IMG/VR virus record: IMGVR_UViG_3300033121_001944
Span: 25,384 to 89,383 of that record
DNA length: 64,000 nucleotides
Origin: a virus
Lineage: Duplodnaviria; Caudoviricetes
Strand: one strand, 5' to 3'
Shown here: piece by piece, positions 1-64,000 of the stretch
How positions within the stretch are numbered: position 1 is the first letter of the stretch
Layout: every line of letters begins with the position of its first letter
Program-made: the position numbers and the translations under genes
Notes under the pieces: model-generated
What the model saw: the letters and a program-made list of their open reading frames with translations, nothing else
What the model was told of the DNA's origin: nothing
Databases searched by the model: none

Positions 1-1
1 A

Positions 2-154
2 CTTTACCCAAAGATAAAGGCTGCCAAGCATATCATTCTTGATAATACTAACGAGCTTTATTCAAGGAACGTGTATAAGAGAATGGGTGAGCCGGAAGCT
101 CTTGGGTTAGGCGATATGAGATATATTTTAACGCCGTGGGAGCGAGTTAATTAG
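2..154 (+). CDS. 3' end of a virion (neck-region) protein, partial
   Basis: Open frame from the window edge (LYPKIKAAKH...PWERVN*); stop overlaps the GTG of the next gene. Confidence 0.5.
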   Translation, partial: LYPKIKAAKHIILDNTNELYSRNVYKRMGEPEALGLGDMRYILTPWERVN

Positions 155-819
155 TGCCCCTATTTAATAGAACTGATAGCAGAAAACTAGCTAAAGGCTT
201 AATGACCCAGGTCAGACAGCGCTATCGTTCTACGTACCCACAAATTAAGGCGGCTGTTAAAGAGTTGTTTTCCGAAAAGTTGAGAGGACAGTTCTATATT
301 AATGAAACTGTAGACTCTTGCATTAACGGGATTTTGAAGGCAGAGCTTGGTTTACAAGAGCCCGCTGCCTCTATGGAAGCTATTTTACTACGCATGTTAA
401 GTACGCTCACTATTAATGTGACGGCACCTAAAGACCAGACTGGCGTGTTACGTATTACCGTTCAAGCTGTTAAGGACGACCTTAACGATCTCATCGGATT
501 AGCGGCGGCAAGTCAAGACTGGACCGACAGAACTGGCTCCACCATTAAGGGCGAACCACTTCCATGGTTAGAATGGCTCTTAGTTGAAGGTAATAACGTT
601 ATTATACAAGACTACATCTTTCGCGGCGATAAACAGATCGGTCGTAGCGGCGAGAAGGCGATCATGCAAGAAGCTGAGGGCAAGTTTTGGAAAGTTCCCA
701 AGCAATATCAGGGCACGTTAACTGATAACTTCATCCTAGATATTTTAACCAAAACAGAGAAAGAGATGAGGAAGAGTTTATGGGAAACTGTGCGCCCTGT
801 AATAGCTCGGCTTTCTTAA
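154..819 (+). CDS. putative neck/tail-completion protein
   Basis: 221 aa; position upstream of the tail tube; function from synteny only. Confidence 0.45.
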   Translation: MPLFNRTDSRKLAKGLMTQVRQRYRSTYPQIKAAVKELFSEKLRGQFYINETVDSCINGILKAELGLQEPAASMEAILLRMLSTLTINVTAPKDQTGVLRITVQAVKDDLNDLIGLAAASQDWTDRTGSTIKGEPLPWLEWLLVEGNNVIIQDYIFRGDKQIGRSGEKAIMQEAEGKFWKVPKQYQGTLTDNFILDILTKTEKEMRKSLWETVRPVIARLS

Positions 820-1754
820 GTTTTAACCGAGTTTGCCATTACGGAAAATCTAATATTATTAGGCGGCTTGAGGTCGGGCTTCGCTATTTCTATGAATGGG
901 CTCTCTTAGGAATTGGGGCGTGGGCAGATGTTACTTACGATATGCCTACCTATGGCAGTGGGAATGCCTCATCTTTACGAGTGGCTAACTCTTACGGCTA
1001 TTTAACTAATCAGGTTTGGGAAGGCTTTCGCACTAACTGGGTTTATGAGACGGGAGTTACCTATACTGATTATACTGGCGGGACTCACCAGCCGTTGCCC
1101 GTTAATGTTTATGTAGCTAACGTTCTACAACCTACTGGCAATTACAATATTAATTATAAGCTCGGTCAGGTCATTTTTAACTCAGTCCCGGCATCAACTA
1201 ACGTTAAGGCTTCTTACTCCTTTAAGAATGTGCAGGTGTTATTGTCGGACGAGGTTCCGTGGTACCAGGAATTCCAGTATCAGAGCTGGACTCCAGATAC
1301 TGACATGTTCACCCAAAATGATCGCGGCGACTGGTTTGTTGGCGGTAATCATCGCGTCCAATTCCCTTGTATCATTATACAGGCAGCCGCCAAGGGCACG
1401 AAGGAAGCAGCCCATTTAGGGGGCGCCATGGTTTATCGTGAGCAAGATGTTCAATTTCACATTCTCGCAGAGGATAGTATCATGCGGGACAATTTACTGG
1501 ACTTAGTTTTATTACAAGGAGATCGCTGCATTCAGCTTTTTGACATTGATGCGGCGGCGGCGGCACTAGATATGCCACTTGATAATAACGGGCTGAGAGT
1601 CGGCAAGATGTACCCCTACCTCCTAGAGAATTACTGCTGGGCAAATACTCGTATTGAAAATGCCCGCATTACCTCAAAAACTTCGTACAATTGTGGGTTG
1701 CATGATGCCACGATTAAACACACTTATTCCGTATATTTCAGCAACCTTTGCTAG
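780..1754 (+). CDS. putative tail terminator / minor structural protein
   Basis: 324 aa; beta-rich N-terminal half; C-terminal half resembles a tail terminator; directly precedes the tail tube. Confidence 0.45.
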   Translation: MGNCAPCNSSAFLSFNRVCHYGKSNIIRRLEVGLRYFYEWALLGIGAWADVTYDMPTYGSGNASSLRVANSYGYLTNQVWEGFRTNWVYETGVTYTDYTGGTHQPLPVNVYVANVLQPTGNYNINYKLGQVIFNSVPASTNVKASYSFKNVQVLLSDEVPWYQEFQYQSWTPDTDMFTQNDRGDWFVGGNHRVQFPCIIIQAAAKGTKEAAHLGGAMVYREQDVQFHILAEDSIMRDNLLDLVLLQGDRCIQLFDIDAAAAALDMPLDNNGLRVGKMYPYLLENYCWANTRIENARITSKTSYNCGLHDATIKHTYSVYFSNLC

Positions 1755-1788
1755 AAATGGTGTATTAAAAATACAGGAGATATAAAAT

Positions 1789-2988
1789 ATGGCAACAACT
1801 TGTGGTGGCATTAAGTGGCCCACGCAACAATTTGGTATAAAAAATGTCAGTGGGGCTGTTAATTATCAGTTCACCTGTGCGAATTTGCTTTCTGGCGTCC
1901 AGGCGGTTGGTATGAATGCCAACTTTGACCTTCAGCCCATTTTTACTTTTACCCAATCTGAAATTTATGAGTTGAACGAAGGTCTGCCTCAGATCGAAAT
2001 GACGGTTAACCGCATTTTGGACGGAAGCTGCCCAACTTATTTGATGGCGTCTGTTGACGCCCCAAATCCGACGTTGTTCGGTCGAACTCCCTCCAAGTCT
2101 ATTCTTGGCTTATCCATTTTCCCATGCACGTTGGATAGAGCGACGGGAACCCCGACCTCTATTCTAGCCGTTTCCGGTGCTCAGGTTAGCTCAATCGGCT
2201 ATAACTTCGGTGTAGACGGTCCTTTCACGGAAGATGTTACTTTCGTCGCCAATAACATGATCTGGGATCAGACTAGCGTTAGCGGTCATAAGGGTTATGT
2301 TGGACAGAACCTTAGCTCACGATTCCTTGCCGATATTGCTACGCTGCAGTTTAGCGGTTGCAATGCAACGAATAATGCTACTCCTCGCGATCAAAACGTC
2401 GGCGTGGCTTTCCGAGAAGATTTGAAGTTCACCTTCGACAGCGCCTATGGTGTTGACTCGAACGGAGCTATTAAAGATCCCGATTCTACCATTCTACCGC
2501 CCGATATTTACGGCATTACATCTAGCGGAACGAATACATCTAACGTGCCCCTCCAATCGATTTCCGTAAGTGTAGACCTTAATCGAGAAGACATTAATAT
2601 TCTTGGTAAGCGCGGTCCTCAGAACAGAACGATTACGCTGCCAATTCAGGTCAGCACTAATATCGATGTGACGAGCGATACTGACCACCTCGTTTCGGCA
2701 ATTGAAGACGGTATTATCCGTACGACTGGATCTGGAACGTGCTTAACTTCACGGAACTTGATTAATCGTACGATTCGTATCGCAAGTTGCGAAGGGCTCC
2801 GAATTTACACGGGTCTCCGCAATAAATTGTTGAGCGTGTCGCGAAGCGGCGGTGATACTGGTGGTGGTAACGTAACGATTACTTACAGTTTCCAAACCTA
2901 CAACACTTTCGTCGTGTTGCATGAACATGACCTTAACCCGTCTGGCGCTGGCTGGTGGGCGAGTCGTTCAACCTACCTTGCTGAGTAA
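1789..2988 (+). CDS. major tail (tube) protein
   Basis: 399 aa, S/T/G/N-rich beta protein, AGGAG RBS, upstream of chaperone-like genes and tape measure. Confidence 0.6.
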   Translation: MATTCGGIKWPTQQFGIKNVSGAVNYQFTCANLLSGVQAVGMNANFDLQPIFTFTQSEIYELNEGLPQIEMTVNRILDGSCPTYLMASVDAPNPTLFGRTPSKSILGLSIFPCTLDRATGTPTSILAVSGAQVSSIGYNFGVDGPFTEDVTFVANNMIWDQTSVSGHKGYVGQNLSSRFLADIATLQFSGCNATNNATPRDQNVGVAFREDLKFTFDSAYGVDSNGAIKDPDSTILPPDIYGITSSGTNTSNVPLQSISVSVDLNREDINILGKRGPQNRTITLPIQVSTNIDVTSDTDHLVSAIEDGIIRTTGSGTCLTSRNLINRTIRIASCEGLRIYTGLRNKLLSVSRSGGDTGGGNVTITYSFQTYNTFVVLHEHDLNPSGAGWWASRSTYLAE

Positions 2989-3017
2989 GCAGGCTTTTAA
3001 AAAGACTTTGTTAGAGA

Positions 3018-3974
3018 ATGAAAGATTTGATAGCTCATGTGCTCTCACCTTACAGACAGGTGAGGGTTTGGGGCAAGACTTATAAAGTCAAACAAAATAT
3101 AAGTTGGGAGCTGCAAGAGGAGTCTCAAGCTCTCGTCGATTCAATCATTCACAAGCATCGTTTTGAACATTTACTGCGACGTAGCCAAGTAGAGCCCATC
3201 CTTCAACGGTTGGGCTTTTCTATTGAGGCGATGCCTGAGCTGGCAGATCGCATTAAATATTTAAAAAAAGAACTCTATAAGAAGTTTCCAGACCTCGTAG
3301 CCCAGCGACCTTATCGATCTCAGCTTTTGGGCGGTAAAAAGGAGCTGCTCTCTCTACATGCCGAGATTGGTTCACTTGACACGCACACGCTCGAATTCTT
3401 TGCTGAAAAGATGGGCTCCTTTCATTGTATTAAACATACTATTTTAAAGTGCCCGCGACATTTACGAAACGATTTCTCTTTTCTTGAGAACGCCTATTAT
3501 GCGCTTTTACGGGAAACCGTATCAGTTGATAGACTAAGGGGGCTTGCTCGCAATGACTTTTGGCGTAGCGTTTGGTCTTCCAAAAAGATGGGAGCTTTTC
3601 GCCTCCACCCCCTAACTGAAGAGCAATTGGCTTTATCCAGCTATAGTCGTATGTATGATAATATTATGAATCATTCAGAGCCGCCCCCCCAGGCAGTAAT
3701 TGATGACGATGATATGTTGGACGGGTGGCTCTTAATACAGCAGGAAGATCGGTCGAAAAAGAAGCAGCCTACTTATGGACATAAGATTGATAGCGCCAAA
3801 GAGATTTTTGTTATGGCACAAGGTCAAGATCACGCCAACAGTATTTATGAAATGAACGATCCAGAACAGCGTGCCATTCAGAACGTTCGTCAAAAACAAT
3901 TAGGCATGCGAGGTCGAATAGAGTTCGGTCAATTTGCCGACGTACAAAGGAATATTCAGAATGCATCGCGATGA
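3018..3974 (+). CDS. hypothetical protein (tail assembly region)
   Basis: 318-aa helical, charged ORF between tube and tape measure. Confidence 0.6.
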   Translation: MKDLIAHVLSPYRQVRVWGKTYKVKQNISWELQEESQALVDSIIHKHRFEHLLRRSQVEPILQRLGFSIEAMPELADRIKYLKKELYKKFPDLVAQRPYRSQLLGGKKELLSLHAEIGSLDTHTLEFFAEKMGSFHCIKHTILKCPRHLRNDFSFLENAYYALLRETVSVDRLRGLARNDFWRSVWSSKKMGAFRLHPLTEEQLALSSYSRMYDNIMNHSEPPPQAVIDDDDMLDGWLLIQQEDRSKKKQPTYGHKIDSAKEIFVMAQGQDHANSIYEMNDPEQRAIQNVRQKQLGMRGRIEFGQFADVQRNIQNASR

Positions 3975-4272
3975 CTTTAACGCTAAATATAAGCTAAAAA
4001 ATGGTGTAGCTATTAGTATCAAAACTGTCATGATCGGGGCTCTTTCTATCTTTGAGAAATATTTTGCAAAGGAGATAGAGGAGAATCCTGAAAAATGGGA
4101 AGCTGCACGTAATGAAATTTTAGGGCGGGGGCATGAAAGTTTAGAAATTGCCTCTAACCATTTTAATCGGTTTTGTGTGAATTTTAAGAATTTTGTCAAA
4201 GACTCAGAAGGAGAATTTCAGAATGGCAAACCAAGAGACTTTCGAACTGGACGGCAAGACTTACAAGGTTAA
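3934..4272 (+). CDS. hypothetical protein
   Basis: 112-aa ORF overlapping both neighbours; real start possibly 3961. Confidence 0.5.
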   Translation: MPTYKGIFRMHRDDFNAKYKLKNGVAISIKTVMIGALSIFEKYFAKEIEENPEKWEAARNEILGRGHESLEIASNHFNRFCVNFKNFVKDSEGEFQNGKPRDFRTGRQDLQG

Positions 4273-4873
4273 GCTTCCTAACTCTAAACAGCGAGAAGAG
4301 GGCGAGCGAATTCATGCTCGGGCATTTGCTCTAGCACTTAAGAATGGCGGCTTCCTAGAGGGCAATATTTATAAGGTCGCTCGTGAGAACGGCTTGTGGG
4401 ACGATCAAAAGGAAGCGGAGATGGCGGCTATTCGGCAAGAACTGTCCGACAAAGAGCGTATCCTCGAAGAGGGCGGCATCGAGCTAGAAGAGGCTGAGAA
4501 GGTAGCCAACGAGATGAAGGAGCTTCGCTATAAGCTGTTGGTTAGCAACTTTATTCTAGAAGAGATTCGTGCCCAGTCAGTTAATCGCAAGGCGGACTCT
4601 GCAAAGATTGATTACTTTGTAAGTTGTTGCACTTTTGATGAGCGAGATAAGCCCGTTTTTTCCAATTTGGACGATTATTACACTAGACAGAATGAGGACA
4701 TCGTTGGCGTCGCTACGTTGGCTTTTTCTAAGATCTGGTACAACTATAACGAAAATACTTTTAAGTTTGCGGAAGATGAGTTCCTTGAAGAGTTTAACTT
4801 AGTTAAGCCCGCACCGGAGCCCGTTAAACGTAAACCTTTCTTAAAGGGTGGTGTTCCGGTAAATGGCGAGTAA
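4223..4873 (+). CDS. putative tail assembly chaperone
   Basis: AAGGAG RBS before ATG 4223; acidic helical protein immediately before the tape measure. Confidence 0.5.
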   Translation: MANQETFELDGKTYKVKLPNSKQREEGERIHARAFALALKNGGFLEGNIYKVARENGLWDDQKEAEMAAIRQELSDKERILEEGGIELEEAEKVANEMKELRYKLLVSNFILEEIRAQSVNRKADSAKIDYFVSCCTFDERDKPVFSNLDDYYTRQNEDIVGVATLAFSKIWYNYNENTFKFAEDEFLEEFNLVKPAPEPVKRKPFLKGGVPVNGE

Positions 4874-7800
4874 CCTAGATTTAGATCTTGTATTAAAACT
4901 AAAAAATGCTGATGCGATTGTTAGGGAGCTACAAAATAAGCTAAAAGGTTCTAACCTTCAGAACCTTGGCAATATTTCTCTCCCTAAGGGTTTCGCTAAA
5001 GATCTACAATCTATCGCCAGGGCGTTAGGAACATCTAAAAATATTTCTCAAGAGGCTAAGAAAGCTTTTAGTGACTTAGCTTCTACTGCAGGTAGAGCGG
5101 GCTCCAATATTAAGGGAGTGACGTCTGTCTTGGGAGCGTACTCTACCGCTATGACGGCGGCTAAACGGTCGCAAGAGCAGCTTAATAAGGAGCAGACTCG
5201 CAGCATCGGGCTATCTGAAGAGTTTGGTCGTCAGACGGGGTCCATCGCTAAGAGGTTCGGCGGCTTCCTCATTGCACAAGCAATCGTTAGACGGCTAGGC
5301 GAAGCCTTTAAGGAAGCGGCACGACAAGCTATTGATTTTGAGCGGGAAATCATTAAGCTTGCCCAATTTCAAAATACTACGATTGAGCAAGCTAAAAAGC
5401 TCGGCGACTTTGTTGAACAGTTATCATTTAAATTTGGCACAAGTTCTGAATCCCTAGTAAAAAGTGCTCAAATTCTAGCCCAGGCTGGTCGGTCGGCTGG
5501 TGAGATTAAGTCTATTTTGGCTGCTCTTGCACCCGCAACATTAACGGCGTCGTTCGAAGATCTTGGCGGGGCTACTGAATCGCTAAATGCCTTACTTGGT
5601 CAGTTTGATATTAGTGCATCTAAATCTACACAGGTTTTAGATGAGTTGAATGCGGTAGCAGAAGCTTTCAATGTTAGTATTGACGAGCTGTTTGACGGTC
5701 TAAAGAGAGCTGGTTCTACCTTCGCCGCTTTGTCGGGTGTTAAGGAGGGGATTACGCCCGGCACTCAAGCGTTGAGGGAATACGCCGCCTTATTCACTAC
5801 TGTCATTGACACGACTCGTGAAGGTGCCGACACAATTGGTACAGCCCTTAAGACCATTTTGCCTCGTTTACAGCGTGGTGAAACTCAGCAGCTATTAAAG
5901 AGCTTTGGTATTGACTTACTTAGCGATAAGGGAAAGTTCGTAGGTCCACTAGAAGCCTTCAAGCGGATTAGCGAGGGCTTGAAAGATATTAGTGCTCAAA
6001 GCCCCGCCTTCTCCAAGATTGTGGAAGAGTTGGGTGGTAGCCGCCAATTCGGTAGAGTGTTACCACTCTTAGAAGAACAAACTAAAATACAGCGTGCTAT
6101 AGAGATCGCTAATAATGCGAAGGGCTCAGTTTATGAAGATGCGGAACTTGCCCAACAGTCTTTACAAGTACAAATTCAGAAAACGATTGAACGATTTAAG
6201 GAATTGTTGCGTGAGTTAACTGGCACGTCTACCTTTAAAGCTTTAGCCGCTTCCTTCTTAGGTCTAGCAAACTCCGCCATCACATTAGCGAATTCTTTAA
6301 AAGAATTATTGCCGCTTATTACATTGTTTGCAACTGCACAAGTTCTAACGAAGATCCCACCTTTCTCTCGCGGGTTTTCTCAAGGTATTGGATTCTCACG
6401 TAGAGCGACGTCCAATCCGTCAACTGGCTTTAGCAATGGTGGTATTGCAGCTAAGGTTACTCCCGGCGAAATGATCTTCAGTGCGGCAGCCGTCAAAAGA
6501 GAGGGGCGTAGTACACTCGATTATTATAATAAGACGGGTGACCCTTCGCGACTTAAAAGTCTTGCTGGCACCTACATTGTCCCAGGTACCGGCAACTCTG
6601 ATACTGTAAATATGACATTAGAAGATGGCAGCTATGTCATTAAGAAGTCTAGTGTTAACAGATCGCGACGCGGCTTTAATATGGGTGGGCATGCAGCCAA
6701 GAGACAGTACTATCAAGACGGTGGAAGCACAAATAAAGATCCTATTCAATTTTTATTAGATTCTTTAAATAAAAAAGCTAAGTCGGGTCAAGCCGCATTA
6801 TTTATAGATAATAATAAACAGGTCACTGCAATGGTTAAGCAATTGCAACAAATCGCAAAGGCAGCCAATGTACAACTTGCTTTCTTTAAGGGATCAAAAA
6901 GTATCTTTGGAGCCGCTAATAGTAAAGGCATTTTACTTAACAGTAATCTTACAGAAAATCCTGGTGGCGTAAAAAATCTATTAACAACTTTCTTGCATGA
7001 ATTAACTCATGCACTACAAATAGATAATACGGACACTAAAGTGCCATCATATGTCGCTCGTCAAGGAGTTAGGGAGTACGAAAAAGCAAACGGTAGAACT
7101 TTATCTCCAATAGAGGCTATGCGAGAATCGCGAGCTAAAGTTTTTAATCTAAACACTGTCTCCCCCTTTGTCAGTAAAAAAGATGCACAGAATACCTTAG
7201 ATTATTTAGCGTCGTCTAACTCTGGTAATATTAGAGAGAGATTAAAAGCAAAACTAGAAGGTGCCGCTAAAAGAATCGATGATGATTATCTCGCTAAAGC
7301 ACGACGTCGAGTTAATCAGATTGATGCAAGACTACAAAGGTCAGGTGGGGGGTCTCTATCTGCTGAAGCTCGCCAATCGCTACAGACCACTATAGCGGAT
7401 CGGCTAATTGCTAGGCGAGGCGGCTTTCAAGAGGGGGCGTCTTCGCCGATTTCTTTATCTGGACCGAATCAGCCGATCTTTACCTCTTCAAATGCTGGGA
7501 TGACAGAAAGATTTGTAAGTGGGGCACGCGGAGCCGCTCAAAATACTCGCGCCTTTTTCAGGCGTCCAATCTCCAATGAAACCTTTGGTAAAATCCAGAC
7601 TGGCTCGTTCGCTTTAGCTTTAGCTGGCGGGCAGTTTGCTAACTCGCAAACGGAGACTGGTCAACAAATTGGAGGCGCTCTGACGGGAGCATCTATTGGA
7701 CTACAGTCTTCGCTATTAACAGCTAATCCGCTGATCATCGCCTTCGCTACTCTTTCGGCTGCCGCTATAGGGGCTGCTTCTGCTCTAAAAGAATTTAGGC

Positions 7801-10055
7801 TTCAACAACAAAATAAAAGAGACAGTAGTGCTGTAGAACGCTTCTCGCAAGGTAAAGCGAGTTTAAGCGAAATTGACGCTGCCCTTGCTCAGTCAACGGC
7901 ATTCGGCTTTAAAGATAAGCCTCTAAAAAAAGGAGCTTTTGCTTCTTTAAATGTTTCATCTAAGCCAGAATTAGCCGACGCTTTTCGCAACACATCGCTT
8001 GGCGAAAGATCAAAAGTTTTTTTTAGTCTAGACGGTTTATTATCTGAGTCTTCTAGCTCAATCAACGTGGCAAAAGCTGCACGAGCTAAAGAGTTGGAGC
8101 GTGTTCGAGGTAATTTTGCTGTAGCTTCTGAATCTCAAGCCGATTTAGTCCGCGAAAAAGTAGTACGCTCAATTCGTGCTGGTGCGCCTATCAGTAATGA
8201 GGCGTTAATAGCTAAATTTACAAAAGATCCAGCTCAAGCGCGCCTGCTTGCACTTCAAAATAAGGCTTTAAAAGATCCACGCCAATTAAATATTGATAAA
8301 CAAGCTGTAGATCTTGCTGCCGGAGCAATACGCCAACTTGCTGATGAGACGCGCGACCTTAATAAGCCAATGGGCGAGTTATCGAAAAAAATAGCTGATG
8401 CCGCAAAAAGCTCAATCTTATTATTTACAGCTTTTGATCGTATTAATAGTGGCTTAACTACTCTAAGTGCTGTCTTATCGCAAACTGATCAAGCAATTGA
8501 GGCTACATTATCTGGAGGAATCACCAATAAGACGTCGATCAACAATTTTGCAAATCCGTTTGGAGTAGGTCGCCAAGTTTTTGGTGACTCTATTAATAAT
8601 CTGGCATCTCAACTTGGCATTAATGAGTTACAAAATCCCGGCTTTCAGGCGGCGGCTCAAGCTGCTATGATGGCTAATTTAATTAAGACTGAACTTCCCA
8701 CATTACTTAATGATGCATCTGCAAATTCACCTTTAGATACGACGATCAGTCAAACGCTGACAAAAGCCCTGCCAACGGTTTTGACGCCTCAGCTCCGCGA
8801 ATACTTTTCCGGTATTATCGCAACCAATTTTGAGGGGGAGCAAGATAGGTCCGTTAAAGGACTTAGCGAGCAGGAAATTGAGGCGATTGTACAAAAATTT
8901 GGCGGTGCTGCCGGTGTAGGAAAAGACATATTATCGACAGTCCAGGAGTTGGCGAATCAAAATATTGTTCGTCAAAATCAGCAAGCGGCTTCGTTAGCTG
9001 GAGCCAGATTAGATGTTGCCCGTCAACAGATTGGATTGAACCAGCTTGATACACGACGGCAAGTAACCGCCTCTGAAATTTTGGGAACAAGATCCCCGCT
9101 CGCCGATAGGGGTGCAGCCATCGCCTCTTTACGTGGTGACGCTGCCACAATTCTACGTGGTCAGCCTAACTCTGCCGACATCAGAACTCGTCTTGCCGAA
9201 ATTAATAAGACTGGCGTTACCGCTGAAAACGTGACTGAATTTACCCGCCTAACAGAGGCTCTCAAATTATTGAGCACGGATACTCGCGTACTTGACGCTA
9301 CGATGCAGAAAAATAATGAACTGAATCAAGCTCAGCAAGGCTCTCGCAACATAGCTGACCGTTTACTGGGGGGACCTCAGGAAATTGTAAAGTTCAATCA
9401 ACAATTGGATGACTTCCGCAGAATAGCGGCGGGCGGAGATGTGGGCGGACCACGCGCCTTGGAAGCTTTAAATAATATGGAGCAGCTCTTACAAGCATTT
9501 ACTCCAGAGCAATTTAAGAAAATTACCGGTATTTCCAAAGATGAGGGCGAACAAGCTTTAAGAAATATTAGGGGAGAACAGACAGGTCGCATACTCGGCG
9601 GTGAAGCGGGGGCTGCGATTATTGGAAATATTCGTGGAGACGGACGTAAAGCCCTAGTGGATGAAGCTAATCAAGCCTTTGAGGTTATGCGGCGGGCTAG
9701 CGAAATTCTTAAGGAGCAGAATGAGGTTCAACTGGCTAAATCTATAGAAATGATGGACGCTCAGCAAAAAGCTTTTACGGTTGGTATACAGGAAGCCTTC
9801 AATAATGCGTTTAACTCGCAAGGCAGCTTAGATCTACAGAAAGCTCTCAATAATTTTAGCAACTCTTTTGGCGGCGAGGGGGCGTCCGTTGAGATTACTG
9901 GCAAAACCGACGTCGTTGTCTCTTTCAATGGGGCAAATGGTGTATTCAAAGATATCCAGAAAGATTTAGAGGGGGCTATCGGAAGAATCGTGAACGAACA
10001 AATTAAGAGCGCTCTTAAGACAAATCAAGGAATTGCGGGAGCCAACTCTCCATAA
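4863..10055 (+). CDS. tail tape measure protein
   Basis: 1730 aa, A/Q/L-rich helical; TP901-like core (FGTSSESLVKSAQILAQAG...LNAVAEAFNVSIDEL); VPGTGNSD motif; internal HELTH. Confidence 0.9.
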   Translation: MASNLDLDLVLKLKNADAIVRELQNKLKGSNLQNLGNISLPKGFAKDLQSIARALGTSKNISQEAKKAFSDLASTAGRAGSNIKGVTSVLGAYSTAMTAAKRSQEQLNKEQTRSIGLSEEFGRQTGSIAKRFGGFLIAQAIVRRLGEAFKEAARQAIDFEREIIKLAQFQNTTIEQAKKLGDFVEQLSFKFGTSSESLVKSAQILAQAGRSAGEIKSILAALAPATLTASFEDLGGATESLNALLGQFDISASKSTQVLDELNAVAEAFNVSIDELFDGLKRAGSTFAALSGVKEGITPGTQALREYAALFTTVIDTTREGADTIGTALKTILPRLQRGETQQLLKSFGIDLLSDKGKFVGPLEAFKRISEGLKDISAQSPAFSKIVEELGGSRQFGRVLPLLEEQTKIQRAIEIANNAKGSVYEDAELAQQSLQVQIQKTIERFKELLRELTGTSTFKALAASFLGLANSAITLANSLKELLPLITLFATAQVLTKIPPFSRGFSQGIGFSRRATSNPSTGFSNGGIAAKVTPGEMIFSAAAVKREGRSTLDYYNKTGDPSRLKSLAGTYIVPGTGNSDTVNMTLEDGSYVIKKSSVNRSRRGFNMGGHAAKRQYYQDGGSTNKDPIQFLLDSLNKKAKSGQAALFIDNNKQVTAMVKQLQQIAKAANVQLAFFKGSKSIFGAANSKGILLNSNLTENPGGVKNLLTTFLHELTHALQIDNTDTKVPSYVARQGVREYEKANGRTLSPIEAMRESRAKVFNLNTVSPFVSKKDAQNTLDYLASSNSGNIRERLKAKLEGAAKRIDDDYLAKARRRVNQIDARLQRSGGGSLSAEARQSLQTTIADRLIARRGGFQEGASSPISLSGPNQPIFTSSNAGMTERFVSGARGAAQNTRAFFRRPISNETFGKIQTGSFALALAGGQFANSQTETGQQIGGALTGASIGLQSSLLTANPLIIAFATLSAAAIGAASALKEFRLQQQNKRDSSAVERFSQGKASLSEIDAALAQSTAFGFKDKPLKKGAFASLNVSSKPELADAFRNTSLGERSKVFFSLDGLLSESSSSINVAKAARAKELERVRGNFAVASESQADLVREKVVRSIRAGAPISNEALIAKFTKDPAQARLLALQNKALKDPRQLNIDKQAVDLAAGAIRQLADETRDLNKPMGELSKKIADAAKSSILLFTAFDRINSGLTTLSAVLSQTDQAIEATLSGGITNKTSINNFANPFGVGRQVFGDSINNLASQLGINELQNPGFQAAAQAAMMANLIKTELPTLLNDASANSPLDTTISQTLTKALPTVLTPQLREYFSGIIATNFEGEQDRSVKGLSEQEIEAIVQKFGGAAGVGKDILSTVQELANQNIVRQNQQAASLAGARLDVARQQIGLNQLDTRRQVTASEILGTRSPLADRGAAIASLRGDAATILRGQPNSADIRTRLAEINKTGVTAENVTEFTRLTEALKLLSTDTRVLDATMQKNNELNQAQQGSRNIADRLLGGPQEIVKFNQQLDDFRRIAAGGDVGGPRALEALNNMEQLLQAFTPEQFKKITGISKDEGEQALRNIRGEQTGRILGGEAGAAIIGNIRGDGRKALVDEANQAFEVMRRASEILKEQNEVQLAKSIEMMDAQQKAFTVGIQEAFNNAFNSQGSLDLQKALNNFSNSFGGEGASVEITGKTDVVVSFNGANGVFKDIQKDLEGAIGRIVNEQIKSALKTNQGIAGANSP

Positions 10056-11572
10056 TGGCTGTTACAATGACTTATGGCGGGTATCAGTTTGAGCCCGTCC
10101 CACAGCTAACACTCTCCGTTAACCATGTGAGAGATGATGCGGGCAACCTCATCAATATCCAGCATGTTGCCAATCTTAATGGTAAGTTAGTATCTCTAGG
10201 TAGACCTAATCAGGGTGCGGCTGACCTTTTTGATCAGCAGAACGACCTACGAGCAGCTCTGGCAGATTGCGGTAACTGTAAACGACTCTATTTAGAGTGC
10301 GACGGCACCGTCCTTCTTAGCGCCTCTGCACAGCCCCGCAATTTAACTTTTAGCCCCACTTCCGACAACTGGGTCTTCACGACTGATTACTCTGTCGAAT
10401 TTTACTGGAATGCCGTTAATGACTCTATTCTCATGGCGGCTACTGGCGTAGACCTATCATGTTTAAAGTGCTTAACGACTACTAGTGAAAGCTGGGACAT
10501 CCAACAGCTAGAACCGCCCGCTATGTACGTGCCTACCGGTGTGTGCCCAACGGGTATCCCACAGATGTTAAATATTACACATACTGTGAGTGCTAAAGGG
10601 TATAACTGCTGCTTGCCAAGCGGGCAATATTTGCAGGGCTATCAAGTTGCCAAACAGTGGGTGGAAGATCGCATAGGTTTTTCTACCGCGATTTTGAATG
10701 ATATCAGTGGTACGACTTTCCGACTAGATCCCGCTTTATTTGCCGCCTTCAATCATAATCGCCAAATCTCCATCAACAAGAGTGCCGGAGAGTATGCCGT
10801 TACCGAGACGTGGACGGTTATAGGAGATAGCGGGCTTAAACCATACCTTGAAGATTATACTGTAGAGCAGACGACAGATCAATCTAACAGATTTACCACC
10901 ATCTCTATACAGGGAACAATCAATGGGCTGGAAACACGTAACTCGGTCCATACTTTGCTAACGAGCAAGTGGCAAAATGCGATGATTGGCTGGAGCGCGA
11001 TTGAGCCGCAACTTTATTCGCGTGCTTCCTGCTTAGCTACTAATGCAACTTTACGCTGTCCGCTGAATACAAATCCTATTTCGACGTCAGTTTCTAAAAA
11101 CCCATCGACTGGTACCGTCAACTATAACTATACGTACAATAGCAAAGTTCAGCTAGTTTCAGGCTCATTATCAGAAAGTGTAACTGTCTCTGACGCACTA
11201 AAAAGTTCCCAAATTATTGAGGTCGGCGTAATTGGTAGACGAGCCGGTCCTATCTTATATGATACCCGCCAAAACAATGCTCGCGAACGCAGCGTGAATA
11301 TATCTATTATAATGGCTCAACCGACTGGCTGCTATACGTCGGGAACTTCGTGTGCTACCTTCCTGCCATTATTTTTAACCCCACCTACGGGTGGAGTGAA
11401 CGCCTTGCTATGTTGTTTGGAACAAAATTTAAGCGGGGTAGCTGGCTCTTATTATTTAACGAATAACCAGCAAGACTGGGACCCAATTAATGGGCAGTAT
11501 ACTAGAAATGTGACATGGCGATGGACTGAACCGTGTGCGACTGCAACGGGACCATCTGGTTTCTGTGGTTAA
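10055..11572 (+). CDS. tail protein (distal tail/hub-like)
   Basis: 505-aa beta-rich protein coupled to the tape measure stop. Confidence 0.6.
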   Translation: MAVTMTYGGYQFEPVPQLTLSVNHVRDDAGNLINIQHVANLNGKLVSLGRPNQGAADLFDQQNDLRAALADCGNCKRLYLECDGTVLLSASAQPRNLTFSPTSDNWVFTTDYSVEFYWNAVNDSILMAATGVDLSCLKCLTTTSESWDIQQLEPPAMYVPTGVCPTGIPQMLNITHTVSAKGYNCCLPSGQYLQGYQVAKQWVEDRIGFSTAILNDISGTTFRLDPALFAAFNHNRQISINKSAGEYAVTETWTVIGDSGLKPYLEDYTVEQTTDQSNRFTTISIQGTINGLETRNSVHTLLTSKWQNAMIGWSAIEPQLYSRASCLATNATLRCPLNTNPISTSVSKNPSTGTVNYNYTYNSKVQLVSGSLSESVTVSDALKSSQIIEVGVIGRRAGPILYDTRQNNARERSVNISIIMAQPTGCYTSGTSCATFLPLFLTPPTGGVNALLCCLEQNLSGVAGSYYLTNNQQDWDPINGQYTRNVTWRWTEPCATATGPSGFCG

Positions 11573-11588
11573 GATTTAGGATTATAAA

Positions 11589-14500
11589 ATGACTTGTTGC
11601 GATACTTTAACTGCACCTCCACAACAGACCTTATTTTTAGGGTGCTCCATCTCTAGCTTTAGTGCTAGTATGCAGTGGAATGCTGGACAAAGTGATTTAA
11701 GCGTCGTTCTTAGGGAAGATCAGTGTGCCGGACAAAGGGTGTGGTATACTACCGCCCTTAATGTTAGCAGCGGTGTAACTGCAGACCTTGGTTTTTTTGG
11801 AGAGAATCGCTATAGGAGAGCTTCGAACGGAACTGAATATAGTTCTTGCATAAAAGAAGATGCGGCTGATACACTTGTTCGTTCTGCTATAGATTTAGCT
11901 GGCACCCCCATCTATTTTCGACTGGGCAGCTTTGAATTTGCTGGTCTGTTATCAGATTGGACTAGAACCAATTCTCCCAATGACGCCCCCGAATACCGCG
12001 TTAAGATTGTTGATCCCCGCCTAATCCTTGAGGGCGTCCAACTTATTATTGGTGATTATACTGGATCGGTATCTGGAGTAGTAGATATCATTGATGGGGG
12101 AACCGGCTACCCACAAACCAACCTATTTAACATTTATGGGTTCCTCGAACAATTTGGATTAGTCTGCCCGTCTTACTCCCAGTGCTTGCCCGGCATTTAT
12201 GCGGCTTCCTCATCGTGTCCTAACGCTGTTGATGGACCCCAATTCGGCACCCTAGTTGGTGGCTTTGGCGGCTCGCTCATCAACAATAATGGTATGCCTT
12301 ATAATCATATCATAACGGGCTTTAATTATTTAGCGAATTCAGTACCTAATCTATCAAACCCATTTTCGCCTTACGGTCGGGTAGCTTTTCATACTACGAC
12401 CATACCCGGCTCCCTAGCAGCTTCGGGCTGTGGCTTGATCGTCCAGGACAACTTCGGCGGCATCTACGCTAATAAGAATTTTTACTTCGTAGACCTGCGT
12501 GAATTACCATCCTTCCCCAGTACAGCCTATCGTTATGGCGGCACCTCGATGAGCTTGCTTGACTTGGTAAATCAGGCAAGTGAGGACCTCAACTTTGATT
12601 ACTATTTTGAGTTATTGCCCATTAAGGATGCGGGACACACTTACAGTAATACTGATGTAGCAAAAGTTATTAAGCTGCGGACCACTCAAAGACAGGTACA
12701 GCCAGATCTTGATAAAATTTGCGAGTTTATCCAAGATTCAAACTGTGTCTTATCAAGTAGTGTGGGCGAAGAGCTTCGTAATGAAACGGTCTCTAAATTT
12801 CTGATCGGCGGCAATAAACAAACCATTTTCCAGATTGAGCAAAACACTAATCCTGACGGTGGATCTACATCTCAGATTACTAGTTTAGATTCAGCTCTTG
12901 GCGGAGCGCGTACGGACAGTGGCTGTAATCAAATAGATGATGTTATCATCCCATATTTTGGCACCGACTATAATGGAGACTTAATAGTCCCCTGCATTAG
13001 CGGAGACCCGTACTGGGGCGACATTTATTATTTTAGGGCACCGCTCTGGACAGTTCAGAGCGAGTTACAAACTTTGCACTTTTCTGGGCTGACTCACGCT
13101 ATCATTACAGAAATTGAGCTGGTTGCCGCCCTTTCGTCTTATACAAGTTGGGAAAGCTATATTTATGCTGCCCATACAGATACTTGGAAAGCAATGCCAG
13201 CAGGTTCTGTAGCAAGTAAAGATATAGAGGCTATCGAGTTTCTAACCGAGGGACGTGCCCGTATACCACAAGATCTCTCTAATCCAAAGTTAAGTAAAAT
13301 TAGAACAGACACTGATTCGCTTGCAACTCGCAAGATATCAGATATGAATGCTATTTACAATTGGGTTCGGTCTTATGCCTCAGATTATTATGGTAAAAAG
13401 TTTGCGGTGCGCGTTCCTTTTACTTGCGTAACCCTAGATTCGGATTCTTACCAGCCAATCATTAGCGAGAGCCCAACCAATGATGGCGGATGGAGTGAGG
13501 TAGGTAATATATTGGGCTTAACCAATAATGGACCGCTCACATTAGATAGCGATGACCCGCTCAACTTCTTCCGCAATGAAGAACAAAAAATTACCCCGTT
13601 TGTGAGAATTGATAATGCTGTCAATTTAGATGTATCTAATCTCCCTAAAGACTCTTTCTATATGATATGGGAGATCACTTCAGGTACGCCAGCTACTGGA
13701 AATGGACCACCTTCGGGAGCCCCAGGAAGCTCAATTTGCTATCAAGATAACTTGACGGGCATAATCTGGGTCTACTACTTTTCCGAATGGTTGCCTATTA
13801 ACGAAGTTTGCATGCTTGGCGGACAAGGTGCCCCAGGCGGAGATTTGGTTGGAAGTTTAACTCAAGGGGAATTTTGCCCAGTTTATAAAGATTTAGATAG
13901 TCAAACTGTTTATATAGCGGGCGACTCTAATTACACAAGTCCAACAACGGTTACTGTTAGCGATTGGGACATACAAGCAACGATGTATTTGTATGTGAAA
14001 GTGAACGTTGAGGAGGAGTACGTTTATCACGATAAATCTAACTTCTTTGCCCCTCGTGTTATTGTGGAGTTGCCAGACTCTATTCCTATGGCAGATGATC
14101 AGGCGGCACACGTTCGACATGTAGAGGAGTCATTAAGGGCTTTAAATCGCAGAAAAGGTGGTACGAAAACTGATCAAGAGATCGCCGACATTAAAGACTC
14201 CCTCATGGTAAAAACGGGGGCAGACTCTAGCTGGATTGGCGGTGGTCGTTTTAGAGCCTTCATTGACGCTGCCGCTATTCCATTACAACATAAAACGCTC
14301 ACATACGGTCCATGGTTTAATCCGACTATCGTTGGTAGGGTTGAGGTTATTAATGATCCCAACCTAGTGCCTTGGCGATATAACGGCATGGCAGGCTTAA
14401 ACACGGCTGCCAATCACTTATGTAATGAATCTCGCGTATTCATGAGAAAGGGCGAACTGGGCTCCATCACAGTTGCAAGCGTTCCCACAATCCCCTTGGG

Positions 14501-16754
14501 AGCTGAATTAACGGCTATCAATGCTGGTTATTATGGGGCGGGCACCCATCTTGTAGAGAATAGAACGGGCAATTTATCGACGGCAAGCGGCTATGATTAT
14601 AATGGCGCTTTGGTAAGTGAAGATTATTTAGGCATTAACTTTCCATCAACTTGGAATGGAACGTACGGACCCAACGTGACTGACATTAACGTTCAGGTAG
14701 ACGTTAGCTCTTTCTCAACCACTTACAATATGAGAACGTTCGCTCCCCGGCGTGGGTTCTTCGAGCGGTTCAACGCTAATCGCATCCAGCAGTTTAGTAC
14801 GAACCTATCTAAGATTGCCAAGCTGATGAGGGAAGAGGATGCTGCAAGAAAACGGCTCCGTAGCGTAATGAACGCAGGTAGCACTGTTAACGATAGTGAA
14901 TGGCAACCTTTCCTTTATGATGAACAAAGAAAACCATCTACGACAGCCCCCGTCCTAGTCGGTGAGATCATTAGAAATAGCGACCCCAGAAGTGCCATTG
15001 CCGTCATGCCTCTCACTAGCTGCCAAACTGAGCTAGGTAGCGGCTTTGCCAAGAAAGCGTTCAGTAGCTGGGACGTCTTAATAAGACCGGTCTCACTAGA
15101 TGGTGACGGCGGGCTACCTCGCTTTGCACGTTATGCGGGCACCAGCGGCGTTCTCCAAGATGATCTTATCCCCATGACTAACCCCTCTGGGAAGAATCGT
15201 AGCCACGTTGCACGAAATAGAACGGTTATTGGGGCGGCAAATCATATGGGTCACGATTTCGAGATCCTCGGTAGAAGTGGAGCTGATGCCAGTGGCTTGA
15301 TGCATAAGCTTATTAGCGGGCAAGCTAAATATACTAATGACTATAGGTTTATGGCTCTTCGCGGTCCGCTAATCGTTAATGGGTGGGGCTTTGACACTGA
15401 GGGCTACCCAATTCCGAATGAGGTTGATAACGCCTTAGCGGCTAGTTCTGGCGTATACGAAACGGCTGGTCGGACAGATAAGTTCATGTCTGGTCACCTT
15501 CAACGTCCAGATACCTGGGTGACTGCCCCAGTTGATTTAAGGTTTGACCGCAATAGGGGCGTCTGGGTAGCGGGAAGCGGGACCACACCAGCCACACAAA
15601 CGGCTGCCGCTAGAGACCCCATTGTTGTTTACTTGCAGAGCGATAGAAATAGTTGCTGTCTATGGAGCGGAATCCATAAAAGAGTGTTAAGTTACGAAGA
15701 TAGTTTATGTTTACCTCTTGTAGAATATGAAGAGATTTTACTTTACAACCCATGTAATATTTTACAGAGCGGTAATTGTGTAGTTGCCCGCCCTATGGAA
15801 GGAAGCGGCACTTTATCTAGTGGATGTAACCCAGAAAATCTATCCATCTATCGTTTCTTAACTATGGCGACTGGTCCTGCCGATAAGACGCCGTGCGATT
15901 GTTGCTGTCCAACTAATGTGTCAGGACAAATCATTGAATTAAATATAGTTGAACCTAGCTGTATTACATCTAGCGGTCATCAACTTTATTATCAGACAGC
16001 TATTGAAAACCAAGGCTGGTTCCGAGACTGCAATGGAGATGATTATGCCGCCTTAGATATTAGCTTGCCCTTAGACGGCTTTGCTTTACAGTCAGGCACT
16101 TTTATTAATATTACAGTCGCCTATCCGGTAATCTTGGTAGCCCTAGATGGCTCCAGTCCAGACTCGCCCTGGTCCGGCACCTATTGGGCTCGCACTAGCT
16201 ATAGTACGTGGACTTATCAAAGTTTATATGTGGAAGATGAATTCATCAGTGAAAAGCTTATTCCGGCGACCAATGTGACTTTGACTGGAGTGAACGGGCA
16301 AACTACTGTTTTAACCGATGATAGCGGAAATATAGTAACAGAGAATGTAACATTCCGTTATAAGGTATTTATACAATGTGACGATAGTGGTGGGGATGTA
16401 GCTCAAGTTAAACTATTCCATTTTACCCCACTCGGCTACCCCCTCAGTGGTATTATCGGTGATCACTTAAATATTATGTCGCAGGCTTATTGTGCGTTTA
16501 ATAGAGCGGTTGCGAACTCTGCCTCATTAGATTTTGGATCTGGAAGTAGCTGCACTATTACCGTTGCGGCTGAGGATAGTGTTAATTATAACTTCTCCCC
16601 ATTCATCTTACATTATTTTGGAATGTGTAAGTGCTCAGGCGTAAGTTATCCAGTCACTAGCTTCCCCGATATACCAGCGGAGTTTAATATTGCCCCCGCC
16701 TCTTGCTTACTCACCACATTAGAGCCCATTAGATTGGAATTCATATGGGACTAA
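11589..16754 (+). CDS. large tail tip / adsorption protein
   Basis: 1721 aa, follows the hub-like gene; Cys-rich termini. Confidence 0.6.
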   Translation: MTCCDTLTAPPQQTLFLGCSISSFSASMQWNAGQSDLSVVLREDQCAGQRVWYTTALNVSSGVTADLGFFGENRYRRASNGTEYSSCIKEDAADTLVRSAIDLAGTPIYFRLGSFEFAGLLSDWTRTNSPNDAPEYRVKIVDPRLILEGVQLIIGDYTGSVSGVVDIIDGGTGYPQTNLFNIYGFLEQFGLVCPSYSQCLPGIYAASSSCPNAVDGPQFGTLVGGFGGSLINNNGMPYNHIITGFNYLANSVPNLSNPFSPYGRVAFHTTTIPGSLAASGCGLIVQDNFGGIYANKNFYFVDLRELPSFPSTAYRYGGTSMSLLDLVNQASEDLNFDYYFELLPIKDAGHTYSNTDVAKVIKLRTTQRQVQPDLDKICEFIQDSNCVLSSSVGEELRNETVSKFLIGGNKQTIFQIEQNTNPDGGSTSQITSLDSALGGARTDSGCNQIDDVIIPYFGTDYNGDLIVPCISGDPYWGDIYYFRAPLWTVQSELQTLHFSGLTHAIITEIELVAALSSYTSWESYIYAAHTDTWKAMPAGSVASKDIEAIEFLTEGRARIPQDLSNPKLSKIRTDTDSLATRKISDMNAIYNWVRSYASDYYGKKFAVRVPFTCVTLDSDSYQPIISESPTNDGGWSEVGNILGLTNNGPLTLDSDDPLNFFRNEEQKITPFVRIDNAVNLDVSNLPKDSFYMIWEITSGTPATGNGPPSGAPGSSICYQDNLTGIIWVYYFSEWLPINEVCMLGGQGAPGGDLVGSLTQGEFCPVYKDLDSQTVYIAGDSNYTSPTTVTVSDWDIQATMYLYVKVNVEEEYVYHDKSNFFAPRVIVELPDSIPMADDQAAHVRHVEESLRALNRRKGGTKTDQEIADIKDSLMVKTGADSSWIGGGRFRAFIDAAAIPLQHKTLTYGPWFNPTIVGRVEVINDPNLVPWRYNGMAGLNTAANHLCNESRVFMRKGELGSITVASVPTIPLGAELTAINAGYYGAGTHLVENRTGNLSTASGYDYNGALVSEDYLGINFPSTWNGTYGPNVTDINVQVDVSSFSTTYNMRTFAPRRGFFERFNANRIQQFSTNLSKIAKLMREEDAARKRLRSVMNAGSTVNDSEWQPFLYDEQRKPSTTAPVLVGEIIRNSDPRSAIAVMPLTSCQTELGSGFAKKAFSSWDVLIRPVSLDGDGGLPRFARYAGTSGVLQDDLIPMTNPSGKNRSHVARNRTVIGAANHMGHDFEILGRSGADASGLMHKLISGQAKYTNDYRFMALRGPLIVNGWGFDTEGYPIPNEVDNALAASSGVYETAGRTDKFMSGHLQRPDTWVTAPVDLRFDRNRGVWVAGSGTTPATQTAAARDPIVVYLQSDRNSCCLWSGIHKRVLSYEDSLCLPLVEYEEILLYNPCNILQSGNCVVARPMEGSGTLSSGCNPENLSIYRFLTMATGPADKTPCDCCCPTNVSGQIIELNIVEPSCITSSGHQLYYQTAIENQGWFRDCNGDDYAALDISLPLDGFALQSGTFINITVAYPVILVALDGSSPDSPWSGTYWARTSYSTWTYQSLYVEDEFISEKLIPATNVTLTGVNGQTTVLTDDSGNIVTENVTFRYKVFIQCDDSGGDVAQVKLFHFTPLGYPLSGIIGDHLNIMSQAYCAFNRAVANSASLDFGSGSSCTITVAAEDSVNYNFSPFILHYFGMCKCSGVSYPVTSFPDIPAEFNIAPASCLLTTLEPIRLEFIWD

Positions 16755-16990
16755 TCCTACGCTTCCTGCGTGAATATATAAAGTGGAATTTAGCCGGTAG
16801 ACCGCTACGCACAGATCAAGAAATGGGGCGGATCTTCTCTATTTGTGAAGAGTGCCCCTTCTTTCAAAGGTATGCCCCTGGAGCCACCTTCGGTACGTGC
16901 GGGAAGTGTGGCTGCAATCTAGATAAAACCGATAAGGGGCGTAATAAAATAGCTTGGGGTACTACGAAGTGCCCAGAGAAGAAGTGGTAA
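16745..16990 (+). CDS. small Cys-rich protein
   Basis: CEEC...CGKCGC...CP in 81 aa; last + strand gene before the strand switch. Confidence 0.55.
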   Translation: MGLILRFLREYIKWNLAGRPLRTDQEMGRIFSICEECPFFQRYAPGATFGTCGKCGCNLDKTDKGRNKIAWGTTKCPEKKW

Positions 16991-17645
16991 ATTCTGGCGG
17001 CACACCCTTGGTCTGAAACTCATTAAGCAACGACAATAGATTAATGCCGTCAGACTCCGTCAGATTAGTGAGCCCCGCGTCAAACTCTACAACGTCCACG
17101 CCAGCATGTGCGGCTAGGAACTTTTGCTTGTCAACCTCAAAGCGGTCGCAGAGCAAATTAATAGTCTTGACTTGCCGCTCGTTAATCTTCTTATAGTCGT
17201 TTTCACTCTCCAGCATTTCTTCATGAGTGTGAATCTTTAGATTGAGCAACATTTTTAGGGCACGCCCAATAGCTTTAGTTTCCGCCGTGGCTACTGGATG
17301 TTTATTGAATGGGCTCTTCGTGTTGTATTCGTACACGTCTGCTGAGCCAGAAAAATAGCCAACAAAATCTTCGGGACCATTGTTGACGTTTACGGTTGCT
17401 GTTACCGTAGCCGATCTATCTGTCGAAGTGGGCGCTTTGTGAATAGTGGTAGATATATTAACTGTCTGAAATAACAATCTTGCCACTCTCATCAAACCAG
17501 GAGCTGAAGGGAAACCGTCAATCATTTCATCTTTTTTGAGGAGGGAGAGGACAAACTCTTGCCATGCATCCGTATTATAAAGCGGACTAACAACTGCATC
17601 TCGCCACTCCTGTGTACCGACCTTAGGTTCAGATTCGTTCGACAT
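16962..17645 (-). CDS. putative single-strand annealing protein (Rad52/Sak/ERF-like)
   Basis: ATAETKAIGRAL motif preceded by VTATVNV and GSAD strands. Confidence 0.5.
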   Translation of the reverse strand: MSNESEPKVGTQEWRDAVVSPLYNTDAWQEFVLSLLKKDEMIDGFPSAPGLMRVARLLFQTVNISTTIHKAPTSTDRSATVTATVNVNNGPEDFVGYFSGSADVYEYNTKSPFNKHPVATAETKAIGRALKMLLNLKIHTHEEMLESENDYKKINERQVKTINLLCDRFEVDKQKFLAAHAGVDVVEFDAGLTNLTESDGINLLSLLNEFQTKGVPPEFTTSSLGTS

Positions 17646-18405
17646 CTATAATCCTTAATTCATTGGACAACGTAGGCAGAACATTTTTCAGTACCTCAAA
17701 CATATTATAATGGTCTCGTTTATAGAGAGTACGCCTATGCTGTAACCGTATTATAGAAGCGCCCAGCCCCAATACAAGACCGTTTTTCTTCTCATCGGCT
17801 TGCATTTGACTTCTATAGTTATCAATCCCTAAATTGGTGGCAAAGTGGGAGGGACCGTCGATTTCAACAACACAATTGTATTCTGGTAAGTAAAAATCCA
17901 CTTCCAGTTTAGTTCCAGGTAGCAAGCTCTTATAATGATGGATATATCTGATCTTGTGCTCATCAAACATTTTAGCGAGGGCGTGTTCAGCTTTACTTCC
18001 ATAAAGAGAGGCATCTCGAATAGCTAAAGCCCCCTTACGGCGGAACTCTTCCTTATTCGGCATGTTCTCAAAATTCTCACGCTGAACATCGGCTCGCCGC
18101 TTTCTCTCCTCTTCTGAAAGCTTGCTCCACGCCTCATGCTGCTTCTTACCTAGATCTCGCTTATGTTCTTCACTCCAGGTTTTACCCTTCATATGAGGGT
18201 TAATTCTTTCAGAGTCATACCCAGCACGTAAACTTTCGCTCTTGCTAAGTACGGGGATATTTCTCTTATTGCAAAAACGCAGTAATCGTACAGCGTTTGT
18301 GTCTAGACGTCGAGCCAGCTCTCTCAAGGAGATTCTATTGTTACAATGCTCTTCGCGTAGAAAAGCGTCTAGCTCATCGTCCGAGAAGTCTTTTAATGTC
18401 CTCAT
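17629..18405 (-). CDS. homing-type endonuclease (HTH + NUMOD3-like + Vsr/DUF559-like nuclease)
   Basis: HMKGKTWSEEHK; SKAEHAL...EVDFYLP...VEIDGPSH. Confidence 0.7.
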   Translation of the reverse strand: MRTLKDFSDDELDAFLREEHCNNRISLRELARRLDTNAVRLLRFCNKRNIPVLSKSESLRAGYDSERINPHMKGKTWSEEHKRDLGKKQHEAWSKLSEEERKRRADVQRENFENMPNKEEFRRKGALAIRDASLYGSKAEHALAKMFDEHKIRYIHHYKSLLPGTKLEVDFYLPEYNCVVEIDGPSHFATNLGIDNYRSQMQADEKKNGLVLGLGASIIRLQHRRTLYKRDHYNMFEVLKNVLPTLSNELRIIDVERI

Positions 18406-18790
18406 AATTCCAATTTCTCACTAACTTCGGCTCTTTAAAGGTAGCTTTAACGAGCGGAGCAAAAGTGGGCTCGCAAGCTAATTCCATTGACGTTGCCGTT
18501 AAAACGTCCATTGCTGTAAATTGCTGGTTGTTCCAATCGATGTTGTTGATGTAAAAATACTTATCTTTAATCAAAGTATATTCGGTTAAATAGCGGGCGC
18601 TAAAGATGTCGCCAGCAATAATAGGTCCACGAAAGTCCCAAATGTTAAATGAGGGCAAAATCGCTATAGGTGAATGAACGTCTACTGGTCCAAAATTATT
18701 CAGGAATAAGACGACCTCTGTTTGTTTAGCCAGCCTAAATACTGATTCTACCCAAGGGAAGCTTAAATGATCTAAATATACGCCTATCAC
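18374..18790 (-). CDS. hypothetical protein (glycosyltransferase cluster)
   Basis: 138 aa, ATGA-coupled to the upstream gene. Confidence 0.55.
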   Translation of the reverse strand: MIGVYLDHLSFPWVESVFRLAKQTEVVLFLNNFGPVDVHSPIAILPSFNIWDFRGPIIAGDIFSARYLTEYTLIKDKYFYINNIDWNNQQFTAMDVLTATSMELACEPTFAPLVKATFKEPKLVRNWNYEDIKRLLGR

Positions 18791-19533
18791 AGTGCGACTC
18801 CTATTAACTGTTCTAATTGCCCACAGAACTGACTATAACTTAAAATCTTTTCCTCATATTTATTGATGATAGATTTTGGTTTAGAGATCGTATCCTTAAT
18901 CACCTGATTAATAGTGGCAGGCGTAAAGACCGGGACTTGTAAATTATTCTCAGTATCTGTAATGACTGTGCAGCCCAACTTTAATAGGTCAATTGCTTGC
19001 TTAAAGCCAAAATCAATACACACTTTAGCTGACTTGCATAGCTTCGACGACTCATCTGGAGATTGCACTCTGCCAATATAGCTAACGTGCGGCAATGCGA
19101 TATTTCCAGCCGCCCTCCACGTAAAGCCATGCATAATAGGATCAATTACATTTAAACATTGAGCTTGGGACTCTTTCTCTAATGGATAAATGGATAGATA
19201 GAATGCGTCAACAGACAGCCCGCGATGAAAATAAGCTGGCGGAAAAAGTATAGTATCTGCTAAGTCCGGCAAGCTTTCAAACTTGAACTTCTTTTCAGCC
19301 TTACATTCCTCTGGCGCATCACATTTAATAAATAAATTAACTGCCTTAGCCGTTGCCCCAAACACTCTATATCCCATTTTGGAGGCGTCTGTAAAAAGTG
19401 CGACATCCGGCTTAAAATCTTTTAGATCTTGCTGGCTGGGGTCCCACCATAATACGTCATGGTGCCGATGAGTTAGAGCGTTGAAAAGCCCCACAATATC
19501 TCTATCTTGTGACTGCTGTATAGATATCTTCAT
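18787..19533 (-). CDS. glycosyltransferase-like protein (degenerate GT-B fold)
   Basis: LKDFKPDVALF; YIGRV...LCKSAKVCIDF...LKLGCTVITD resembles a GT-B C-terminal motif. Confidence 0.45.
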   Translation of the reverse strand: MKISIQQSQDRDIVGLFNALTHRHHDVLWWDPSQQDLKDFKPDVALFTDASKMGYRVFGATAKAVNLFIKCDAPEECKAEKKFKFESLPDLADTILFPPAYFHRGLSVDAFYLSIYPLEKESQAQCLNVIDPIMHGFTWRAAGNIALPHVSYIGRVQSPDESSKLCKSAKVCIDFGFKQAIDLLKLGCTVITDTENNLQVPVFTPATINQVIKDTISKPKSIINKYEEKILSYSQFCGQLEQLIGVAL

Positions 19534-20221
19534 AATGTAATTTCTGTAATCCTAAAACTTCAATTTCCTTCAAAATTTCTCGTAATGGTAATGGTCTAAT
19601 CTGATATAGCCCATTTGGAAAAATTAACATATTTTCTTCTTCAATGCAGCCAAACCGTAAATCTTGATAGTTGATACGATTTGACAGCTCTTCAAAAAAG
19701 TTTGCAGGTAAAATAATAGGCGGCTTAACAAAAACGTAGAACTGGCTCTTATGTTGAACCATCATATTGTCTCGCCAATCCGTGGGCATATCTACGAACT
19801 CTTGATGAGACCATCGTGCTTTCAAGCCCGTCATCTTCATAATATCAAAGTTTATTTTTGTTTGTCCGCTAAAGTCTACGCCAACTATCTTTTGTGGCTG
19901 TAAAGTCTGCTTATTGAAGGTGAGAAGTGCCTGCCCAAAATTATCATAAATGGGGCTAGTTTCAATAAACACGTTATACTTAATCTTGACCTCTTCGTCT
20001 AAAAGATCTACTTTATCATCCATATCTTTGTCTGGATACCACTTGTCGGCTTCTCGCTTAAAATGACACATACGGCGGAAAATTCGCTCGCCATCACCGC
20101 CATAGAAAAATTCTTCCTCTTCCATATGACGTACAAGGCATCCGACCTGTTCTTTACCTTCATAATCAGCAAAGCAGCAGTTTTTACATGATGTTGTCGA
20201 GCTGTTTTGCGACTGACTCAT
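19502..20221 (-). CDS. hypothetical protein with N-terminal Cys cluster
   Basis: CKNCCF...GC...CHF; lies within the GT cluster. Confidence 0.55.
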   Translation of the reverse strand: MSQSQNSSTTSCKNCCFADYEGKEQVGCLVRHMEEEEFFYGGDGERIFRRMCHFKREADKWYPDKDMDDKVDLLDEEVKIKYNVFIETSPIYDNFGQALLTFNKQTLQPQKIVGVDFSGQTKINFDIMKMTGLKARWSHQEFVDMPTDWRDNMMVQHKSQFYVFVKPPIILPANFFEELSNRINYQDLRFGCIEEENMLIFPNGLYQIRPLPLREILKEIEVLGLQKLHYEDIYTAVTR

Positions 20222-21278
20222 AGCTGAATTTCTCCTTGATGTTATAAACTGAACTAGAGGCTAACTTATTATTATAAGCCATTCTCATTAATTCTTGTGC
20301 ATGTAATACGTTAGGCTTCATCCACGTTTCCCACGATGTATATAGGAAGGGAACCGGGGGATATGCGGTAACACAGGGCATTTCCATAGAATCTACTTTA
20401 GCGATATTTAGCGCTGAATCAATAGCTCCAATGCCTTTTGTGCAGATTACTGGCTTTTCTTTATAGGCTGCATCAATTAAAGGGCGGCAGGTAGACTCAC
20501 CATAACTGAGCGTTATAAAGCAATCACAGGTGTTATGGAGCTTAACCATATTTTCGTCAGATAGCCGATCTAGCAAAAAGATAACTTCTGGGTAATGATG
20601 TGGGTAGTCATACATCCTTGCCGTTGCCTTAACGTGCTGTAATAATTGTTGCACCTTCTGGTTGGCGATAATTGGATCTACGTTATTAGCTACACTCGTC
20701 TTAATGACTAAGACTGCATCATCTTCCTTGCGGAACTCTCTCCAAAAGGCAGTTAATAGATCAAATATATTTTTTCTATCTACTAACTCTCCGATAAAGT
20801 AAAAAGCGAATCTTTTATTGATAACTGAAGCTAAACCATCTAGCTGCCCGCTAACGTCCAATGCTTGAAAATCCATTGGCATGGGAACCACATGAATGGG
20901 CTTTGTAACTCCACTATCAACCAGATTAAGCTTTTCCTGCTCAGTGGCAACTACCAGCTCTTCCATTTCATTCATTCTATCGACCCAGCCAGTCTGCTCT
21001 AAATGGCGGGTTTCTGTAAAACAGGACCCCACATGTTTTCTTACATTAGGGAATCTTTCGAAGAATTGCGGTAAGCACTGCTGAAAATATACGTCCGGCA
21101 CATCGCTTTCTAGTTGTGGAGGTATCCAGTCCGGCAGCTTATTTAATAGAACACTGCCTAGAACAATGGGCTGCACCTTAATTTCATGTGAAGTAAGGGT
21201 AAAAGCTTTAAGGTAATCTCTGGCGGCTTTGCCCCACCCGTCGTTTTGTGGGTACGTACTTTTAACAGCTACTTTCAT
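20184..21278 (-). CDS. glycosyltransferase, GT4-like
   Basis: GWGKAARDY N-terminal loop; FYFIGELVDRKN; CDCFITLSYGESTCRPLIDA; start at 21278 from ATGA overlap. Confidence 0.85.
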   Translation of the reverse strand: MKVAVKSTYPQNDGWGKAARDYLKAFTLTSHEIKVQPIVLGSVLLNKLPDWIPPQLESDVPDVYFQQCLPQFFERFPNVRKHVGSCFTETRHLEQTGWVDRMNEMEELVVATEQEKLNLVDSGVTKPIHVVPMPMDFQALDVSGQLDGLASVINKRFAFYFIGELVDRKNIFDLLTAFWREFRKEDDAVLVIKTSVANNVDPIIANQKVQQLLQHVKATARMYDYPHHYPEVIFLLDRLSDENMVKLHNTCDCFITLSYGESTCRPLIDAAYKEKPVICTKGIGAIDSALNIAKVDSMEMPCVTAYPPVPFLYTSWETWMKPNVLHAQELMRMAYNNKLASSSVYNIKEKFSYESVAKQLDNIM

Positions 21279-22846
21279 GCTAGATAGTCCTCTGGCTGAA
21301 TTTGCTCCAAACCGCATCGAACACGTTCGCACCAGTTCATATGTTCTACCATTCCTTTATATTTCTCAATAATACTTTGTGGAGTTACTGCAGCCATTGT
21401 TTTGCCTTTTAGCTCGTATTGGCAATTCAAAGACTTAATGTTAAGTAAGTTAAATACATTCCAGCTAATATCTGGGATATGCGAAGTCATAGCATGGATA
21501 AATTGAGTAACACTCATCTCGCCAGAAAGCTCTGGGAACGAATATTGTCTAAAAGAGGCTGTCCAGCTTCTCTTGGGCATATCCGCCTTATCTAAAGCCA
21601 TAATCCACTTATCAATAATAAGTTGCCAAGTATATTTCTGTAACACTACAGCCCTACTATTTACTACCGGCTTACGTAGGGCGTGATCTACCATGACTTC
21701 TGCCCATAACTCAATATTTTGAGTAGCTCGCTTAGCGTCAATATTATGCTCAAGCGTCACGGCTGCTGGCTTAACTGGGGTCCCGCCAAACTCCCTTACT
21801 AGCTCTGACATTGCAGAATAATCGGTCGCCATAATGGGGATATTACTAGCGGCAGCCTCAATTTGAGGATAGCCCAGTCCCTCACAAGTACATGGCTGAA
21901 CATAATAGTCCATTATATTATAGACCTCATTGAGTAATACGTCGGGAGGAGAAAAAATGACGTTAGGTGAGAATGCACTCATATCTTGACCTAGAGGAGA
22001 ATAACATCTCTCCCCCTTGAATGTAGAAAAGAAAATACCATTCGTTTTTCTACAGTGGTAAGTGAAGAGCACCTTATTAATTACGCCATGCTCTAGCAGT
22101 AGTGGGATAAGGTTCCACCCCTGGTCTACAAAGCTCGTATGTAAAAGTAGATAGGACCGGGCGGCAATTTCTGGAGGAGCCATTTTCAAGTAAAGAGAAA
22201 AGCTCTCAATGATGTCGGGGAACCGCTTCCGCATTTGATTGCGGGCAACGAAACCAAAAATGATAGCATTTTCAGGTAAATTATACTTTCTGCGTAAAGC
22301 TGACTTATCAAGTGGGCGCATGATATTTGGGTCAATACCCATCCCAATAGAGCCAATAGCTGGTATATTTTGTTCTCGTAAATACTCTGCAGCCCAATCT
22401 GTGTACGTATACACGCTATCAGCTTTAGCGATGATTTGCAAGAAATCTGTCCGTTGAGGAAGAGAGTCAACTGTAGGAGATATCATCCAGTGATAGTATG
22501 GACGAAGTGGACACGTCTGTTCGTGAGCAAATTGCCAAGGATCAGCAGAGGAAACAACATGTGTTGGTTTATAGTGTAGGCAAACCTTATCCCATCTCCA
22601 TACGCCATATTCATTGAATGGATTTGACGCAAACTCCTTGAAGCGGGGATCTGTTGGTTGAACGTTTGTCGGGTAATATTTCCAGGGGACTTTATCTTTT
22701 TGTGAAATGTCGCCGCCAAACCCTACTTCTGCCACTGACTCAAAAAGACCTGAATCCATCAAGCCCTTTAGGAGGTTCCTCTTGTAAACAGCGAATCCGC
22801 TATTTGCAGTTGAGGTATCACCTCCGATGATGATACGTTTTCCCAT
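21275..22846 (-). CDS. glycosyltransferase, GT4-like
   Basis: TANSGFA; GFVARNQMRKRFPD; MDYYVQPCTCEGLGYPQIEAAASNIPIMATDYS. Confidence 0.9.
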   Translation of the reverse strand: MGKRIIIGGDTSTANSGFAVYKRNLLKGLMDSGLFESVAEVGFGGDISQKDKVPWKYYPTNVQPTDPRFKEFASNPFNEYGVWRWDKVCLHYKPTHVVSSADPWQFAHEQTCPLRPYYHWMISPTVDSLPQRTDFLQIIAKADSVYTYTDWAAEYLREQNIPAIGSIGMGIDPNIMRPLDKSALRRKYNLPENAIIFGFVARNQMRKRFPDIIESFSLYLKMAPPEIAARSYLLLHTSFVDQGWNLIPLLLEHGVINKVLFTYHCRKTNGIFFSTFKGERCYSPLGQDMSAFSPNVIFSPPDVLLNEVYNIMDYYVQPCTCEGLGYPQIEAAASNIPIMATDYSAMSELVREFGGTPVKPAAVTLEHNIDAKRATQNIELWAEVMVDHALRKPVVNSRAVVLQKYTWQLIIDKWIMALDKADMPKRSWTASFRQYSFPELSGEMSVTQFIHAMTSHIPDISWNVFNLLNIKSLNCQYELKGKTMAAVTPQSIIEKYKGMVEHMNWCERVRCGLEQIQPEDYLA

Positions 22847-22848
22847 TA

Positions 22849-24489
22849 CTAGATCTGTTGAATCCTATTAATTAATAGCGAGCCTTCTCGCCCCTTATTG
22901 CCTCGCGAGCCCATTACGAGGACTTTATTGCCTTGAAAAAGTTTAGAGCGAAACTCTAACCACACTTCAGGAAATGCGGTCGCGCTCAGCTTTTGGGTCC
23001 CATCTTTCAGTTCTATAAAAGCCATTTCTCTACCAGCATCTTTACCTTTGGTAAGATACAACTTAACATTATTGATTGTAGCAGCAATTCTGTATTCGTC
23101 AAGCTTTTTCTTTTCAAGAAACTCTTCACATGTACAGTTTGCAACTTCTCCCCCGTCTACCTCTGAGCAGGTGAAGGCGTATCCTAAAAAGTGGTTTTCC
23201 CACTCAAATAATTTGCTCTTAGGGTCCATCATAGAAATCGGCGGCTTTTCTAGCTGGCTGGCAATCTGCATAACTTTATTTAAGGTGACCTGGGTAGCGC
23301 AAAGCTTGCCCTTCCCCTTACCCATATGAGCGACCTCTCTTAAGGCATCTAAAAACGACCCTTTATAATCTCTGACAAATTCCTTAATGCCCTCATTGAG
23401 CTTACCAAATTTATCTGATTCATACAGCATTTTTGTGCGGGTCTTACCAATGTAGTCGATAGCTCCGCTCTTTATTAGAGCCTCTGCCGCGTCTGATGAG
23501 GTATGGTCTAAATGCCACATCATTTCATTCCAAGTGCTGCCGCTGCTGGCAATATATTCATGTCCATTAAAGGACTCCCAGAATTTAGCCAATTTGGTAG
23601 CCCCGACACTTTTAATGCGGGCTAGACCAAAATGAATCGTACCTTTCTCAAGTGAGAAATCTGCATTGCGCACCCTCAGGTCCGGCTTTACAATCTTCAC
23701 TTTAAAATTTAAGGCATCATCTATAACGGCACCAATATCTTCAATAGTCTTAGCGTGCTCTAGTTCAGATAGGAAAAATACGCGGGGAAAATGAGCTTTT
23801 GGATAAGCTGAGAAATAGAGGGCGTCCAGAGAATAGGCAAGCGAATGGCTTTTATTAAAACTGTAACGTTGCCCCGCCTCGATAATAGAAAATATAGCTT
23901 CTGCCTCCTCTTGGGTCAGCTTTGCATGAGATTTACACCCGTCTATGAATTTATTTTTAAACTTAGCCATTAGTTCTGGCAGTTTCTTAGCACATGCCTT
24001 TAGTAGGGCGTAAGACTCACTTCCATTAAACCCCGCCAACTCCGTAGCGATCTTCATGTAGTCTTCTTGGTAGAGTCCTAAGCCGTACCCATCTTTTAGA
24101 ATTTCTGACAAACTAGGGTGAATTGGAACTACTGCATCCACCCCGTTCTTTCTGTCAATATAGTGCTTTTTAAGAGTTTTACCGTCCATTTCGGCATCTC
24201 CCACGCCGGGGCGGATAATAGAAATGACGTCGCTCAACTCTTCTTCCGTGATCGGTTTGCACTGATAGGCGGCATTCTGACCGAGAGGGGTCTCCAATTG
24301 GAAAACCCCTTTTGTCAAGCCGGTAGAAATAAGTCCCCAAATACGGGGGCATCTAATATTGGCTTTTTCCGGTTCGTAATTAACGCCAATGATCTCGCCA
24401 TCTTTTTCGGCGACTTCCCATTGGCAACCACAATCAAACGTCTTTAAGTACCTGCGGACGCCATGTAACTCTTGGTGCGACTCGTTCAT
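22849..24489 (-). CDS. dnaE: DNA polymerase III alpha, C-terminal part (fingers, HhH, OB)
   Basis: GVFQLE, LYQED, YSFNKSHSLAYS, FGLARIKSVG, EMAFIELKDG. Confidence 0.9.
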   Translation of the reverse strand: MNESHQELHGVRRYLKTFDCGCQWEVAEKDGEIIGVNYEPEKANIRCPRIWGLISTGLTKGVFQLETPLGQNAAYQCKPITEEELSDVISIIRPGVGDAEMDGKTLKKHYIDRKNGVDAVVPIHPSLSEILKDGYGLGLYQEDYMKIATELAGFNGSESYALLKACAKKLPELMAKFKNKFIDGCKSHAKLTQEEAEAIFSIIEAGQRYSFNKSHSLAYSLDALYFSAYPKAHFPRVFFLSELEHAKTIEDIGAVIDDALNFKVKIVKPDLRVRNADFSLEKGTIHFGLARIKSVGATKLAKFWESFNGHEYIASSGSTWNEMMWHLDHTSSDAAEALIKSGAIDYIGKTRTKMLYESDKFGKLNEGIKEFVRDYKGSFLDALREVAHMGKGKGKLCATQVTLNKVMQIASQLEKPPISMMDPKSKLFEWENHFLGYAFTCSEVDGGEVANCTCEEFLEKKKLDEYRIAATINNVKLYLTKGKDAGREMAFIELKDGTQKLSATAFPEVWLEFRSKLFQGNKVLVMGSRGNKGREGSLLINRIQQI

Positions 24490-25117
24490 AAATTCCTAGA
24501 AACCTTTTAATAATGTCGGCACAGTCTATAACGTCTTTTTTAGCGTCGTGAGCACCAAATTTATCAATGCCGAAGAAGTCTCGCAAGCTATCTAAACTTA
24601 AGCTTTTTGGGCGATCATCAGCCCACATAAACCATTGGGTAGACAGATCTAGTAGGTCAACAACCTCATTTTCTCGCTTGCTAAATGGGATCTTCTTCTT
24701 GAATTTCTCATTATAGCGAGCTGTAATCGGTAGGTCAAATCCGCGAATGTTTTGTCCGCCAGCCATTGGGGTTTCGTCAAATTTACTACTTTTAGCATAA
24801 CTCTTGACGTATTTATAGAATTCATCCCAAGCTTCCTTTTCTGGGACCCCTTGGAGCCATCGCTCGTGAACTTCACTTGCGGTACACCGCTGATGTTTAG
24901 AGTGCCACTCTATCGTTTGTTGATGAGCGGCAAAGTATCCTTCTTGATCAGCATCATCTGGACGAACATCTATATTAAAGACTTCGTCCACTAGAATGTC
25001 AAGATTCCTCAGGTCCATTGGGACTGCCGCTATCTGGACTATCCCCAATTGGTTGATCTTGTCCGGCGACCAGTCCGTCTCGTAATCGAACACTATCAAA
25101 TAACGATTCCTGCTCAT
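24434..25117 (-). CDS. DEDDh 3'-5' exonuclease (epsilon/RNase T-like)
   Basis: VFDYET, GQNIRGFDL, HDAKKDV. Confidence 0.85.
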   Translation of the reverse strand: MSRNRYLIVFDYETDWSPDKINQLGIVQIAAVPMDLRNLDILVDEVFNIDVRPDDADQEGYFAAHQQTIEWHSKHQRCTASEVHERWLQGVPEKEAWDEFYKYVKSYAKSSKFDETPMAGGQNIRGFDLPITARYNEKFKKKIPFSKRENEVVDLLDLSTQWFMWADDRPKSLSLDSLRDFFGIDKFGAHDAKKDVIDCADIIKRFLGIYERVAPRVTWRPQVLKDV

Positions 25118-25307
25118 TCAAATCTTCTTTCTTTTTCTTTTTCTTGGGTTTATCAATCTTCTCAACGAACATCATGGTGGGGAACTCTCGCGCCTCACCT
25201 GTATGGCAGTTTTCGCAAATCCCTTTACGCTTATCTTTTAGAATAAAATCGTTATCGCCAAGTCGGAAGTAATCTCCGACGTTTAACATACATAACCTAG
25301 GCTTCAA
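24999..25307 (-). CDS. small hypothetical protein
   Basis: Coupled to the upstream gene; N-terminal 52 aa resemble 25297-25479; C-terminal tail overlaps the exonuclease. Confidence 0.5.
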   Translation of the reverse strand: MKPRLCMLNVGDYFRLGDNDFILKDKRKGICENCHTGEAREFPTMMFVEKIDKPKKKKKKEDLNEQESLFDSVRLRDGLVAGQDQPIGDSPDSGSPNGPEES

Positions 25308-25479
25308 GTTTTTCTACCTCCTGATTGGCATCGAACGTTTTCTTGACATCTAAGTTTCCGTCAACATGAGCGTTATAAAGGATCTTGCAACAGCTCTTCT
25401 TAACGGGAACAACTTTGATCCAAGTCAGTCCGTCATATTTAAATTTTGCACCCAGAGCGATAGAACTAAAACGCACCAT
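25297..25479 (-). CDS. small hypothetical protein
   Basis: 60 aa, overlaps the dnaE-N stop. Confidence 0.55.
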   Translation of the reverse strand: MVRFSSIALGAKFKYDGLTWIKVVPVKKSCCKILYNAHVDGNLDVKKTFDANQEVEKLEA

Positions 25480-27127
25480 TTTTAAGTCTCCTTCTGATAT
25501 AATCAGCTTTATCTAAGAGGTCCAACCCGAGTAAATCTAGCTTTACAAGCCCAAGCTTTTCAGCATCATCCATATTTACGCCAACGACATATCTGCCCGC
25601 TGAAACGTCCCATATGAGTGGGGCTTTCTTGTAGATCGGCTCGTTAGCTAGAGCGTAAGCACTCGCATGGCGCCCCCTACCTTGGATAACCTTATCTATC
25701 GCGATGGCGGCTTGAAACTCTTGACCGTACGGTCCATCAAATTCCTTGCTACACCACTGGGCAAATTCTTCCATATTATTAATACACCACAGAATGAGAG
25801 AGTCGGTGCCTGTCTCATCCTTCTGGACCTTCAGCTCTGGGGCGATTTTTGCCTCGGGAGGCATTTTCTTCGTGATAAAATTCTGTTCAGAAGCATCAAC
25901 CCCTAGTGCCCTAAATACCGTTTTGAGACCAGCCGCCCCTTTTAATGTGTTAAATGTGGCAAGTTGAGCGAATCTCTCTGGTCCATACTTACTCTCGATA
26001 TAAGCGATAATGTCATCTCGTTTAGATGGGGGGACGTCCGTATCGATATCTGGCAACCCGCCACGGTCGGCGCTATAAAACCGCTCAAATAGGAGGTTAT
26101 ACTTGATGGGGTCCACATTAGTGATCCCAGTTAAATAAGATGTTAGGCAGCCCCCAGCACTTCCTCGTCCCACCCCCACGAGAATGCCTTGAGACTTAGC
26201 CCACCTAATAATGTCCTGCATAATGACGAAATAGCCAGAAATATCGGCTTTAGCTATGACGTCTAACTCTAGCTTAATCCGATCAATATATTCTTGAGAA
26301 TTCAGCCCCTTCGACTTATAGCCGTCACGGCAAAGCTGTCGCAAATAATCTTCCTGGCTAACCCCCTTTGGCGTGTCGAAGTGGGGCAGCTCTTGCTTAT
26401 ATGTAATGGAAAACTCTTCGATCTGACTATAAATCTTGCCAGTATTATCAATCTCTTCCTGAGAGAGCCCCCGCGATCTAAGATCTTCCTCCGTTAGGAT
26501 ATAGTAAACATTCTCTGAGAATAAGCGATGCGACGACCCTTTGATTGTAGTCTTTAAATAGTTTGCAAATAAATATTGGTTGATGTGCCACTGGCTGGGT
26601 TTCAAATAATGGTTGGGGGAAATAGCAACCTTTGGGAGGCAGGACTTTCTTAATTCGTCAAATTTCTCGGGGTACGAGATCGGGTCCAGCCCAATGAAAA
26701 CATCTCCCTTATCGCAATGACGCTCAAAGATGTCAACGAACTTATCTCTAATAACGACAATTAGGTTGCCGCGTAACCTCTGAATAAATTCAAAGGCGTC
26801 CATCCTGGGTCCCATTTTGTAGTTAGCTGGGTCATTTGCTTTATACACTATATATAATAGCTCTTCCCACCCAGCTTTATTTTTGGCATAGACGTTCACA
26901 TACGTTTCCTCTTCTCCACCTATAAGCTTGAGCTGCATCCCTAGCATGGGCTTCAGACCCGCTTTCTTCATGGCAGAGTCGTATTTAACACACATAAATA
27001 ATTGGTCTACATCAGCCAGCCCGATAGATAGATAGCCAGCTTCCTTAGCGAACTGTGCGACCTCGTCTGGGAAGATCTGAGAGACGAGTGGCGTGCCGTG
27101 TGTTAAACACATCAAGGGAACGTACAT
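25466..27127 (-). CDS. dnaE: DNA polymerase III alpha, N-terminal part (PHP + catalytic palm)
   Basis: GVGRGSAGGCL, LLFERF, LPDIDTD, GRHASA, KLDLLGL. Confidence 0.95.
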   Translation of the reverse strand: MYVPLMCLTHGTPLVSQIFPDEVAQFAKEAGYLSIGLADVDQLFMCVKYDSAMKKAGLKPMLGMQLKLIGGEEETYVNVYAKNKAGWEELLYIVYKANDPANYKMGPRMDAFEFIQRLRGNLIVVIRDKFVDIFERHCDKGDVFIGLDPISYPEKFDELRKSCLPKVAISPNHYLKPSQWHINQYLFANYLKTTIKGSSHRLFSENVYYILTEEDLRSRGLSQEEIDNTGKIYSQIEEFSITYKQELPHFDTPKGVSQEDYLRQLCRDGYKSKGLNSQEYIDRIKLELDVIAKADISGYFVIMQDIIRWAKSQGILVGVGRGSAGGCLTSYLTGITNVDPIKYNLLFERFYSADRGGLPDIDTDVPPSKRDDIIAYIESKYGPERFAQLATFNTLKGAAGLKTVFRALGVDASEQNFITKKMPPEAKIAPELKVQKDETGTDSLILWCINNMEEFAQWCSKEFDGPYGQEFQAAIAIDKVIQGRGRHASAYALANEPIYKKAPLIWDVSAGRYVVGVNMDDAEKLGLVKLDLLGLDLLDKADYIRRRLKNGAF

Positions 27128-27137
27128 TGATCAATCC

Positions 27138-27539
27138 TTAAAACGGGATATCTGCGTCTAGCTCTTCATCAATTGCGACTGGAGTATCCTCTAGTGTCTT
27201 ACGAGACACCTTTCCTCCTCCACCACCGCTAGAACCAGAAGATACCTTCTTATAGTCATTTACCTGAACGGTAAGGTATTGCTTGCTCTTATACTCCCGA
27301 AAATGGAGCGCGCCAGTTACGAACACTAGGTCTCCATCGCTCAAGATTTTGGCGGCAGTTTCACCTCTCTTGCCCCAGACTGACAAGGTCATCTCTACTG
27401 GATCGTCGCTGTCCTTGTAAGACCAAGCGTGAGTGGCTGATAGTTCTGTGACTGTACTAGAGCCTACCTCCCTCTCCTTCGCATTCCCATTAATCCTAAA
27501 AAGCCCATTAAATGAATTACACACTTTTAGCTCTCCCAT
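27138..27539 (-). CDS. ssb: single-stranded DNA-binding protein
   Basis: OB fold (VWGKRGE...GDLVFVTG), Gly linker, C-terminal DIPF. Confidence 0.9.
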   Translation of the reverse strand: MGELKVCNSFNGLFRINGNAKEREVGSSTVTELSATHAWSYKDSDDPVEMTLSVWGKRGETAAKILSDGDLVFVTGALHFREYKSKQYLTVQVNDYKKVSSGSSGGGGGKVSRKTLEDTPVAIDEELDADIPF

Positions 27540-28530
27540 TTTCTATTGTGGATTCTAGTCCACGGTAATCAAGAAAAACTTTAACGCTATCACAAACACA
27601 TGCTTTACCATCTACATCGTCAAAATGTGGATTAGTGAGCTTTGTATGAGAAATATTTAAGTCAGAACGTCCCCAGCTCTCAAAATTAGTCTTCTTAAAG
27701 GGACACATATTACATTTCCAAGTATAGCGTGGCTGAGGCTTTCGCATACCCTTAATCCGAGAAATTGTTGCTTCAACCTTCTCCATCAAGTGAGATTCCT
27801 GTTCACGACTAAAGATATGTGTGAATGCCTTACCCACTTTAACAAACCAAAGATTTGCTACAATATCTTCTTCGTCTGGAAAATGGTGGCGTAGAGCCCA
27901 ATAATACATGCAGAGCTGAGTATCGTAGATAAGGTGGGCTGTATCTTTTTCCTTATCGGTTGCCCAATCTTTTGTAGATGAGCCAAATTTATAATCAATA
28001 AAGTTCAGCGTGCCTCGCTTGTCTCGAAATACAAGATCGATAAAGCCGTTAAGCTGGATATTCCCCCCTTCAATTTCTCCATCTGTAAGGTAAGAGTATT
28101 TAGCCCAAGACTTATTAATCGGAAGAAAAAAGTCGCTCTCTGGCTGAATAACCTCTTTATGGTTTTCTGGAAAAAGGCGGTGAGCTTGAGCTTTACGTAT
28201 ATTTGAGCAAACTTCCCTATAGTCTTTATCTGTAAAAGTTAGGTGTGATTCAAGCTTCGTATAATATTCATAAATAATATCTGTCCATTTTTGGATATCG
28301 TAGTCAGCTTTAATGTCGCCAACTATTTCGTCCTCTAAATGGGTCAGCCCCCCTTGCCTAACTAATTTAGATTTAGCTATACACTCTAGTACATAATGGC
28401 AAATAGTGCCTAATACTGCCGCTCTACCTGATGGTTCGCGGTAACCTAATGTATATTGCAAAAACCACTTTAATTCGCAAGAGTCGAATGTATTAATCGA
28501 GCTTGCACTTAACTTTTTTAACTTAATCAT
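27517..28530 (-). CDS. PD-(D/E)XK (RecB/Cas4-like) exonuclease
   Basis: LSASSINTFDSC; GFIDLV...IDYKFG; QLCMY; CNMCPF...C. Confidence 0.85.
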   Translation of the reverse strand: MIKLKKLSASSINTFDSCELKWFLQYTLGYREPSGRAAVLGTICHYVLECIAKSKLVRQGGLTHLEDEIVGDIKADYDIQKWTDIIYEYYTKLESHLTFTDKDYREVCSNIRKAQAHRLFPENHKEVIQPESDFFLPINKSWAKYSYLTDGEIEGGNIQLNGFIDLVFRDKRGTLNFIDYKFGSSTKDWATDKEKDTAHLIYDTQLCMYYWALRHHFPDEEDIVANLWFVKVGKAFTHIFSREQESHLMEKVEATISRIKGMRKPQPRYTWKCNMCPFKKTNFESWGRSDLNISHTKLTNPHFDDVDGKACVCDSVKVFLDYRGLESTIENGRAKSV

Positions 28531-29354
28531 TTAATCTTTGAAAAAACCTCTAGTTCCTTTAATGACTCATAAAGAGTGCGGTTCAAACAGCGGACATCTT
28601 CACAATTTTGATTATCCACGATAGCGTCCCATCTGTTAAAATCTACAAAACCGTTTTCGCTCGCATGCTCACCAGCATTTACCGGTACATGCTTATTTAA
28701 ATAAATACAGAGACCGCCAGCCTCTTTAATTGCTGTCGCCTCATTATCGAATCGACAGTCGTAAACAATGGCGATCTTAGGGGCATCTCGCCGAATTTGG
28801 TTCATCAAATAATTGATCCAGCAGTTCGAATGGATTTTGCGACAAACTTCTGTGCCAAAATATTGAAGTATATCCCTGATTGACATATAGCCGGGCTCAT
28901 GATAATAGACTGAGAACCCCTCATCTTTCATCCCGAGCAAGCTTTCTCTTTTCTCAACAAACTTTTTGGTGGCTTGAAAGAGGTCTTTTCTTGTCATAAT
29001 GCCGGGCATATCTTGCCAGCGAATGTGCGTTAGCTTATTTTTATCGGCATCGCTACCGAACGCATCTTTAATATTTAGATTAAATAAATCACAAACGATA
29101 TGTTTGAGACCATCTGCGAATCCATATAACTTAACAAATGATGGGGCAATATCGTTAACATGTACAGTTTTTCCATCTACTGAAATCGATCCATCTTCGT
29201 TAGATTTAAATTCTTCGACATAGCCATGGGTTACTAGATTAATGCCCGCAATAAAATTAGCTGAAGCGTTTTTCCCTGACTTAATTCTGCCGCCTATTCC
29301 GATAAGTCGGCTAGTATTGGCAAGACTCTCTCTTTGATGTGTTGAATCGGACAT
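28527..29354 (-). CDS. deoxynucleoside monophosphate kinase
   Basis: IGIGGRIKSGK; FADGLK; RDILQYFGTE; DCRFDNE; HASE. Confidence 0.85.
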   Translation of the reverse strand: MSDSTHQRESLANTSRLIGIGGRIKSGKNASANFIAGINLVTHGYVEEFKSNEDGSISVDGKTVHVNDIAPSFVKLYGFADGLKHIVCDLFNLNIKDAFGSDADKNKLTHIRWQDMPGIMTRKDLFQATKKFVEKRESLLGMKDEGFSVYYHEPGYMSIRDILQYFGTEVCRKIHSNCWINYLMNQIRRDAPKIAIVYDCRFDNEATAIKEAGGLCIYLNKHVPVNAGEHASENGFVDFNRWDAIVDNQNCEDVRCLNRTLYESLKELEVFSKIK

Positions 29355-30262
29355 TCACCTAAATCCTCATAATCTATTTTTGGGATAATAATATTATATA
29401 AGCCCTTGAGCTTTTTTACAATTCGTGCTGTGGCATTTTTTCCAGCTTCTCCATTGTCCATAGCTAACACTAAATTAAGAACGCCATAATGGCTGAGTAG
29501 CCTCATTTGCTCAAAGCTAATTTCTGTTCCAAATAAGGCGAGCCCGCAATGAATGCCAGCCTCTTCCAATCGCCAGATGTTTCCGGGGCTTTCTACTAAA
29601 ATACAGGTATTTGTTTTTTCTATATGTTTTTTAGCAAACCAGCTATTGTAAAGAGTTTTATTTCTTTCAAAGTTACTGTGGAGCCATTTAATCTTACTTT
29701 TTCCAGTAATATCTCGCCCCGTATATCCAACAGCGAACTCATATTCTTCATCATAAATCGGAGCTACACACCTATTGTAAAAATCAGACTTCTTATTAGT
29801 GCATAATCCTATATCGTATTTATCAAGAACTTCAGGCGTGTATCCTCGCCCCAAATAATAGTCTGCCGGAATATTTAGTCGCTTTCTAACCTGCTCTCTA
29901 GTCGCTTTAGGTGAATCTCTCTTATCATCTTTCAGGAAGAAGACGTTGTTAATGGAGTCAAACTCAATCTTGAATTTGCCACCTAGCAAATCATTGATAA
30001 ACTGATGAGCCTCTCCAAAGGTAACTTCTTTACCAAGCTTTTTTTCAAGTAAGCAGCGTGTTAGCCCAAAAATTCCGGCGCCGTATTTCTCATGGCAGCC
30101 CAACGTGAAGCATCGCCACGCGCCACTTTCTTTATAAACAGAAAAAGCTGTTTCGTTATCCCCATCATGTATTGGACAATTACAGCTATATCTATTGATA
30201 TATTCTTTTGGCTCAATATTAAACGCTTTAAAAATGGCGTCAATTGCTTTGCTGTAATCCAT
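29294..30262 (-). CDS. dnaG: DNA primase (CHC2 Zn finger + TOPRIM)
   Basis: CPIHDGD...WRCFTLGC; LVES...; LAMDNGEAG. Confidence 0.85.
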   Translation of the reverse strand: MDYSKAIDAIFKAFNIEPKEYINRYSCNCPIHDGDNETAFSVYKESGAWRCFTLGCHEKYGAGIFGLTRCLLEKKLGKEVTFGEAHQFINDLLGGKFKIEFDSINNVFFLKDDKRDSPKATREQVRKRLNIPADYYLGRGYTPEVLDKYDIGLCTNKKSDFYNRCVAPIYDEEYEFAVGYTGRDITGKSKIKWLHSNFERNKTLYNSWFAKKHIEKTNTCILVESPGNIWRLEEAGIHCGLALFGTEISFEQMRLLSHYGVLNLVLAMDNGEAGKNATARIVKKLKGLYNIIIPKIDYEDLGECPIQHIKERVLPILADLSE

Positions 30263-31664
30263 GTTTCTTTGCCAATCTCAACTCTTCAGAAAAAGCTACC
30301 TCTTCAATATAAGCGCAGTTACGGCGAGCATCACATGAAATATATTCGCCTGGGGGTAATCCTGGTCCATGCCTGCATACAAGAGGTGCAAGTTTAAAAT
30401 TCCCACTTTCTATACCGTCTTCAGCGATTTCTTCCGCCGTTTTGGGTTTAAGGATTGAGAAGTTAGAGCAAAGCCAGATGATGCGATCTGACTGAGATAC
30501 GGAAGCCACACTCTCTCGATCAAGCCCCTCGCGATTTAACTGCACAAAGCTAACAATGGGGATGTCGTACATGACCGCAAAAGCATGAAGCTTCGTCATC
30601 ATAAACCCCATGAGCTGGTGCTCAGCTAGCTTATTGAGCCCCTCAGAATCCATCAACTTTAAGTAGTCGTAAACAATTACGCATGGGTTAGCTTTCCTAT
30701 CAGATGTAACGCCCACCTTCTTAAAGAGCCACCGCCTCATAACGGCAACCTGCTCTTCGAATGAAAAGCCAGAAATACTTTTATAGTCGAGCGACTTACC
30801 TTTAGTAGCTAGATCTTCAGCCGCCTGTAGAACGTTGGAGGCTACCGATTCATCCTGACCAAAGCTCCCAGTCTCAATATCTCTAATAGAAGTTTTAGAC
30901 TGGCAGGCAGTAAACCTCATTTGCTGGTCTTGCAGAGTCATTTCCGTGTCCAGATACAGTACTGGCAAACCCAACATGGCAATATTGCGAGACATGTTTA
31001 AGGCTAAACCTGACTTAAATCCCTTAGCGCGGGCTCCGATCATATTAATGGTGCCACCACGTAATCCGCCACCAATTGTAGCGTCCCATCTCTTAAAGCC
31101 AGTAGAGATTCCAGGCTGAGAGACTGGAGAAGCTTTAAGCTCTTGCAAGAGTGCTGTCAAGCCATCAGATAGAGATACGGGATCTTCATCCCTCTGATCA
31201 AGAATAGAGGAGAAGTTAAATACTTGATCTTCTGCAATAGATAAGATTTCGGTGATAGTTTCAGCTCCAGTAATGCCTAGGAGCTGTTCTTGTGCTACCT
31301 CCAACTTCTCAAACATTAGGCGGGCGATTTCCAGCTTGCGAATCTTCTGAGCAAACTTTCTTAGGTTAGCGGTCGAAGACTGAAAATCAATAATCTGCCT
31401 AATATGCTTGCTACATTCACTGCGATTAACGACCTGACCGATACCAAGCTCATGAGCTGCAGCCTGGAATGCCGCTATATCACATCGCTGGATCTTAGTA
31501 ACCTCATAGCAATGTTTAATGCATAAATACATTAATTCATTATAACTTTCTCTGAAGCTTGTATTTCTGATAATGTCGCATACATCATAATATGCATCAA
31601 TGCCGCCATTATAGATAGCTGAGAGTACAGCTTTTTCTGCCGCTGGGTTACTTAGAGATTCCAT
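30240..31664 (-). CDS. dnaB: replicative DnaB-like helicase
   Basis: AEKAVLSAI; STGFKRWDATIGGG; LDTEM; YDYLKL; VQLNR; variant Walker A GARAKGFKS. Confidence 0.9.
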   Translation of the reverse strand: MESLSNPAAEKAVLSAIYNGGIDAYYDVCDIIRNTSFRESYNELMYLCIKHCYEVTKIQRCDIAAFQAAAHELGIGQVVNRSECSKHIRQIIDFQSSTANLRKFAQKIRKLEIARLMFEKLEVAQEQLLGITGAETITEILSIAEDQVFNFSSILDQRDEDPVSLSDGLTALLQELKASPVSQPGISTGFKRWDATIGGGLRGGTINMIGARAKGFKSGLALNMSRNIAMLGLPVLYLDTEMTLQDQQMRFTACQSKTSIRDIETGSFGQDESVASNVLQAAEDLATKGKSLDYKSISGFSFEEQVAVMRRWLFKKVGVTSDRKANPCVIVYDYLKLMDSEGLNKLAEHQLMGFMMTKLHAFAVMYDIPIVSFVQLNREGLDRESVASVSQSDRIIWLCSNFSILKPKTAEEIAEDGIESGNFKLAPLVCRHGPGLPPGEYISCDARRNCAYIEEVAFSEELRLAKKHGLQQSN

Positions 31665-32125
31665 TATCGTCCTGTCGTACAACACTTATTACAGTAGTAA
31701 GCCGCTTCTTCCGTTTGTCCAGTTTCGTTACGATTCTTGAAAACTAAACCTCTGTCAATCCGATCCTTTTTTCCACACCGTTTACATTCTACGGTCACTA
31801 GGTTATTGGGTCTATCCCTTTCTGTGGGGGCTCGATTTGCCCACAATTTTTTGTCGGTCTCTACATCCTGCTTATTTGCATGAAAGAGGGGGCTATCTTC
31901 AAATTCATTAACATATTCGCCCTTCTTTCTTTTTTGAGTGGGGCGTGGCTCTTGTTTTTCTTGTGGATCTACAGATCGCTCTTCTTTCTTATAATGCTTA
32001 CGACGAACCTTCTTTCGCTCCTCTTTTGCATTATTTCCAGCAATAGCTTGAATTAGCTTCTGCTGCTCTTCTGGGGAGAGTCCCTCGATGAGCTTTAAAA
32101 TGTCGTCTTGATTATTCTTTGCCAT
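31664..32125 (-). CDS. hypothetical protein with C-terminal Zn ribbon
   Basis: CKRC...CNKC. Confidence 0.6.
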   Translation of the reverse strand: MAKNNQDDILKLIEGLSPEEQQKLIQAIAGNNAKEERKKVRRKHYKKEERSVDPQEKQEPRPTQKRKKGEYVNEFEDSPLFHANKQDVETDKKLWANRAPTERDRPNNLVTVECKRCGKKDRIDRGLVFKNRNETGQTEEAAYYCNKCCTTGR

Positions 32126-32588
32126 ATGCGCTCCTCATCAGTAAATCACTTAAATGATCAATAATCTTTGGTAGCCCCTCTAAATCTTGCATACGGATTT
32201 CCGCATGATTCTTAATTCTCAATAATTTAGATGCTGCCACATTCTCTCTAGCAATAGCCGCTATCTTCATTTCATCTTTAAAGATATGACGATAATTTTC
32301 CCATTCTCCAGCACAAATATTGGAGAGAGAGGCGTTGCAGAATTTTACGCGGGCTCGCTCTCTATTAAAAAGCCGCTGGATATACATGGAGTGCTGAGCA
32401 AGTTGCATAGCAATCTCCTCTCTATCATTGCGGCTTAAAGACTCAATATAATCTCTAGACATATTCCAATATGGAGACATGTCGTGAGAAAAATTTGGGA
32501 ACTTTAGATTGTGGGCATTTTCATATTCGTCAAGAATTTTGTCCAACTGCTCGTCTAAGTTTGTCTGCCCACTGTTCGGCTGATTCAT
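32112..32588 (-). CDS. hypothetical helical protein
   Basis: 158 aa within the replication operon. Confidence 0.6.
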   Translation of the reverse strand: MNQPNSGQTNLDEQLDKILDEYENAHNLKFPNFSHDMSPYWNMSRDYIESLSRNDREEIAMQLAQHSMYIQRLFNRERARVKFCNASLSNICAGEWENYRHIFKDEMKIAAIARENVAASKLLRIKNHAEIRMQDLEGLPKIIDHLSDLLMRSAYGKE

Positions 32589-32946
32589 TATAAGCTAACT
32601 CCACATACCTAAATTCGTTAATCTCACACCACTCTTTTTTCAGCTCATCATTTAGTTTAGCTCTTCCGAATCGGTGCTTGTGACCGTGAAAATGGGGCAC
32701 AAACTCATAATGCTGCTGTCCATGCACTTCAATAACCAAACATAATGTCGGAACATAAATATCTAGATAGAGATTTAGCCCCTTTTTAACTCTAACTGCT
32801 ACTTCATCAATTGTAGCCATCCGTGGGAAAACTTCCTTCAACACTTCCTTAGCCTGTTGATGGAGCTTCGATTTTTCCCTAGTCTTACATTTTTTCTTTG
32901 AAATCTTCAGATCGTAAATGTTGCCATCAAGATCTTTAACTTCCAA
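32530..32946 (-). CDS. Vsr/DUF559-like endonuclease
   Basis: LDIYVP...IEVHGQQH...DELKKEWC. Confidence 0.7.
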   Translation of the reverse strand: MEVKDLDGNIYDLKISKKKCKTREKSKLHQQAKEVLKEVFPRMATIDEVAVRVKKGLNLYLDIYVPTLCLVIEVHGQQHYEFVPHFHGHKHRFGRAKLNDELKKEWCEINEFRYVELAYNESAEQWADKLRRAVGQNS

Positions 32947-33922
32947 GGCGTGCCTTCACTTCCTCTATGATAGCTTGAGCGATTGCGGGGTCTTCACGCA
33001 TTTTTTCTATGAATTTTAGGTCACCTTGAGCCTTAAACTCGCCGAAGGAATACCATGACCCCTTCTTAGTAACGACTCCGGTATGTTCGCCCTGAGCTAA
33101 ATCGAACCATTCAGCCATCTCATCTATACCAATGCCGTAGCGTAACCGACCGTCAATTGCTTGACCTGGAGGACCTAAGGCGGAGTTTTCGCACTCCCAA
33201 TGGATTAGCTGACCTATTTGCTTTTTATTCGTGCCATCCACCTCTTCCCATGGAGAAGCCCATTTAGCCCACAACTTAAAGGAGTTTGCGTACTGGATCT
33301 TATTTCCTGAAGTCTCAGCTTTAGTAGCGTGACCGGGTCCAGTATTGGCGATATCGTGGGTAATGCCAATGCAGATATTGTCCGTAATATTTAAAATGGG
33401 TAAAGCTCTTTTACAGAACTTAGATAGTGTTAATGGCATAGAATCTCTCGTTCTCTCAGTGATATCGCCTATCGTGTTATCTTCAGACAACAACTGAGAA
33501 AAAGAGTCAAAGTATACTACACATTTTTCGTATTGTTGTAACTTTAAAAGCCCAATAGCAACGAATTCTTCTCCTGAAAGTGGGGCGCTAGCATCATTTG
33601 ACTGAATCACCTCAAATTTCTCTGGAGATAGGTCTAGTCCAGGAATGGACTCTAGGTCGCGACGGGTAAGGCGTGCCTCAATGTTAAGGTATACAATCCT
33701 ATACCCCTGCTCTTGAGCTTTCTTGGCAAAGTGCAGACAGGTGGTGGTCTTTCCAGCCTTATACTTACCACGAATGATAACTAAGCTTCCAGCCTGGATA
33801 CCGCCCCCCAACATAGCGTCAATGGCAGGGCTTACAGAAATTAACGTTCGTTCCCTATCAATGATAGAAGCCGCACTAATTGTGGACTCTTCTACTCTCT
33901 TATATAATTTGTCTTTACTCAT
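32936..33922 (-). CDS. recA: RecA/UvsX-like recombinase
   Basis: GKYKAGKTT Walker A; FDS Walker B; SGNKIQY; KKGSWYSFG. Confidence 0.9.
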   Translation of the reverse strand: MSKDKLYKRVEESTISAASIIDRERTLISVSPAIDAMLGGGIQAGSLVIIRGKYKAGKTTTCLHFAKKAQEQGYRIVYLNIEARLTRRDLESIPGLDLSPEKFEVIQSNDASAPLSGEEFVAIGLLKLQQYEKCVVYFDSFSQLLSEDNTIGDITERTRDSMPLTLSKFCKRALPILNITDNICIGITHDIANTGPGHATKAETSGNKIQYANSFKLWAKWASPWEEVDGTNKKQIGQLIHWECENSALGPPGQAIDGRLRYGIGIDEMAEWFDLAQGEHTGVVTKKGSWYSFGEFKAQGDLKFIEKMREDPAIAQAIIEEVKARLGS

Positions 33923-34376
33923 CTAAATTACTCAGTTTGCTCTTTCTATTAAATCTGCCTTGAGATGGTTGTTCAGCCACCTTAATATCCTTCTTCTCTA
34001 TAGCGGAAGCCCTATTATTTACTTCGATCATTTTCTTTTCAAGGGCTTGTAATCGAAGAGAAAAGGCGTATGGAATCTCTTTGACGGCTGTAAGAATTAC
34101 CTGCTCAGTATACTTTCTTACTAACTTATTAGCTAATAAGACCTGCATGGTAAAATACTGCTTCCATTCCTTGGAAGTTTCCCAGAACTGGTGAGGAAGG
34201 TCAATGTTATCAGCCTTTGCCTTCCTTCCACACATCATTTCAGCGAGATATTGAGCGAACGTTACAAATTTATCAGGAGAATATATGGACGGATAGCTAC
34301 TTTTTTCTGTTTGGCGATTGGACATGGAAGACATAATCCGGTTGGTGTGCTCTTGCTCGTGCCTGTAAACTCTCAC
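33915..34376 (-). CDS. hypothetical protein
   Basis: 153-aa ORF; true start probably internal. Confidence 0.55.
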   Translation of the reverse strand: MRVYRHEQEHTNRIMSSMSNRQTEKSSYPSIYSPDKFVTFAQYLAEMMCGRKAKADNIDLPHQFWETSKEWKQYFTMQVLLANKLVRKYTEQVILTAVKEIPYAFSLRLQALEKKMIEVNNRASAIEKKDIKVAEQPSQGRFNRKSKLSNLDE

Positions 34377-34887
34377 CTTTAGTAGAGGCGCCTTCGGTCA
34401 TGACCGCTACGCCCTTTTCCCCGGACACTCCCTGCCTGATCATCAATTCGCGAGCGCCCACATTCCGCATCGCTTCATTGTAAATCTCGCTAACTTCAGC
34501 CGACCGCCCCTTAAATTTTTGCAGCGCTTTCTCAATCAGACGAAGAGCGTCTTCACCATGAATGCCAGCCTGACTCATTTTAGATAAGACTGCGTGATGA
34601 TCGTAAGTAACATTATAGTCTTTAAGAGCTTTCTTCGTCTCTGTGTAAGCCTGCGTTTCTTTCCGTTTGGGGGCTGGCTCTTCTCGTGAGTTGTCAACTA
34701 GCTCTTTAAAGAATTTAGTTTTCTGCTCTTCCTCAAAGGTCTTAAGAAAGCTCTCAAGAAAGAGTTCTACAGAGCGGGAACTGTCGCTTCGCCCAACAGC
34801 CTCCTTAATCTCCTCGGTAGAAGCTCCAAGAAAGTGCATTCCAATGACAGTATACTTTTCCGTAAGTTTTAGTGGTCCTTTACTCAT
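34297..34887 (-). CDS. hypothetical protein
   Basis: 196 aa, coupled to the upstream stop. Confidence 0.6.
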   Translation of the reverse strand: MSKGPLKLTEKYTVIGMHFLGASTEEIKEAVGRSDSSRSVELFLESFLKTFEEEQKTKFFKELVDNSREEPAPKRKETQAYTETKKALKDYNVTYDHHAVLSKMSQAGIHGEDALRLIEKALQKFKGRSAEVSEIYNEAMRNVGARELMIRQGVSGEKGVAVMTEGASTKGESLQARARAHQPDYVFHVQSPNRKK

Positions 34888-35312
34888 TAGGCGCTCCCCA
34901 AATCACGTCGTGCAATAATTAAAAAGTTTTGATTTCTAGTTTTTAAAAAGTGAGCATAATGACAAAAGGTCGTATACGCCACATTTGTATATTTCCAAAC
35001 CGGAAGATTATTTTCCTGCCTGGAAGATGATGAAAGATGGTTGGTGTCAATAGGATTAAATAATTCACCGTTTCTATTGATCTTTAAATAATATCGGTGA
35101 CCAACCTTTTTTGCACATGCAGTCTTGCGAGATTCAGCCTTTACCTTGGCTGAGTCGTAGATTGCCGGAATGTCATCATGCATATAATCATGCTCTCCAC
35201 GAATGGTGAACACCACTTCTCTAACTGGCTTGTAATCAACAACCCCCTCTAGCTCTTTTTCCTTCTTTGGGGTGAAGACTGAAGATTCTACATCTTTAAT
35301 GTTCAATCTCAT
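34887..35312 (-). CDS. hypothetical protein
   Basis: 141 aa within the operon. Confidence 0.6.
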   Translation of the reverse strand: MRLNIKDVESSVFTPKKEKELEGVVDYKPVREVVFTIRGEHDYMHDDIPAIYDSAKVKAESRKTACAKKVGHRYYLKINRNGELFNPIDTNHLSSSSRQENNLPVWKYTNVAYTTFCHYAHFLKTRNQNFLIIARRDLGSA

Positions 35313-35568
35313 ATTTATCTTTCTTTTTCGGGTTCAGTGAATCTTGAATATCAGTTTTTTGATCTTCTGTCATCTTTTTTGAATTTTTATCAGCAAATGA
35401 GCCTAGCGTTTTTTGAGGCTCAATAAATCTTACTTTATCAGCTACGTAATCCCTTACCATTTTTTCCAAACATTGCGGGCAAAACTCCGGCTCTCCAGCC
35501 TTAGCCATCTCTTTAGAGATCTCAAAAGAAACTTCGCAATGCTCGCAGTTATATGTGTAAAGCGGCAT
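35296..35568 (-). CDS. FmdB-family Zn-ribbon protein
   Basis: MPLYTYNCEHC...CPQC. Confidence 0.85.
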   Translation of the reverse strand: MPLYTYNCEHCEVSFEISKEMAKAGEPEFCPQCLEKMVRDYVADKVRFIEPQKTLGSFADKNSKKMTEDQKTDIQDSLNPKKKDKYEIEH

Positions 35569-35981
35569 TAAGTTGTAGCCTTTTTTGGAGTAAAGAGCCA
35601 GTTGCCAAGCTTCATTACATTATAAAATAGCATTAGGAGACCAAAAACTGCAAACCCTAATACTGTATTGATAATTCTCTTATCGTTATTCTTAAAGAAA
35701 TCAGCTACTTGCACAAGCCCCCCATGAGCTACAATAATTTGCTGAGTATTGTTTTGAATGCCCAACAAGTTAATATTAATCTGGTTGATTCGCTCTCTAA
35801 TATTTAGAATATTTTCTCCGAGAGCTTTTTGTTCAACTAGCAAGGCATTTTGCCGCTCACTGCACTCTCTTAGAGCGTCCAAGAGTGGTTGAGCTTGAGT
35901 TGCATTAACAACTTCTGGCTCTTGAGCGGAGGCGGTTAGCGGCAAAGCAAGGAAGCAAATCAATAGAATCTTCTTAATCAT
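35568..35981 (-). CDS. exported coiled-coil membrane protein
   Basis: Signal peptide MIKKILLICFLALPLTASA, coiled coil, C-terminal TM; start at 35981 overlaps the upstream stop. Confidence 0.6.
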   Translation of the reverse strand: MIKKILLICFLALPLTASAQEPEVVNATQAQPLLDALRECSERQNALLVEQKALGENILNIRERINQININLLGIQNNTQQIIVAHGGLVQVADFFKNNDKRIINTVLGFAVFGLLMLFYNVMKLGNWLFTPKKATT

Positions 35982-36396
35982 TTCTCTTATCTTTTCTAAA
36001 AATCTTAGCGGCTCCTCGCGTAATTCCTGTCTGCGCGTTATAACCAACATTAACCATGTTCTGGAAGCCGTAACCGGTCTTATTATATACTACAATACCG
36101 TCTTTTTGAAGCCTAATTACTTGATACTCGCCAGATTCTCCCATGGGGATCATCTCGCCTTGAGGATTAACCCACGTATCACTGTTCTCGATATAGATCA
36201 GATCTCCTGGCTTAAGATCTTCCCATGAAACCTCCTTATATAGCTTAGACTTTTTAGGGGGTCGAATAATATAAAAGATATGCCCACATTCGCACCTCTT
36301 TGTGGATGCGGGCAATCTCATTCCGCATGGGCAATCCTTATACCCACGTCCTCGATCAATGTCAGGACAATCCTTGTGACCAATCGCTTTATCCAT
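35974..36396 (-). CDS. hypothetical protein (Cys-rich N-terminus, SH3-like C-terminus)
   Basis: HKDCP repeated, CPCG...CECGH. Confidence 0.6.
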   Translation of the reverse strand: MDKAIGHKDCPDIDRGRGYKDCPCGMRLPASTKRCECGHIFYIIRPPKKSKLYKEVSWEDLKPGDLIYIENSDTWVNPQGEMIPMGESGEYQVIRLQKDGIVVYNKTGYGFQNMVNVGYNAQTGITRGAAKIFRKDKRND

Positions 36397-36400
36397 TCTC

Positions 36401-37099
36401 TCACTTTATATTTTGGATTTTAGTGCAGATACGATAGATATGCTTATTACGCTGAATATCCTCTTCAGTCATTCTCACCTTGGCGACTTCTTCATCTTCC
36501 AATTGATCAAACATTTTAGCAAAAAAACATTGACCGTCAGGAACCTGATTCCGATCTCCAATCATGACCAATTTAGACTCTCGATCCATTCGGCTCAAAA
36601 AGAGTAAGATATCGTCCTTAGACGATTCCTGCACTTCCTCAGCGACTACGAAAGTTCTACGAAAAGAACGCCCGCGAATAATTGAGGCGGAAGTTAGTTC
36701 AATTACGTGAGACTTCCAGTATTTATCAAATTCCGCAGGACCTAAAAATTCCTTAAAGTATTCAGCGACTTGATCAAATAAGGCAAAGCCCTTCTCTTCC
36801 CAAGTTCCTGGAGCGAAACCAAATTCTTTAATGAGGTGGCGGGAATTCCTGACGAATACGATCTTATCTACTTTACCACCAAGCAGATATTGGCAAGCCA
36901 TACCTACTGCGATAAACGTTTTGCCGGTTCCCCAAGGACTGTCGCATAGAATAAAGTCCTTCTCGTTAATAGCCTGAATAAAATCCTTTTGATTGGTAGT
37001 TCGCCCAACCACTTGTTTAAATTTGCTGGTCAAAGATGCATCTTTCGCTGATAAGTTATTTAAGAGTTTCTCGTAGCTTTTCCAGGACAACATCATCAA
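36401..37099 (-). CDS. phoH: PhoH-family ATPase
   Basis: GTGKTFIA; IRGRSF; AEEVQ; IGDRNQ; DIQRN. Confidence 0.9.
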   Translation of the reverse strand: MMMLSWKSYEKLLNNLSAKDASLTSKFKQVVGRTTNQKDFIQAINEKDFILCDSPWGTGKTFIAVGMACQYLLGGKVDKIVFVRNSRHLIKEFGFAPGTWEEKGFALFDQVAEYFKEFLGPAEFDKYWKSHVIELTSASIIRGRSFRRTFVVAEEVQESSKDDILLFLSRMDRESKLVMIGDRNQVPDGQCFFAKMFDQLEDEEVAKVRMTEEDIQRNKHIYRICTKIQNIK

Positions 37100-37238
37100 T
37101 ATTATCTAGATTAATATTTAATTTCCGAAACTCAGCGTAACCTATAAGCATTAAAATGACCCCCGCTGTTAACTGAAGATTTGCGGTACCAGCGAGTAAA
37201 GCACCGACGACGAACAGAGCGATAAATGCGAGTTTCAT
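37056..37238 (-). CDS. small membrane protein
   Basis: Two hydrophobic segments, GGAGG RBS. Confidence 0.55.
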   Translation of the reverse strand: MKLAFIALFVVGALLAGTANLQLTAGVILMLIGYAEFRKLNINLDNIDDVVLEKLRETLK

Positions 37239-37250
37239 AAAACCCCTCCC

Positions 37251-37814
37251 CTAAAGTATACACCGGGCTTTTTGAAAAGCTAGTAGAAATTCTTTGTAAG
37301 CTTTTTTGGGCTCCCAACAATTAATTGTAACATTGAGAGTAGCTACATTCTCGTGAATTAGATATCCGCGTAACTTTAAGGATTCAGCATTCACCATCAT
37401 TTTATCGATTTGCTTTACAAGTGGGTGGGAGAGATCTATGGGGAGATCAAGACCTTCCAGCATTACCTTGCTAATCCGGTTCTCCAGCTCGCCTATTGTT
37501 ACAATTTCTCCGTTTGGCGGTAGAGCAACAGCATAATTTGCTTTACATGGTTTGACGTGGTCAATTGCGGTTAACCCCTCACATCCATCATGAATTAGGC
37601 AAGCCATTTGGACTTTTGGGTCTTTTGTGAGTCCCAAGCTAGCTTGCCAGCATAAGACTGAATGTTCAGCCGTACTGTAAAAATCCTCAAGATGCCCGCC
37701 AAACCTACAAGTATTGGATAGGCTTTTGGCTATATCCTTAATTTCAATATCAGAGGGGGATAACGCTAACGGGCAGATGACCTTACCAGTGTAGGTCCGA
37801 ATTAAGGGCTTCAT
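37251..37814 (-). CDS. HD-domain phosphohydrolase (YfbR-like 5'-deoxynucleotidase)
   Basis: IKDIAKSLSNTCRFGGH; YSTAEHS; LIHDGCE. Confidence 0.85.
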   Translation of the reverse strand: MKPLIRTYTGKVICPLALSPSDIEIKDIAKSLSNTCRFGGHLEDFYSTAEHSVLCWQASLGLTKDPKVQMACLIHDGCEGLTAIDHVKPCKANYAVALPPNGEIVTIGELENRISKVMLEGLDLPIDLSHPLVKQIDKMMVNAESLKLRGYLIHENVATLNVTINCWEPKKAYKEFLLAFQKARCIL

Positions 37815-38236
37815 AGGAAACCAATACTAAAAGGAGGTGAAATATGATTAACAGGCTCAATACATCCTCTGGCTATTCCAGCTTTTCCTTCTTGGAAATA
37901 CTGCTTTTGCATACCCAATACAAGATAACCTGCCCCGCGAGGAACCTTTCCCCCTAATGATTGCCAATAATCTATCATATTTGGTATTCTGCATATTTTA
38001 TACATCGCACCATTTTTAGAGATATGAAAGTATGGCTCATTTTTTACGCACTCTGGAAACAGCTCAACAGGGGCAAGAATGGGTCCAAGATTATAGTTTA
38101 AGGCATGTCTAAAATAAGGGGCAACGGTTTTTAAATTAACTGGACGCTCATAACCTATATGTGGCTCGTGAACCTTTAAAAAAGCATATAGCTCTTCATT
38201 ATAACATTTTCTTATGATTGCATCTAAACCGTACAT
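37811..38236 (-). CDS. hypothetical protein
   Basis: 141 aa, GAGGT RBS. Confidence 0.55.
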   Translation of the reverse strand: MYGLDAIIRKCYNEELYAFLKVHEPHIGYERPVNLKTVAPYFRHALNYNLGPILAPVELFPECVKNEPYFHISKNGAMYKICRIPNMIDYWQSLGGKVPRGAGYLVLGMQKQYFQEGKAGIARGCIEPVNHISPPFSIGFL

Positions 38237-38241
38237 ATACC

Positions 38242-38391
38242 TCAGAGGATACAGCTAAACATGCTAAATCCTACTAGAAGTATAGACAACAAAATAGATA
38301 AAATCAAGGCTCCAACCAGCGTTTTTATTAATCTGGGAAAAAACCACAAACAGAAGAAGCTGATTATAAAAAGGAGCGGCAGGCTAAGCAT
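38242..38391 (-). CDS. small two-TM membrane protein (not in ORF track)
   Basis: MLSLPLLFIISFFCLWFFPRLIKTLVGALILSILLSILLVGFSMFSCIL, 49 aa; fills the gap and overlaps the thyX stop. Confidence 0.55.
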   Translation of the reverse strand: MLSLPLLFIISFFCLWFFPRLIKTLVGALILSILLSILLVGFSMFSCIL

Positions 38392-39052
38392 TCAGCTCTT
38401 CCCAAATCTTCATCGTTTCCGGATAAAGCCCCATCATAATCTCTTTCATAGCCCAGGCAACCCGCTGAATTTCCCATTGGGCGTGTGGATGAAGGCGGAG
38501 TTTTAGAAAATGACAGGCATTATGCAAGCTGACCGTTCCATAGTACTGAGTGTACAGATTTTGTGGAAGAATCATGCGAGCCATTTCGCGGGCTACGCCA
38601 GCCTCAATCATTCGCTGATATCTAGCGTAGGATATCTCACAATGTTCGCGCACCATCCAGTCTAGCTCCTCCGACTGAAAATCTTCATCGCTCATCTGCT
38701 TGTTATTTTTGGACTGGGTTCGCCAGCAGGGCGGGTAATAGAATTGGATATCGTCTGATGTATACCGGCGTGAAATTTCATTCACCATCCAGGTTCTGTG
38801 ACGATGATGTTGACTCCGCACAAACAGGGGCACGGTGAAGCGAAAACTAACGCAAACCTGCTCTAAAGGGCTCGTGTGTCCATTAACTAGCAAATAACGA
38901 ATAAGCTTTCTATCTGCATCATCAAAGATTGTTTTATGTTTACCATAACTAACCCGCGCCGCATTTACTATGGTGAGGTCGGTCCCCATATGATCAATGA
39001 GTTCAACCTTACCAATACCGTCACCGTACAAATCAATTGATTGCATTAACAT
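38384..39052 (-). CDS. thyX: FAD-dependent thymidylate synthase
   Basis: IVNAARVSY; HTSPLE; RHR...NEISRRY; AREMARMILP; HAQWEI. Confidence 0.97.
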   Translation of the reverse strand: MLMQSIDLYGDGIGKVELIDHMGTDLTIVNAARVSYGKHKTIFDDADRKLIRYLLVNGHTSPLEQVCVSFRFTVPLFVRSQHHRHRTWMVNEISRRYTSDDIQFYYPPCWRTQSKNNKQMSDEDFQSEELDWMVREHCEISYARYQRMIEAGVAREMARMILPQNLYTQYYGTVSLHNACHFLKLRLHPHAQWEIQRVAWAMKEIMMGLYPETMKIWEELNA

Positions 39053-39711
39053 TTTCCCATAAAATTTCGTCGTGGTCGCATAATACCAATATAATATGCC
39101 TCAGCAAAGTGTAGCTCGCTTACATCAAACAGAAGGTAGCTTACCTGATCGGTAGGCAACAGTTTATGATGACCCAATCTCGCCCGCTTTTTTAGATTTA
39201 TAGACTGCCCTACGTATTCGCATAATCTATCTGACCATAGAAAGTATATACCAGATTTCTCAGGCAAATTATCCCCATCGCGGCTTACTTGGACCTTAAT
39301 ATATGACACGTCAGGATATGGAACGTTACGAGTTTCTGGTACCGGAACAGATTGAAACTTAAGATACCTCTTCCGCTCTTTATGGGCTTGCTCCTTTTTT
39401 AGAGTATTGGCAACAAATTCTACTTGTGCGTTTGTCCGCAACATCTCTTTTTCCATTTTTTCGGCTTGCTCGATAGAAAACCCGCCATCTATTTTCACTA
39501 ACCTTTCGTAAGCTTGATCGTTAATTTTCTTTAGCTGTTTCAAGAGATCCGGTCGTGGAGTTTGTGATTTGTTACAGAGCTTTATAATATTATTGATAGC
39601 TTTGGCTTGCTCGTAATTACTTAAGGTGACGATCGATCGCCTCGTCCCGTTTATAGTCGGAACAACTTCCCACACCACTCCGCAGGACTGTGCTCGCGCT
39701 CGAACGCTCAT
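39046..39711 (-). CDS. protein with C-terminal GIY-YIG nuclease domain
   Basis: SGIYFL...YVGQSINLKKR...EAYYI. Confidence 0.7.
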   Translation of the reverse strand: MSVRARAQSCGVVWEVVPTINGTRRSIVTLSNYEQAKAINNIIKLCNKSQTPRPDLLKQLKKINDQAYERLVKIDGGFSIEQAEKMEKEMLRTNAQVEFVANTLKKEQAHKERKRYLKFQSVPVPETRNVPYPDVSYIKVQVSRDGDNLPEKSGIYFLWSDRLCEYVGQSINLKKRARLGHHKLLPTDQVSYLLFDVSELHFAEAYYIGIMRPRRNFMGKC

Positions 39712-40079
39712 TCTTTAACCTCCCACTGCGAAGCCCCTTTCACTAGCCCGCCCAAATACTCTGGTGCTGTTTTAACCGCATTTACCGAGGTCCCCTCCTT
39801 GACATCAAATGGAACCTCAATTTCCTCATCGTCAATTACGACCACCTTCTTGCCGTCCTTCTCCCTGACGACGACCGTGGCTTCCTCAATATAGATTTTG
39901 GGGCTCGCACAATACGTTGTAATGATGCTACCTAGAAAGACTGAGCTAATGAAGGATAGTCCCGCCTTAAGTCGCTGGACAGTTCCCTCCTTGCCAGATT
40001 CCCTATAGGCGTCACGCACAGCCATAATACAAGTTACAATAGCCAGGGCGAAGAGAGCCCACCATAGAGCAATATTCAC
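39708..40079 (-). CDS. membrane protein
   Basis: Two TM segments in 123 aa. Confidence 0.55.
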   Translation of the reverse strand: MNIALWWALFALAIVTCIMAVRDAYRESGKEGTVQRLKAGLSFISSVFLGSIITTYCASPKIYIEEATVVVREKDGKKVVVIDDEEIEVPFDVKEGTSVNAVKTAPEYLGGLVKGASQWEVKE

Positions 40080-40157
40080 TTAACAAGTCCTACTATCCAA
40101 AGAACAGCCCGCCAAAAATATAACCGTATAGAAACGCTAGAATTACTGCCCAAATCA

Positions 40158-40270
40158 TAGTGGAGATGGCGGGAATTGCACCCGCGTCCAAGCGACTGTG
40201 ACCTTCTTTACCTATGGGCGTGTTCGGCTTCCCTTGCGGGACCAGTCGTTGTCGAATCTTTTTCATCCCC
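40158..40270 (-). ncRNA. ssrA: miniature tmRNA-like RNA (tRNA-like domain with 44-nt insert)
   Basis: GGGGAUG/CAUCUCC acceptor with G3.U; GAUUCGAC; P2 CGACUG/CAGUCG; GGAC; T-arm GCGGG-UGCAAUU-CCCGC; 3' ACUA. Confidence 0.85.
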
Positions 40271-40504
40271 AGTCCATTCCAAGATTGCCTCTCCCTTATC
40301 GTTATGCTCATACTGGAGATAGCCTCGATCCAGCCCGCCCTTTTTCAAAGTATGATAGTTCTGCTTAATGTCAACAGAAAGGGAGAGAGCGATGGCAAAA
40401 CCAAATAGGGCGCCTAAAGTAGCTCCAATAGTCGCCCCTAACATAAACGATCCTTTGGCTAGGGTAGCCTCTATCGCCATTCTTTCGTCAAGTCGAACTG
40501 ACAT
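40208..40504 (-). CDS. membrane protein whose 3' end overlaps the mini-tmRNA
   Basis: TM segment FMLGATIGATLGALFGFAIALSLSV; stop lies inside the RNA insert. Confidence 0.5.
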   Translation of the reverse strand: MSVRLDERMAIEATLAKGSFMLGATIGATLGALFGFAIALSLSVDIKQNYHTLKKGGLDRGYLQYEHNDKGEAILEWTGDEKDSTTTGPAREAEHAHR

Positions 40505-40676
40505 CGGAAACCTTATTAATTACATAATTCCGGTAAGAAAGGACGCCGTCCACCATTCTATTTCCATAGTTTGTCCACTTCATTTGGCGGCGAGCCTTGA
40601 ACATAGCTACAGAAACATTGGGAGCTTCTACTTGGCAAGACTCCCCATTCTTTTGATTAATAATATTATAGAGCAT
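40488..40676 (-). CDS. small hypothetical protein
   Basis: 62 aa, TAATG coupling. Confidence 0.5.
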   Translation of the reverse strand: MLYNIINQKNGESCQVEAPNVSVAMFKARRQMKWTNYGNRMVDGVLSYRNYVINKVSDVSST

Positions 40677-41005
40677 TAAACTGCCTTATTCTGAGATGCG
40701 TCCCATTTAGTCCAGCCGCTATCGGGCAGCCAGCTACCATCCTCAGCCTTTCTCTTCGGGAAGAGGGTTTCGCCCTTCTTATGACAACCGAAAGATAGAC
40801 GGGCATGACAAGCACGACATCTCATTTCATAATACTTATCGTCATTGACGTCGCGTACAACGAGCTTAACATCGTCGCTTCCGCACTTTCCGCAGCTATG
40901 ATCGAATACTTCTTGAATGTGGGAGACTTGCTCAAATAGATCTCGCTCGCTCTTTACATCTAATTCAAATAGTAGACCGCCCGCCTTAAACTTACAAACA
41001 CTCAC
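40676..41005 (-). CDS. Zn-finger phage protein
   Basis: CGKC...CRAC; LFPKRK. Confidence 0.65.
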   Translation of the reverse strand: MSVCKFKAGGLLFELDVKSERDLFEQVSHIQEVFDHSCGKCGSDDVKLVVRDVNDDKYYEMRCRACHARLSFGCHKKGETLFPKRKAEDGSWLPDSGWTKWDASQNKAV

Positions 41006-41187
41006 TTGGATTCTCCTGCAAAAATTAAACCAATATTAGCTAGGGCATAGCACATCCACACGAATGACCAAGCCCACCTACAATTATAGAGGTGGACTAG
41101 TGCCGTAGCAAGGTATAAAACAGCAACAATACTTGGCAATATGATAGCCAATTTAGACATCAAAGAACTCGCATTCTTCAGTGGCAT
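41002..41187 (-). CDS. small membrane protein
   Basis: Two hydrophobic helices; start uncertain. Confidence 0.5.
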   Translation of the reverse strand: MPLKNASSLMSKLAIILPSIVAVLYLATALVHLYNCRWAWSFVWMCYALANIGLIFAGESK

Positions 41188-41211
41188 AAGCCCGCATGAA
41201 CCATTCCGGCT

Positions 41212-41610
41212 CTATGGGGTTATCCGTGAGGACCTCAAATACGAAATCGCTCGCTCCTTCCATTCCGCAAACCTCTGAGCTTGCTCCGCTTGCCTCATTT
41301 TCAGCGAAGTATAGCTCCCGGACGTCAAATAGTGACATGCTTCACCAAACCTTTCAACTAGTTCAGAAATCTTTTTAAAGTCTGGCGGAGTCTCACATTT
41401 AAACTCCACCTCTGAGTACTCCCTCCCGCGAAGGAAGGCGTATGCGAGTTGACTGTGGCGAGCCTCTTTACGGACGACCATAACGTGATGACCGCGAAGC
41501 TCACATTTCGTGGCGATATCTTTAATTTGATGAATAGCCTGTTTAATAATGCGGGCTTCGGCGGCGAGGCTTTTAATCTTTACTTTGAGGGCGAATTTCT
41601 TAGTTAGCAC
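41212..41610 (-). CDS. basic helical hypothetical protein
   Basis: AAGGAGG RBS with GTG start; KIKSLAAEARII...RKEARHSQLAYAFLRG. Confidence 0.7.
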   Translation of the reverse strand: MLTKKFALKVKIKSLAAEARIIKQAIHQIKDIATKCELRGHHVMVVRKEARHSQLAYAFLRGREYSEVEFKCETPPDFKKISELVERFGEACHYLTSGSYTSLKMRQAEQAQRFAEWKERAISYLRSSRITP

Positions 41611-41733
41611 GGCTAACCTCCTTAAATTAAGTTTAGAAAATGAAACAGAGACACAAAAACTTAAAGTAAGGTTGGTGGAGGTTTACCAGTTATTAATTCA
41701 CAAGAAATGGGTCATATATTATTCTACACCAAA

Positions 41734-41807
41734 TGCCTCTACAGAGAGTCGAACTCTGATAAGTGCGGATTGAAAGCCGACTGCTCAAACCGTTGAGCGT
41801 TAGAGGC
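41734..41807 (-). tRNA. tRNA-like element, nominal Glu(UUC), atypical
   Basis: Perfect 7-bp acceptor GCCUCUA/UAGAGGC; D GCUC/GAGC; T CAGAG-UUCGACU-CUCUG; weak anticodon stem with C-C mismatch; A at position 8. Confidence 0.65.
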
Positions 41808-42218
41808 GAATTCTTCTATGAGATGCCAAGCTTCAGCAAAAACTTCATTCTTCCCATCCCTACTAATGGATATTGCAAAAGATGAAGTTTGTACAAAGTC
41901 AGAAAAAGGCACTATATAAATAGGTAAATCTTTATGGACAACGGCGGCAAAATCGAAGTCTCCATTTGCATATTTTTCAAGACCACTCCTATACCTATTA
42001 TTGATCTGCCTTCCAGTTAAAGCTAGAAAAGCCCGCCTTGTCTTTGAAAAGTGAGCCGTCTTAACCTGCACTTTAATTAGTACGGACTTAATATCTAGGA
42101 CAAGGTCGTAAGATAAAAAACCGCCCACTGGCTGGAGAACATTATATCCCCTTTTTAAGGCTTCTGTAGTCACTATATACTCTGAAGTGATTCCAATTTG
42201 GGATGCGTTAGCGGTCAC
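41739..42218 (-). CDS. PD-(D/E)XK homing-type endonuclease
   Basis: GITSEYIV...GYNV...YDLV...KVQVKT; probable GTG start at 42218, since the track start at 42275 runs through the terminator. Confidence 0.75.
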   Translation of the reverse strand: MTANASQIGITSEYIVTTEALKRGYNVLQPVGGFLSYDLVLDIKSVLIKVQVKTAHFSKTRRAFLALTGRQINNRYRSGLEKYANGDFDFAAVVHKDLPIYIVPFSDFVQTSSFAISISRDGKNEVFAEAWHLIEEFASNAQRFEQSAFNPHLSEFDSL

Positions 42219-42230
42219 CTGAAAAAGTCC

Positions 42231-42263
42231 AAAAAAATCCCCCAGCTTAACGTACTGGGGGTT
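42231..42263 (-). terminator. intrinsic terminator after Ro60
   Basis: CCCCCAG/CUGGGGG stem followed by A-U7. Confidence 0.8.
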
Positions 42264-42301
42264 GGCTTCCGCCACGTCATTGAGAGGACTGCGACTACTC
42301 T

Positions 42302-43867
42302 CTATGAATTAAAGTTTGCAATCACTGAAGGAGCGGTTGCATCAAAACCAACAATATCCAGGGAGCCTGGGTCGGACGGGTCGGCAATACTAAAGCCCGT
42401 AGCGGTCATGCCGCAGACGATTAGCTTCGCATTAATACCCATCTTATCCCGATACTGTTTTAGTGCCTGAATGGGATGCATGGTTCCCGACCACGTTTCG
42501 TTATCCGTATAGACGATGAAACAATCGACGGGAATCTTCTTCGCCAGGGCGTCTTGCATTGGCAATGAACAGTCCGTACGCCCCCAAGGGGTATTCGCAA
42601 TAGTTTGCGTTACCGTTTGGAGATCCATTCCCTTCAGGAGGTTAATTGGCACCATCTTTCCATTAAAGCCAGCCGTATACGTAAATGGCTCCTTATTAAT
42701 AGATACCATTGCCATCACACCAGCAGCCTCTCCTGGCGTTACATTAGACTTAGCCACGCCTCCGCCGAACATGGAGCCCGAGCAGTCAATGCCTAGATAA
42801 AATCGCCTGTTAGTAGGCTTCACATATTGGAAACACTTATAGAACGCATCATTCAGCGCTGAAAGCACCTGTTGATCTACCGTCCACGAGTTCGATCCAA
42901 GGAATCCGCGACCTTGACCGTACGTCTTCGTTGCAAGCAAAACGCTAAACGGATGAATGTGAGCCTTTTGGAGAGCGACCTCGTCCGACAATACACTAAC
43001 CACTTTTCGGCTAGCTGCACTCATCGGGGTCAGTAGACCAACCTTGCTCATCTTACCCAGATTTTTAATCATAGCCGTCAAAGGCATCCGCTGTAGGAGG
43101 GCGTCCCAAACGGCAACATGGTTTAGATGCTCCGTAGGAATAACCTCCCGGACAAGCCGGTGCTGCTCAATCAGATCTACGACTCGGTTAATTGGCGCCG
43201 TCTTGATCTCTTCAACAACCTGCAAATATTGGTCAGCCTCGCTTTCAGTCGGCTCCCACTTATCTCGCTGGGCGACATACTTAGCCACATTATTAGTCGA
43301 TGAATCGACAAACTTAGGGCGAGTTAGTCGCAGAACGTCTTTTTGGGACCAGCTATTTCGGTTATTGTACTTAGTAACCTGATAAGCCAAATCACTAGCC
43401 GACTTGCTCGTATACCAACTTTTAATAAGCTTACGTGCCGTCTTGCTGCCTCCAGTCAGATTTTTGCGATTCTCAGTAAACTCCATTAGATGGGTACCAA
43501 TTCGCACAACCTTCAGGAAGGTCTCGCGTAACTCCGCTACAGTATAATCTATCGTCAGTAGTGATAGAGCAAAGATTGAGGGCGAAATCTTAGGAGCATC
43601 GTACGAAGCCCGCTCAATCTCCTTTAGGGTACGAGCAAGATCCGCCTTTGCACATCGTAGAACGACGTCCGCATTCTCTACGGTCATTTCTCGTTCTGAA
43701 CAGTAGTAAGTCCCACCAGCATTGCCGAGGATGAGGAAGCGGGTTAGCTGATCCCAATCTGAGATTTGGAAAACATAGCCGCCCGCATTATTCTTAACCT
43801 GCTTCTTGCCCTGCATGGGCTGAGACTGCGGGGTAGCCTTTTGGAAAACGTGCTTAGCGTAAGTCAT
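42302..43867 (-). CDS. rsr: Ro60/Rsr TROVE-domain RNA-binding protein
   Basis: KNNAGGYVF...LTRFLILG...GGTYY; YQVTKYNNRNSWSQKDVLRL; MPLTAMIKNLGKM; vWA DCSGSM; YTDNETW; DIVGFD. Confidence 0.96.
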   Translation of the reverse strand: MTYAKHVFQKATPQSQPMQGKKQVKNNAGGYVFQISDWDQLTRFLILGNAGGTYYCSEREMTVENADVVLRCAKADLARTLKEIERASYDAPKISPSIFALSLLTIDYTVAELRETFLKVVRIGTHLMEFTENRKNLTGGSKTARKLIKSWYTSKSASDLAYQVTKYNNRNSWSQKDVLRLTRPKFVDSSTNNVAKYVAQRDKWEPTESEADQYLQVVEEIKTAPINRVVDLIEQHRLVREVIPTEHLNHVAVWDALLQRMPLTAMIKNLGKMSKVGLLTPMSAASRKVVSVLSDEVALQKAHIHPFSVLLATKTYGQGRGFLGSNSWTVDQQVLSALNDAFYKCFQYVKPTNRRFYLGIDCSGSMFGGGVAKSNVTPGEAAGVMAMVSINKEPFTYTAGFNGKMVPINLLKGMDLQTVTQTIANTPWGRTDCSLPMQDALAKKIPVDCFIVYTDNETWSGTMHPIQALKQYRDKMGINAKLIVCGMTATGFSIADPSDPGSLDIVGFDATAPSVIANFNS

Positions 43868-43892
43868 TTTAAAATCCTTAAAGTCTTAAAAA

Positions 43893-43961
43893 TTAGGGCA
43901 AGTTAACATCAAAGGGTGTTTTTCAAAACCAATTTGATAACCCTCCGAAATTCAACCCTAA
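43893..43961 (-). ncRNA. Y-RNA-like element 1 (short, UUAUC loop)
   Basis: UUAGGG-UUGA...CUUG-CCCUAA terminal stem, 69 nt. Confidence 0.7.
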
Positions 43962-43968
43962 ATAAGGG

Positions 43969-44102
43969 AAACTGAGGCAAGGTGGCAGAATGCAGTTTTT
44001 TCGCGCTTTACCACTAAGCTAATTGACCTTACGATCAATACCAGATTCGAACTGGTGACTCGCACTTAACAGGTGAGAACGCACTCCAATCAACCTCAGT
44101 TT
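43969..44102 (-). ncRNA. Y-RNA-like element 2 (YrlA-like, permuted tRNA module with GUU loop hairpin)
   Basis: AAACUGAGG-UUGA...CUUG-CCUCAGUUU; T-arm ACCAG-UUCGAAU-CUGGU; 7-bp acceptor-like stem capped by GUAA; D-arm GCUU-AGUGGUA-AAGC. Confidence 0.85.
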
Positions 44103-44109
44103 GTATTAG

Positions 44110-44234
44110 TGGGGCAAGTTTGTATGCTGGTAACACGTCTTCACCCTTACCATTCGGGATACCGCCCTTTCGAGCGATGTTGGAATCGAACCAACTTTCA
44201 AAGATTTACAAGGTAACCCAACAAATCAACCCCA
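44110..44234 (-). ncRNA. Y-RNA-like element 3 (YrlA-like)
   Basis: UGGGG-UUGA-UUUG...CAAA-CUUG-CCCCA; T-arm GUUGG-UUCGAUU-CCAAC; acceptor-like AUCGCUC-GAAA-GGGCGGU; D-arm CCC-GAAUGGUAA-GGG. Confidence 0.85.
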
Positions 44235-44241
44235 TGTTTTG

Positions 44242-44356
44242 TGGAGGTAAATATACGATTCTAAGGTAGACATACTGACATACTCTCACCACTAAAGTAA
44301 GTGAGGTTCTGAGCTAAGCTCATGCGGTGCCCCCGCACTAAAATCTTCAACCTCCA
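44242..44356 (-). ncRNA. Y-RNA-like element 4 (degenerate three-hairpin module)
   Basis: UGGAGG-UUGA...UUUA-CCUCCA; hairpins UGCGG/CCGCA, UGAGC/GCUCA, CUCAC/GUGAG with AGUGG. Confidence 0.65.
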
Positions 44357-44358
44357 AG

Positions 44359-44428
44359 CAACGGGCGAAGGATTCGCACCTCCAAAACTCACGATATCAG
44401 TGAGCGTCGCGCTAATGACAGACCCGTT
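44359..44428 (-). tRNA. degenerate tRNA-like element (loop UGAUAUC)
   Basis: Acceptor AACGGGU/GCCCGUU; D GUC/GAC; CUCAC/GUGAG arm; T-arm GGAGG-UGCGAAU-CCUUC. Confidence 0.6.
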
Positions 44429-44435
44429 AAAAAAA

Positions 44436-44499
44436 TTAGAGGCAAGTAGTTGTCTGGACCGTTTCAATTGCAATGATAATCCAAACTATCAACCTCTAA
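44436..44499 (-). ncRNA. Y-RNA-like element 5 (short, UUAUC loop)
   Basis: UUAGAGG-UUGA-UAG...CUA-CUUG-CCUCUAA, 64 nt. Confidence 0.75.
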
Positions 44500-44500
44500 G

Positions 44501-44571
44501 TTCTGCCCCCTGGACTTGAACCAGGACCGTTCCCCATGAACAAGAGAAGTGCTACCTTACACCAAAGCAGA
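44501..44571 (-). tRNA. tRNA-like element with non-canonical anticodon loop (UGUUCAU)
   Basis: Acceptor UCUGCUU/GGGCAGA; D GUG-UAAGGUAG-CAC; T-arm CCUGG-UUCAAGU-CCAGG. Confidence 0.65.
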
Positions 44572-44575
44572 ATTC

Positions 44576-44603
44576 ATTATATGGTCAACTACCATATTTG
44601 CAA
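44576..44603 (-). promoter_or_regulatory. sigma70-like promoter for the RNA array, with internal palindrome
   Basis: TTGCAA-16 nt-TATAAT ending 5 nt before the first tRNA-like element; ATATGGT-N5-ACCATAT at 44579-44597. Confidence 0.7.
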
Positions 44604-44608
44604 GATGG

Positions 44609-44773
44609 TCAGCGGTCGCAATGACAGTTTTTATCGTCGCACTTTTTATCGGGCGAGCAAGTACAACCGTCTTTGCATGCGTCACATCCACACTTACAGT
44701 TTACAGGTCCGCAACCAAAAAGCAAGAGCGAGAAGAGGGAAAGGGCTGAAAAAATGAAAGATTTTCGGGTCAT
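44609..44773 (-). CDS. metallothionein-like lipoprotein (not in ORF track)
   Basis: MTRKSFIFSALSLFSLLLFGC-GPVNCKCGCDACKDGCTCSPDKKCDDKNCHCDR; ATGA overlap with the upstream stop. Confidence 0.7.
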   Translation of the reverse strand: MTRKSFIFSALSLFSLLLFGCGPVNCKCGCDACKDGCTCSPDKKCDDKNCHCDR

Positions 44774-45087
44774 GAGAAGTCTCCTTTATTTATAGATACA
44801 CCGTCCACGCGGTGAACGACAATAAACCTTTCCATGTCGGCATCGTTCACAGATGGGTCCCAATCTCTAGTTCGCCACCCCCCATAAGTCATGCCTTCTA
44901 TTAAATCCCATCCATTCGTTAGAAATTGGACGTTCGTCCTAGCCTCCTCATCGGTCAGCCCGTCCACAATTCGACATTTTTCGTAGATGAACCAGGATTC
45001 GAATTCACTTAGAATGTGAAAAGGGTTCATACGTCGGTGTCCCATAATACTTTCTCGGAAAATCGCGAAAATCCAATGAAGACCCAT
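44770..45087 (-). CDS. hypothetical protein
   Basis: 105 aa; real start probably internal. Confidence 0.5.
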   Translation of the reverse strand: MGLHWIFAIFRESIMGHRRMNPFHILSEFESWFIYEKCRIVDGLTDEEARTNVQFLTNGWDLIEGMTYGGWRTRDWDPSVNDADMERFIVVHRVDGVSINKGDFS

Positions 45088-45256
45088 TTTTAAAATAAAA
45101 TCTATACATTAAATATCCGTTCACACATTCTATTGAGTATAGAATCGGCTTCCCCTTCCATAGGGACACTACGTATTTGTAGCGGTCAGGAACTGGATCG
45201 TTTGTACCAAACATTAATCTCATTAGAAGCCACATTTTACCACCTTTTAGGGTCAA
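45005..45256 (-). CDS. hypothetical protein
   Basis: 83 aa, aromatic-rich. Confidence 0.5.
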   Translation of the reverse strand: MTLKGGKMWLLMRLMFGTNDPVPDRYKYVVSLWKGKPILYSIECVNGYLMYRFYFKNGSSLDFRDFPRKYYGTPTYEPFSHSK

Positions 45257-45488
45257 TCGGATAAGGAATCTCTACGCGGTCTCTGTTTACTACGACATTC
45301 CCAATGCAGGGATAGCCGCAATGCTCGTATGCAAACCAACCGTGATCTTCTACTTTCCAGTATGGAGTTGGGTCCTCTATATATTTAAGTACATAATAAT
45401 AGACTTTTCTCTCAAGTCGTCCGGGGTCATCTTCACCCCAATCTTGGTCCCACACATACTCTATAGAGTAGGCTTTAGCGAAAATCAC
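45237..45488 (-). CDS. hypothetical protein
   Basis: 83 aa, ATGA coupling. Confidence 0.5.
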   Translation of the reverse strand: MIFAKAYSIEYVWDQDWGEDDPGRLERKVYYYVLKYIEDPTPYWKVEDHGWFAYEHCGYPCIGNVVVNRDRVEIPYPIDPKRW

Positions 45489-46084
45489 TTTGAACTCCTA
45501 AATGAGTGTTTATCAAACCCCTTCGCCTCTGCCATTGTTTTATCGTCAACGTGGGGAATTGGCGGCGGCAGCTTCTTATTCGCGAACCACATCATCAATT
45601 CTTGATAAGCTTTCTCCGGTGAAACCACCTTACCAAAACTGAAGTCTGCCAATTTTGGATTTTCATATGCCACCACTCTTTCGAGAATGCCTTTTTTAAT
45701 CGAGAATTCCTTTTCAGTCAAGAGGACAATAATTGGGGTGTCTGACTTGTAATAAGTGTTGAGCGGCACAAACCACTGCTTATCCTGATGAAGATGCCAC
45801 TTTCTTTTTGTTGCCTCAAAAAGGTGTCCCCAATCTTTTTTATCGTAAGAAACTCCATTCTCTGTTTTTGCAAAGTAATAGCGGTCGCCGCAAAACTCAA
45901 TTACGCCTAGCGGGCTCATGTCTATATATTTTTTATCCCATCTTGGCACATATTTGGAATGCCAATAAGGCTCTCTCCCGTTTTGCTTTAGTTGGGTAGT
46001 AACTCGCTCATATATAAGCGTTTTATCTATGCCCGTCTTTCTCACATAATCATAATAATCGGTAAAGTTAGATTGAATGATCAT
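45485..46084 (-). CDS. hypothetical phage protein
   Basis: MIIQSNFTDYYD...AYQEL...GFDKHSFR; coupled start. Confidence 0.65.
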   Translation of the reverse strand: MIIQSNFTDYYDYVRKTGIDKTLIYERVTTQLKQNGREPYWHSKYVPRWDKKYIDMSPLGVIEFCGDRYYFAKTENGVSYDKKDWGHLFEATKRKWHLHQDKQWFVPLNTYYKSDTPIIVLLTEKEFSIKKGILERVVAYENPKLADFSFGKVVSPEKAYQELMMWFANKKLPPPIPHVDDKTMAEAKGFDKHSFRSSK

Positions 46085-46944
46085 TAGAGTGCCATTTTCA
46101 GGTTAGAGTAAAGGTCAATCGGATTAATCAAGGATAGCCCGGACATCGTCCCACAATTCATTTCAACAAGCACCCACTCGCCAGCTTCTGTCTCGGCGAC
46201 GTCTAAAACGAAGAAGTTCGTATGAGCAGCAGCTATGACAGCGATTTGCTTGGCAAGGTTCGTGGCAGCGGCTGGCACACCTTCCGGTACGGTTTCAGCT
46301 ATAGCCCAATAGAACGAGCTGGCTAACAGTTTATCTCCCAGGAAGAAGAAACGGTACTCGTTAGACATGGGCATGCCATTAATACCCTCTTCGAGCTTTT
46401 TCAGCGGGACGTATCGGCGATAAAGAATGCCTTGTGTCCCAATCATGCTATCAGCATACAGGTCAGCCCCGATCTCAACAGCCCTCCTGCGATTTTCCGC
46501 AAACATACTATTGTTCCATTGGAATTTGCGGGAGTTAGTCCGCCCCTTGACGACGTAGGCGATATCGGGTGGAGCCTTACTGATGGTGGATTCTGTCCAG
46601 GTCTCAAAGGTGTAGGAGCTAAGCTCGTTGTAATAATGAAAGTCCGCAATCCACTTATGCTCAGCATAAGAATTAATAAGGCGTCCTCCCAACCTACGTA
46701 CATCTTTTTCTAGCTCGTCGTAGTATGGTAACGAACTATAGCGGGGAATCACTAGGCTGCCAGCTTCAATCTCCGTGCGGTACCTCACCGTGGGGAAATA
46801 AATAGAGGCGGCGTCGCACTCATCATCTTCAGCAAGACTGCTACGCAGTAAAATTTGAGCTTTCATATCTCTCCAAGGGCAGTTAAGACAACCTAAATGG
46901 CAGCAGGAGCCCCGACTAAGCAGAAACTCCCGACTTAGTGGCAT
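46084..46944 (-). CDS. ATP-grasp ligase (R2K/DUF4343-like) with N-terminal Cys motif
   Basis: VVKGRTNSRK; NEYRFFF; FFVLDVA...WVLVEMNCGTMSGL; N-terminal CCHLGCLNCPW. Confidence 0.7.
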   Translation of the reverse strand: MPLSREFLLSRGSCCHLGCLNCPWRDMKAQILLRSSLAEDDECDAASIYFPTVRYRTEIEAGSLVIPRYSSLPYYDELEKDVRRLGGRLINSYAEHKWIADFHYYNELSSYTFETWTESTISKAPPDIAYVVKGRTNSRKFQWNNSMFAENRRRAVEIGADLYADSMIGTQGILYRRYVPLKKLEEGINGMPMSNEYRFFFLGDKLLASSFYWAIAETVPEGVPAAATNLAKQIAVIAAAHTNFFVLDVAETEAGEWVLVEMNCGTMSGLSLINPIDLYSNLKMAL

Positions 46945-47153
46945 CGCCCTAATTCGAAGGTCCTCATTACGCCATCAGCCGGCACCTCAATCCCTTTTAA
47001 AGGAAAGAAACGGCGATAAAACTGAATGTACCAAGGCTTGGCGGGAACTTGAATCTCCGCCTGTCTTCCATCTAGCTTTTCAGCCAAGTGTTCTTCACTA
47101 AAAGCCACTTGCCATTTTTGTTGACCAAGAATTCTAAAACGCCATACTCTCAT
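46935..47153 (-). CDS. small hypothetical protein
   Basis: 72 aa within the operon. Confidence 0.5.
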   Translation of the reverse strand: MRVWRFRILGQQKWQVAFSEEHLAEKLDGRQAEIQVPAKPWYIQFYRRFFPLKGIEVPADGVMRTFELGRCH

Positions 47154-47156
47154 TGA

Positions 47157-47693
47157 TTAACCTTCCAATAAAGTAAAAAATTCGATCCGTTTACGTTCGT
47201 CGCCGCCGTTCCATGGTTGAGGGAACAATAAGGCATTGCCGCCGTGCTCCCTGAACTTCTCGACATTTTTCGGACTATCATCAATTAGGACAAGTCCTGA
47301 TTTCGCCATCAACTCCTTACGGGAACCCACCATAACTTCACTTATTTTAATCTTAAAGTGGTGGTAGAGCCAGTCGAGCTTAGCTTGCACGCAGGTCGGG
47401 TCCATAGTTGGCGCCGTTGTAATTACAAAGTTATCTAAACCAATCATTTCAACTAGTGAAGCAGCCCAATCATAAGGCTTAAGATTGAACCAAAAATCAT
47501 AGCCGGTTATTTTATCGTAGAACTCTAACGCGGATATCCCCCAGGACTCAAAAAAGTTCCACGTCAATTTAAATGGTTGTACCGCGAAATAGGCGGGTAT
47601 AGTCATTTCAAACTGATGTACAAGAGGAGAAAAAATCTGTGCCGATATTTTGTTAGATGGGCGAAAATTAATTGTGCATGCAATTAGATTCAT
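47157..47693 (-). CDS. 5'(3')-deoxyribonucleotidase-like HAD protein lacking motif I
   Basis: VITTAP...AKLDWL; LIDDSPKNVEKF...LFPQPWN; no N-terminal DxD. Confidence 0.55.
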   Translation of the reverse strand: MNLIACTINFRPSNKISAQIFSPLVHQFEMTIPAYFAVQPFKLTWNFFESWGISALEFYDKITGYDFWFNLKPYDWAASLVEMIGLDNFVITTAPTMDPTCVQAKLDWLYHHFKIKISEVMVGSRKELMAKSGLVLIDDSPKNVEKFREHGGNALLFPQPWNGGDERKRIEFFTLLEG

Positions 47694-47955
47694 CTAAATC
47701 CCCATCCTTAAACCAAAAATGCCAGTAATTTACTTTCTTCCTTTTTAAAAGGATAAAGCCTTTAGATTTAATATAGTCTATAGCCAGCTCTTGGCTTGCA
47801 AAGAAAAGGTCGCTGGCTTCAAAACTAAAATCTCTCTTCCAAACTAGTCTACCCTTAGGGTATCTTTTTAGCGTGTAGAGATGTACCTGATAAAAATCAG
47901 ATTGACCTGGGAGCCATATTGTATACAGATCTACCATGGCGGCAGTAACGTTCAT
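47668..47955 (-). CDS. hypothetical protein
   Basis: 95 aa; similar to the neighbouring gene. Confidence 0.55.
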   Translation of the reverse strand: MNVTAAMVDLYTIWLPGQSDFYQVHLYTLKRYPKGRLVWKRDFSFEASDLFFASQELAIDYIKSKGFILLKRKKVNYWHFWFKDGDLDESNCMHN

Positions 47956-48206
47956 AGATCCCCCTCTTCATATATATAAACGCTCTTAAATCGCCTTCTA
48001 TTAAGGAGCGTTAAGTCAGCCTTAGAAGCTTGTTCCATAGCCCATTTTTTCTTTTTATAAAAAGGAAGAAGGGGAAACTGGCGTGAAGGAATTTTTGCCC
48101 ACATAAGATGTCCAGATGCCCTAATCAATTTGTAAATATCCAACCAAAAAAAGTACTCTCCATCAGAACCTTTTCGTCGCCTAATGCGAGCTTTGTAAAT
48201 ATCCAT
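47952..48206 (-). CDS. hypothetical basic protein
   Basis: Start at the TAATG overlap with the nrdJ stop. Confidence 0.55.
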   Translation of the reverse strand: MDIYKARIRRRKGSDGEYFFWLDIYKLIRASGHLMWAKIPSRQFPLLPFYKKKKWAMEQASKADLTLLNRRRFKSVYIYEEGDL

Positions 48207-51040
48207 TAGATTACCACGCACGCTCCACCGGCACAAGCAAGTTCGCCAGAAAGATCAGTATAGTCTTCCTCTTCTATAATTTTTGTCAAGTCCACATTGC
48301 TCAAACTTTGGAATAAACGGTTAAATTCTTCCTCAGAAATATCTTCGAAGGGAGCTTGCTTATAAGTGCCGCCATCGTAAGGAAGAACGCTGATACCATT
48401 ATAGATATGACGGTTTTTCCACATCCATTCTCCAATCTCTTCCCATTCGTGGTCCTTAATGGAGACGGTGCAGCTTACATTATGTTGATTTGGACCATCA
48501 AAATGACCAGGAGATACCCACTCCTCCGAGAACCGCTTGACTCTAGCGAGCGTTTCTAATGGGGACTCTGTACGCAGGATTGATCCTGGAGGGGCTTTCT
48601 GTGGTACCCTAATAACGGCAGTATCATGCGGAGAGAAGAACTCATCTTCTACCAACTCTGGATGGTACATCACCATATAACTATATATAGCTTCGTTCTT
48701 ACGTACACGAATAGATCTCAAATAATAATTAGCATGCCAAGCATGAACGCCAGAGGAACAGCCAAGCGTTAATGATGTGGTACCCGCTGGCTTTAGGCAA
48801 GTTTGACGTGCAGCCCTATTTATACCGAGTATATCTGCTAACCTAGCATTCTCTGCGGTTACAATGGTAGCAGCTTGAGTAAGGTCAAATGGAAGCACCT
48901 TCCCAGAACCAATGCCAGTCATTGACACCCCCATAAGAGCGTCCTTCTCGGTATTCTCTCTCCAACAATCGCGAAGATAATGGAAATCTGTATAAGAAGC
49001 TTGCAGCGTAGCAATGAATGCGGCGGCTTTCGCTCTCGCGTTTAAGTCTTCTTGCGATTCAATATCGCCAGCATTTATCTCTACGAGGTTACAAAATTGT
49101 GTTGGTCTTAGAGCGATTTCGCAGCAGTTAGAAACATTACATCCCCCTGTCCAATAAGTGTGAGAGGGACCGCTAACGGTAATATCAAAAACTTCCTCTT
49201 CACTGATAAAATCGACGCTTCTTATATCAAATGATAGCTTTGGTGATGTAGTTTCTACTATCTTAATTTTATCATTTTTATACTGCTGGATAAACCCGAT
49301 GACCTTTATAAATTGTTCGCGATCTCCAGAGATGTTGACGTCGTACGACTCTTTACATGTATAGATCCCATTACTAAATTGAATATCTTTCGCCTTATTG
49401 GTAGTTAGGTACGATCTAATGCCAAGAGAAGATAGCATTATTTGCACTTGTTCAGCTTGTCGAGGCGAAGATGTTTTAAGAGAAATTCTATTTCTGACGA
49501 CCGTACCATTGGCGGAGAATAACCCCCTTAAGAATCCAGCCATCTTGTTGCGGTTTCCAAAAAAGAACCTGTCTGGGACTTTAATGTTATACTTATAGTC
49601 AATTTCCTCATCTGTTATCGTAGTTGTAATTTCCCAGGCATAGTCAGCAATACCATCTCTTTTTTCACCAATCAGGTGAGAAATTTCACTTGAAAAATAA
49701 TCTTCATCCTTACCACCAATATATAAAAGTTTCAAATTATTACTGGCTTTATGCATACTGCCATCGCCAATAACTAGCCCGTCCATTACATCTTGAGGGT
49801 CAATGATAGAGCTTGAGAAAAATGGACCAGCCAATCTATCAATCGACTCGGCTTCATTAACCTCTATTTTCTTCCTATCACTTACAACGCGGTGATTTTC
49901 AGTTCCATAAAAAACGCCAGCATTAGTGCGATAACTATATACCTTCTTAACACCTGTAGACCACTTCTTTGTTACGGTTACCCACCCATCTTCTGACCAG
50001 ATTTGATCTCCCTCTTTGATTTGACCAATTGTGGATATTCCATCGCGAGTTAGTACCGTTGCCCAAGCTGGTTGACAAGGATTCACGCCCCAATTCGGAT
50101 CATTCGTCCAGTAGATGCCCGGCTCTCCACTACCAGAATTCTTAACGATCTCCCAAAAGTCCAGAAAGTCCCGCTTGCGGGCAACGCCACGAATAAAGCA
50201 GGCAGAATTGTTGGCTCTAGCTCTTTGTGGGTTAGCGTCCCACCATGCCCCACTCTTACAGAAGAGCATTTCCTTATCATCTTTGGAAAACAAACAGATC
50301 AATGCGGCTCGCCGTATTCCGCCAGCTAAAACAGCATCAGCAATATGGCAAACAATGTCGTGTACCTCAATAGGCTTTAACTTTGTGCCGCGACCGCGAT
50401 CTGCAATAGCATTTTCAAGAATGGATGTAATGTTAGCTACACACTTGCGGAGAGGCTCCGGTCCTGGGGCTTTACCTCCAGCCGTGATAAGGCGGGCTCC
50501 CTTAGGTCTAATGTCTCTAAAGTCAAAGTCTAGCTCTTTCTTACCATAGAAATAGCTCTCCATGAGGGCTTTGATTGCATCTGCCCACCCCTCAATAGAA
50601 TCACCTACCAAAAATCGCTTCTTCCTTTGGCGACCTTCTGGCTTAAGAACTCCCTGCAAAATTGGCAGCTTTTCAACATGGGCACGCTGAACGGAATAGC
50701 CAACCCCCGTCCCGCCAAGCAAGAGGAACATAGTCTCCGCAAAAGCTTCAATGCAATCTATTGGTAGATATGCACAATTGTATATACGGCTAGGATTTAC
50801 CTCGATTGGCTTGCCAGCGAATTGCATACTTCGCATGCTAGGCAAGACCTTCTTAGGTAAAACGAAATTTCTATAAACATCACGAATTTCGTCAGCTAGC
50901 TCGGGATGCTTCTTAATATGCATATTGGCATTGCGATTACATAGCTCATCCCAAGTCTCTCGCCGTTTTAGCTCTGGCAAGTAACGAGCATACTTCATAT
51001 AAACAGTAATGTCCGACAAGATCTCTTGCGAAATATCCAT
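48206..51040 (-). CDS. nrdJ: class II (B12-dependent) ribonucleotide reductase containing an intein
   Basis: PSMRSMQFAG, NCAY, GGTGVG, RRAA, NP|CCE after splicing, KPAGTTS, C-terminal CAGGAC. Confidence 0.92.
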   Translation of the reverse strand: MDISQEILSDITVYMKYARYLPELKRRETWDELCNRNANMHIKKHPELADEIRDVYRNFVLPKKVLPSMRSMQFAGKPIEVNPSRIYNCAYLPIDCIEAFAETMFLLLGGTGVGYSVQRAHVEKLPILQGVLKPEGRQRKKRFLVGDSIEGWADAIKALMESYFYGKKELDFDFRDIRPKGARLITAGGKAPGPEPLRKCVANITSILENAIADRGRGTKLKPIEVHDIVCHIADAVLAGGIRRAALICLFSKDDKEMLFCKSGAWWDANPQRARANNSACFIRGVARKRDFLDFWEIVKNSGSGEPGIYWTNDPNWGVNPCQPAWATVLTRDGISTIGQIKEGDQIWSEDGWVTVTKKWSTGVKKVYSYRTNAGVFYGTENHRVVSDRKKIEVNEAESIDRLAGPFFSSSIIDPQDVMDGLVIGDGSMHKASNNLKLLYIGGKDEDYFSSEISHLIGEKRDGIADYAWEITTTITDEEIDYKYNIKVPDRFFFGNRNKMAGFLRGLFSANGTVVRNRISLKTSSPRQAEQVQIMLSSLGIRSYLTTNKAKDIQFSNGIYTCKESYDVNISGDREQFIKVIGFIQQYKNDKIKIVETTSPKLSFDIRSVDFISEEEVFDITVSGPSHTYWTGGCNVSNCCEIALRPTQFCNLVEINAGDIESQEDLNARAKAAAFIATLQASYTDFHYLRDCWRENTEKDALMGVSMTGIGSGKVLPFDLTQAATIVTAENARLADILGINRAARQTCLKPAGTTSLTLGCSSGVHAWHANYYLRSIRVRKNEAIYSYMVMYHPELVEDEFFSPHDTAVIRVPQKAPPGSILRTESPLETLARVKRFSEEWVSPGHFDGPNQHNVSCTVSIKDHEWEEIGEWMWKNRHIYNGISVLPYDGGTYKQAPFEDISEEEFNRLFQSLSNVDLTKIIEEEDYTDLSGELACAGGACVVI
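49127..50077 (-). mobile_element. intein (317 aa) with LAGLIDADG-type homing endonuclease
   Basis: Starts CQPAWATVLTRDG; T.NHR block B; GLVIGDGS and GLFSANG; VFDITV...; ends VSN before Cys+1. Confidence 0.92.
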
Positions 51041-51062
51041 TCTTTCTTTCTTCTCTTATATA

Positions 51063-51326
51063 TTATTTTAATATGACATTGTATGACCCCTGTGGTACGA
51101 CATAGATAGGACCGTTACCGAGATATAATTGGGGGTAGTTGTAGTTGGGGGTCAAATAATAAGATTGGCGGTAGGGTGCCGGATTTATTTGTTGTCTGGC
51201 GACTTGCCGCTCACGATACTGGCGAACTTCTGCCAGCCCCGGATAATAATTTTCCGCATAATTAAAACGAACCACAAGGGCGAAAACAATACCTTTAAAG
51301 ATTGTCGTAACATATTTTCCCATCAA
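51063..51326 (-). CDS. small exported/membrane protein, Y/P/Q-rich
   Basis: Hydrophobic N-terminus; YYLTPNYNYPQLY. Confidence 0.45.
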   Translation of the reverse strand: MMGKYVTTIFKGIVFALVVRFNYAENYYPGLAEVRQYRERQVARQQINPAPYRQSYYLTPNYNYPQLYLGNGPIYVVPQGSYNVILK

Positions 51327-51912
51327 TAAAATCTTTCAAGTGGTTAAGGGGGCGAAGGTCCCTATGTAGAAGTCGCGTGTTTAAATGTACACCCCTCGTA
51401 GAAGGTGTTACGGGGACTTTTTCAATTTCACTTCTAACATTATAACCAAGCAAACAAACTTGGGCAGACCAATGAACGGGAAAATCATAAACTATATATG
51501 AGCCAACGTAAACATCTTTTAATGGGTGAAATTTGCCCCCCTCAAATTCCCGACGCACAATCAAGTTCATCTGATAGTTACGATAAGCACATTTAACATC
51601 AATACTATGTCCATTAATTATAAAATCGGAATGGTCTCCACCCGGCTTATAAGATAGATCTAATGGGAGACCCGACCAAATAGAAAAAGCGGCTTCACCC
51701 AAAAGCCCAGTCCGTTGAACTTTAAATGGGTCGCTGCCGCTGTTAATAATGCCTTTGCCGTAAGATGTGCATTTTTTACCGCACGCCATCTGGCTGGACG
51801 CTCGCTTTACCCTCTCATAAAGGTCGCCATCAATCGAAATAAGGACGGATGATAAGTTGATCTTTCCCATACTCGACGTTTGCCCAACTGAAGAATGTTC
51901 GCGTATATTCAT
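51295..51912 (-). CDS. putative restriction-fold (PD-(D/E)XK) nuclease
   Basis: GLLGEAAF...DFII...IDVKC; start uncertain. Confidence 0.55.
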   Translation of the reverse strand: MNIREHSSVGQTSSMGKINLSSVLISIDGDLYERVKRASSQMACGKKCTSYGKGIINSGSDPFKVQRTGLLGEAAFSIWSGLPLDLSYKPGGDHSDFIINGHSIDVKCAYRNYQMNLIVRREFEGGKFHPLKDVYVGSYIVYDFPVHWSAQVCLLGYNVRSEIEKVPVTPSTRGVHLNTRLLHRDLRPLNHLKDFIDGKICYDNL

Positions 51913-52489
51913 TATCTTGACTGATCACTATCCAGTTATGGCACGGGTAAAGAGACTCGCTTAGTCTCCACATATCAGCTTTGTTTATAGCGGGCAACTC
52001 TAAATATATCAGGTCATCTTCAGTTCTATCATTTAGAACAGTTTCGAAGTCCCAAGATGTAAAACGACAGGCTTGCTTCTTTAATAAAGCGTTGGCTGAA
52101 CGAACATATCGTAATAATGTTTGTGGATTCCAAATATCTCCATCTTGCATGATTATCAATTTCTTGAGGGCGGTATCCGTCAACTCCTCTACATCACTCG
52201 GTATTCTCTTAAGAGAGGACAGTTCTGCGGAGAAGTAAGCGGTATCATACTGATGGGGCATATACTTACTAATTTTATTAGCAAACTTTCGTGGATGAAC
52301 CAAGATCGTTCGCCAAAGTGAAGCTACGGCGGGGTCCGCATCGTTTACCCATACAAACTCAAATTTCCTGCCACGCAACGTGAGGAGGATCTCTGTGCTC
52401 GTATCCATAAATGGAATAATCAGGCGAGAGCCTTCCATTTGTTGTAGGTAGGACTCTACTTTCTTATAAAAGTATTTTGCTGCAAACAT
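51830..52489 (-). CDS. degenerate Dam-like (D12) methyltransferase-fold protein
   Basis: IPFMDTS (motif I position), WVNDAD, WDFETV, DLIYLELPA instead of DPPY. Confidence 0.65.
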   Translation of the reverse strand: MFAAKYFYKKVESYLQQMEGSRLIIPFMDTSTEILLTLRGRKFEFVWVNDADPAVASLWRTILVHPRKFANKISKYMPHQYDTAYFSAELSSLKRIPSDVEELTDTALKKLIIMQDGDIWNPQTLLRYVRSANALLKKQACRFTSWDFETVLNDRTEDDLIYLELPAINKADMWRLSESLYPCHNWIVISQDNEYTRTFFSWANVEYGKDQLIIRPYFD

Positions 52490-52707
52490 TAGTGTGTACT
52501 AAAAGATCCACTTCCATCCATTGTCACATACTCATTAACCTTGCTGCCGATATCCGCAAGAACATTATCTAGCTCATTAGCCCGCACTTTATAAGTTTTC
52601 CGGGCGTGCTTAATAAATTGAGCTACATGTTGAGTATCGTTTCCAAGTGAGCTAAAAAGTTCTTTCCAGTTGTTGTCAATCAACGTCTTCTTGTGGATCT
52701 TGAACAT
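52489..52707 (-). CDS. small hypothetical protein
   Basis: MFKIHKK...; probable start inside the track ORF. Confidence 0.45.
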   Translation of the reverse strand: MFKIHKKTLIDNNWKELFSSLGNDTQHVAQFIKHARKTYKVRANELDNVLADIGSKVNEYVTMDGSGSFSTH

Positions 52708-52870
52708 GCTTCTTTTTCGCTTTCTTTCGTAAATGTGTTCCGTTTCTGTTCCAGAATTCCCAAATATCATAACCATTCTCGGCAGCGTGCCGCTTCGCCT
52801 TAGGAACTCCATCAGCAGTATAAATTACATTACCCAAATTGTCTCGTTGTAAAACAGTAATTTCGAACAT
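52676..52870 (-). CDS. small hypothetical protein
   Basis: GGAGG RBS, ATG at 52870. Confidence 0.55.
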   Translation of the reverse strand: MFEITVLQRDNLGNVIYTADGVPKAKRHAAENGYDIWEFWNRNGTHLRKKAKKKHVQDPQEDVD

Positions 52871-52907
52871 AAAAAAACCCTCCAAAGATAATTATACCTC
52901 TGGAGGG
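52871..52907 (-). terminator. intrinsic terminator after 52940-53671
   Basis: CCCUCCAGAG/CUUUGGAGGG 10-bp stem plus U7. Confidence 0.8.
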
Positions 52908-52919
52908 CTATTCTAACAA
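52891..52919 (-). promoter_or_regulatory. sigma70-like promoter overlapping the terminator
   Basis: TTGTTA-17 nt-TATAAT, with the -10 box in the hairpin loop. Confidence 0.55.
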
Positions 52920-52939
52920 GCTTAAATTATATAATATAA

Positions 52940-53671
52940 CTAAGCTGGGTCGCGTAGCCCCGTGTTATCGGGATTCGTTAGGTCTGCACTTTGCACCTTT
53001 GTTCCAATCGACATAACAACAGTTGGGTTATCATTTAGACCGTGATCAGCACTAAAGGTAACGTCCGTTGAAGTAATATCGCATTTATCAATGTTCCCGA
53101 GGAACGTATTCCAGTTTACTGCATAAACGTGAGATCGGTAGCCACGGAAATCATGAAGAGTTTCTTTATCATTAGAAAGATTAGTTTTGAGAGATTCATT
53201 GGTTTGACCAGCAATCTCATCAGTATTTGTCATAATGATGAAGTCGCCCTGGTTATCGCTATAATCCATCGTCCCCGTAGCTTGGCTAAAGACGCCAAAG
53301 GTGCCGATGCCTGTACACGAATTGTATGGGGTGCTCGTAATGCCATAATTTCCAGAGACCTGGATAACCCGATAAGTGCCATTAAACGGATAGGAAGCTT
53401 TAGTGACATTGTAAACAGCCCCAAGCGTTGGAGCTGAGGCAAACTGCAAAGTGACATTACTCAAAACGCCAGTAATGCCAGTTAGGGCGGTCGTCGTGGT
53501 TTGACGGATGGTCGTAGCGTCGGGAGTCCCAACAGCTTTATTACCATCGTCCTTCAGGTGTGAATGGGCTGGCTTAATATCAGTAACGTCAGATCGACTG
53601 GTCGTACCGAGACCGGCTACTACGCTACCATTTTTTTGGGCTGTAGAGCCCGTGATGTAAAAACTTGACAT
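52940..53671 (-). CDS. putative virion/decoration-like protein
   Basis: T/G/S-rich 243 aa, AAGGAGG RBS, own terminator. Confidence 0.5.
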   Translation of the reverse strand: MSSFYITGSTAQKNGSVVAGLGTTSRSDVTDIKPAHSHLKDDGNKAVGTPDATTIRQTTTTALTGITGVLSNVTLQFASAPTLGAVYNVTKASYPFNGTYRVIQVSGNYGITSTPYNSCTGIGTFGVFSQATGTMDYSDNQGDFIIMTNTDEIAGQTNESLKTNLSNDKETLHDFRGYRSHVYAVNWNTFLGNIDKCDITSTDVTFSADHGLNDNPTVVMSIGTKVQSADLTNPDNTGLRDPA

Positions 53672-53695
53672 ACTTTCCTCCTTTGGAATGTATAT

Positions 53696-54082
53696 CTATA
53701 CACCTTCTAGCTCTCCACCGTCGTCCTGTTGCCCTAACTTGTTATTATAAAAGAAGTTATTGATGACAACCTTAACCTGCTCTTTCACTTCATTTACATC
53801 AAAAAGCTTCGCTATATTCACCATAGCTTTGTATCGCGATAAAGGTGTAAATCTTTCGATACCTGGGATGCGAGCGATCTTACGGCACCTTTGATTCGAT
53901 AAGTTAAAGTTAGTATTAAGGATATGGAAGTTGTGTTCTCGCTCCAAGTATTTGTCGATCAACATCTCGCCTATGTTCCTTGGTCCATCATCATCATCTT
54001 CATCAAAATTAAGGTCAACTCCCGTCCCCTTAAGTAATTCTGACAGATCAATATCTTCCCAGTCGATCATAATTTTATGCAT
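53696..54082 (-). CDS. hypothetical acidic protein
   Basis: 128 aa, coupled start. Confidence 0.55.
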   Translation of the reverse strand: MHKIMIDWEDIDLSELLKGTGVDLNFDEDDDDGPRNIGEMLIDKYLEREHNFHILNTNFNLSNQRCRKIARIPGIERFTPLSRYKAMVNIAKLFDVNEVKEQVKVVINNFFYNNKLGQQDDGGELEGV

Positions 54083-54492
54083 CAGCGCTGCTCCGGCATC
54101 AATGGTTGAAAAGAATCAATGAATGGCAGTTCCTCTCCATCTTCTTGAAGTTTAGCCCACCTTCTAATGATTTTATTAGCTACCTCTATTTTGGAACTAT
54201 CGGCTCCAGCGAGATATGTTAAAGTCATTAGAATTTGCTTATTTAACGTTCCATTAGTGATAGCGTCCAGCAAGATAGCTGATTCGCGGTAGGTCTTTTT
54301 ATCAAAGTCCCAAAGTACATGAACGTCTATTTGTCTACTTTTAGTGAGACCTACTCTAATTTCAAAAATGTAGTTAGAGTCATCTTTAGATCCCGCCAGC
54401 CCCATTTCTTGAAGAATCTTAACAACTTCCTCAACCTGTTCAGGGGGCACGTCTTTTAGCTCTGGAATAAATTTATTTTCAGATTCGCTCAT
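54082..54492 (-). CDS. hypothetical protein
   Basis: 136 aa. Confidence 0.55.
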   Translation of the reverse strand: MSESENKFIPELKDVPPEQVEEVVKILQEMGLAGSKDDSNYIFEIRVGLTKSRQIDVHVLWDFDKKTYRESAILLDAITNGTLNKQILMTLTYLAGADSSKIEVANKIIRRWAKLQEDGEELPFIDSFQPLMPEQR

Positions 54493-54994
54493 CTATAAAT
54501 CCTAATTTAAGTGCCTCGTCACTGGATAAATACCAGTCCTTTTGAAGTCTACTCTTAAGCGCGGCTTTAGTCAAGTTGCTACGTTTTGAATAAATATCCA
54601 GCATACACTCTTGAGAGAATTTAGATGTTTTTAAAAATGTCTCAAGATTAGGAATTGTATTCTCAGCACTAATAGTTAGTCCGTGCAACATCATAATAGA
54701 GTTAACTGTCATAACTCGACGGTCAGCCGCTTGCAATATGAGGGTGGCAGCAGATGCCACTTCGCCAACTCCCACAATTGTGACGTGAAATTCCAGTGAT
54801 TGAATCAGATCGTATAAGCCAAGACCAAATCCAACCTCTCCACCGGGACTACTTAAATAGATTGTTATGGGGTCTTTTTTAAGAGATCGTAAGTGACAAA
54901 TATCTTTAACAAGAGCGCGACTAAATTCATTATCGATCTCGCCAAATGCGAATATTTCGCGGCTCTTAGTTAAGAGGTCATCATCATCTTTCAT
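54479..54994 (-). CDS. clpP: ClpP-like serine protease
   Basis: IYLSSPGG; GEVASAAT (Ser); MMLH (His); DWYLSSDEALKLGFID (Asp). Confidence 0.92.
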   Translation of the reverse strand: MKDDDDLLTKSREIFAFGEIDNEFSRALVKDICHLRSLKKDPITIYLSSPGGEVGFGLGLYDLIQSLEFHVTIVGVGEVASAATLILQAADRRVMTVNSIMMLHGLTISAENTIPNLETFLKTSKFSQECMLDIYSKRSNLTKAALKSRLQKDWYLSSDEALKLGFIDERI

Positions 54995-56049
54995 TAGATC
55001 CCCAAGTGTCCTTTGATAATGCGGGCTGAGTTAGCCCACGAGAAAGCAGCCGCCGTATTAATCCCTTCGTTATTAGTTCGCACATTGCCCAAATAGCACT
55101 TTCGCATATGAGCTACACACTGCTCGATCTGACGCTCGCGAATAGCTGCCCAATTACCAGTTTTTCCGTCGAACCAAACGCCATCAAAGGCTGGCTCTAA
55201 ATTATCGACGTGTACGAGATTAGCGTTCTGAGCATTGCAGAACTCAGTTTGAGCGCTGTAATCTGTTACAATGATTGGCTTACCGCAGGCAAGGCTTTGA
55301 AGGATCGGTAGCCCCCAACCTTCAGCTCTGGTCATGAAGATGCCGCAATCCATACTTCTAATGAATTCAGCAAGGTCATTATCTGTATTCTTTATACTAT
55401 GTACGGTGATCTTATCTCCCAATGGGGAGTGTTTGACCATTTCCCTAAAATTACCCATTTGTCGCTGGATATGGGGGAGCGGACTATCACACATAATATG
55501 TAGTTCAACATTGTCCATTGCGGTGAAGGCAGCCGCAAAAATCTCACTCAAGTATCGAGTACACTTCCTTTCTTCAATCTTACCTATGCTGAAGAATCGG
55601 TAAGCTGTACTACTGTTGATTCTTGGGTAGAAAATGGAGCTGTCTACACCCAATGGAACAACGTCAGAGGAAAAACCATTAGCTTTTAAAACGTTCTGTC
55701 CCCACTTCGAAGTTACAAATAGGCGATCTACGCATTCCAAGCTCTTCTTCCGAATAGAGTCAAAGACGTCAAGTTCGAAGAATGGAAAGGCGACTGTCTC
55801 ATTTTGAGACGGTAGAGCGTCAAACAACATATTCTCATGCCAGATCGTCAACGACTTGTTCTTTGCGGAGAACGTGTCGAAGCGAGTATCGAATAACCTT
55901 TGGAACAGTTCACCATCATTTGTAGTGAGGTATGGTTGTCCAATCGGCATTAGTGATAATGTGGTATCAGCGCTCAACGCCTTTATAATATTAATGGAGG
56001 CGTGACCGTACCCTAAAAGTGAATTAAGTGGGGCTCTAACATTTAACAC
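54994..56049 (-). CDS. glycosyltransferase, GT4-like
   Basis: LGYGHAS; VPLGVDSSIF; SIGKIEERK; RAEGWGLPILQSLACGKPIIVT. Confidence 0.9.
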   Translation of the reverse strand: MLNVRAPLNSLLGYGHASINIIKALSADTTLSLMPIGQPYLTTNDGELFQRLFDTRFDTFSAKNKSLTIWHENMLFDALPSQNETVAFPFFELDVFDSIRKKSLECVDRLFVTSKWGQNVLKANGFSSDVVPLGVDSSIFYPRINSSTAYRFFSIGKIEERKCTRYLSEIFAAAFTAMDNVELHIMCDSPLPHIQRQMGNFREMVKHSPLGDKITVHSIKNTDNDLAEFIRSMDCGIFMTRAEGWGLPILQSLACGKPIIVTDYSAQTEFCNAQNANLVHVDNLEPAFDGVWFDGKTGNWAAIRERQIEQCVAHMRKCYLGNVRTNNEGINTAAAFSWANSARIIKGHLGI

Positions 56050-56384
56050 TATTGGTTTCTCTTTTCAAATTCATTTGCGCATTCAATTATAGACTTGAGA
56101 CTTGTTCTATACAAGTTATTTTCTGGATCTATATATTGAACAGTAGCCTCCCCATTTTGAAGTAAAGCTATATTGACATTGAACCCTTTGAGGAAATCGC
56201 TATAGCCTTCAAGGTAGGAGGTGGTGCTCAAATTGATTGAGCTGTGATCGTCAGTTATATAGAAAGAGCAGCGAAAATTGTCATTCTGAAGCGTGTAAGC
56301 GTTGATCTCCCCGATTTTATAGGTTAGACCACTCATAGCCAGCATACACGCTAAAGTTAGACAGCTTTTTATCACCGCGAACAT
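56049..56384 (-). CDS. exported hypothetical protein
   Basis: N-terminal signal-like segment. Confidence 0.5.
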   Translation of the reverse strand: MFAVIKSCLTLACMLAMSGLTYKIGEINAYTLQNDNFRCSFYITDDHSSINLSTTSYLEGYSDFLKGFNVNIALLQNGEATVQYIDPENNLYRTSLKSIIECANEFEKRNQ

Positions 56385-56554
56385 CTCCCATTAGAGCAGA
56401 CACCTCGCAAACGAACGTGCGAGACTCGCTGCTGGAACACTTTACGAACTACTGGAGCACGCCGAACTGCACGACAGTTACCACCACGGCAAGCCGCCTC
56501 AACAGTTACAAAAGAACAAAGGACACAAATCATTGCCAAAACAAAATTCTTCAT
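56372..56554 (-). CDS. small secreted Arg/Cys-rich peptide
   Basis: MKNFVLAMICVLCSFVTVEA-ACRGGNC...CSNGRCSR; AGGAG RBS. Confidence 0.55.
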   Translation of the reverse strand: MKNFVLAMICVLCSFVTVEAACRGGNCRAVRRAPVVRKVFQQRVSHVRLRGVCSNGRCSR

Positions 56555-56568
56555 ACCAAACTCCTTTA

Positions 56569-57204
56569 TTAGGTGGCTGACAAGCTGCTCCGCTCTTCGT
56601 CGGAAAAATTCAGCGTTGCCGAATCCATCGAAATACACCCTGACACATTAACTTCAGTATTATACGCAGTCGCCTTAGTTCTTAATACGCTATACATATT
56701 TCCAATGGCAGCCGACGTATTAGCTACGCTTGCCACCGTTTTATTATCAATGCCGATCTTAACAGCTTCGCTGAAGGCGTCAATTCCAGCCCCCAAGAAG
56801 AGAAACTTCCAGCCCGCGTCCTCTTGATTTTTGACTGCCCGAGCGATATTAGTGCGGTTCCATTCGCTTGAATAATTTTCCTCACCATCCGTCACAACAA
56901 CAAATAGCGGGGCTTCGTCAGCTTGGACTTTTTCCTTGGCGTGAGCAATAGTACGACCAACCGCATCATACAGAGGGGTCATACCACGAGGCTGTAGATC
57001 AATTTCGCCCACCTCTCCAATGTCAACACCGTCATAAATTAAGTCAAATGGATTATTGCCGTCAAATTGAACAAACGTAAATCTTGGCTGTGGATCGATT
57101 CCTTTCTGTTGCTCAATAAAAGACTTTAGACCGCCAATGTGATCGGCTTTACGACCAGACATAGAACCGCTTCGGTCTAATACGATAAAAATGTGCGTAC
57201 GCAT
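56569..57204 (-). CDS. von Willebrand factor A domain protein
   Basis: LDRSGSM MIDAS; TPLYDA; VTDGEEN; FLFLGA. Confidence 0.9.
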   Translation of the reverse strand: MRTHIFIVLDRSGSMSGRKADHIGGLKSFIEQQKGIDPQPRFTFVQFDGNNPFDLIYDGVDIGEVGEIDLQPRGMTPLYDAVGRTIAHAKEKVQADEAPLFVVVTDGEENYSSEWNRTNIARAVKNQEDAGWKFLFLGAGIDAFSEAVKIGIDNKTVASVANTSAAIGNMYSVLRTKATAYNTEVNVSGCISMDSATLNFSDEERSSLSAT

Positions 57205-57216
57205 TAAAGGCTCTTC

Positions 57217-57417
57217 CTATCTAAAAAATGTAAAAACAACAGCTACCAATACTGTTGTGATACCGCCAATGAAAATAAGTGCCTGAAAGTCGCTCTCTTG
57301 CCAGCCCTTTAAATATAGGCTTCGGAATCGACCTTTTCCATCCCTAAAATCAAATGAGATTGTAAAATATCCTAAACATAGGATGTATAGTAAGATAACT
57401 AAGCAAGCTTTGAACAT
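57217..57417 (-). CDS. small membrane protein
   Basis: Two TM segments. Confidence 0.5.
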   Translation of the reverse strand: MFKACLVILLYILCLGYFTISFDFRDGKGRFRSLYLKGWQESDFQALIFIGGITTVLVAVVFTFFR

Positions 57418-57423
57418 CTTACG

Positions 57424-57873
57424 TTACTTTCCCGTCGAACCGAATCCGCCAGCTCCTCGTTCAGTCTGGTCGAGTGACGCCTCAACAACTTGGACGTCAG
57501 GCACTCGCTCTGGTAGTAACTGTACCAGCTTTACGGGAAAGGTCAAGGGTTCTGCTGAGGGATCAACCTTGCGGAGAGCCACAAAAATTTCCCCCCTATA
57601 GGACGAGTCAACCACTCCAATACTGTTTGCCAGCATGTAGCCTGTCTTCGAAATGGAGCTTCGGGGGTAGATTTTAAGGTCCCAGCCCGGCTCAGCGATA
57701 GTCGCTTTAATGCCGGTATGATAAAGACTTACATCGCCGTATTGCTTCCCCTTCCCCTCTACGGGTCCAAGTAAAGTGAGATCCAGACCACTATCACTAG
57801 GGTGCCCCTTACTGGGGAGGACCGCGTCCGACCTAGTTTTTTCCACAAGGAGTGTAAGCTTGGGTGTATCCAT
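57424..57873 (-). CDS. dut: trimeric dUTPase
   Basis: DSGLDL, PRSS, GVVDSSYRGEI, RGAGGFGSTG. Confidence 0.95.
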   Translation of the reverse strand: MDTPKLTLLVEKTRSDAVLPSKGHPSDSGLDLTLLGPVEGKGKQYGDVSLYHTGIKATIAEPGWDLKIYPRSSISKTGYMLANSIGVVDSSYRGEIFVALRKVDPSAEPLTFPVKLVQLLPERVPDVQVVEASLDQTERGAGGFGSTGK

Positions 57874-58384
57874 TAATTCTTTCCTTTATTACTGAGGTTA
57901 ATTCTTCGTTGGCAGAACCAATCTTTTCTAACAAATCGTACGTTTCTCTAATATAGCGGGCGGACCAATCCAAGTCCTGGTACATCAACCGATCCATAAT
58001 ATTATCTAGGCGGTCGCATAATTTAAGCTGCTGGGCGATCCTCGAACACTTTCCTAACCGTTCGTGCTCCATAATTTTCCGCTCGCGACGTTTGTAGTTT
58101 GGATAATCGTTTTTTGTATAGACGTTCGTAAGTTCACGAACTACGTCCGCCACCAAAACGCCAAACTTGTTCTTCAATATCTCATAAGTGACGGCGGGGC
58201 AGTCTTCCAGCGTGTCGTGTAAATAGGCTGCTGGTAAAAATAAGGTGGCTTCACTTGCGATGTACAGGCGGGCGTACCCCGCGACCCGGACAGGATGGTG
58301 AATGTACGGCTCGCCACCTTTTCGGAATTGCCCTTTATGGACTTCTTTTGCAAATCTTAGTGCATCACCCATCAAAAATTGCAC
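57833..58384 (-). CDS. small alarmone hydrolase (SpoT/Mesh1-like HD domain)
   Basis: HKGQFRKGGEPYIHHP; LHDTLED; VRELT; KLCDRLDN. Confidence 0.88.
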   Translation of the reverse strand: MQFLMGDALRFAKEVHKGQFRKGGEPYIHHPVRVAGYARLYIASEATLFLPAAYLHDTLEDCPAVTYEILKNKFGVLVADVVRELTNVYTKNDYPNYKRRERKIMEHERLGKCSRIAQQLKLCDRLDNIMDRLMYQDLDWSARYIRETYDLLEKIGSANEELTSVIKERINGYTQAYTPCGKN

Positions 58385-58722
58385 CTTTCTCTCTCAAGAG
58401 ATAGCTCGCTTACACAATCATCACAAATGATGCCGCGAAAAGTTGTTAAGTCGTGGCGGGAACCATATGAGCCTACAATCTTGATTTCGCAGCCTCCGTC
58501 AGCCTGATAAGTTGACCAGTCCCCAATCTCCGGCAGGCAGTCTAACATTTTCTTGCAAGAACAGCAAGGACGGGGTGCCCCCTCTTTGTGAGACTCCTCT
58601 AAGATTTTGGCAACTCCACTGAGAAGTGTTTCATCCTCATGATCGACTTCGTCAAAATTTCCGTGCTCTAAGATAAGACTGGCGAGCTTACGGCGGAAAC
58701 CTTCTTTTGAGAAACTATTCAC
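58372..58722 (-). CDS. hypothetical Cys-containing protein
   Basis: CCSC...ICDDC. Confidence 0.55.
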   Translation of the reverse strand: MNSFSKEGFRRKLASLILEHGNFDEVDHEDETLLSGVAKILEESHKEGAPRPCCSCKKMLDCLPEIGDWSTYQADGGCEIKIVGSYGSRHDLTTFRGIICDDCVSELSLERERCNF

Positions 58723-59107
58723 TGTAACATACCTCTTTTATTCCGAAAGCTTTTATGGCTGCCTCGCAACCCCTGCACGGTTTGGCAAGGGCTGTTGTTC
58801 CATCATTGAGTATACGACAGACATAAAGAGTGCAGCTTCGCAAGCCGTCTGCATCATACCTGCGGAGAAACTCGTGAATCGCAGCCACCTCAGCATGAGT
58901 AGATTGAGCCAGCTCATGCTTTGAGTAACGACGGGCTAGCCTCACAGAGGCATAAGAGTTAACTCCAACTGCAAGAATCTTATTGCGCCGGACCAGAGCC
59001 GCCACCACTCGGCAGCGGGCTACTTTTGCCGAAGTCTGAGCTATCTTGCACAACCGGCGGACGATCTTTATTGACGACGACCGTTGGTTTATTGAAGAAA
59101 ACACCAC
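58715..59107 (-). CDS. Zn-dependent cytidine/dCMP deaminase-family protein
   Basis: THAEVAAI...LYVCR...KPCRGC; start uncertain. Confidence 0.85.
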   Translation of the reverse strand: MVFSSINQRSSSIKIVRRLCKIAQTSAKVARCRVVAALVRRNKILAVGVNSYASVRLARRYSKHELAQSTHAEVAAIHEFLRRYDADGLRSCTLYVCRILNDGTTALAKPCRGCEAAIKAFGIKEVCYSE

Positions 59108-59201
59108 ACAAAACTCCCAAGCAAAAACATACTAGTCCCACAACGGCTGATGTCTTGAGTGTGCCTGATAAGTTTAACAAGTTTTGGAAAAACGTTAACA
59201 T
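58980..59201 (-). CDS. small membrane protein
   Basis: One TM; C-terminal tail overlaps the deaminase frame. Confidence 0.4.
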   Translation of the reverse strand: MLTFFQNLLNLSGTLKTSAVVGLVCFCLGVLCGVFFNKPTVVVNKDRPPVVQDSSDFGKSSPLPSGGGSGPAQ

Positions 59202-59202
59202 T

Positions 59203-60165
59203 TTAGGGAGTCTTTACTTTTACTTGAGGGGTGAGTTTAATCATGCCAGCATACTCATGTTCTATTTGACCAGACCCGCTACCACTGCCGACATAGTTCT
59301 CTACGCCCTGATCAACATGATTTGAGTTACTGGCTCCGGGCAACATCACGCTAACGGTTGTTGGAGAAGTGGACACTAACAATTCGGCTGTCACATCTCC
59401 GTTATTTGTAACATGCTCATATGTTGTTTGACTAATTACAACGTCTTCATTTGGGTCACTTTTGTAATTATAGGTGACATAACTTCCATTTGAGGTGAGT
59501 CGCCACTTGTATGAAATTTGCCACTTTCCCTCGTCGTCTAGCCACGTTGCCTGCCAGTAAGATCCGCCAAAATTCAACCTGACATAAGCAATTGCATCTC
59601 TATAAGGACTTACCGTAAGAGCCCCAAATACCGGGGAAGACATTGATAGGTTAATATCCATTTTACATGGAACTGGCTGCGAGGTACCCCACGTATTGGG
59701 ATTATTGGGGGCTAATTTTGCACTGTATCTTGCGGCAGTATAGCATCGCCCGTCAGCTTTATTTAAAAGTCCATTCGTGATAGGACCAACCCATGAACGT
59801 TGATAATGGTATGGAGCTAATCCGATAAGAGGGTTTGTAGTAAAAGTACTACTAATGTGCGTTCCACCAAAATTGACTACAGAAGATGATTCTGAAACGG
59901 CTACGCCACTACCAAAACCTCTATCTGCACTAGTTGCATTATCGTAACTCGGATCATTTAACGTTGGGACGGTTAGAGATGGCAAAACAATATCTTGTGG
60001 GTCAACATCATGATTAAGTGGATGTACATAATTTCCAATTCTAGTATGAGCCTCGCTTAAAGCGTGTGACTCTCCACCACTTTCTACAAGCTTCATCTCA
60101 AGTTGAGCAAATGCCTGCGAAGCTCCAATCGCAAAAGCTACCAAAACAAACAAAATTTTCTTCAT
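59203..60165 (-). CDS. secreted beta-rich hypothetical protein
   Basis: Signal peptide MKKILFVLVAFAIGASQAFA; GAGGT RBS. Confidence 0.65.
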   Translation of the reverse strand: MKKILFVLVAFAIGASQAFAQLEMKLVESGGESHALSEAHTRIGNYVHPLNHDVDPQDIVLPSLTVPTLNDPSYDNATSADRGFGSGVAVSESSSVVNFGGTHISSTFTTNPLIGLAPYHYQRSWVGPITNGLLNKADGRCYTAARYSAKLAPNNPNTWGTSQPVPCKMDINLSMSSPVFGALTVSPYRDAIAYVRLNFGGSYWQATWLDDEGKWQISYKWRLTSNGSYVTYNYKSDPNEDVVISQTTYEHVTNNGDVTAELLVSTSPTTVSVMLPGASNSNHVDQGVENYVGSGSGSGQIEHEYAGMIKLTPQVKVKTP

Positions 60166-60183
60166 TAGCTACCTCTCAAAAAG

Positions 60184-60654
60184 TTAATGTAATTCTACAA
60201 CTGACACATCAAAAAACGGATCTACTTCCTTCTCTAGGATATCCCTAACGATAGCCTTATCGCCTCCAGCTAATCCGCATCCAATCCATGGCACACCTAA
60301 GCGGAGCCGCCCCAAATGGGAAAATCGCTTTACAATAACCTGCAAACAGGAACGACAAGCATCATAATCGAATGGAACCCCATATCGCGAAGGGGTCCTC
60401 CAATGATATTGCATGTACGAATTAACCACTCTTAACTTATATTGATCTAGATACCTGTAGTCAATTTGACCTAACTTTGATCTATAACCGATATACTCAG
60501 CCGACTCCATTGGGTAATCGTCACAACCGAAAGCAGCCGCCATGAGCGGGGCTATACCCCTTTTCATTCTACAAAAGCAATTACATGAATGAGTGATGAT
60601 GTCGAATTCACCGGCTTTGGCTAGCTCTATCAGATCACCTTTAATAATTTGCAT
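60184..60654 (-). CDS. macrodomain protein (ADP-ribose processing)
   Basis: IIKGDL; HSCNC...GIA; VVNSYMQ; PWIGCGLAGG. Confidence 0.85.
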   Translation of the reverse strand: MQIIKGDLIELAKAGEFDIITHSCNCFCRMKRGIAPLMAAAFGCDDYPMESAEYIGYRSKLGQIDYRYLDQYKLRVVNSYMQYHWRTPSRYGVPFDYDACRSCLQVIVKRFSHLGRLRLGVPWIGCGLAGGDKAIVRDILEKEVDPFFDVSVVELH

Positions 60655-60814
60655 TTTTAAAAAATCCCCCAAGCCCTCCACCCTTTTGCCGTAGCAATTG
60701 GGCGTACTCCTCATCCACGCGACTTTTGGACGTCTCCAGCTTAGTGATCGTGTTGCTATCGCAAAGTAGTACAAGTTCTTTACGAAAACAACCTAAGCTC
60801 AATCGCGTTTTCAC
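60641..60814 (-). CDS. possible 57-aa protein (not in ORF track)
   Basis: GTG-started frame filling the gap. Confidence 0.3.
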   Translation of the reverse strand: MKTRLSLGCFRKELVLLCDSNTITKLETSKSRVDEEYAQLLRQKGGGLGGFFKNANY

Positions 60815-60826
60815 AAAATAAAAAAG

Positions 60827-61369
60827 TTAAACCAAACTACGTCGGCTCAATGCTTGGCGGGCTCGCGTTCGTAGTGCCTCAGTCCCAAATTCGCGCACCA
60901 ACTTGCGGGTCTCACTAGACAGGCTTTCGAACTTGCGGGCGGTCATCTGGCGCGTAGCAAAAAGCCGAACGTTTTCAGCACCAACCTGCTCAATAATAGA
61001 AGACCAATTACACGTAACAGCAGCCATAGGATTCTCCAAAAGATTTAAATTTCGAACAGCCCGACCTAAAGCGATGGTTCGCCCGATCTTCTTGCTGTAG
61101 GCGTCTTTACTTGAACATTTGGCGACGCCCGCACCAATTAGGGTTTCACCCCTATAAATTTCGACTTCCGTACGACCGCCCCTAGCTAATGTCTCAATCT
61201 TTCCGTTCACTAGACCATTTAATGCCTGAATGTCAGATCTTGGAGATGGACTGCTATTAACGACTGGGACGGCAATATCTGTACCTGCTAGCGGCACGTT
61301 AATTCTATAAAAACGCAAATGACGAACATAGACGCGATAACCGGCAGCACGCAATTGAAAAACGGTCAT
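60827..61369 (-). CDS. hypothetical phage protein
   Basis: GVAKCSSKDAYSKKIGRTIALGRA motif. Confidence 0.6.
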   Translation of the reverse strand: MTVFQLRAAGYRVYVRHLRFYRINVPLAGTDIAVPVVNSSPSPRSDIQALNGLVNGKIETLARGGRTEVEIYRGETLIGAGVAKCSSKDAYSKKIGRTIALGRAVRNLNLLENPMAAVTCNWSSIIEQVGAENVRLFATRQMTARKFESLSSETRKLVREFGTEALRTRARQALSRRSLV

Positions 61370-61830
61370 TTCAAACTCTCTTCCAGTTTACTGAGATTGG
61401 TTAGTCCTACGAATTTTTTGCCATTCACGATAGTTGTCGGAAGGCTTTTTACGCCAGCTTCCTTAGTGGGTTTCTGGCAGGTGTCTACGTCAATCTTTAA
61501 AACAGTTACATTTTTATATTTGTCCGCTAGCTCCTTGAGAATTGGTGTTTGCTGCTTGCAATAGCCGCACCAGACAGCACTATAATACTCGACGGCGGGC
61601 TTTCCGGCAAGACTCGCCTTTACATTTTCGTACTGCTGATCCGTAAAAACTTCTACATAGTTTACTGTAGGGATTACTGGGGATGGTTCAGGTCTCTTAA
61701 CATAGTCTGGCTCTTCCACTTTCGGCTGGAGGCAACCAGCAAAAAACACTAGCAAAATTGCCGCAGCCCCATTCTTTTTGGTGTATTTTTTATTGGGTAG
61801 CCGTTTAGAAAGAAAGCCTTGTATGAACAT
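61366..61830 (-). CDS. thioredoxin-domain lipoprotein
   Basis: ILLVFFAGC lipobox; WCGYC; LKIDVD; SLPT; start uncertain. Confidence 0.8.
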   Translation of the reverse strand: MFIQGFLSKRLPNKKYTKKNGAAAILLVFFAGCLQPKVEEPDYVKRPEPSPVIPTVNYVEVFTDQQYENVKASLAGKPAVEYYSAVWCGYCKQQTPILKELADKYKNVTVLKIDVDTCQKPTKEAGVKSLPTTIVNGKKFVGLTNLSKLEESLK

Positions 61831-62134
61831 TGACATTAAAACCTTGATCGCTTTAGCTAGCCTCGTAATGGGCGTTCTACTCATAATTGGTCCAAAGCTG
61901 AAAGAGTGGCTCGCAGCCTCTACGTCTACTAATAAGTCTAACCCAGTCGCCGATTATTTTCAAGCTGTTGTAAGTACAGAAAAAGCAAAAAAAGAAAAAG
62001 AGGCGGCGGATTACGACCTGGAATGTCTTGAGGGGCTTATTAAAGGGCTAGATGCTAACGAACATAAAGAGCAGATTGATACTTTAATTGATAAGATTGC
62101 CCCTAGCTTGATTAGACAGAGACTTAAGAAATGA
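61823..62134 (+). CDS. membrane-anchored protein
   Basis: N-terminal TM LIALASLVMGVLLIIG; ATGA overlap with the next gene. Confidence 0.6.
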   Translation: MNIDIKTLIALASLVMGVLLIIGPKLKEWLAASTSTNKSNPVADYFQAVVSTEKAKKEKEAADYDLECLEGLIKGLDANEHKEQIDTLIDKIAPSLIRQRLKK

Positions 62135-62577
62135 AGCCCAGCCAACTTTTAGGTGTTATTCTTTGTGCGGTTGCCCTGACAACGCTGTACTTGCCGGGCA
62201 AAGGCATTGATCCGTTCAAGCCATCATTAGATCCGTCATTGTACGCCCTGCAAGCTCAAGTAAAAACTGCCATGACGGGACCAACCGCCAGCAAAGATGC
62301 AGTCATGCTTGAGAATGTACTGCGGGCTGCCGCCAACTGCTTTGTAAATGACGAGAAGAGACCGAGCCCTTATTATAAAAGTGACGATGATCTGAAGTGG
62401 GCTATTCGTTCAATTGGTGATATTTCTGCACCATTAGGGTGGCGTATGTCAGAAAGATATCCAGAACTTGGGCGCATTTTATCCAATCATATGGAGGAAA
62501 AGGTGGGTTCTAACGTTGACCGGGGGGTCCTCATTAAAGAGATGAGGAATTTAGCCGACGTTCTAGCCACAATTTAA
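62131..62577 (+). CDS. exported helical protein
   Basis: N-terminal hydrophobic segment. Confidence 0.6.
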   Translation: MKPSQLLGVILCAVALTTLYLPGKGIDPFKPSLDPSLYALQAQVKTAMTGPTASKDAVMLENVLRAAANCFVNDEKRPSPYYKSDDDLKWAIRSIGDISAPLGWRMSERYPELGRILSNHMEEKVGSNVDRGVLIKEMRNLADVLATI

Positions 62578-62581
62578 ATTT

Positions 62582-63610
62582 ATGTTAAAAAGATTTTTGC
62601 TGGCGGCGGTTGCCTTTCTTGCATCGCTCCCACTATCGGCTCAAGAATCTAAGCAGCCGCCTCAATTAGCTAACTTTGGCTACCACAGGACTGACGTAGC
62701 ACCAGAGTTACCTCAATCTACATTCTATCGCCAACAACTGGAAGAGCTTGTTAAGAGCAATGATGATCAAGACTCATTAAACTATAAATTTCTTTTTAAG
62801 GTTTTGAAGGACGCCAAGCTGCTCTCTGAAAAGGAGCTGGAAACTGGGCGACTCTCTAGTTTAAATCAGGGGCAGGTTGGCTCTTGCGTAGGTTATGGGA
62901 CCACTCACGCCCTGGAAATTACAGCGGCGGCGAACGTTGCCCACCGTCAACAATTAAGGGAGATTTGGCTTTCGCGAGCTAACCCCGACGCAATATATGG
63001 TCTTGGTCGCTATGAGCATAGAGGAAACTGGGACGGCTCCAACGGGTCTTGGTCTGTTGAAGCACTTGCCAAGTATGGCAGTCTACACCGCTTAGTTTAT
63101 GGCGACCATGACCTCCGGAATACCGTCCCGACAGACGGACGAAAGTGGGCTGCACAGGGGTTGCCGGAGCCCCTCCTGAAAGCGGCTGGCGATCATAAAG
63201 CACTGGCGTGCGTTCAGATTAAGTCGGTAGAAGAAGCAAAAGCCGCCCTACAAAATGCTTACGGCATTATTATTTGTGGACAGGGAAGCTTTGGATCTCG
63301 CCGAGACTCTTTAGGGTTTATTAAGCTTAATGGTAATGCCTGGGCACACTGCATGGCTATATCCTCTTATAGAGGACCAAAGTCGGGCAAAGAGGGCTAC
63401 TTACTACAAAATAGCTGGGGCGATAACTGGGTTGACGGTCCCGTCTATCCGCCCGATATGCCTCTCGGCTCTGGCTGGATTACAACGGAAGATCTCCAAC
63501 ACTATATCAAACAGGGCGATACCTTTGCCATCGCGGGCTATGAAGGCTTCAAGAAACGCGACATCAAATGGGAAGAAGTTTTCAATATCGGTGGCGAAGC
63601 TGCACAATAA
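62582..63610 (+). CDS. secreted papain-like (C1) cysteine peptidase
   Basis: Signal peptide; NQGQVGSCVG; AHCMAI; QNSWG. Confidence 0.88.
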   Translation: MLKRFLLAAVAFLASLPLSAQESKQPPQLANFGYHRTDVAPELPQSTFYRQQLEELVKSNDDQDSLNYKFLFKVLKDAKLLSEKELETGRLSSLNQGQVGSCVGYGTTHALEITAAANVAHRQQLREIWLSRANPDAIYGLGRYEHRGNWDGSNGSWSVEALAKYGSLHRLVYGDHDLRNTVPTDGRKWAAQGLPEPLLKAAGDHKALACVQIKSVEEAKAALQNAYGIIICGQGSFGSRRDSLGFIKLNGNAWAHCMAISSYRGPKSGKEGYLLQNSWGDNWVDGPVYPPDMPLGSGWITTEDLQHYIKQGDTFAIAGYEGFKKRDIKWEEVFNIGGEAAQ

Positions 63611-63653
63611 ATCTTTTTTCTAAAAAAGGTGTACATTAAATTGGAGGATATAC

Positions 63654-64000
63654 ATGAGAACTTTAGCCACATCTGCCATTCTAATCGGATCTCTAGCTAT
63701 TTGGACTGTAACGTACGAAACGTCTCCCTATGGGGCTGCTTGGTTCCAAGAAGGTCGATTTGTCGAGCAGCCTGAAAGTGAAGGAATACCAGATGCCAAT
63801 AGCGATGATCCTGGTATCCTAAAGAAGCATACAAACCAAGGTCAAATGGAAGCTCCCAAGTACACTAGGGAAGCTTACGTTGATTTTAAAGCCACAGGTC
63901 CACCTCAAATGGACGATTATCCGAAAAGCCCGGAAGAAGCGACAAGACGATCAAGCGGTGAAGCTCAGCCCGCCAATCATATTGTCAATTATGGGATTTA
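63654..64000 (+). CDS. exported protein, partial
   Basis: GGAGG RBS, N-terminal hydrophobic segment, open to the window end. Confidence 0.6.
   Translation, partial: MRTLATSAILIGSLAIWTVTYETSPYGAAWFQEGRFVEQPESEGIPDANSDDPGILKKHTNQGQMEAPKYTREAYVDFKATGPPQMDDYPKSPEEATRRSSGEAQPANHIVNYGI

Follow-up and report, generated by a model that had tools for sequence, protein, structure and literature searches.

The stretch of DNA analysed here, which I call the window, is 64,000 nucleotides long and corresponds to bases 25384-89383 of an 89,383-base IMG/VR record that CheckV scores as 57% complete; the genome of the phage is estimated at ~150 kb. Among the genes of the record are those for a split DnaE-type polymerase, DnaB, ribonucleotide reductase, ThyX and glycosyltransferases. 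None of 50,697 deposited phages is closely related: identity of the polymerase to theirs does not exceed 31%. Positions 40158-40270 hold a real phage gene for a tmRNA cut down to its tRNA-like domain (TLD), set within a long minus-strand block of replication and nucleotide-metabolism genes. The gene, its parts and its neighbours are as follows, in window coordinates.

40158..40270, minus strand: mini-tmRNA gene, 113 nt, made up of the tRNA-like domain and a 44-nt interior (RF00023)
40264..40270, minus strand: 5' acceptor strand GGGGAUG, RNA nt 1-7, with G3 of the G3.U70 pair; pairs with 40162-40168
40251..40263, minus strand: D-loop analogue AAAAAGAUUCGAC, RNA nt 8-20, fitting the Rfam consensus GGaUUCGAC
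40243..40251, minus strand: 5' strand of helix P2, RNA nt 20-28; 9 pairs, 100% kept
40231..40240, minus strand: interior GNRA-tetraloop hairpin CCC-GCAA-GGG, RNA nt 31-40; 3 bp, all with compensatory changes
40199..40230, minus strand: conserved, apparently unpaired interior, RNA nt 41-72, with CCGAA..CGCCCA, AAGGU and an in-frame UAA at 40208-40210
40186..40198, minus strand: 3' strand of P2, CAGUCGCUUG, ending in the first G of GGAC, RNA nt 73-85 (RF00023 alignment and covariation)
40169..40185, minus strand: T arm GCGGG-UGCAAUU-CCCGC, RNA nt 86-102, with a 5-bp stem and 7-nt loop
40158..40168, minus strand: 3' acceptor strand CAUCUCC, discriminator A (40161) and tail CUA (sequence, RF00023 and clade alignment)
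40208..40504, minus strand: upstream ORF, a 98-aa small membrane protein with one hydrophobic segment, the final 21 codons of which coincide with the 5' half of the RNA
40093..40158, minus strand: downstream hydrophobic micro-ORF, 21 aa, MIWAVILAFLYGYIFGGLFFG, whose AUG begins on the last base of the RNA
41734..41807, minus strand: tRNA-like element at the 3' end of the PD-(D/E)XK ORF (RF00005, 44 bits), kept in contigs L044, L053 and L057
42302..43867, minus strand: Ro60 (TROVE and vWA_Ro60; Pfam E 1.6e-59 and 2e-36), 2 kb upstream of the RNA
43968..44100, minus strand: candidate YrlA-like Y RNA upstream of Ro60 (RF02553, E 6e-4; 32.6 bits, short of the 69 required by the gathering score)

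A scan of the 64-kb window with Rfam 15 (cmscan, 4227 families) places the tmRNA model RF00023 at 40270->40158 with 51.9 bits and E 1.4e-17, the curated gathering score of the family being 47 bits. The match runs over model positions 1-374 and has 44 nt where the model has 304. A preliminary description of this DNA, made from the letters alone, had proposed a tmRNA consisting of the tRNA-like domain only, with 44 nt between the P2 strands. The RF00023 alignment bears out that spacing, and every hallmark the description listed (acceptor GGGGAUG/CAUCUCC with G3.U70, GAUUCGAC, P2, GGAC, T arm and discriminator A) is present. It had also suggested two programs as checks. Infernal, as just described, finds the gene above the cut-off; ARAGORN, run on the window, neither called it nor found a tag, and routine annotation would therefore miss it. 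No second tmRNA piece lies elsewhere in the 89,383-base record (57% complete by CheckV). A consensus scan showed no dedicated sigma-70 promoter or terminator at the RNA, and matches in the region are no commoner than in shuffled sequence.

Folded as a single sequence, the RNA adopts the same helices as in the Rfam alignment (-38.2 kcal/mol, z -2.1). The parts of the elbow to which SmpB binds are all present, namely a stem-less D-loop analogue of the GGAUUCGAC type, which ends in GAUUCGAC, the GGAC junction and the T arm; the T loop has a non-canonical G at position 55. P2 consists of 9 bp with one bulge (CAACGACUG / CAGUCG-C-UUG). Pseudoknots PK1-PK4 and helix 5 are absent, and the P2 strands enclose only one 3-bp GNRA hairpin and unpaired sequence. 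The gene ends in ACUA and does not encode CCA; the tRNA-Glu gene of this phage is likewise without an encoded CCA.

An identical copy of the RNA is present in a Logan assembly. Homologues of the 221-aa neighbour and the small upstream ORF, looked up in Logan and ENA assemblies, led to four diverged relatives, on contigs of 576 nt (L047), 109 kb (L044), 92 kb (L053) and 58 kb (L057). Each carries an RNA of 111-113 nt in the position it has in the window, and the three longer contigs share the gene order Ro60, PD-(D/E)XK, 132-aa, 109-aa, ~61-aa and small membrane ORF. The flanking proteins are 36-72% identical to those of the window; for the upstream protein identity is 72% in L047 and only ~40% in L044, L053 and L057. 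With RF00023, L044 scores 55.8 bits and two others score 38.4 and 25.6 bits, below the cut-off. The RNA is 74-94% identical among the phages, compared with 47-63% for the upstream 230 nt and 29-49% for the downstream 150 nt.

In the alignment of the five sequences (A4), 24 pairs give 120 pair cells, and all 120 are standard. Compensatory changes occur at six pairs: 5:105 and 6:104 of the acceptor, the last pair of P2 and all three pairs of the hairpin. The P2 pair 28:73 is G-C in the window and L047 and C-G in the other three, its neighbour 27:74 is U-A or U-G across the clade, and the hairpin of the relatives reads GGG-GAAA-CCC or GGC-GAAA-GCC, so that the loop is GCAA or GAAA. As a control, the 3' partners were slid by 1-3 columns, after which only 38-50% of the cells pair. 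RNAalifold independently recovers all four helices. It also drew two further interior helices (43-45:68-70 and 52-54:59-61), which I rejected as being without compensatory support and broken in some sequences.

Sequence that takes no part in these changes is also retained. G1-C72, G2-C71, G3.U70 and A73 are invariant in all five clade members, as are GA-N-UCGAC in the D-loop analogue and the T stem, and the unpaired interior keeps AA(G/U)CCGAA..CGCCCA....AAGGU in five of five. The T loop varies (UGCAAUU, GGCGGUA, UUCAAUU, GGCAGUU), and the GGAC junction reads GCAC in three of the five. Purifying selection has thus long acted on this gene at the level of the RNA, and conservation and covariation in the four relatives strengthen the identity first proposed from the window by itself.

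Searches of sequence collections for this locus added no further members. Megablast of the 5 kb around it against 50,697 phage records gave no match, and the only matches of the RNA in a blastn search of phage records were to full-length or permuted phage tmRNAs, in their 3' T arm and acceptor; those in Menderavirus and a Xanthomonas phage turned out to belong to complete permuted tmRNAs rather than to mini forms. In IMG/VR nothing was found, either with the 221-aa neighbour as a query for related loci or with two DNA patterns specific to the clade. Nothing could be learned from three homologues of the 221-aa protein (L048-L052), whose surroundings are unrelated.

The kind of RNA is already published. 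Hudson, Lau and Williams list "Mycobacterium phage DS6A (TLD only)" and point out that a molecule similar to the DS6A RNA, whether chargeable or not, strongly inhibits tmRNA, perhaps via titration of SmpB (PMC4131195). A tmRNA database paper of 2025 repeats the case and adds plastid forms that lack a CDS (PMC11915505). The literature documents a TLD-only phage tmRNA in a single phage, DS6A, and the remark in the preliminary description that reduced phage tmRNAs had been reported is correct (PMC4131195, PMC11915505). I located the DS6A gene at JN698994 28478-28560 (tmRNA Website tmID 11587): it is 83 nt long, matches RF00023 end to end with 43.2 bits and ends, like the RNA of the window, in ACUA. 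Both are phage-encoded, have an acceptor with G3.U70 and A73, the D-loop analogue, a T arm and a short P2, and are without pseudoknots, tag or a phage SmpB gene. The locus in the window has what defines the DS6A type, a complete colinear TLD (a gene of ~100 nt) with no message domain, in a phage record (57% complete) with neither its own SmpB nor a full-length tmRNA. However, the DS6A gene is intergenic, lies in a 60-kb temperate siphovirus and has almost no interior, whereas the 113-nt RNA has a conserved 44-nt interior with a covarying GNRA hairpin, overlaps both flanking ORFs and lies near Ro60, and the two are similar in sequence only in the universal TLD motifs. The new features here are the covarying internal hairpin, the overlap with both ORFs and the neighbourhood of Ro60, Y RNA and tRNA-like elements.

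A pattern scan yielded further mini forms: a marine family of 97 nt on 17 IMG/VR contigs, and three forms of 125-126 nt in metagenomes (L033/L040/L041, L035 and L038). Three phages of the 97-nt family are 97-100% complete at 35-45 kb and are without SmpB, integrase or Ro60. G1-C72, G2-C71, G3.U70 and A73 are found in every complete mini form (the 97-nt family, L033/L040, L035, L038 and DS6A), whereas acceptor positions 4-7 differ between the lineages, which points to selection for alanylation. The same pattern, applied to 185,579 prokaryote species with one genome each, found no bona fide mini-tmRNA, only the 3' parts of normal genes. That scan also turned up an internally deleted chromosomal ssrA in a MAG. 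The class appears to be widespread in phages and missed by routine annotation.

Phages that integrate at ssrA do carry the 3' part of that gene (PMC10865867, PMC9004378), and the T loop drifts among the relatives; both would suit a non-functional remnant, either a decaying deleted tmRNA or the attP fragment of such a phage. Here, however, both halves of the acceptor stem are present, and neither the record, in which no tyrosine integrase was found, nor the three genomes of the 97-nt family encodes an integrase, so the RNA is no attP remnant. The mini form is moreover kept across ~40% protein identity, with compensatory changes and with conservation above that of its flanks. Covariation and this excess of conservation rule out a recent deletion, a decaying fragment, chance and an attP scrap, and the remnant, largely refuted, is barely credible.

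The preliminary description was silent on the two same-strand ORFs that overlap the RNA. The upstream ORF stops at the interior UAA of the RNA, and the RNA itself begins with the first base of one of the ORF's Gly codons. In all ten known homologues no stop interrupts the upstream ORF between its core (...LEW) and the UAA, a stretch that takes in the 5' half of the RNA; homologues P0022-P0029 and the ORF of L044 carry the same RNA-encoded tail. The downstream micro-ORF has its AUG on the last base of the RNA in the window, L053 and L057; L047 has AUU, and in L044 the micro-ORF has moved. Its motif FLYGYxxGGxF is kept in L047, L053 and L057 with synonymous changes. A protein of 57-72 aa read across the whole RNA (P0001 frame) was rejected, as L053 and L057 have stops in that frame.

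What, then, holds the shared sequence constant? In the tail of the upstream ORF the codons UCG ACA ACG ACU are invariant, third positions included, and the flip of the hairpin between relatives changes the encoded GPARE to RGETQ. Conservation of the tail is therefore driven by the RNA. As a consequence of the overlaps, releasing the RNA must sever the upstream message ahead of its stop and would leave the downstream message almost leaderless.

This arrangement could itself be the point of the fold. As a cis-acting processing signal ("tRNA punctuation") it would recruit RNase P and RNase Z between the ORFs and set the expression of both, for example via a nearly leaderless downstream mRNA, and the excised RNA would have no job. 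Such a signal would account for the upstream ORF always running into the RNA, for the downstream AUG lying on its last base in the window, L053 and L057, and for the second tRNA-like element, which each of the four long contigs has at the 3' end of its PD-(D/E)XK ORF. However, any tRNA-like fold would do for this purpose, and retention of UCGAC, P2, G3.U70 and A73 is left unexplained. In addition, L044 is without an overlapping downstream start, L047 has AUU instead of AUG, and the stand-alone mini-tmRNAs of other phages occupy other contexts. I consider this explanation improbable.

The interior contains what looks like a very short message. A frame reading GCC GAA CAC GCC CAU AGG UAA starts 2 nt after the hairpin, and all relatives have an in-frame UAA after 6-7 codons. 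The resulting tail peptides (AEHAHR, AENAQR, AETAQSN and SENAQRN) are without a hydrophobic degron and have no ..LAA-type end. The third positions of these putative tag codons are invariant, and it is the first and second that vary. The interior frame coincides with that of the upstream ORF and is simply the tail of the upstream gene.

These data bear on productive rescue of ribosomes, in which Ala-mini-tmRNA with SmpB would accept the stalled peptide and add no degradation tag; the ribosome would then be freed by drop-off and hydrolysis, or by reading of the 6-7-codon frame to its stop. Consistent with this, every clade member has the in-frame stop 6-7 codons after a (G/U)CC codon following the hairpin, and the four tails lack a degron. 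The alanine identity set, invariant in all phage mini-tmRNA lineages seen, is a further argument, as a sponge would not need it. The version with a minimal tag meets several objections. The stop is more simply explained by the identical frame of the upstream ORF. SmpB uses a single-stranded U(-5)A(-4) context for frame setting (PMC3022190, PMC2481249). The putative resume codon, 2 nt after the stem, is without this context, and two relatives have UCC in place of GCN as the first codon. The message of a normal tmRNA is part of a ring, 81x97 to 96x128 Angstrom in size, that surrounds the 30S beak and lies where the long H2 helix ends (PMC8363625), and a 44-nt loop closed by a 9-bp helix would be too small to form such a ring unless P2 melts. 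The RNA is therefore treated as tag-less, and its interior frame not as a working tag message. Also against productive rescue, the record encodes neither an RF-1/ArfB domain nor a peptidyl-tRNA hydrolase (Pth). Productive rescue with no tag or a minimal one seems unlikely to me, though it has to be weighed seriously.

A more elaborate circuit can be imagined, in which excision by RNase P would strip the stop from the upstream mRNA and strand ribosomes on it, and the same RNA, once alanylated, would rescue them by adding Ala and AEHAHR. If true, this would restore the C-terminus encoded by the uncut transcript and avoid the degradation tag of the host, and the 6-7-codon frame would be the smallest known tmRNA message. 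It is a highly improbable arrangement.

The Ro60 gene is context for the mini-tmRNA, and no functional link between the two is implied. The candidate YrlA-like RNA has a counterpart of 45.2 bits (RF02553) in L044, and tRNA-Glu also precedes the Ro60 gene. YrlA Y RNAs (RF02553; PMC4201824) resemble the mini-tmRNA in being non-coding tRNA mimics near Ro60, in phages too, and that of M. smegmatis is cut by RNase P and then receives CCA (PMC4201824). YrlA, however, has a Ro60-binding stem and no alanine acceptor that could be aminoacylated, whereas the mini-tmRNA is without a Ro-binding core: the Y-like core GGUUGA...CUUGCC is absent from it, and RF02553 gives no match on it. A possible Ro60-binding motif in the interior, KCCGAANNCG, was discarded, since its frequency does not exceed chance and the core used by the Y-like array is another.

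RNase R is regulated through tmRNA-SmpB. The RNA might be a decoy for some other factor that binds tmRNA or tRNA, whether RNase R, an anti-phage nuclease of the host or the Ro60 of the phage. There is a parallel in phage AcrIIIA1, which uses t(m)RNA fragments binding RNase R and Cas10-Csm (PMC11662646), and in all relatives the gene lies 2 kb downstream of Ro60 and Y-like RNAs. The mini-tmRNA nevertheless lacks the core of those neighbouring Y-like RNAs, and other mini-tmRNA phages have no Ro60; I regard a decoy of this kind as quite improbable.

The reading I favour, which I find somewhat probable, is that the mini-tmRNA is excised, completed with CCA and alanylated, binds SmpB and EF-Tu of the host, and competes with the host tmRNA, thereby lowering SsrA tagging. 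The RNA would be transcribed within an early/middle minus-strand operon and released by RNase P of the host together with a nuclease that processes tRNA 3' ends, probably RNase Z; such excision is proposed because the ends of the RNA lie in or on the flanking ORFs and CCA is not encoded. The record has no gene for a CCA-adding enzyme; that of the host would complete the RNA, and host AlaRS would charge it with alanine. The charged RNA would bind host SmpB and EF-Tu, and both SmpB and the vacant A site of a stalled ribosome would be contested between it and the full-length tmRNA of the host. The outcome during infection would be less SsrA tagging and less of the proteolysis and RNase R steps that follow.

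Several observations bear on this competition. Aminoacylation of the TLD is enhanced by SmpB, which binds it (PMC3022190), and strong inhibition of tmRNA is on record for a TLD-only molecule, perhaps through titration of SmpB (PMC4131195, PMC11915505). The preliminary description had noted that no smpB lies in the window, and this holds for the full 89,383-base record as well; as the three genomes of the 97-nt family also lack SmpB, the presumed SmpB partner would have to be that of the host. Engineered TLD-only fragments (Mao et al. 2009, as reported in PMC4131195, and the TLD-SmpB crystal constructs of PMC3022190) have the same architecture and bind SmpB. According to that report of Mao et al. 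in PMC4131195, the engineered molecule strongly inhibits E. coli tmRNA and need not be chargeable, whereas natural phage RNAs keep their charging determinants. Since inhibition by a TLD-only molecule does not depend on alanylation (PMC4131195), a pure SmpB sponge leaves the strict conservation of G3.U70 unexplained. That conservation, as read from the sequences, suggests that the RNA may act on the ribosome as an aminoacyl species, and not as a mere sponge. Tag-less rescue for this reason stays the main rival to the competition model. Both functions put forward in the preliminary description, a SmpB/EF-Tu decoy and a tag-less rescue RNA, would be reasonable and would agree with the invariance of the alanine identity set. 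The T loop and the GGAC junction, non-canonical in three of the five clade members, and the two relatives below the cut-off mean that recognition by partners of the elbow is not assured, and the competition model gives the conserved interior (the GNRA hairpin and CCGAA..CGCCCA) no role.

Many bacteria depend on trans-translation for survival, and the pathway is a target for antibiotics; a small natural RNA able to block or bypass it would be a ready-made probe of SmpB/tmRNA function. The locus shows that selection can preserve the TLD-only form, alanine-charging determinants included, across deep divergence of phages, which argues that phages deliberately manipulate the ribosome rescue of their hosts and do not simply carry broken tmRNA genes.

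Among known tmRNAs, canonical SsrA (RF00023, RF04321) shares the sequence and structure of the TLD and the alanine identity set with the RNA of the window, but has PK1-PK4, helix 5, a frame-setting element and a degron tag, all of which the mini-tmRNA is without. The CDS-less tmRNAs of organelles (jakobid mitochondria, and plastids of Mallomonadaceae at ~65 nt) are likewise reduced to the TLD, with SmpB as their presumed partner (PMC11915505). Those forms, however, are the only tmRNA of their organelle and are found together with an imported SmpB, whereas the phage RNA co-exists, and presumably competes, with the full-length tmRNA of its host. Many large phages, Menderavirus, Bixzunavirus and Streptomyces phages among them, have a full-length or permuted tmRNA.

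A family of 97-nt TLD-only tmRNAs (GGGGGAA...UUCCUCC-ACCA, with G3.U70 present and four GUCAC repeats in the interior) was found on 17 IMG/VR contigs (L003, L005, L007, L008 and L010-L022), an example copy being:

L005:6963-7059, minus strand, 97-nt TLD-only tmRNA

Three phages of this marine family are 35-45 kb with completeness of 97-100%, and these three have no SmpB, integrase or Ro60; the RNA itself has no match among deposited phages. Metagenomic sequences yielded three more complete mini-tmRNAs, of 125-126 nt:

L033:3133-3235, complete mini-tmRNA, same as L040 and L041
L035:590-692, complete mini-tmRNA
L038:1958-2062, complete mini-tmRNA

The interiors of these three share the motif GUAG-N-GA(U/A)AA..GGC..UAAGC, and at L033 the 5' acceptor strand contains the end of an upstream ORF while the CCA is overlapped by a downstream AUG. 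A UGCAA T loop, in which G replaces the universal U55, recurs among several unrelated phage mini-tmRNA lineages, namely the window's own RNA (40172-40178), the marine family, L035 and the further locus L002; Mycobacterium phage DS6A, L033 and L038 retain UUCGA.

An E. coli-like tmRNA whose entire middle is deleted lies at a chromosomal ssrA locus adjoined by an integrase gene:

L066:4804-4879, deleted tmRNA, Pseudescherichia MAG, contig DAMBQR010000027.1

The deletion, apparently at a CCGAGG repeat, could be real or could be an assembly artefact.

Around the mini-tmRNA of the window and its related phage contigs, a hydrophobic micro-protein of 21-30 aa is conserved (motif FLYGYxxGGxF), encoded downstream of the RNA in relatives L053 and L057, and its ORF directly precedes a gene for a 123-aa membrane protein:

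Window 40093-40158, minus strand, hydrophobic micro-protein gene
L044:9531-9623, hydrophobic micro-protein gene

Because relative L047 has synonymous substitutions in it, this ORF is probably a real gene. A PD-(D/E)XK endonuclease ORF overlaps at its 3' end with a conserved tRNA-like element, which ARAGORN reports as 'tRNA-???' (anticodon of 2 nt); this is the second instance in the phage clade in which an ORF extends into a tRNA-like RNA:

Window 41734-41807, minus strand, tRNA-like element (RF00005, 44 bits)
L044:7086-7160, conserved copy
L053:6682-6755, conserved copy
L057:6701-6775, conserved copy

The window also carries a Ro60 orthologue, with a tRNA-Glu (CCA not encoded) and several Y-like RNAs upstream:

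Window 42302-44603, minus strand, Ro60 orthologue and upstream RNAs

The Y-like RNAs share a GGUUGA...CUUGCC closing core, and one matches YrlA at 32.6 bits, below the cut-off (L044 counterpart, 45.2 bits). A promoter-like site (44603-44576) and a terminator-like hairpin (42261-42239) occur in this region, and in L053 a TnpB (OrfB_IS605) gene lies upstream of Ro60.

In the relatives an HNH-containing intein interrupts ThyX, which is uninterrupted in the window (38384-39052), and the RNR of L044 contains a LAGLIDADG insertion:

L044:10669-12333, L057:10265-12013, L044:1-909 and L053:2611-3774, jointly ThyX with intein, RNR insertion and TnpB

Finally, the window encodes a DnaE-type polymerase as two ORFs of 553 and 546 aa (22849-27127, minus strand), separated by other genes.

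What the first reader, a model, noticed from the sequence alone, without database searches (positions are those of the whole stretch)
42302..44603. Phage Ro60 with an array of five divergent Y-like RNAs plus tRNA mimics: candidate multi-guide RNP system
Seen: 700 nt upstream of a complete Ro60/TROVE gene hold five elements, the first four separated by only ~7 nt (43893-43961, 43969-44102, 44110-44234, 44242-44356, 44436-44499). Each is closed by a different but fully complementary terminal helix bracketing the same bulged core, GG-UUGA...CUUG-CC (UUUA in element 4). Stems covary while interiors differ. Two tRNA-like elements are interleaved, a promoter precedes the array and a terminator follows Ro60. 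Known: Ro60/Rsr binds Y RNAs through a bulged helix with CUUG on the 3' strand; bacterial Y RNAs tether Rsr to partners such as PNPase, and YrlA RNAs mimic tRNA; bacterial loci usually have one or two. Inference: one Ro scaffold with interchangeable RNA adaptors for RNA decay, repair or decoy functions during infection. I do not know of a described five-member, multi-class phage array.
Basis: partly seen in the sequence, partly recalled or inferred. Interest (0 to 1): 0.95.

Follow-up and report, generated by a model that had tools for sequence, protein, structure and literature searches.

The report
Phage Ro60 with five Y RNAs
An uncultured large phage has a gene for the RNA-binding ring protein Ro60 preceded, in one transcription unit, by five different small "Y RNA" partners and two tRNA-shaped spacers; such multi-RNA sets prove common beside phage Ro60 genes, although papers describe at most two or three.

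Summary
On the minus strand, one sigma-70-like promoter (44603-44576) is followed by a degenerate tRNA-like element, Y5, a second tRNA-like cloverleaf, Y4, Y3, Y2, Y1, a canonical Ro60 gene (42302-43867) and an intrinsic terminator.

All five Y elements share a Ro-binding bulged helix, G-UUGA...CUUG-C. This is a U-variant of the canonical G-CCGA...CUUG-C.
- A covariance model built only from distant phage Ro60 loci hits the 64-kb window twice, at Y1 and Y5. It also hits the short orthologues of Y4 in relatives.
- Rfam YrlA hits only Y2 and Y3, below its gathering score.

Six related phages (Ro60 76-94% identical) keep the array with compensatory changes. Between them, cargo is swapped, deleted or inserted at constant handles. 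The handle type is almost uniform within each genome and co-segregates with a mosaic block of Ro60 (residues 121-205) that covers known RNA-binding residues.

Five members is not unique. Among 80 other viral Ro60 loci, 20 have at least 3 model hits and 8 have at least 4, all on the Ro60 strand. This scan has also noted similar arrays on other DNA (138 notes, at least 126 genomes).

Verdict: a real Ro60/Y-RNA operon and a new variant of a known kind. Function is inferred.

The parts
44576..44603 (-). sigma-70-like promoter TTGCAA-16-TATAAT driving the array
   Evidence: 10 of 12 matches and the only minus-strand promoter-like site in 41500-45200. Conserved in relatives (alignment A1).
44500..44571 (-). 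Head tRNA-like element: Glu UUC anticodon by ARAGORN, with G at position 33. Probably a processing signal rather than a decoder.
   Evidence: ARAGORN call; no Rfam tRNA hit at E<=10. In relatives the acceptor, D and T arms are kept, but the anticodon arm changes or decays.
44436..44499 (-). Y5, a short Y RNA (64 nt): 7-bp terminal helix, UUGA/CUUG core, UUAUCA loop motif
   Evidence: z -3.3; compensatory G-C to A-U; U.G to C-G; R1 19.1 bits. Orthologues score 34.6-35.1 bits in L003/L007; the UUGA-type orthologues in L002/L004 score only 19.3 and 13.5 bits.
44359..44430 (-). Spacer tRNA-like cloverleaf with a non-canonical anticodon loop (UGAUAUC) and T loop (UGCGAAU)
   Evidence: MFE cloverleaf in the window, L004 and L003 with different stem sequences. 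The T stem and anticodon stem covary. Not called by ARAGORN or Rfam.
44242..44356 (-). Y4: a short-Y handle and upper stem carrying a roughly 55-60-nt, three-hairpin insert unique to this genome. The core pair is U-A (UUGA...UUUA).
   Evidence: R1 7.2 bits across a 75-nt insert. Short orthologues score 27.8-49.4 bits with 3 of 6 terminal pairs compensatory. The insert was found only in this phage's own genome.
44110..44234 (-). Y3, a YrlA-like long Y RNA: handle, GUUACC motif, T arm, capped acceptor-like stem and D arm
   Evidence: Rfam YrlA 20 bits. L004 has the same handle with a different tRNA-like body (27.3 bits). L002 has only the handle stub.
43969..44102 (-). Y2, a YrlA-like long Y RNA and circularly permuted tRNA mimic: anticodon-like hairpin CUGUUAA, T arm UUCGAAU, acceptor stem capped by GUAA, D arm
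   Evidence: Rfam YrlA 32.6 bits, E 2.5e-4. 12 of 34 pairs are compensatory in 6 orthologues. After rotation it aligns 90/116 with a tRNA-topology element of L092.
43893..43961 (-). Y1, a short Y RNA (69 nt) with a GGGUUAUCA motif, 25 nt upstream of the Ro60 start codon
   Evidence: R1 39.1 bits, E 2e-6; fold z -3.9. Orthologues in L002 and L008 score 44.2 and 52.7 bits, with 4 compensatory pairs.
42302..43867 (-). Ro60/Rsr gene, 521 aa (TROVE + Ro60 vWA with a MIDAS DxSxS motif). The Xenopus K170/R174 equivalents, K166/R170, are kept; the H187 equivalent is R183.
   Evidence: (human Ro60 7.7e-115, Xenopus 3.2e-111, Deinococcus Rsr 4.3e-98).
42230..42261 (-). Intrinsic terminator (8-bp GC-rich stem plus a U7 run) after the Ro60 stop codon

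Best explanation
This is a phage Ro60/Y-RNA operon. One promoter transcribes a precursor that holds, in order, a degenerate tRNA-like element, Y5, a second tRNA-like cloverleaf, Y4, Y3, Y2, Y1 and the Ro60 mRNA, ending at an intrinsic terminator.

Inferred steps:
- Host tRNA-processing enzymes (RNase P and RNase Z) cut at the two tRNA-shaped elements. This releases Y5 and defines the 5' end of Y4.
- The A/U-rich 7-nt spacers are cut and trimmed back to the helices that Ro60 protects.
- Each of the five RNAs binds the outer face of the phage Ro60 ring through the same bulged helix (G-U8U9GA...CUUG-C, the local version of GGUCCGA...CUUG).
- The variable bodies give the particle different partners. 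Y1 and Y5 carry small UUAUC hairpins, Y2 and Y3 carry full tRNA mimics, and Y4 carries a three-hairpin insert.
- By analogy with Deinococcus, Salmonella and Thermus phage phiLo, those partners would be PNPase or other exoribonucleases, and tRNA-binding host factors for the tRNA mimics.

What is shown here is the anatomy, the family membership of protein and RNAs, conservation with covariation, and linkage to Ro60. Processing, binding and partners are inferred.
For: Protein: canonical Ro60. The Y-RNA-binding residues K170/R174 of Xenopus align to the invariant K166/R170 (the role of these two residues is from memory).

RNAs:
- Five handle-bearing elements lie on the Ro60 strand.
- Model R1, built from 26 RNAs of distant phage Ro60 loci, finds only Y1 and Y5 in the 64-kb window. 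It finds the Y1, Y4 and Y5 orthologues in relatives at 13.5-52.7 bits: Y1 and Y4 27.8-52.7, Y5 13.5-35.1.
- Rfam YrlA finds only Y2 and Y3.

Family-level support:
- In 80 other viral Ro60 loci there are 131 R1 hits at E<=0.01, all on the Ro60 strand.
- On 150 hits, 93.8% of cells are paired against 59.5% in shuffles and 34-46% in slid controls. The core pair is C-G 120, U-A 26, U.G 4 and never unpaired.

Orthologues: there are compensatory changes in Y5, Y2, Y4 and Y1.

Modularity: the Y3 body differs completely between the window and L004 on an identical handle, L002 keeps only the handle, and the window's Y4 has an insert.

Shared reader:
- The handle is UU at the two variable positions in all RNAs of the window, L002, L004 and L006, CC in L003/L007 and CU in L008; the fourth base varies in a few elements (UUGU, CCGC).
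- This co-segregates with a Ro60 block, residues 121-205. That block is 52-58% identical between types and 92-98% within a type, while flanking parts are 82-100% identical.
- The block covers the segment where phiLo Ro60 mutations weaken RNA binding (PMC12135203) and the H187 equivalent.

Transcription unit: promoter and terminator.

Precedents: Y RNAs are encoded next to rsr and cut from one precursor in M. smegmatis (PMC4201824). Phage phiLo Ro60 binds two upstream Y-like RNAs and host PNPase (PMC12135203).
Against: - There is no expression or binding data, and the host is unknown.
- Y2 and Y3 score below Rfam's gathering score for YrlA (32.6 and 20 against 69). Y4 scores only 7.2 bits with R1.
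- Y3 and the tRNA-like elements fold no better than many shuffles (z -1.45 to -1.6).
- The handle differs from the consensus at its two best-known nucleotides, C8 and C9. C8U weakened binding about 3-fold in phiLo (PMC12135203), and C9 is described as critical in animals (PMC11277228).
- No PNPase partner can be named, and no RtcB is on the contig (the contig is about 57% complete).
- The co-segregation of handle type and protein block within the close family could be linkage from one recombination tract rather than selection.
Confidence: 0.8

Rival explanations
1. The array is mainly a cis-acting leader of the Ro60 mRNA. Ro60 binds the repeated handles in its own 5' UTR, Y1 ending 25 nt before the start codon, to autoregulate translation or stability. 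The elements are not released as trans-acting RNAs.
For: No promoter-like site lies between the array and the gene, so the array is physically the 5' leader. Y1 abuts the ribosome-binding site.
Against: - In many other phages the same RNAs lie downstream of Ro60 or over 1 kb away (L039, L046, L012, L063).
- tRNA-shaped elements flank Y5 as expected for excision.
- Bacterial Y RNAs from the same arrangement accumulate as discrete species (PMC4201824).
- Autoregulation could still coexist with release.
Confidence: 0.08
2. The main role of the RNAs is as tRNA-shaped decoys or sponges for host tRNA-targeting defence nucleases or tRNA-binding factors. Ro60 acts chiefly as their stabilising chaperone, not as the effector.
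For: - Y2 and Y3 carry complete tRNA-like bodies, including an anticodon-like loop CUGUUAA.
- The same neighbourhood holds further non-standard tRNA-shaped RNAs: the head and spacer elements, a tRNA at 41734-41807 and a 113-nt mini-tmRNA at 40158-40270.
- Cargo turns over quickly between close relatives, as expected in an arms race.
Against: - Three of the five RNAs have no full tRNA body.
- The anticodon-like loops are not conserved among orthologues.
- No defence target is known, and nothing here tests it.
Confidence: 0.15
3. The region is a decaying phage tRNA gene cluster. The shared motifs are remnants or chance, unrelated to Ro60.
For: Phage Ro60 genes often sit beside tRNA clusters (Sixama, Beuffert). 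Two elements are tRNA-shaped, and Y2 gives a weak tRNA hit (25.8 bits).
Against: - The handle is not a tRNA feature.
- It recurs beside Ro60 in 62 of 80 unrelated viral loci, only on the Ro60 strand.
- It covaries as a helix.
- It is maintained in all relatives while the bodies change.
Confidence: 0.02

Closest known systems
Bacterial Rsr (Ro60) with YrlA/YrlB or Yrn1/Yrn2 (Salmonella, M. smegmatis, D. radiodurans; Chen et al. 2014, PMC4201824; Rfam RF02553)
   Same: - Canonical Ro60 protein.
- RNAs encoded next to the gene on the same strand and made from one precursor.
- A long tRNA-mimicking Y RNA plus short hairpin Y RNAs.
- A Ro-binding helix near the paired 5'/3' ends. Relatives L003/L007 carry GCCGAAG, which fits the published GNCGAAN0-1G motif.
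   Different: - Five RNAs rather than two, plus two tRNA-shaped spacers.
- The handle has U8U9 in place of C8C9.
- Y2 and Y3 carry an extra anticodon-like hairpin and score below the Rfam gathering score.
- There is no rtcBA repair operon nearby.
Thermus phage phiLo Ro60 with Yrl1/Yrl2 (NAR 2025, PMC12135203); mycobacteriophage YrlA (22 phages in Chen et al. 2014)
   Same: - Phage-encoded Ro60 with Y-like RNAs directly upstream.
- A stem-bulge-stem with a CGAA-type motif.
- Binding to Ro60 and to host PNPase has been shown experimentally for phiLo.
   Different: - phiLo Ro60 is a very distant homologue (E 5e-11 to a profile of this family) with two RNAs.
- Here a near-animal-like Ro60 (E 1e-111 to Xenopus) has five RNAs of three body types and a re-coded handle.
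- Nothing has been tested experimentally here.
Animal Y RNAs and nematode stem-bulge RNAs (Rfam RF00019, RF01656)
   Same: - Short Y RNAs of phage Ro60 loci share the layout: terminal stem, CCGA, upper stem ending GG, UUAUC loop motif, pyrimidine tract, upper stem, CUUG, terminal stem.
- Several hit the nematode sbRNA family near or at its gathering score (38.1 against 38).
- Y1 and Y5 of the window carry GGGUUAUCA and GGAUUAUCA.
   Different: - The window's own elements give no hit to RF00019 or RF01656.
- They are bacterial-type transcripts made from an operon, not Pol III genes.
Arrays of 'handle' RNAs beside divergent Ro60-like (DUF2828-type) phage proteins, noted earlier in this scan
   Same: A tandem set of 3-8 small RNAs with one constant handle and varied, partly tRNA-like bodies, next to a Ro60-fold gene in phages.
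   Different: Those notes concern very divergent Ro60-like proteins and non-canonical handles. I did not test them. Here both the protein and the handle are canonical Ro60/Y RNA.

Membership tests
Ro60/TROVE protein (Pfam PF05731 + PF25045) | TROVE (HEAT-repeat ring) domain plus Ro60-type vWA domain above the curated cut-offs | tested here: met
   TROVE 126.6 bits (cut-off 23) and vWA_Ro60 201 bits (cut-off 27.7). Full-length matches to human, Xenopus and Deinococcus Ro60 structures.
Ro60/TROVE protein (Pfam PF05731 + PF25045) | MIDAS motif DxSxS in the vWA domain, and the basic residues used for Y RNA binding (Xenopus K170/R174; their role is from memory) | tested here: met
   D361, S363, S365, K166 and R170 are invariant in alignment A2. 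Positions were mapped through the 1yvp alignment. The H187 equivalent is R183 in this phage.
Y RNA (functional class) | 5' and 3' ends pair into a stem that holds the conserved bulged Ro-binding helix (GGUCCGA / CUUG) | tested here: met
   All five elements have the helix in the right geometry but with U8U9. The first position pairs with the last base of the 3' motif as U.G, or as U-A in Y4. This matches the family-wide C-G/U-A/U.G covariation.
Y RNA (functional class) | Encoded close to the Ro60 gene on the same strand (prokaryotic Y RNAs) | tested here: met
   The elements lie 25-632 nt upstream on the same strand, within one promoter-to-terminator unit.
Y RNA (functional class) | Bound by Ro60 and stabilised by it in vivo | not testable with these tools
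   Requires RIP, EMSA or Northern blots. The indirect support is the genome-wide handle switch that co-segregates with the Ro60 block at residues 121-205.
YrlA (Rfam RF02553) | Score at or above the gathering score (69 bits) | tested here: not met
   Y2 scores 32.6 bits (E 2.5e-4) and Y3 20.0 bits (E 1.1). Phage YrlA-like RNAs in other loci are also below the threshold (38-45.6 bits in L063).
YrlA (Rfam RF02553) | tRNA-like module (T arm, acceptor-like stem, D arm) enclosed by the Ro-binding stem | tested here: met
   The alignment to the model shows the T arm (UUCGAAU loop), a closed acceptor-like stem and the D arm in Y2 and Y3. These stems covary in 6 orthologues.
YrlA (Rfam RF02553) | GNCGAAN0-1G motif near the 5' end (Chen et al. 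2014) | tested here: not met
   The window has GUUGAU or GUUGAA, with U in place of the C. Relatives L003/L007 have GCCGAAG (Y4) and GCCGACAG (Y2). The distant phage consensus is GGGCCGAAG.
Phage short-Y family defined here (model R1) | Significant match to a model built without this phage or its close relatives | tested here: met
   Y1 39.1 bits and Y5 19.1 bits, the only hits in the window. Y4 scores 7.2 bits in the window, but its short orthologues score 27.8-49.4 bits.
tRNA (RF00005 / ARAGORN) for the two spacer elements | Cloverleaf with a canonical anticodon loop (U33) and T loop, detected by tRNA finders | tested here: inconclusive
   Head element: ARAGORN calls Glu(UUC), but it has G33 and no Rfam hit. 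Spacer element: no finder calls it, though it gives an MFE cloverleaf conserved with different stems. Both are best described as tRNA-shaped, not as decoding tRNAs.

The most novel reading that the evidence does not exclude
Phage Ro60/Y-RNA systems form modular, re-codable RNP toolkits. In this lineage, the two most conserved handle nucleotides (C8C9 to U8U9) changed in every Y RNA of the genome, together with a swapped RNA-binding block of Ro60 that includes H187 to R. This would make a private protein-RNA pair insulated from host Rsr/Y RNAs. The cargo positions accept, lose and exchange tRNA-derived modules. In relatives the same module occurs in both circular permutations: ends at the Ro helix (Y topology) or ends at the acceptor stem (tRNA topology).
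Probability: 0.3. Interest if true: 0.75.

Novelty: new variant of a known kind. Interest (0 to 1): 0.6.

Why it matters
What Y RNAs do, and why one Ro60 needs several of them, is still open more than 40 years after their discovery.

This locus and its relatives offer a natural experiment. One canonical Ro60 has five partners of three body types. Close relatives differ by clean cargo swaps, one cargo deletion and one insertion. The handle is re-coded in step with the protein's RNA-binding segment. These differences give direct, cheap tests of handle specificity and of what each body recruits.

The survey also shows that multi-Y arrays punctuated by tRNAs are the usual state beside phage Ro60 genes:
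- 62 of 80 loci have short-Y hits, and 20 have at least 3.
- Public phage records that I checked annotate none of these RNAs.
- The short form is not in Rfam, except through a borderline match to nematode sbRNAs.

That points to an under-described, widespread class of phage ncRNAs that may remodel host RNA decay or tRNA biology.

Tried and rejected
- DNA similarity of the array to 50,697 phage records gave no match.
- Single-protein locus search in IMG/VR found no relative. An alignment query was needed.
- A pattern from the Y5 loop, searched in metagenome contigs, gave one hit (L089). On reading it is a chance match with no array. The same pattern in viral contigs gave none.
- Rfam Y_RNA (RF00019) and sbRNA families give no hit in the window region.
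- I tested the idea of a strict residue-nucleotide code, His at the H187 equivalent with C9 and Lys/Arg with U9.
  - In the first sample, 5 of 6 independent contrasts went the same way and none went the opposite way (p = 0.06).
  - A second sample brought four genomes with Lys and C9 handles (L141, L154, L164, L168), besides L061 (Arg/C9) and L024 (His/U9).
  - It is therefore an enrichment, not a code.
- The within-family co-segregation of handle and Ro60 block may reflect one recombination tract. I could not exclude this.
- The MAFFT alignment of the spacer tRNA-like element (A5) is out of register between the two sequence types, so I did not count pairs on it. Single-sequence folds were used instead.
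- The host could not be inferred. Capsid-region proteins have no PHROG or phage-database match, and the polymerase is at most 31% identical to any cultured phage.
- RtcB was not found on the contig.
- The Y4 insert has no copy elsewhere in the loci or in IMG/VR.
Full report
**Context.** The window is part of an 89-kb IMG/VR virus contig, about 57% complete. It carries tail, DnaE-type polymerase and helicase genes and has no close cultured relative. All genes around the finding are on the minus strand.

**Observation.** Reading the minus strand from 44620 down, the order is:
- a promoter TTGCAA-16-TATAAT at 44603-44576, the only minus-strand site of that quality in 41500-45200;
- a tRNA-shaped element at 44571-44500, called Glu(UUC) by ARAGORN, but with G33 and no Rfam tRNA hit;
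- Y5 (44499-44436);
- a second tRNA-shaped element at about 44430-44359, which folds as a cloverleaf by MFE;
- Y4 (44356-44242), Y3 (44234-44110), Y2 (44102-43969) and Y1 (43961-43893), separated by 7-nt spacers;
- a Shine-Dalgarno sequence and the Ro60 ORF (43867-42302);
- a GC-rich hairpin plus U7 terminator (42261-42230).

Their terminal helices (7, 6, 5, 9 and 6 bp) all differ. Each brackets UUGA...CUUG, or UUUA in Y4.

**Is it more than chance?**
- The strict motif occurs 7 times in 128 kb of both strands, against 2.3 in shuffles, and four of those are in this 610-nt stretch.
- I built a covariance model (R1) from 26 short RNAs next to Ro60 genes of distant phages (Ro60 at most 49% identical). 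None came from this phage or its close relatives. In the whole window it has two hits at E<=10, Y1 (39.1 bits) and Y5 (19.1 bits). With filters off it also spans Y4 exactly, bridging a 75-nt insert (7.2 bits).
- Of 4227 Rfam families, YrlA matches only Y2 (32.6 bits, E 2.5e-4) and Y3 (20 bits). The alignments show the T arm, closed acceptor-like stem and D arm. Both scores are below the gathering score of 69, so by Rfam's criterion they are YrlA-like, not members.

**The protein.** The 521-aa product is a canonical Ro60:
- TROVE 2e-36 and Ro60-vWA 1.6e-59.
- E 1e-98 to 1e-115 to Deinococcus Rsr, Xenopus Ro60 and human Ro60.
- The MIDAS DxSxS motif and the equivalents of Xenopus K170/R174 (K166/R170) are invariant in its family.

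**Relatives.** The big protein collection holds six close homologues, 94-76% identical. Their contigs are syntenic: R2K ATP-grasp upstream, PD-(D/E)XK downstream. The upstream regions align and show the following array contents:
- L002: Y5, tRNA-like, short Y4, a Y3 reduced to its bare handle, Y2, Y1.
- L004: Y5, tRNA-like, short Y4, Y3, Y2.
- L003 and L007: Y5, tRNA-like, short Y4, Y2.
- L008: a TnpB-like gene, then a short Y2-position element and Y1.

R1 scores the orthologues at 13.5-52.7 bits: Y1 and Y4 27.8-52.7, Y5 13.5-35.1. RNAalifold finds compensatory pairs in every set:
- Y2: 12 of 34 pairs, in the terminal stem, upper stem, T arm, acceptor-like stem and D arm.
- Y5: 1 pair, plus U.G to C-G.
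- Short Y4: 3 of 6 terminal pairs.
- Y1: 4 pairs.

The samples are small, about three independent lineages.

**Modularity.** The handle stays while the body changes.
- The window's Y3 and L004's Y3 have identical handles but bodies that do not align, each tRNA-like.
- L002 has lost the body precisely between UUGA and CUUG.
- The window's Y4 equals the short Y4 of relatives plus a roughly 55-60-nt, three-hairpin insert found nowhere else.

This is direct support for 'one scaffold, exchangeable adaptors'.

**One reader for all five.**
- The handle type is almost uniform within each genome and differs between genomes. The two variable positions read UU in the window, L002, L004 and L006, CC in L003 and L007, and CU in L008; the fourth base varies in a few elements (UUGU, CCGC).
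- Ro60 is a mosaic. Residues 121-205 are 52-58% identical between the UUGA and CCGA types and 92-98% identical within a type. Flanking segments are 82-100% identical. A second, unrelated mosaic block lies at 361-440.
- The 121-205 block holds K166/R170, the segment aligned to the phiLo Ro60 residues whose mutation weakens RNA binding (K141, R163, R169, R173; PMC12135203), and the equivalent of Xenopus H187, which is R183 here.
- A review states that C9 of GGUCCGA is critical and that H187S lacks Y3 binding (PMC11277228). In phiLo, C8U lowers affinity about 3-fold (PMC12135203).

So a concerted change of C8C9 to UU in every RNA, together with a changed binding block, is what a shared and co-adapted reader predicts. 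A single recombination tract covering the array and the 5' part of the gene cannot be excluded.

Across about 100 further genomes, U9 handles are rare. Among them 7 of 8 genomes (4 of 5 lineages) have Lys or Arg at the H187 equivalent, against 5 of about 95 C9 genomes. There are exceptions both ways, so this is an enrichment, not a code.

**How unusual is five?** Not very.
- In 80 other viral Ro60 loci, R1 gives 131 hits at E<=0.01, all on the Ro60 strand. Per locus the counts are 0:18, 1:23, 2:19, 3:12, 4:6, 5:2. These are underestimates, because long forms and variant handles are missed.
- L063 has 5-6 short forms plus three YrlA-like RNAs and tRNAs.
- The cultured phages Catera and Sixama have 2 and 3 hits. 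Their records annotate none of them.
- On 150 hits the helices covary strongly: 93.8% of cells are paired against 59.5% in shuffles. The core pair is C-G 120, U-A 26, U.G 4. The alignment was fitted to the model, and the terminal stem was a selection criterion for the seed. The upper stem was not.

**Literature and earlier scan notes.** The papers I could search describe:
- YrlA in 22 phages and two Y RNAs per studied species (PMC4201824);
- two RNAs for phage phiLo (PMC12135203);
- three candidate RNAs for a Listeria phage (PMC12282133).

I found no description of arrays like this one. This scan has noted similar arrays on other DNA (138 notes in at least 126 genomes). Those shown concern divergent Ro60-like proteins, and I did not test them.

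**Mechanism (inferred).**
- tRNA-shaped elements flank Y5 and precede Y4. In more distant relatives, bona fide tRNAs head the arrays (L091, L094). RNase P/Z punctuation is therefore the natural route to discrete ends.
- The 7-nt spacers would need another endonuclease, plus trimming limited by bound Ro60.
- By analogy with Deinococcus, Salmonella and phiLo, the bodies would tether or gate Ro60 with exoribonucleases such as PNPase, and with tRNA-binding factors.
- 'Guide' is not supported.
- Autoregulation through the leader and a decoy role for the tRNA mimics are compatible additions (see the rival explanations).

**Verdict.** This is a real, conserved Ro60/Y-RNA operon and a new variant of a known kind. 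Its value lies less in the number five than in three things: the natural cargo swaps, the re-coded handle paired with a swapped Ro60 block, and the evidence that multi-Y arrays are a general, barely described feature of phage Ro60 loci.

Noticed in passing
L091:1383-1632, L092:2143-2410, L012:2185-2322 (upstream of Ro60, + strand): In more distant relatives the long tRNA-like Y module occurs in tRNA topology. The ends lie in a 6-7-bp acceptor stem, and the Ro helix is capped by a 3-5-nt loop (...CUUG-UC-CAC-GA-CCGA...) on an extra arm. Rfam tRNA hits them as 125-129-nt tRNAs with an insert (35.5-51.1 bits). After rotation at that loop, L092's copy aligns with the window's Y2 over 90/116 positions. 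The window's Y2/Y3 and these elements are therefore circular permutations of one design.
   Followed up: partly
L047:2214-2287, L013:1942-2012, L091:1303-1370, L049:2203-2269: Short Y RNAs beside phage Ro60 genes hit the nematode stem-bulge RNA family RF01656 at or just below its gathering score (38.1, 37.6, 34.0 and 32.4 against 38). They share the GGUUAUC loop motif and pyrimidine tract of animal Y RNAs. The short phage form has no Rfam family of its own.
   Followed up: partly
window 40158-40270 (-): A 113-nt mini-tmRNA-like RNA: the tRNA-like domain of tmRNA with only about 44 nt between the P2 strands. It scores 51.9 bits in Rfam tmRNA (gathering score 47). It is conserved at the same place in relatives (L008 57.8 bits, L002 39.8, L003 35.2).
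   Followed up: partly
window 41734-41807 (-): The only Rfam-grade tRNA on the contig (44 bits) overlaps the last ~69 nt of the PD-(D/E)XK ORF (41739-42275). The same overlap is present in relatives. ARAGORN does not call it in the window, and in relatives it calls odd anticodon loops.
   Followed up: no
L004:1989-3152, L008:168-1115, L093:1289-2425: TnpB/Cas12f-like (OrfB_IS605) genes sit immediately upstream of the array or of Ro60 in three relatives. In L008 and L093 most of the array is missing next to them. This may reflect a preferred insertion site.
   Followed up: no
window 44609-44773 (-): A 54-aa ORF with a signal or lipobox-like N-terminus and a Cys-rich tail ends just upstream of the array promoter. 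Its coding sequence is conserved in L002, L003 and L007 (alignment A1). It has no Pfam hit.
   Followed up: no
window 42302-43867 (-), residues 361-440 of Ro60: A second mosaic block lies in the vWA domain. L007 matches L004 (100%) and L003 matches the window (88-98%), but the two types are only 52-65% identical to each other. This block is independent of the handle type.
   Followed up: no
L072:801-916: A wcaG RNA motif (Rfam RF01761, 56.2 bits, above the gathering score of 42) lies directly after two short Y RNAs (638-702, 711-797) in another phage Ro60 locus.
   Followed up: no
window 46084-46944 (-) and the same position in L002, L003, L004, L007, L091, L092: An R2K-clade ATP-grasp gene is kept upstream of the Y array/Ro60 across the whole family, down to 53% Ro60 identity. 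Its relation to Ro60 is unknown.
   Followed up: no
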